13,512 nt of DNA from Gemmatimonadota bacterium (GTDB lineage: Bacteria; Gemmatimonadota; Gemmatimonadetes; Longimicrobiales; RSA9). This document shows, piece after piece, positions 1 to 13,512 of this stretch; position 1 is the stretch's first letter; each line of letters opens with the position of its first letter. The translations under genes and the position numbers were made by a program. Location: contig JBBDRO010000062.1 of assembly GCA_040905425.1 (NCBI GenBank), positions 1 through 13,512 on the forward strand, read 5' to 3'. The notes under the pieces are model-generated. The model was not told where the DNA came from, searched no databases, and was given only the letters and a program-made list of their open reading frames with translations.

Positions 1-83
1 GTTGGTGGGTCACCACCATCTACTGGTTCGCCGAGACGGAGGAGCATCCGCTGCCGCCCCGCTACCTGCCGCCTGGCGGTTAG
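1..83 (+). CDS. 3' end of a probable NTF2/SnoaL-like fold protein (partial, runs off the window)
   Basis: Frame 3 reads WWVTTIYWFAETEEHPLPPRYLPPGG* with TAG at 81-83 and GC-rich third positions. It resembles the 'RWW-xx-IYW-x-E-xx-x-P-x-P-xx-YL' C-terminus of NTF2-like proteins. Not in the ORF track. Confidence 0.6.
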   Translation, partial: WWVTTIYWFAETEEHPLPPRYLPPGG

Positions 84-97
84 CTGGTCAGGCGCGC

Positions 98-193
98 GCC
101 ACGCTCGGGATCGGCCTAGGCCTGCTGATCTCGATGGGCACCGTGCGCCGGGCGGCGGCGGTGCACCCCGGCCAGGCGCTGCGGGCCGAGTGC
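98..193 (+). pseudogene. Possible C-terminal remnant of an FtsX/MacB (ADOP-type) ABC permease
   Basis: Frame 2 reads ATLGIGLGLLISMGTVRRAAAVHPGQALRAE, followed by TGC where a stop is expected. A hydrophobic helix plus RRA-xx-V-x-P-xx-ALRAE is the typical terminus of these permeases. There is no plausible start. Confidence 0.45.
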
Positions 194-194
194 C

Positions 195-1574
195 TCATCC
201 CAGCCCCCGCAGCGCCCGCCGCACCTTCGGCAGCAGGTAGGCCGTGCCCACGAGGCGGCCGGCCATGAAGGACGCCACGGCGGCCACCACGCCCACCCAG
301 CCCAGCAGGAAGCCGAAGAGCGGGAAGAGCAGGGCAATGGTGCCCACCTCCAGCGCCGAGGCCATGGTGACCGGCGCCGTGCGCCGCGCGATCACCAGGA
401 TGGAGCGCTGGTAGGAGAGGAGCACCGTGAGCGCGGGGAAGATGACGATCACCCGCGTGGCCACGATTGCCAGCTCCGCCAGCTCGGGGGTGAGCCCCGA
501 TACGGTGATGAACCACACGTCGGCCAGCGGCGTGAACGCCACCAGCCCCAGGCCACCCGCGGACGCCAGCCCCAGCCACATGCCGAAGCGCGCCACCTCG
601 GGCTGGTGCTCGGCGCGCTTGCCCAGCAGCGCTATAGCCGCCTCCTGGTAGCTCAGCCCCAGCGCCCGGAAGAGGAAGGAGAGGGCGTGCACCACGGGGA
701 AGACGGCCAATGACTCCACGGGTGAGGGCGCCCGTCCCATGAAGAAGGTGAGCACCGGTTGCACCGTGAGGCCGATAAATGAAGTTAGTGCCAGCGGGTA
801 GTAGAAGCGGGCGATCTCCCGGTAATTCAGCCGCTCGGGCGGCGGCGCGGCCACCTTGCGGGGGCCTTCCTCGGGGGGCGCCAGCTCCGCGCCGTGTTGC
901 AGCCGGCGGATGACGGGCAGCGCCATCACGTGCGCGGTGGCCGCCTCCACGCACACCCCCGCGGAGAGCGCGGCCGCGCCCACCCAGGCGCCGGGCAGCT
1001 CGGTCAACAGGTAGAGCGCCGTGGCCGTGCCGGCCATCCCCACGATGCGGAGCACCGTGCCGTAGGCCACCAGCCGGGTGCGCCCCGCCCGGATGAGCAG
1101 CCCGTGCAGGAAGCGCCGGTAGCCGATGGCCGCCGGCCAGGGCAGCAGGATCCACAGCGAGCCGTACACCAGCTCCGCCACCCCCTCGGGCAGCCCCAGC
1201 AGCGTGCCCGCGAAGAAGCCGAAGACCGGCGGGATGAGGAGCAGCAGGAGGAGCAGCGTGGAGCCGGCGTTCAGGGCGCGCGTGAAGTTGCGCAGCTTCA
1301 CGTAGCTCTCGCGGTCCTCCACGAGCGCGGTGGAGGCGCTCATCAGCATGATGACGGGAGACTCCACCAGGATGGCCACCGCGAAGGAGACCCCGTAGGC
1401 GGCCAGGTTGAAGGTGGGGTCCCCCAGCCGCGCGATGATCGCGGCCAGGAACGGCCCCTCGGACGCCATCATGAGCCACTGCGCGGCCAGCGGGACCCAG
1501 AAGAGGAAGATGGCGCGGCTGGAGCGTGGGGTCACGCCCGGGGCGGCACCCGCGGGCGGTTCGGCATGCTGCAT
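195..1574 (-). CDS. MATE/MOP-superfamily membrane transporter, ANKH-like
   Basis: 459 aa with about 12 hydrophobic segments in two homologous halves (IFLFWVPLA...LAAYGVSFAV and IARFYYPLA...LAVFPVVHAL), joined by a Pro-rich hydrophilic linker. Confidence 0.8.
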   Translation of the reverse strand: MQHAEPPAGAAPGVTPRSSRAIFLFWVPLAAQWLMMASEGPFLAAIIARLGDPTFNLAAYGVSFAVAILVESPVIMLMSASTALVEDRESYVKLRNFTRALNAGSTLLLLLLLIPPVFGFFAGTLLGLPEGVAELVYGSLWILLPWPAAIGYRRFLHGLLIRAGRTRLVAYGTVLRIVGMAGTATALYLLTELPGAWVGAAALSAGVCVEAATAHVMALPVIRRLQHGAELAPPEEGPRKVAAPPPERLNYREIARFYYPLALTSFIGLTVQPVLTFFMGRAPSPVESLAVFPVVHALSFLFRALGLSYQEAAIALLGKRAEHQPEVARFGMWLGLASAGGLGLVAFTPLADVWFITVSGLTPELAELAIVATRVIVIFPALTVLLSYQRSILVIARRTAPVTMASALEVGTIALLFPLFGFLLGWVGVVAAVASFMAGRLVGTAYLLPKVRRALRGLG

Positions 1575-1714
1575 CTGGACCGGGATTCCGTGCTCTTACG
1601 GGAGCGCTCCCGCGCGTGCCCCGACCGGGCGCGCCGCGGCGGCCGTCTCCGTGCGGCCCCGAAGGTGCGGCGGCCGTTGCGGTGCGGCAAGGACACGTGC
1701 CCCGCCCGGGGGAA

Positions 1715-2713
1715 TTACGCCGGCCGGACGCCCGCGAACATGGCCCCGGTGAGACCGCCTTTGGCCCGCGCCCGCTGCACGGGCGGCGGGCGGAAGAGGA
1801 GTACGGGGCGGTGCGTCTCGTGGACCACCCGATCCCCCGTGCTGCCCAGCAGAAGCCGCGTCAGGCCGCCCCGGCCGTGCGTGGCCATGGCAATGAGGTC
1901 GGCGCCCTCGGCATCGGCCGCCTCCAGGATGGCGGGGGCCGCGTCGCGGGCCTCCACCACCAGCACACGTGACTCGGGGGCAATGTCGCTGATCCGGTCC
2001 GCGACCCCCTCCAGATACTCCGTGACGCTCCGCCGCGCCTCCAGCACCACCGTGTCCAGCTCCTTGCCGGGCCTGAGCCCGCCGCCCACCGCGGGTGACA
2101 CGGCCTGGAAGAGCGTGACGCGGGCTCCCAGCCACCAGAGCAGTTCGGAGACCGGGTCCAGGATCCGCTCCGAGAATGCCGACCCGTCCAGAGGCACCAG
2201 GACGCGCTCGAACCTGGGCGCGCGCGGCGCCGCCGGATCCGGCAGCTCCCGGGGCGGCCGCACCAGCAGCACCGGGCAGTCGGAGTGGCGCACCAGGTCG
2301 TCGGCCACACTGCCCAGGCGGGCCCGATCCAGACCGGCGCGCGCGTGGGTGGCCATGACCACCAGGTCCACGTGCTGTTCGTCCGTCTCCCGGTGGATGG
2401 CCAGCGCCACGTGCCCGGTCAGCACGCGCGCGCTCACCGTGATGTCATGCTCGGCGGCCAGTCGGCGCGCGATCTCACGCAGCCGCTCCGCCTCCTGGCG
2501 GGCCGCCGCCTCGTCGAAGTCGTGCTCGAACTCCGTGACGCCCGTGAACTGGTACGGGGTCAGATCCTCCATGTTGCCGTCGGGCACGGTGGGTGTGTGG
2601 ACGTGGGCCAGTTCGAGCGCCGCGCCCGTTCGCCGCGCGATGGTCACGGCAAACGGTACCGCGTACTCCCCGAAAGCCGTCCCATCCAGGGGAACGATGA
2701 TGCGGCGGTACAT
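1715..2713 (-). CDS. Tandem-domain universal stress protein
   Basis: Two Usp domains: MYRRIIVPLDGT...DLVVMATHAR...LGSVADDLVRHSDCPVLLV and FERVLVPLDGS...DLIAMATHGRGG...LGSTGDRVVHETHRPVLLF. A GGGAGG RBS precedes the ATG. Confidence 0.95.
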   Translation of the reverse strand: MYRRIIVPLDGTAFGEYAVPFAVTIARRTGAALELAHVHTPTVPDGNMEDLTPYQFTGVTEFEHDFDEAAARQEAERLREIARRLAAEHDITVSARVLTGHVALAIHRETDEQHVDLVVMATHARAGLDRARLGSVADDLVRHSDCPVLLVRPPRELPDPAAPRAPRFERVLVPLDGSAFSERILDPVSELLWWLGARVTLFQAVSPAVGGGLRPGKELDTVVLEARRSVTEYLEGVADRISDIAPESRVLVVEARDAAPAILEAADAEGADLIAMATHGRGGLTRLLLGSTGDRVVHETHRPVLLFRPPPVQRARAKGGLTGAMFAGVRPA

Positions 2714-2890
2714 GCGGCCTCCCGTGCGGTGCGGGGCCCGGCTCCCATGACCACGGGCTACGTGGGACTCCCGCTTTCTACCCCAAGATGCGCCGGCCCG
2801 GCCAGCGCCGCCGTAGGGAAAAACGCGGATCGTCTGTGGGGAACCCCTTGGTAAGCAACGATGTCCGTCACCTTCAAGGGGCCATGCGGC

Positions 2891-4102
2891 TCACCCTTCC
2901 TCGAGCCGATCCAGCACCAGCTCCGCGAAGGGCAGGGCGCAGGTGAAGGCGGGTGAGACGGCGTTCAGCACGTGCGTGGAGTGCTCGTCTCCCTCCACCA
3001 CGAAATCCATCTCCAGGCGCCGTGTGCGCACGTCCAGGAGCTGGGCGCGGATACCGGGCCGGCCCCGCTGGCGGTAGTCCTCCGCACGGATGCCCCGCGC
3101 CAGGGGCGCCGCCTGGCGCACCAGCTCCGCCCGCCGGTACTTGGCCAGCTCCTCGAAGGCAATGTCCCGGAACTGGAAGGCGTTGGTGAGGAAGAGGGCG
3201 GCCTCGCGGCGCAGCACGTCGAACAGCTCGCCGGCGCGGAAGTTGGCCAGCCCACCGTAGTGCTCGCGCCAGAAGGCGGGGATGGCCGTGGGACCGATCT
3301 TGGCGTGGCCGTCCACGCTCACGGTCACGTGCACGCCCAGCCACGGCCGGGCCAGGTGCGGCACCGGGTAGATATGGCGGCGGAAGGCGCCGGCCGGCTC
3401 CGCGCTTTTCAGGTAGACGCCCTTGAAGGGCAGGATGCGGTAGTGCTCGGAGAAGCCGAACTGCCGCGCCACCACGTCGGCATGGAGGCCCGCCGCGTTG
3501 ATGACGTGCCCGGCCTCATAGTGACCCCGATTGGTCTGCACGGTGCGGCCGCGGCGGCCGGTGAAGGCGGTGCCCGTGTGCAGCCGCACCCCCGCCGCTT
3601 CGGCGTCCTCCGCCAGCGCCCGGACCACCTCCAGCGGATCCACGCTCGCGGTGGTGGGGGACCACAGCGCCCGCTCGTGGGTGCGCACGCGCGGCTCCAG
3701 CTCGCGGGCCTCCGCCGCGCTCACCTCGTGCAGCTCCACCCCGTTGGCGGCGCCGCGCCGGAAGAGTTCGTCCAGTCCCGGCAATTCCGACGCGTCGCGC
3801 GCGACCACCAGCTTACCGCACGGATTCAGCCCCAGCCCGCGCTCCCGGCAGTAGGCCGCCATGCGCGCGCAGCCCGCGCGCGTCAGGCGCGCCTTGAGCG
3901 AATCCTCGGCGTAGTAGAAGCCGGCGTGCAGCACGCCGCTGTTGCGCCCGCTGGCATGAGCCCCCCAGCCCTCCTCCTTTTCCAGCACCGTGACCGTGGC
4001 CCCGGGGTGCCGCCGCCGCACCTCCAGCGCCAGCGCCAGTCCCACGATGCCCCCGCCCACGATCAGATAGTCCGCCGTCCGTGTCCGTTCTGCCGCCGCC
4101 AT
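2891..4102 (-). CDS. lhgO: L-2-hydroxyglutarate oxidase (FAD-dependent, LhgO family)
   Basis: Rossmann motif IVGGGIVG, plus HASGRNSGVLHAGFYY, PFKGVY, GIRAQ and HVLNAVSPAFT. The ATG at 4102 is preceded by GAGGCGGGGG; an alternative ATG lies at 4114. Confidence 0.88.
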   Translation of the reverse strand: MAAAERTRTADYLIVGGGIVGLALALEVRRRHPGATVTVLEKEEGWGAHASGRNSGVLHAGFYYAEDSLKARLTRAGCARMAAYCRERGLGLNPCGKLVVARDASELPGLDELFRRGAANGVELHEVSAAEARELEPRVRTHERALWSPTTASVDPLEVVRALAEDAEAAGVRLHTGTAFTGRRGRTVQTNRGHYEAGHVINAAGLHADVVARQFGFSEHYRILPFKGVYLKSAEPAGAFRRHIYPVPHLARPWLGVHVTVSVDGHAKIGPTAIPAFWREHYGGLANFRAGELFDVLRREAALFLTNAFQFRDIAFEELAKYRRAELVRQAAPLARGIRAEDYRQRGRPGIRAQLLDVRTRRLEMDFVVEGDEHSTHVLNAVSPAFTCALPFAELVLDRLEEG

Positions 4103-4122
4103 CCCCCGCCTCATCGGCGGGG

Positions 4123-4152
4123 TTGACCGTCCCCCGCCGCCATGGTTAATTT
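4123..4152 (+). promoter_or_regulatory. Sigma70-type promoter of tRNA-Asn
   Basis: TTGACC (4123-4128), an 18 nt spacer and TAATTT (4147-4152), ending 11 nt upstream of the tRNA in an otherwise GC-rich context. Confidence 0.65.
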
Positions 4153-4163
4153 ACACGACTGAT

Positions 4164-4237
4164 TCCCGCGTAGCTCAGCTGGTTAGAGCATCTGACTGTT
4201 AATCAGAGGGTCGTAGGTTCGAATCCTACCGCGGGAG
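4164..4237 (+). tRNA. tRNA-Asn (GTT); CCA not encoded
   Basis: Acceptor stem TCCCGCG/CGCGGGA, D arm GCTC...GAGC, anticodon arm TCTGA-CT-GTT-AA-TCAGA (anticodon 4198-4200), T arm GTAGG-TTCGAAT-CCTAC, discriminator G4237. Confidence 0.98.
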
Positions 4238-4240
4238 CTG

Positions 4241-4284
4241 ACGGCCGCCGGATCTCCTTCTCCCAGAAGGGTTCCGGCGGCCGT
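4241..4284 (+). terminator. Long hairpin immediately 3' of the tRNA (probable terminator or processing stem)
   Basis: ACGGCCGCCGGA (4241-4252) pairs perfectly with TCCGGCGGCCGT (4273-4284). An inner stem CCTTCT/AGAAGG closes a CCC loop. There is no clear U-tract. Confidence 0.6.
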
Positions 4285-4488
4285 TGCAGTATCGTTGCGG
4301 TTGTTCGCGGGGAGGAGCGTTCCCCCCTGCCACCCCGCACTGGCCTGTCGGCCGTCGTTTCCTGCCGCGCTGTCGATTCGCTTTCCCATGGCATTCTCCT
4401 GGGCGTACGGTGTCGGGTCTGCCTGCCCGACCGCAAGTGGCCACATACGCATGACGTGCGCACGGCACGGTGAACACCCCGGGGCCGG

Positions 4489-4965
4489 TCATGCATCGCT
4501 CCCGCGGCGCGGTTCGGATTGGCCCGCCGCACCCGTAGCGTTGCGATCCATGAGCCAGCCGTACGTGGCACCGTAGACGAGATGGAGCACCAGCGTCGCG
4601 ATCGCGATCTTCGGTGTCTGGGCGGTGCCAAAGGCGCCCCAGCCGAGGAACGGCAGCACAGCCACCTGCATGACCAGCCACAGGACCACACCCAGGCCAA
4701 CGCCACGCCACACCGTCACCCGCCGCGCAAAGCCCGCGAACACGCCGCCCCAGAAACCGCCGTAGCCCAGGTGCAGAACCACCGCGAGCGCCATGGTCGC
4801 TGCCTGGGGCAGGCTGCCGCCCGTGAGCTTGCCGACGATGGCCGCAGGGATCGGCTTCGGCATGGGGGCCACGCCCGTGAGCATCCCGATGATCATCAGG
4901 GCTGACATGGCGACGGTCGCGCCCACGCCCCAGCCGAATCCCCTTGCGAATCTGCCTCCATCCAT
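4489..4965 (-). CDS. Small 4-TM membrane protein (DUF6789/DUF1440-like)
   Basis: Start re-assigned to ATG 4965 after a GGGAGG RBS, giving 158 aa. It has four hydrophobic helices and the repeated motifs LHLGYG and LHLVYG. Confidence 0.8.
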   Translation of the reverse strand: MDGGRFARGFGWGVGATVAMSALMIIGMLTGVAPMPKPIPAAIVGKLTGGSLPQAATMALAVVLHLGYGGFWGGVFAGFARRVTVWRGVGLGVVLWLVMQVAVLPFLGWGAFGTAQTPKIAIATLVLHLVYGATYGWLMDRNATGAAGQSEPRRGSDA

Positions 4966-5029
4966 GTTTGCCTCCCGTTGAAATAATGAGCGGCGGTGGC
5001 ACCTTACCGGTGAGCGACCAACGTCGCCC

Positions 5030-5404
5030 CTACGCGGCGCACTCCTCCCCGGAGGACCCGGAGCCCTGCAGGAGTATGACAAGCTGGTCCAGCGTGGCCT
5101 GGTTCACGCGGCAGTACAGGTAGCGGCCGTCACGCGCCCGCTCGATCAGCCCGGCATCCTCCAGCTCCTTCAGGTGGTGCGAGAGCGTAGAGGGGGCCAC
5201 GTCCACCAACGCGCCGAGGTCGCCCACGTTGCAACTCGCCGGGTCCAGGCGGCAGTCATCCGCGCGTTCGCTCGTGCAGCAGGCGACGGCCCGCCCGAGT
5301 AGCGTCTGTACGATGGTCAGCCGGTGCGGATGGCCCAGCGCCCGGAACGCACGGCTGAGGTCCTCGCGGCTCGGGGATTCGTGGCCGGTGCTCCTGGCCC
5401 TCAC
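5030..5404 (-). CDS. arsR: ArsR/SmtB-family metalloregulator, Cys-rich
   Basis: [13 protein letters not shown]...NVGDL...[33 protein letters not shown]. The GTG start at 5404 follows GGAGG and overlaps the upstream TGA (GTGA); 124 aa. Confidence 0.9.
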
Positions 5405-6024
5405 CGCCCACCTCCCCGCGCGGTACCCCCATCCGGGTTCAACCTTACTGGGATGCGCACTGACGTGCCCCCCCATCGCACGACCAGGTCGGCGGACGAC
5501 CCGCCAGTCCGGTCGAACCAGAGCGTCAGCAACTCGACCTGCGGCGGCGCTGTGGAAACCGGGACCGTCCCGGAGCCCACGTCCGCCGTCAGGACCTCGG
5601 CGTCGAGGGGGATGCCCCAGCGACGTATCGCGTTGTTCACGACGATCCGCCACTCCTGTTCATGCGGTACGGCGTACAACGTGTGCCACCCGGGCTCCAC
5701 GGCTACGCCGGCGATCGTCGCCCGAACCGGGACATGGACTGCGGTCGCCTCGTCGGCGCCCAGGCGCCACGGCAGGCCGTATGGAACCAGGCGGCCCATG
5801 AGGGGGCGTCCCAGCTTCCGAGGCCGGCTATAGCAGACCTTCACCATGCCTGGATCGAGGGCGACCACGGTCGAATCGAACGGACTCGCCCGCAGCTCCA
5901 GGTCGGCGCGCTCGCCGCGGACCCAGCAGCCGAGCGCGCCGTCCGCACTCTGCGCGCCGGCGCGCTCCGCGGCCGGCGGTAGCAGCAGGAATACGATGCA
6001 GGGCAGGAGAATACGGAAGTGCAT
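5401..6024 (-). CDS. Secreted DUF2911-family protein
   Basis: ATG 6024 after GGAGG; signal peptide [25 protein letters not shown]; motifs [33 protein letters not shown] and IRRWG; 207 aa. Confidence 0.85.
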
Positions 6025-6055
6025 GACGTCGCCTCCAAGATTGGTCGATTTGAAT

Positions 6056-6084
6056 AGTATAGAACTATCGAATTTACAGCGCAA
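6056..6084 (-). promoter_or_regulatory. Sigma70 promoter of the DUF2911-arsR operon, overlapped by an imperfect inverted repeat (candidate ArsR operator, about 6045-6074)
   Basis: The minus strand reads TTGCGC (6084-6079), 17 nt, TATACT (6061-6056). On the plus strand, ttgaATAGT-ataga-ACTATcgaa is an imperfect palindrome, and TCGAT (6045) and ATCGA (6067) flank the -10. Confidence 0.7.
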
Positions 6085-6119
6085 CCCTGCCGCGTCGCAT
6101 ACTCCGCCCCCACCTCTGG

Positions 6120-6148
6120 TTGATTTAGTTGCCACTAAATTATAGATT
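6120..6148 (+). promoter_or_regulatory. Sigma70 promoter of the oxidase-ZIP operon
   Basis: TTGATT (6120-6125), 17 nt, TAGATT (6143-6148). The GGAGG RBS is at 6171-6175. Confidence 0.7.
6123..6140. promoter_or_regulatory. Perfect 7-4-7 palindrome, candidate DtxR/MntR-family operator
   Basis: ATTTAGT-TGCC-ACTAAAT overlaps the -35 element and spacer. The TTTAG-N6-CTAAA core resembles MntR/SirR/TroR-type boxes. Confidence 0.7.
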
Positions 6149-6179
6149 CGGTTAGACCACACAACCGGCAGGAGGGTGG

Positions 6180-7235
6180 ATGGACCCGAAACGATCAGGC
6201 GATTCTCAGCCCTCCGACCGCTTTCCGCCTGTTTCCCGGCGCAACGTGTTGAAGGCCGGCGCGCTCACCGCCGCGGGCCTCGCGACGGCGGGCGCTGTGG
6301 GGCGCCTCTCGAGCCAGACCCCGGACGCGGGATCTGCGCAGATCCTCGAGCACGGTGGCCATGACGGCACGAACGCTCCTGTCGGTCGGATGGAGGGCCG
6401 ATTCGATCCGGTGCGCTACCTGGACGCCTTCGACTACGGCCGTGCCAGCACGCTGCCAGACGGGCGGACATTGCGTGAGTACGAGATGGTGGCAGTGGAT
6501 CGGGAGCTCGAAGTGGCGCCCGGCGTATTCTTCCCCGCCTGGACCTACAACGGCCAGGTGCCGGGGCCGACGATCCGCTGCACGGAAGGAGACCGGCTGC
6601 GCATCCGCTTCGCCAATGCCGGCAGCCACCCCCATACCATCCACTTCCACGGCATTCATGCCGCGGACATGGACGGGGTCTTCGAGATCATCGAACCGGG
6701 CAGCAGCTACGTGTACGAATTTGACGCCGAGCCCTTCGGTCTGCACCTCTACCACTGCCACTCGCTTCCCCTCAAGCGGCACATCCACAAGGGGCTTTAC
6801 GGCGCGTTCATCATCGACCCCCCCGGGGGGCGCCCCCCGGCCCGGGAGATGGTGATGGTGATGAACGGGTTCGACACCAACTTCGACGGCGAGAACGAGG
6901 TCTACGCGATCAACACCGAGGCATTCGCATACCAGACGCAGCCGATCCGGTTGAGGCAGCACGAACTGGCCCGAGTGTATCTTGTCAACCTCACCGAGTT
7001 CGACCTCCTCAACTCGTTCCACCTCCACGGCAATTTCTTCCGCTGCTACCGGACCGGCACGGACCTGGAGCGGCACGACTGGACGGATACGGTGGCGCTC
7101 TGCCAGGGGGAGCGGGCGGTCCTGGAGTTCGCCTTCAAGCACACCGGGCGCTTCATGTTCCACGCGCACCAGAGCGAATTCGCCGAACTGGGCTGGATGG
7201 GAATCTTCGATGTGCAGGGGACGACGAATGCCTGA
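6180..7235 (+). CDS. Tat-exported two-domain multicopper oxidase (type C; T1 Cu in domain 1)
   Basis: Tat motif SRRNVLK followed by an h-region; [13 protein letters not shown]. Domain 1 has HPHTIHFHG and YHCH-x6-HIHKGL; domain 2 has NSFHLHG and MFHAH with no T1 Cys. Confidence 0.92.
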
Positions 7236-8403
7236 GGCTCACCTGCTCCGCCACGGGCCACTGTGGGCCCGGGGCGTCATCCCGCTGGTGCTGCTGGCCA
7301 TCCTCCTAGCCGTCTTCTTCCGGTGGGGGCCCCTGGGTCTGCTCGGCAAGACCTTCCCGCCCGTGGAGGAGCTCACCATCGAGAGGGTGTGGATGCCGGA
7401 GCCCGGCATCATCCATGTGGGCGTCGTGAACGGCGGCCCTGAGGCGGTTACGGTTTCCCAGGTGCTGGTGGATGACGCAATGTGGAGCCACACCCTGGAC
7501 GGCGAGCGAGAGATCGGCCGCTTGGAGAGCCGGACGGTCCGGATCCCGTACCCGTGGGTGGAAGGCGAGCCGCACGACATCAAGCTGCTCACGAGCACCG
7601 GGCTCACGTTCGACGCCACGGTGGATGTCGCGACCCAGGCGCCCGTAATGAACGCGTACTATCTGGGCATGTTTGCTCTCGTCGGTGCGTACGTCGGCGT
7701 GGTGCCCGTGTTGCTGGGCCTGCTCTGGCTGCCCTTCCTGCGGGGGCTCGAGCGCCGCTGGGTCGACTTCTTCCTGGCCTTCACGCTGGGGCTCCTGGTG
7801 TTCCTCGGCGTGGATGCGCTGGTGGAATCGGCGGAGCTGTCCACGGCGGTGCCCGGCGCCTTCATGGGCACGGGGCTGGTCCTCCTGGGGCTGGTCGGTA
7901 CGCCGCTCCTTCTGGAGGCGGGCGGGGGGCTCCGTCGAGCCGCGTCCCCGTCAGCGTTCCGGATCGCGCTGCTGGTGGCCCTGGCGATCGGGCTCCACAA
8001 CCTGGGCGAGGGGCTGGCGATCGGGGGGGCCTACGCCTCGGGTGCCGCCGCGCTGGGTACCTTCCTCGTGATCGGATTCCTGATCCACAACACCACCGAA
8101 GGACTCGCCATCGTGGCTCCCCTGGCCCGTGACCGCGTCCGGATCCGCACGCTCGCCGGACTTGGGCTGTTGGCGGGCGCCCCGACGATCCTTGGCACGT
8201 GGCTGGGAGGATTCGGTGCAACGCCGCTATGGGCCACCCTGTTCCTGGCCATCGGAGCCGGAGCGGTAGCGCAGGTGGTGCTCCAGCTCGTGCGCTTGTT
8301 CCGCCGCGGCCAGGGGCAGGGACTCACCGCCCCTCTGAATGCGGCCGGCGTGCTCGCAGGACTGCTCGTGATGTACGCTACCGGGCTGCTGGTCGCGGCC
8401 TGA
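7228..8403 (+). CDS. ZIP (ZupT/GufA-type) divalent metal transporter with an N-terminal extracytoplasmic domain
   Basis: The true start is ATG 7228, overlapping the oxidase stop (ATGCCTGA); 391 aa. Metal-site helices LHNLGEGLAIG and IHNTTEGLAIV are present, and a soluble beta-rich segment of about 100 aa follows the first TM helix. Confidence 0.92.
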   Translation: MPEAHLLRHGPLWARGVIPLVLLAILLAVFFRWGPLGLLGKTFPPVEELTIERVWMPEPGIIHVGVVNGGPEAVTVSQVLVDDAMWSHTLDGEREIGRLESRTVRIPYPWVEGEPHDIKLLTSTGLTFDATVDVATQAPVMNAYYLGMFALVGAYVGVVPVLLGLLWLPFLRGLERRWVDFFLAFTLGLLVFLGVDALVESAELSTAVPGAFMGTGLVLLGLVGTPLLLEAGGGLRRAASPSAFRIALLVALAIGLHNLGEGLAIGGAYASGAAALGTFLVIGFLIHNTTEGLAIVAPLARDRVRIRTLAGLGLLAGAPTILGTWLGGFGATPLWATLFLAIGAGAVAQVVLQLVRLFRRGQGQGLTAPLNAAGVLAGLLVMYATGLLVAA

Positions 8404-8407
8404 GCGC

Positions 8408-8425
8408 CGGGGCGGCGTGGCCCCG
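8408..8425. terminator. Short GC hairpin between the convergent ZIP and Acr3-like genes
   Basis: CGGGGC-ggcgtg-GCCCCG in the 28 nt gap, with no U-tract. Confidence 0.3.
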
Positions 8426-8431
8426 CTCCGA

Positions 8432-9418
8432 TCAGGAAGCCGGCGACCCGCCCGCCGGATCCAGGCGGTGACGCATGGCCAGCAGCGCCTGGGAAACGAC
8501 AGCGAGCACCGGAAGCTCGATCAAGGGTCCCACCACGAGGGTCAGCGCGATGAGGGGTCGGTCGGGAAATGCGACCACGGCAATGGCGAGCGCCACGGGC
8601 GAGTTCCGCGCCAGCGTGGCGAAGCAGAGACTCGCGCAGTCCGGGTAGGCGAACCGCATTATCCGGGAAACCCAGATGGCCAGGAGCACGGTCGTGAAAA
8701 AGAAGAGGAGGAGTGGAACGAGGAGCCGCAGGACGACGATCGGGTTGTCGAGCAGGACGGTACCCTGTGACGCAAACATGGCGGCGATGGCCAGCGTCAG
8801 GAAGGCGAGCTGTGCACCCGCCACCGCGGGCAAGGCGCGCTCTGTGACCCACGCGCGGCCCCGCACCGCCTCCGCCCCGCGGCGGAATGCCCAGGCCAGC
8901 GCTAACGGCACGACGAGCACGAGCAGCACGCCCTGCACCAGCACACCGTAGTCGATTCGCACGAGCGTCCCCGCGAAGAGCAGCAGGTAGACCGGCAGCA
9001 GGAGCAGCTGGAGGACCAGATGCCAGGGCAGGAGCGCGGTCGAGAGCCGCACATTGCCGCCAGCCAGGCCAGTGAAGACCAGGTACCAGTCCGTGCACGG
9101 CGTGACCATGAGCATGATCAGCCCGATCCAGAGGTCCGGATGGTCTCGCAGGAAGAGCCAACCCAGCCCATAGGCGAACAGCGGCGTCCAGATGAAGTTG
9201 ACGCCCAGGCTCCACCCGGTGAAGCGCAGGTTCCGCAAGGCGGCCCCCATCCGGCGCAGCGGGACGTGGAGGAAGACACTCCACAGCATGGCCATGAGCG
9301 CGGGCACCACCAGATGGATGGCGTGGTCCGCGATCCACGAGAGCTGCCCGGCCGCCAGTCCGGTGAGGACGGCCAGCAGGATCGCGATGGTCTGGCGGGA
9401 GTCGAACAGTCGCGGCAA
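8432..9418 (-). CDS. acr3: Acr3-like arsenite/antimonite efflux permease (SBF/BART superfamily)
   Basis: 328 aa with about 10 TM helices; NFIWTPLFAYGL, LMVTPCTDWYLVFT (conserved Cys), ARNSPVALAIA and VVGPLIELPVL (conserved Glu). The TTG start has GAGG and GAGGAG upstream. Confidence 0.85.
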   Translation of the reverse strand: MPRLFDSRQTIAILLAVLTGLAAGQLSWIADHAIHLVVPALMAMLWSVFLHVPLRRMGAALRNLRFTGWSLGVNFIWTPLFAYGLGWLFLRDHPDLWIGLIMLMVTPCTDWYLVFTGLAGGNVRLSTALLPWHLVLQLLLLPVYLLLFAGTLVRIDYGVLVQGVLLVLVVPLALAWAFRRGAEAVRGRAWVTERALPAVAGAQLAFLTLAIAAMFASQGTVLLDNPIVVLRLLVPLLLFFFTTVLLAIWVSRIMRFAYPDCASLCFATLARNSPVALAIAVVAFPDRPLIALTLVVGPLIELPVLAVVSQALLAMRHRLDPAGGSPAS

Positions 9419-9670
9419 CGGGCCTCGGACTCCTCAGGCGGTCAGCTGTTCTTGATCGTCGAGCCGGGAAGCTACGCCTCGACCTGGATTTGCGCAGGCG
9501 CTGCCCGAACTGCTCAGCGAGCTGGCGCAGCGCATCTGGCAGGCGCAGTCGTGACTGCCGCGCTGTCCCCAACCACCCTGGTCCCGTCCCGTCGAGCGCC
9601 CCATGTTGCTGGAACCTGGCCCCCGACCGGACGATGCACCCTGACCCATCCATCCATCCGCCACTACGCC

Positions 9671-10825
9671 ATGCTGGTCTTCACCAGCCTCGCGGCCGCC
9701 GCCTGCGGCGCGGGCTCCGACGCCGTGTTCCTGGCGGAGGTCACGGACAGTGCCGGTGTGCGCATCGCGACGAACGGGCCTGTGTCCGCCGCGCCCGCCA
9801 GCCTCCAACTGGACGCTGAGCCCTATCTCATGCTCGGCGGCCTGCGCCAGGATCTGCGTCTGGAGTTCCAGGGCACCAGCCCGTGGAACAGCGCCGTCGT
9901 GCTCTCCGACGGCCGCCTCGTAGCGAGCAACGGAACCCATGTGAAGTTCCTCGGCCCCGACGGCGCGCTCGAGCGCATCGTGGGGCAGGAGGGGGACGGG
10001 CCAGGGGAGTTCCGGCAGATCCACGGACTCTGCCCGCTGGCGGGCGATTCCGTGGTGGTCTGGGACGGGCGCGTGCGCCGCGTCACCATTCTGGGGCCGC
10101 ACGGCGCCATCGTGCGATCATTTCCCACCACGTACCATGTCATTCGCGACGTCTGCTTCGCCGACGGAGCGCTCCTCGTGCAGGGGGGCAGGATCCCCGA
10201 CTTGGACCCCCCGCGAGCACGCTTCTACACCCTGTCCTCCACGGGCGCGTTGCTGGATTCGCTCCCCGTGCTCCCGGTAGCCTCCTCTGTGCAGGTTCCC
10301 CGGCAGGTGACGTACGCGGTGCACCGGGAAGAGCTCTACGTGGCCGACGCCCGGCATCCCGAAGTCCGGATCTACGACCGCGCTGGCCGGCTCGTGCGCA
10401 TCGTCCGGACACGGGACACCCCGGAGGTGATGACCCCCGAGGAGCTCCACAACGCGAACCCGTGGGAAGGGGAAATGGCGGCCGGGTCGAGATCCGGGGG
10501 CGCCGTCCGGCCTGCGGCCTTTGGTGTCACGCGGCCGCCCCATCACCGCATGCTGGTGGATCCCGAGGGGCGCATTTGGCTCCTGCTGGACATCGTCTTA
10601 CGGACCGACCACCGGAACCTCCTCGGTCCGGCGGATGGCGTGTGGGCCGTCTTCGCGCCCGACGGTCAACTGCTGGCCCGGCTGCCCGTGGATACCGGTG
10701 AGGGGCCCTGGAAGCAAATCGTGGATCTGCGCACGGGCCGGCCGCTCGTGGCCAGCAGGGATATGATGGGCGCGCGGGTGCTGGCGTTTCACGACGTGCT
10801 CGGGCTTCCGCCAGGCGCGCGCTGA
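9671..10825 (+). CDS. Six-bladed beta-propeller (NHL-like) lipoprotein
   Basis: Lipobox-like LAAAA-C, a DSAGVRI motif, GQEGDGPGEFRQI, and blade repeats (LYVAD...IYDRAGRLVRIV; LVDPEGRIWL; VFAPDGQLL). The ORF-track extension to 9020 is antisense to acr3. The start is uncertain. Confidence 0.8.
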   Translation: MLVFTSLAAAACGAGSDAVFLAEVTDSAGVRIATNGPVSAAPASLQLDAEPYLMLGGLRQDLRLEFQGTSPWNSAVVLSDGRLVASNGTHVKFLGPDGALERIVGQEGDGPGEFRQIHGLCPLAGDSVVVWDGRVRRVTILGPHGAIVRSFPTTYHVIRDVCFADGALLVQGGRIPDLDPPRARFYTLSSTGALLDSLPVLPVASSVQVPRQVTYAVHREELYVADARHPEVRIYDRAGRLVRIVRTRDTPEVMTPEELHNANPWEGEMAAGSRSGGAVRPAAFGVTRPPHHRMLVDPEGRIWLLLDIVLRTDHRNLLGPADGVWAVFAPDGQLLARLPVDTGEGPWKQIVDLRTGRPLVASRDMMGARVLAFHDVLGLPPGAR

Positions 10826-11451
10826 TGCGTTGCATGAGCAGCTCCACACATCTCCTCCTGATCGGCGCCATGACGCTACTGGCGGTAAGCTGCCGCGCCG
10901 AACAGGCGGCTGAGCGCACCGACCCCTACCGCCTCGGCCATCCCGCCGCCCCCGTGGCCGTGGTGGAGTTCAGTGACTTCGGCTGCCCTTACTGCGCCCG
11001 CTTCGCCCGCCACACCCTGCCCACGCTGCGCACCGAATACGTGGCAGCGGGGCAGGTGCGCTGGCGCTACGTGCCCGTCGTGATGGGCTTCCCGGGCGGG
11101 GAGGTCATGGGCGCCGCGGCCGTGTGCGCCGCGGAGCTGGGCGGCCGCGATGTGTTCTGGCGCGTCCACGACCTGTTCTACGAGCGGCAGGCCGGCGTGC
11201 GGGGGCCCGAGGCGCGCCCGCGGGTGCTGGACTGGCTGGTTGAGCTGGGACTGGACCGGGCGGCGCTGGAGCGCTGCATGGACGCCCCCAGCACGTGGGG
11301 CCGATTGGAAGCCAACAACAAGGAGGCCGCGCGCTGGAACGTCGGCGGCACGCCCACCTTCGTGATCAACGGCGTACCCATGAGCGGCGCCTATCCCACC
11401 GATTTCTTCCGGCTGATCCTGGACACCGTACTCGACCCTTCAGGCCTCTGA
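10825..11451 (+). CDS. DsbA-like thioredoxin-fold oxidoreductase, probable lipoprotein
   Basis: VVEFSDFGCPYC active site, cis-Pro loop GGTPTFVING, lipobox LAVS-C and a second Cys pair (AAVCAAE/LERCMD). TGATG overlap with the upstream gene; alternative ATG at 10834. Confidence 0.9.
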   Translation: MRCMSSSTHLLLIGAMTLLAVSCRAEQAAERTDPYRLGHPAAPVAVVEFSDFGCPYCARFARHTLPTLRTEYVAAGQVRWRYVPVVMGFPGGEVMGAAAVCAAELGGRDVFWRVHDLFYERQAGVRGPEARPRVLDWLVELGLDRAALERCMDAPSTWGRLEANNKEAARWNVGGTPTFVINGVPMSGAYPTDFFRLILDTVLDPSGL

Positions 11452-11457
11452 GGACCC

Positions 11458-11916
<459 letters not shown>

Positions 11917-11920
11917 GGGG

Positions 11921-13450
11921 ATGCGCGACACGGGCCACGGGAGGGCCACCACCACCGCCCAGCGCCAGGCCGCCGCCGCCGAGGGCCAGGCCGCCACGGC
12001 CGAGGTGCTGCGCCAGGAAGGCAGCCGTCTCGTTGAGCGAATGGCGGCCTACCTGGATGACCTGGAGGCCGGACCCGTCTCCACGCGCCACACCGCCGCG
12101 GAGCTGGCCACGCGTTTCGATCTGCCCCTGCCACGCACCGGTCTGCCGGCGCGAGAGGTCTGGGACGAGGTCTGGCGGGACGTGGTGGCCGACGCCATTC
12201 ACCTGGCCCACCCCATGTACCTGGGCCACCAAGTGGCCCCGCCCCTGCCCCATGCCGTTCTGGCCGACGCCCTTGCCAGCCTGCTCAACCAGTCGGTTGC
12301 GGTATGGGAGATGTCCCCCACCGGCACGCCGCTGGAGCGGCGGGTGGTGGCGTGGATGAAGGAGTTGATCGGCTACCCCAAGGCGGCCGACGGCACCACC
12401 GTCTCCGGCGGCAGCGCCGCCAACCTGACGGGCCTGCTGGCGGCGCGTGAGGCCCGCTTTCCAGGCGCCTGGCGCCGCGGCGTGGCGGGCACGCCGGGAC
12501 TGGAGCGTGCGGTGGTGCTCACGGGGGCGCACACGCACTACTCCGTGGAGCGGGCGGTGGGCGTCATGGGGATGGGCGCCGACGCCGTGGTGAGCGTGCC
12601 GGAGCGGGAGCTGCGCATGGACGTGGCGGCCCTGGAGCGGATCCTGGCCGAACTGGCGGCCGCGGACCGCACGCCCCTGGCCATCGTGGCCACGGCCGCC
12701 AGCACCGCCACCGGACTCTTCGATGACCTGGACGCCATTGCCGACGTGGCCGAGGCGCACGGGATCTGGCTGCACGTGGACGGCGCCCACGGCGCCTCCT
12801 TCGTGCTGAGCCCAGCGCTGCGGGACCGCCTGAAGGGCATCGAGCGGGCAGACTCCCTGTCGTGGGATCCGCACAAGATGCTCTTCATGCCCATCTCGGC
12901 CGGCATGGTGCTGGTGCGCGACGGCGCGCACCTGGCCAGCGCCTTCCAGCAGAGCGCGCCCTACCTCTTCCATCCGCGTCCCGGCGAGACGCGCACCCGG
13001 GACATGGGGCAGCACACCCTCCAGTGCTCCCGGCGCCTGGATGCGCTCAAGCTGTGGATCTGCCTGCGCCACTACGGCGTGGAGCATTTTTCGGGGCTGC
13101 TGGAGCACACGGTGGCCAACGCCGCGGCGCTGCACGCCCTCCTCGAGGCGGCGCCGGACTTCGAGGCGGTCCACGCCCCGGAGTCCAACATCCTCTGCTT
13201 CCGCTATCTGCCCGATGGAAGCGGCACCTGGGAGCCGGAGCGGGTGGACGCTCTCCAGGGGACGCTCCGGGAGCGTTACAACGCCGTTGGCGGTGGCTGG
13301 ATCACGACCACGGTGCTCGGGGGGCGGCGCGTGCTGCGGGTCACGCTGATGAATCCCGCCACGGAGCAGCGCCACCTGGAGGCCATGCTCGAGGGACTGC
13401 GGGAGACGGCCGCCAGGATCGCAACCACAACCCGCCAATCTGACTCATGA
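11921..13450 (+). CDS. Group II PLP-dependent amino-acid decarboxylase (DABA/aromatic-L-amino-acid decarboxylase-like)
   Basis: HPMYLGHQV, SGGSAANLTGLLAAR, HYSVERA, WLHVDGAHG, SLSWDPHKM (PLP lysine), TLQCSRRLDALKLW and LRVTLMNP. Confidence 0.93.
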   Translation: MRDTGHGRATTTAQRQAAAAEGQAATAEVLRQEGSRLVERMAAYLDDLEAGPVSTRHTAAELATRFDLPLPRTGLPAREVWDEVWRDVVADAIHLAHPMYLGHQVAPPLPHAVLADALASLLNQSVAVWEMSPTGTPLERRVVAWMKELIGYPKAADGTTVSGGSAANLTGLLAAREARFPGAWRRGVAGTPGLERAVVLTGAHTHYSVERAVGVMGMGADAVVSVPERELRMDVAALERILAELAAADRTPLAIVATAASTATGLFDDLDAIADVAEAHGIWLHVDGAHGASFVLSPALRDRLKGIERADSLSWDPHKMLFMPISAGMVLVRDGAHLASAFQQSAPYLFHPRPGETRTRDMGQHTLQCSRRLDALKLWICLRHYGVEHFSGLLEHTVANAAALHALLEAAPDFEAVHAPESNILCFRYLPDGSGTWEPERVDALQGTLRERYNAVGGGWITTTVLGGRRVLRVTLMNPATEQRHLEAMLEGLRETAARIATTTRQSDS

Positions 13451-13512
13451 GCCGGGCAATCCTGTACACTTCTGGTTGTCACACCGGCCGGGCACCATCC
13501 AGCCGCCACCAT

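Follow-up and report, generated by a model that had tools for sequence, protein, structure and literature searches.

The DNA analysed here is a stretch of 13,512 nucleotides, which we refer to as the 13.5-kb window. Two genes, on the forward strand, follow each other directly. The first (P0001, positions 6180-7235) encodes a 351 amino acid multicopper oxidase (MCO). The second (P0002, positions 7228-8403) encodes a 391 amino acid ZIP transporter with an N-terminal extension. As the original prediction stated, the genes overlap; the ZIP start codon and the MCO stop codon fall within the 8-nt sequence ATGCCTGA at 7228-7235. The overlap suggests that the two genes are translationally coupled. Among 76 loci with both genes, from the survey described below, lengths assigned by a nearest-start heuristic indicate overlaps of 8 nt in 20, 4 nt in nine, 11 nt in seven, and 1 nt in five.

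The oxidase is predicted to be a two-domain MCO of type C, following the type A/B/C definitions given in PMC13151041. Pfam detects two cupredoxin domains and no more; Cu-oxidase_3 matches residues 119-215 (6534-6824, 90 bits) and Cu-oxidase_2 matches residues 236-346 (6885-7217, 95.5 bits). Two-domain MCO structures match the protein over almost its full length. These include 7rab (E 5.8e-115), aligned with residues 47-345, and 3gdc (E 1.2e-112), aligned with residues 74-346. Both are deposited as 'multicopper oxidase' and all copper motifs are common to the oxidase and 7rab/7rac or 3gdc. A literature search using the codes 7RAB, 7RAC, and 3GDC found no functional study. Domain 1 carries the T1 site (H152, C193, H201, and axial L206) and four histidines of the trinuclear cluster (H155, H157, H192, and H194), all invariant in 61 paired homologues. 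The remaining four, in motifs HLH (281-283) and HAH (328-330) of domain 2, are H281, H283, H328, and H330; each is at least 90% conserved in the same homologues. Together, these eight histidines form four HxH motifs and, with the T1 site, the complete set of T1, T2, and T3 ligands originally described. We take the assignment of residues to copper sites to follow the usual MCO motif order. Since domain 2 has no cysteine, there is no second T1 site. Copper nitrite reductase (NirK) was considered and rejected; model TIGR02376 scored 103.1 bits against a cut-off of 296.3, and the oxidase has the full eight-histidine MCO cluster.

The N-terminus contains a twin-arginine (Tat) signal region at residues 18-37 (6231-6290). 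Here, the motif SRRNVLK (residues 19-25) precedes an Ala/Gly-rich hydrophobic stretch. Tat models score just under their cut-offs (20.9 versus 22.7 for Pfam TAT_signal, and 16.3 versus 16.7 for TIGR01409), and an S/T-R-R motif is present in nearly all of the oxidase homologues listed. The sequence EHGGH, also noted originally, occupies residues 57-61 (6348-6362) and belongs to a conserved linker with histidines at the start of the mature protein. All 52 homologous ORFs have at least one histidine in the 35 residues that lead up to a conserved FDP motif, and 45 have two or more.

We assign the product of 7228-8403 to the ZIP family on the basis of its modelled fold and its motifs. The AlphaFold model (pLDDT 91.8) has a helix at residues 12-33, a seven-strand beta domain at residues 49-132, and eight helices between residues 143 and 390. 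When the model was compared with the PDB using Foldseek, the top nine matches were all BbZIP (E 7e-07 to 4e-05, TMt 0.53-0.67). The eight-helix core (7654-8397) contains HNLGEG (257-262) and HNTTEG (287-292), which align with the HNxxEG and QDxxEG helices of BbZIP (metal-site motifs, TM4 and TM5). Across 67 ZIP sequences, conservation is at least 90% for residues H257, N258, E261, H287, N288, and E291. Note that profile scores are low. Pfam Zip matches residues 246-329 alone, with 31.3 bits against a gathering cut-off of 35.1 (E 1.6e-07), and NCBIfam ZupT scores 38.6 against a cut-off of 252. To our knowledge, the metal specificity of such a ZIP is not readable from its sequence.

The ZIP had been predicted to carry an additional soluble domain, and the model agrees. 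While BbZIP (5tsa) matches the core by fold, with TMt up to 0.67, it has neither the extra transmembrane helix (TM0, 7261-7326) nor the seven-strand beta-sandwich (7372-7623), which is predicted to be periplasmic. Modelled alone, the beta-sandwich has a pLDDT of 92.9. Its best Foldseek matches are archaeal pilin, FlaF, and FlaG beta-sandwiches (TMq 0.63-0.69). A role as a metal chaperone was considered and rejected; PCuAC is a weaker fold match (TMq 0.56-0.60), and no His, Cys, or Met is conserved in the domain among homologues. Separately, a protein-atlas search with the domain returned scores of 0.77-0.80, which we treat only as a lead. The score of 0.80 was to clusters with few assigned members, most commonly from Nitrososphaerota.

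To survey gene neighbourhoods, we used 80 genome loci retrieved with the ZIP alignment, and called neighbouring genes from ORFs with a GC3 filter. An MCO homologue (46-81% identity) lies directly upstream, on the same strand, in 77 loci; the remaining three begin at a contig edge and are uninformative. The expectation that the pair occurs in other genomes was thus correct. Conversely, the accompanying view that an oxidase is not a normal partner of ZIPs does not apply to this ZIP subfamily, whose members essentially always have one. The 80 loci derive from Gemmatimonadota, Acidobacteriota, Chloroflexota, Actinomycetota, Bacillota, Methylomirabilota, Poribacteria, Latescibacterota, Armatimonadota, and other phyla. 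Overall, the pair is found in at least 12 bacterial phyla and in haloarchaea. Its carriers include soil, marine, and sponge-associated bacteria, cyanobacteria, haloarchaea, and conjugative plasmids. Among plasmid records, 138 have a match to the ZIP and 132 a match to the MCO (E<=1e-60); for the main genera common to both, the counts agree. Database searches gave at least 7257 matches for the ZIP, with 345 clusters at 50% identity and E<=1e-30, and at least 8000 for the oxidase. Fused oxidase-ZIP proteins were considered, and rejected, as evidence of coupling. There were three matches among longer proteins, two with MCO domains. These two (P0391 and P0392) are frameshift artefacts because they lose the domain 2 copper motifs and read into the ZIP frame.

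We also inspected DNA upstream of the oxidase gene. A Shine-Dalgarno-like AGGAGG (6170-6175) is 4 nt ahead of the ATG. Further upstream, positions 6120-6148 resemble a promoter when read by eye, and are the sole AT-rich part of the region (GC content 0.51 versus about 0.70). The -35-like hexamer TTGATT (6120-6125) can be paired, by eye, with TATAGA (6141-6146), across a 15-nt spacer, or with an alternative -10-like element, TAGATT (6143-6148), across 17 nt. A sigma-70 scan over 5400-8700 returned no promoter-like sites. The 18-bp palindrome ATTTAGTTGCCACTAAAT (6123-6140) lies within this stretch, 40 nt upstream of the oxidase gene. It overlaps the -35-like hexamer and occupies the promoter spacer. 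Though originally described as perfect, the palindrome is near-perfect, because eight of nine pairs are complementary when it is treated as an 18-mer. The description does hold for the 7-nt arms, ATTTAGT and ACTAAAT, which flank a 4-nt spacer (tgcc) and are 100% complementary. The window contains one copy of the core, TTAG-N6-CTAA, compared to 0.01 expected (200 shuffles). The analysis supports the original view of a single two-gene module in which the box probably acts as an operator. Control by a riboswitch was rejected; an Rfam scan of the window and nine other loci identified only tRNA and an unrelated c-di-GMP riboswitch.

The box is not peculiar to the window. Of 72 informative sequences, 51 have TTAG-N6-CTAA at the operon promoter; the other 21 have different palindromes instead. 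It is no more than 250 nt upstream of the MCO gene in 33 of the 72, and ahead of a preceding regulator gene in 16 more. At one locus (L038), the box is at +10 of the projected start. Overall, there are 60 copies in 901,297 nt. The enterobacterial MntR consensus reported in PMC1698941, AACATAGCnnnnGCTATGTT, has the same TAG-N6-CTA geometry. In Bacillus subtilis, MntR sites are described as 18 bp in length, with two 9-bp inverted repeats (PMC11882963). The box also precedes 16 of 31 DtxR-like genes. Such a DtxR-family gene is within 6 kb of the pair at 26 of the 80 loci. A DtxR/MntR-family repressor also adjoins the pair on Deinococcus, Sulfitobacter, Sinorhizobium, and Halomarina plasmids. RefSeq names the divergent neighbour 'mntR' in the Sulfitobacter and Sinorhizobium cases; of these two, the box between the genes was read for Sulfitobacter alone.

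The regulators resemble manganese sensors. Their best NCBIfam model is the Thermus-type MntR, with scores of 163-215 bits (cut-off 350), compared to 78-105 bits for DtxR. Among solved structures, their closest relatives are 5zr4, 8pvt, ScaR, and SloR, each of which ranks above IdeR/DtxR. All 21 regulators aligned at the position of DtxR Met10 have Asp, and all 23 aligned at that of Cys102 have Glu or Asp. According to PMC4805248, this is the manganese-type pattern. These data bear on the possibility that the pair takes up iron in the manner of Fet3/Ftr1 or EfeUOB, with a ferroxidase handing iron to the permease under a DtxR/IdeR-type iron repressor. DtxR-family regulators are classic iron sensors, and many MCOs are ferroxidases. 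FeoB-type genes are also found a few genes away from the pair, behind the same TTAG-N6-CTAA box, at L070 and L079. However, the regulators lack the Met10/Cys102 pair of iron-sensing DtxR, and are closer to manganese sensors in both NCBIfam and the PDB. In addition, the permease belongs to the ZIP family, whose members move divalent ions, and not to the FTR1 proteins with REXXE motifs; oxidation of Fe2+ would take away the ZIP substrate. We consider iron uptake quite unlikely.

Fet3-Ftr1, EfeUOB, and FtrABCD each couple, genetically, an extracytoplasmic oxidase to an iron permease. The pair described here similarly combines an oxidase outside the cytoplasm with a membrane permease for a redox-active metal. 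It differs from these systems in three ways. First, the permease is a ZIP, not FTR1 or EfeU, and has no FTR1 family match in Pfam. Second, the oxidase is an MCO with two domains, predicted to be of the trimeric type, which sets it apart from the three-domain Fet3 and from a cupredoxin/peroxidase. Third, the regulators indicate manganese, not iron.

Other neighbouring genes were examined in the same way. The manganese transporter gene mntH (Nramp) is found at four loci, and its product scores 566.7 bits against a cut-off of 430. At L002, it is in the same operon as the pair, and the box is upstream of this regulator-Nramp-MCO-ZIP unit. A gene for a probable outer-membrane beta-barrel follows the ZIP gene at 10 loci. 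Other contexts are of a different kind. Genes encoding P1B-ATPase, CDF, ArsR, and CopD proteins are beside the pair among Cohnella, Fictibacillus, Pseudanabaena, and Rhodococcus plasmid pREL1; these contexts look like metal-resistance islands, not uptake loci. In the window itself, Pfam and NCBIfam detected no DtxR/MntR-family regulator gene. The nearest regulator is an ArsR/SmtB protein (68.2 bits versus a cut-off of 55) encoded by a divergent operon. The pair could instead serve metal stress, with neighbouring ArsR/SmtB control and induction by excess metal, so that the oxidase detoxifies Cu+ or Fe2+ while the ZIP rebalances another metal. Consistent with this, the pair is flanked by genes for ArsR, P1B-type ATPase, and CDF proteins at L073 and L075, on pREL1, and in Pseudanabaena, and the 248 nt that precede the oxidase gene of pREL1 contain no TTAG-N6-CTAA. 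Even so, ArsR genes recur at only three of the 80 loci, compared to 26 for DtxR/MntR-type genes, and the palindrome in the window matches the box that precedes MntR-like genes themselves. Moreover, ZIPs bring metal into the cytoplasm and would be an odd choice for detoxification. We regard this explanation as very unlikely. The MntR-type box, the DtxR/MntR-family regulators, and the MntH neighbours fit the role in manganese or iron homeostasis that was first suggested.

A linkage of this type has been published for archaea, contrary to the novelty that the original prediction implied. In ammonia-oxidising archaea, a two-domain MCO1 is next to a ZIP permease (Reyes et al. 2020, PMC7785015; Daebeler et al. 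2018, PMC5817080; also Kerou et al. 2016, as cited therein). As presented in the first two papers, MCO1 shares with our oxidase T1, T2, and T3 copper, an axial Leu at T1, and an adjoining ZIP-family permease; for the pair NVIE_000600/NVIE_000590, the agreement is limited to gene order and the axial Leu. The same papers describe MCO1 as restricted to Thaumarchaeota, whereas the pair studied here extends across bacterial phyla and haloarchaea. Our literature searches found no study that characterises the function of the pair in bacteria, and did not find its bacterial spread, its MntR-type control, or the extra ZIP domain described.

The hypothesis for the archaeal pair is copper uptake, while the operator and regulators here are of the manganese type. 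Copper acquisition would involve oxidation of Cu+ to Cu2+ outside the cytoplasm and import of Cu2+ by the ZIP, a mechanism proposed by the authors of PMC7785015, who say that validation is needed. In their data, Cu limitation of Nitrososphaera viennensis modestly raised MCO1 (log2 FC 0.81) and the adjacent permease (1.33). The axial Leu of our oxidase (L206) is as in archaeal MCO1, small cupredoxin genes follow the ZIP gene at L031, L047, and L080 and in Halomarina, and a CopD gene is near the pair on pREL1. Conversely, no CsoR, CueR, or CopY type sensor is among the neighbour families recurring in at least three loci, the adjacent regulators have manganese-type ligand residues, and the operon partner at L002 is MntH, not a copper gene. 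We think copper acquisition improbable.

Current annotations of the pair are 'multicopper oxidase domain-containing protein' and 'metal transporter' or, alternatively, 'manganese oxidase' and 'ZupT'. The latter two names are mislabels. The first of them raises the possibility of a manganese oxidase, in the 'moxA' sense, that makes Mn(III/IV) oxides, with the ZIP merely a co-regulated manganese transporter. Several close homologues are called 'manganese oxidase' by JGI, and the metagenome-assembled genome KW1-S21_123, the source of L014, is listed among moxA carriers in PMC10367259; we infer that the L014 oxidase gene is the moxA in question. The label, however, is an automatic orthology name, not the result of an assay. 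An enzyme that precipitates manganese would be counter-productive if derepressed at low manganese, and the neighbours of the 80 loci include no accessory genes of known manganese oxidase systems. We give this explanation very little credence.

Our data lead us to favour, with moderate confidence, a widespread and translationally coupled operon of the manganese (DtxR/MntR-family) regulon, with a ZIP importing probably Mn2+ and an oxidase conditioning the periplasmic metal pool. With enough Mn2+ in the cytoplasm, an MntR-type repressor, presumably encoded elsewhere in the same genome, would bind the promoter-overlapping 18-bp box and silence the operon, which would be transcribed under Mn2+ scarcity. 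The ZIP would reside in the inner membrane, with the extra helix holding the beta-sandwich in the periplasm, and would bring in a divalent metal, most probably Mn2+. Exported by the Tat pathway in folded form and with its coppers, the oxidase would act on the metals of the periplasm as a metallo-oxidase. What it does for the transporter we can only infer. Our preferred guess is that it keeps competing Fe2+ and Cu+ oxidised, so that neither enters nor poisons the ZIP, and it may dock meanwhile on the ZIP beta-sandwich. As for MntH and MntABC/SitABCD, an MntR-type box (TAG-N6-CTA) is at the promoter and a regulator gene is often adjacent. The pair is distinguished from MntH and MntABC by a ZIP with a helix and beta-sandwich, and by an obligatory oxidase partner. 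Neither the oxidase nor such a ZIP was found among MntR regulons described in the literature searched.

Several observations argue against manganese. The regulators fall below the MntR equivalog cut-off, the box is missing from 21 of 72 sequences, and the window has no such regulator. Metals other than manganese can act on DtxR-family proteins that have O-donor sites. It is not obvious what an oxidase would do in Mn2+ import, the ZIP scores below the Pfam gathering cut-off, and several contexts resemble resistance islands. Published work on the archaeal pair (PMC7785015) points to copper.

A stronger version of the manganese interpretation is that, next to MntH and MntABC, the pair forms a third class of manganese importer with a very wide distribution. 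In such a class, a trimeric oxidase would dock on the ZIP beta-sandwich and redox chemistry would be obligatorily coupled to transport. The redox step might gate the ZIP for Mn2+ against Fe2+ and Cu+. Alternatively, manganese might pass through an oxidised intermediate, as iron does with Fet3. We consider such a class unlikely. If it exists, the archaeal MCO1-ZIP pair would serve manganese, not copper.

If the pair is a manganese-regulon importer with an obligatory oxidase, it would constitute a new route in bacterial manganese homeostasis and give two-domain type-C MCOs a physiological role. For the archaeal MCO1-ZIP pair, it would also provide an alternative to the copper hypothesis that can be tested, and it would caution against taking the two genes, when found in metagenomes, as markers of manganese oxidation or zinc uptake.

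The oxidase gene (window 6180–7235) and the ZIP gene (7228–8403), both read as plus-strand open reading frames, encode proteins of 351 and 391 aa. They share ATGCCTGA (7228–7235, plus strand), a single stretch holding the start of the ZIP gene and the stop of the oxidase gene. The sequence AGGAGG lies 4 nt ahead of the oxidase ATG. The 155 nt that separate the oxidase gene from its divergent neighbour form the sole AT-rich part of the region (GC 0.51 versus about 0.70); an inverted-repeat search located the palindrome ATTTAGT-tgcc-ACTAAAT there (6123–6140). Two overlapping genes with an upstream palindrome, as in the original prediction, are thus present. Note that the -35 and -10 hexamers assigned to the oxidase promoter were read by eye; a sigma-70 scan of the region detected no promoter.

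The divergent operon (4489–6024, minus strand), assigned from open reading frames and HMM matches, encodes a DUF2911 protein with a signal peptide (5401–6024), an ArsR/SmtB metalloregulator (within 5030–5653) and a DUF6789 membrane protein (within 4489–5082). On its side of the intergenic region (6040–6078), the inverted repeat ATAGT-N5-ACTAT (about 6054–6068) may be an ArsR site. A tRNA-Asn (GTT) gene (4164–4238, plus strand) sits between the DUF6789 gene and one for an FAD-dependent oxidoreductase. Just after the ZIP gene, and convergent with it, is an SBF/ACR3-like transporter gene (8432–9418, minus strand; Pfam SBF 91 bits, ACR3 128.6 against a cut-off of 282.8). A ‘bile acid:sodium symporter’ is also found near the pair on a Halomarina plasmid (locus L084, 7293–8285), which may be coincidence.

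Pfam finds two cupredoxin domains in the oxidase, and nearly the whole protein can be aligned with each of two solved ‘multicopper oxidase’ chains, 7rab (E 5.8e-115) and 3gdc (1.2e-112). Copper motifs are HPH-x2-HFH and HCH in domain 1, and HLH and HAH in domain 2. Across 61 homologues, each from the same locus as its ZIP partner, H152, H155, H157, H192, C193, H194, H201 and L206 are invariant (61/61), and conservation is 90% or more at H281, H283, H328 and H330. Type-C two-domain enzymes are defined, in the available part of PMC13151041, by having their T1 site confined to the N-terminal domain. By predicted T1 placement, the window oxidase is of this type. Identity as a nitrite reductase was rejected: the score of 103 bits falls short of the 296 cut-off, and all eight cluster histidines are present. 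PDB entry 9cck, deposited as a ‘copper-containing nitrite reductase’, matches residues 93–345 (E 3e-55), while classical NirK structures match far more weakly (about 1e-28) and in domain 1 only. The 9cck match may point to a clade that is intermediate between type-C oxidases and NirK.

The N-terminal SRRNVLK, present in nearly all oxidase homologues displayed, reads as a good candidate twin-arginine signal; both Tat HMMs score just under their cut-offs. The short histidine stretch of the original prediction, EHGGH, proved to be part of a conserved linker. Within the 35 residues ahead of the fold start, two or more histidines occur in 45 of 52 homologues and at least one in all 52, often as H-x-x-H-D/H-x-M. 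Four loci have a second, distant multicopper-oxidase-like gene (24–35% identity to the window oxidase) some kilobases downstream of the pair (L010, 9213–9557; L025, L026 and L032, about 12130–12890, minus strand).

Because the ZIP scores 31.3 against a Pfam gathering cut-off of 35.1, we examined its membership by fold and motifs. A structure model from 67 diverse sequences (pLDDT 91.8) has Bordetella ZIP as all nine of its best PDB matches (TMt 0.53–0.67), and conserved HNLGEG and HNTTEG motifs lie on helices 4 and 5. In the model, the eight-helix core is preceded by an extra helix (12–33) and a seven-strand beta-sandwich (49–132; pLDDT 92.9 when modelled alone). ZIP cores start outside the cytoplasm. 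Hence, the extra helix should put the beta-sandwich in the periplasm, the same compartment as the presumably Tat-exported oxidase. By fold it comes closest to the beta-sandwiches of archaeal pilins and FlaF/FlaG (TMq 0.63–0.69); PCuAC-type copper chaperones match less well. N68, G70, Q78, W110, A135 and P139 are given as invariant in the N-domain. Alignment conservation revealed no conserved His, Cys or Met in the beta-sandwich, which suggests that it serves for docking or structure and is not a classical soft-metal site.

The original prediction held that the pair would probably recur and proposed a neighbourhood survey. We ran a profile search from an alignment of 67 ZIP representatives; of at least 595 confirmed loci, the best 80 were considered. 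In 77 of these 80, tblastn placed an oxidase homologue (46–81% identity) directly ahead of the ZIP gene and in the same orientation, bearing out the guess; in five of the 77 the oxidase itself is cut by the contig end. The other three (L044, L049 and L069) are uninformative, the ZIP start being at most 184 nt from a contig end. The survey was run from the ZIP side only. One locus, L043, has an extra reading frame between oxidase and ZIP. A nearest-start heuristic gives start-stop overlaps of 8, 4, 11 or 1 nt for 41 of the 76 loci compared from the same 80, and gaps below 30 nt for most of the remainder. These best 80 loci span at least 12 phyla and include cultured Paenibacillus, Cohnella and Fictibacillus. 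Two apparent oxidase-ZIP ‘fusions’, P0391 (741 aa) and P0392 (690 aa), were discarded as frameshifted read-throughs in which out-of-frame sequence replaces the domain-2 copper motifs ahead of the ZIP part. A plasmid collection has 138 records with the ZIP and 132 with the oxidase (E≤1e-60); in the principal genera that share both, the ZIP/oxidase counts match, at 37/37 for Pseudosulfitobacter, 29/30 for Rhodococcus, 10/10 for Sinorhizobium, 6/6 for Shinella, 6/6 for Sulfitobacter and 3/3 for Halomarina. The genes are adjacent in all six annotated plasmid regions inspected, one of them haloarchaeal.

A recurring box, TTAG-N6-CTAA, came to light when the 180-nt stretches upstream of the individual oxidase genes were compared. 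We counted it in 72 informative sequences, namely the window and 71 loci from the best 80 of at least 595. It is at the operon promoter in 51 of the 72 in total: at most 250 nt upstream of the oxidase (33), 436–766 nt upstream and ahead of a preceding regulator gene (16), ahead of a regulator-Nramp-oxidase-ZIP operon (L002) and at +10 of the projected start (L038). The box is rare, with only 60 copies in all 81 sequences (901,297 nt); the window has one, against 0.01 expected. Of 31 DtxR-like genes in the surveyed loci, 16 have the box no more than 100 nt from their start. It also occurs twice in a Deinococcus plasmid intergenic region and once in a Sulfitobacter one. The other 21 of the 72 sequences have different palindromes instead. 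Those in Acidobacteriota have TTTTGA-N4-TCAAAA beside a divergent DtxR-like gene; three Bacillota loci have a GTT(G/T)C...GGAAAC-type palindrome, which presumably resembles the B. subtilis MntR operator. The enterobacterial MntR consensus, AACATAGCnnnnGCTATGTT in the portion of PMC1698941 available, has the same TAG-N6-CTA geometry as the box. An MntR dimer binds 18 bp, as two 9-bp inverted repeats, according to the accessible text of PMC11882963. Judged by sequence, the window palindrome is a member of a conserved candidate operator family.

When neighbouring genes in the 80 best loci (of at least 595) were clustered and cluster representatives annotated, the standout family was a DtxR-family repressor (26/80; Fe_dep_repress, Fe_dep_repr_C and FeoA domains), usually directly ahead of the oxidase on the same strand. 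For seven regulators scanned (four DtxR-family and three long acidobacterial reading frames), the best model was Thermus-type MntR, at 163–215 bits (below the 350 cut-off), with DtxR at 78–105. Among solved proteins, one member (from L047) is closest to 5zr4, 8pvt, ScaR and SloR, with IdeR and DtxR further away. Iron-sensing DtxR has Met10 and Cys102 where manganese-sensing MntR has Asp8 and Glu99 (PMC4805248, available part). The adjacent regulators have Asp at the Met10 position in 21 of 21 scorable cases, and Glu or Asp at the Cys102 position in 23 of 23. Set against these residues, iron uptake by the pair is improbable. On plasmids of Sulfitobacter pontiacus and Sinorhizobium meliloti, RefSeq annotates the divergently oriented neighbour as ‘mntR’. 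MntH exceeds its curated cut-off in four of the best 80 loci.

In ten Gemmatimonadota loci, mostly Gemmatimonadaceae or Gemmatimonadales, a third gene in the same operon follows the ZIP directly (L001, L002, L004–L008, L012, L016 and L035; for instance, L012 7107–7892 and L006 7149–8006); the window lacks it. Its Phenol_MetA_deg-like product (PF13557, 25.9 bits for L006) is roughly 260 aa, ends in Phe and is probably an outer-membrane beta-barrel channel. If so, it would complete a route across the envelope. Separately, minus-strand reading frames of 465–492 aa in L042 (3350–4825), L064 (3388–4785) and L080 (3285–4763), all acidobacterial-type MAGs with the TTTTGA-N4-TCAAAA box, encode the three DtxR/MntR domains and then a stretch of about 250 aa with 37% identity to this barrel-like protein (E 6e-42). 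Oddly, a cytoplasmic repressor seems here to be fused to a domain of outer-membrane type.

Taken together, the adjacent MntR-type regulators, manganese-type residues, MntH and barrel gene make the module look like part of a manganese regulon, on when manganese is scarce. Beyond the observed anatomy, pairing and box, and the regulator type seen in relatives, we infer four steps, in order of falling confidence. First, and most confidently, a DtxR/MntR-family repressor would bind the box and block the promoter. Second, manganese would be the signal. Third, the ZIP would import Mn2+. Fourth, the oxidase would act on metals in the periplasm; it might, for instance, hold Fe2+ or Cu+ in the oxidised state so that the ZIP takes Mn2+, perhaps while docked on the ZIP beta-sandwich. 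We judge the whole manganese uptake reading, oxidase step included, somewhat likelier right than wrong; such conditioning of the metal pool, docked or otherwise, is by itself rather doubtful. That the enzyme is a true manganese oxidase is the least likely reading of all.

Several observations count against the manganese reading. A Pfam/NCBIfam scan of the 13.5-kb window found no DtxR/MntR-family regulator, and the nearest regulator is the ArsR/SmtB protein of the divergent operon. In Cohnella, Fictibacillus, Pseudanabaena and Rhodococcus pREL1, the genes around the pair include those for ArsR, P1B-ATPase, CDF and CopD, and no box was seen in the 248 nt upstream of the pREL1 oxidase. An ArsR-linked stress module would suit such neighbours; alongside the DtxR-family genes and boxes at other loci, we think it slightly less probable than iron uptake. 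Furthermore, the only experimental data on an oxidase-ZIP pair, as far as the available text of PMC7785015 goes, are archaeal and concern copper. They favour copper uptake, which we rate as improbable as iron uptake.

Other small genes follow the ZIP in places: one for a Cupredoxin_1-type protein of about 134 aa (L031, L047 and L080), one for a plastocyanin/azurin-family protein in Halomarina (L084, 5143–5553) and one for a Rieske 2Fe-2S protein on Rhodococcus pREL1 (L081, 7149–7568). The small cupredoxin and Rieske proteins are possible electron donors to the oxidase. Unrelated to the pair, the Cohnella thermotolerans locus (L073) has a c-di-GMP-I-GGC riboswitch (9926–10015, plus strand; 70 bits, gathering 59).

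The original prediction assumed that ZIP transporters do not normally have oxidase partners. This was wrong: linkage between a two-domain multicopper oxidase and a ZIP permease has been published for ammonia-oxidising archaea (available parts of PMC7785015 and PMC5817080). Hence, the pair as such is not new. A literature search, with most subscription papers beyond reach, did not find its bacterial and haloarchaeal spread, the operator and regulators of MntR type, the added helix and beta-sandwich that this ZIP subfamily carries, or any functional test. We regard the pair as a probable variant within oxidase-permease metal uptake.
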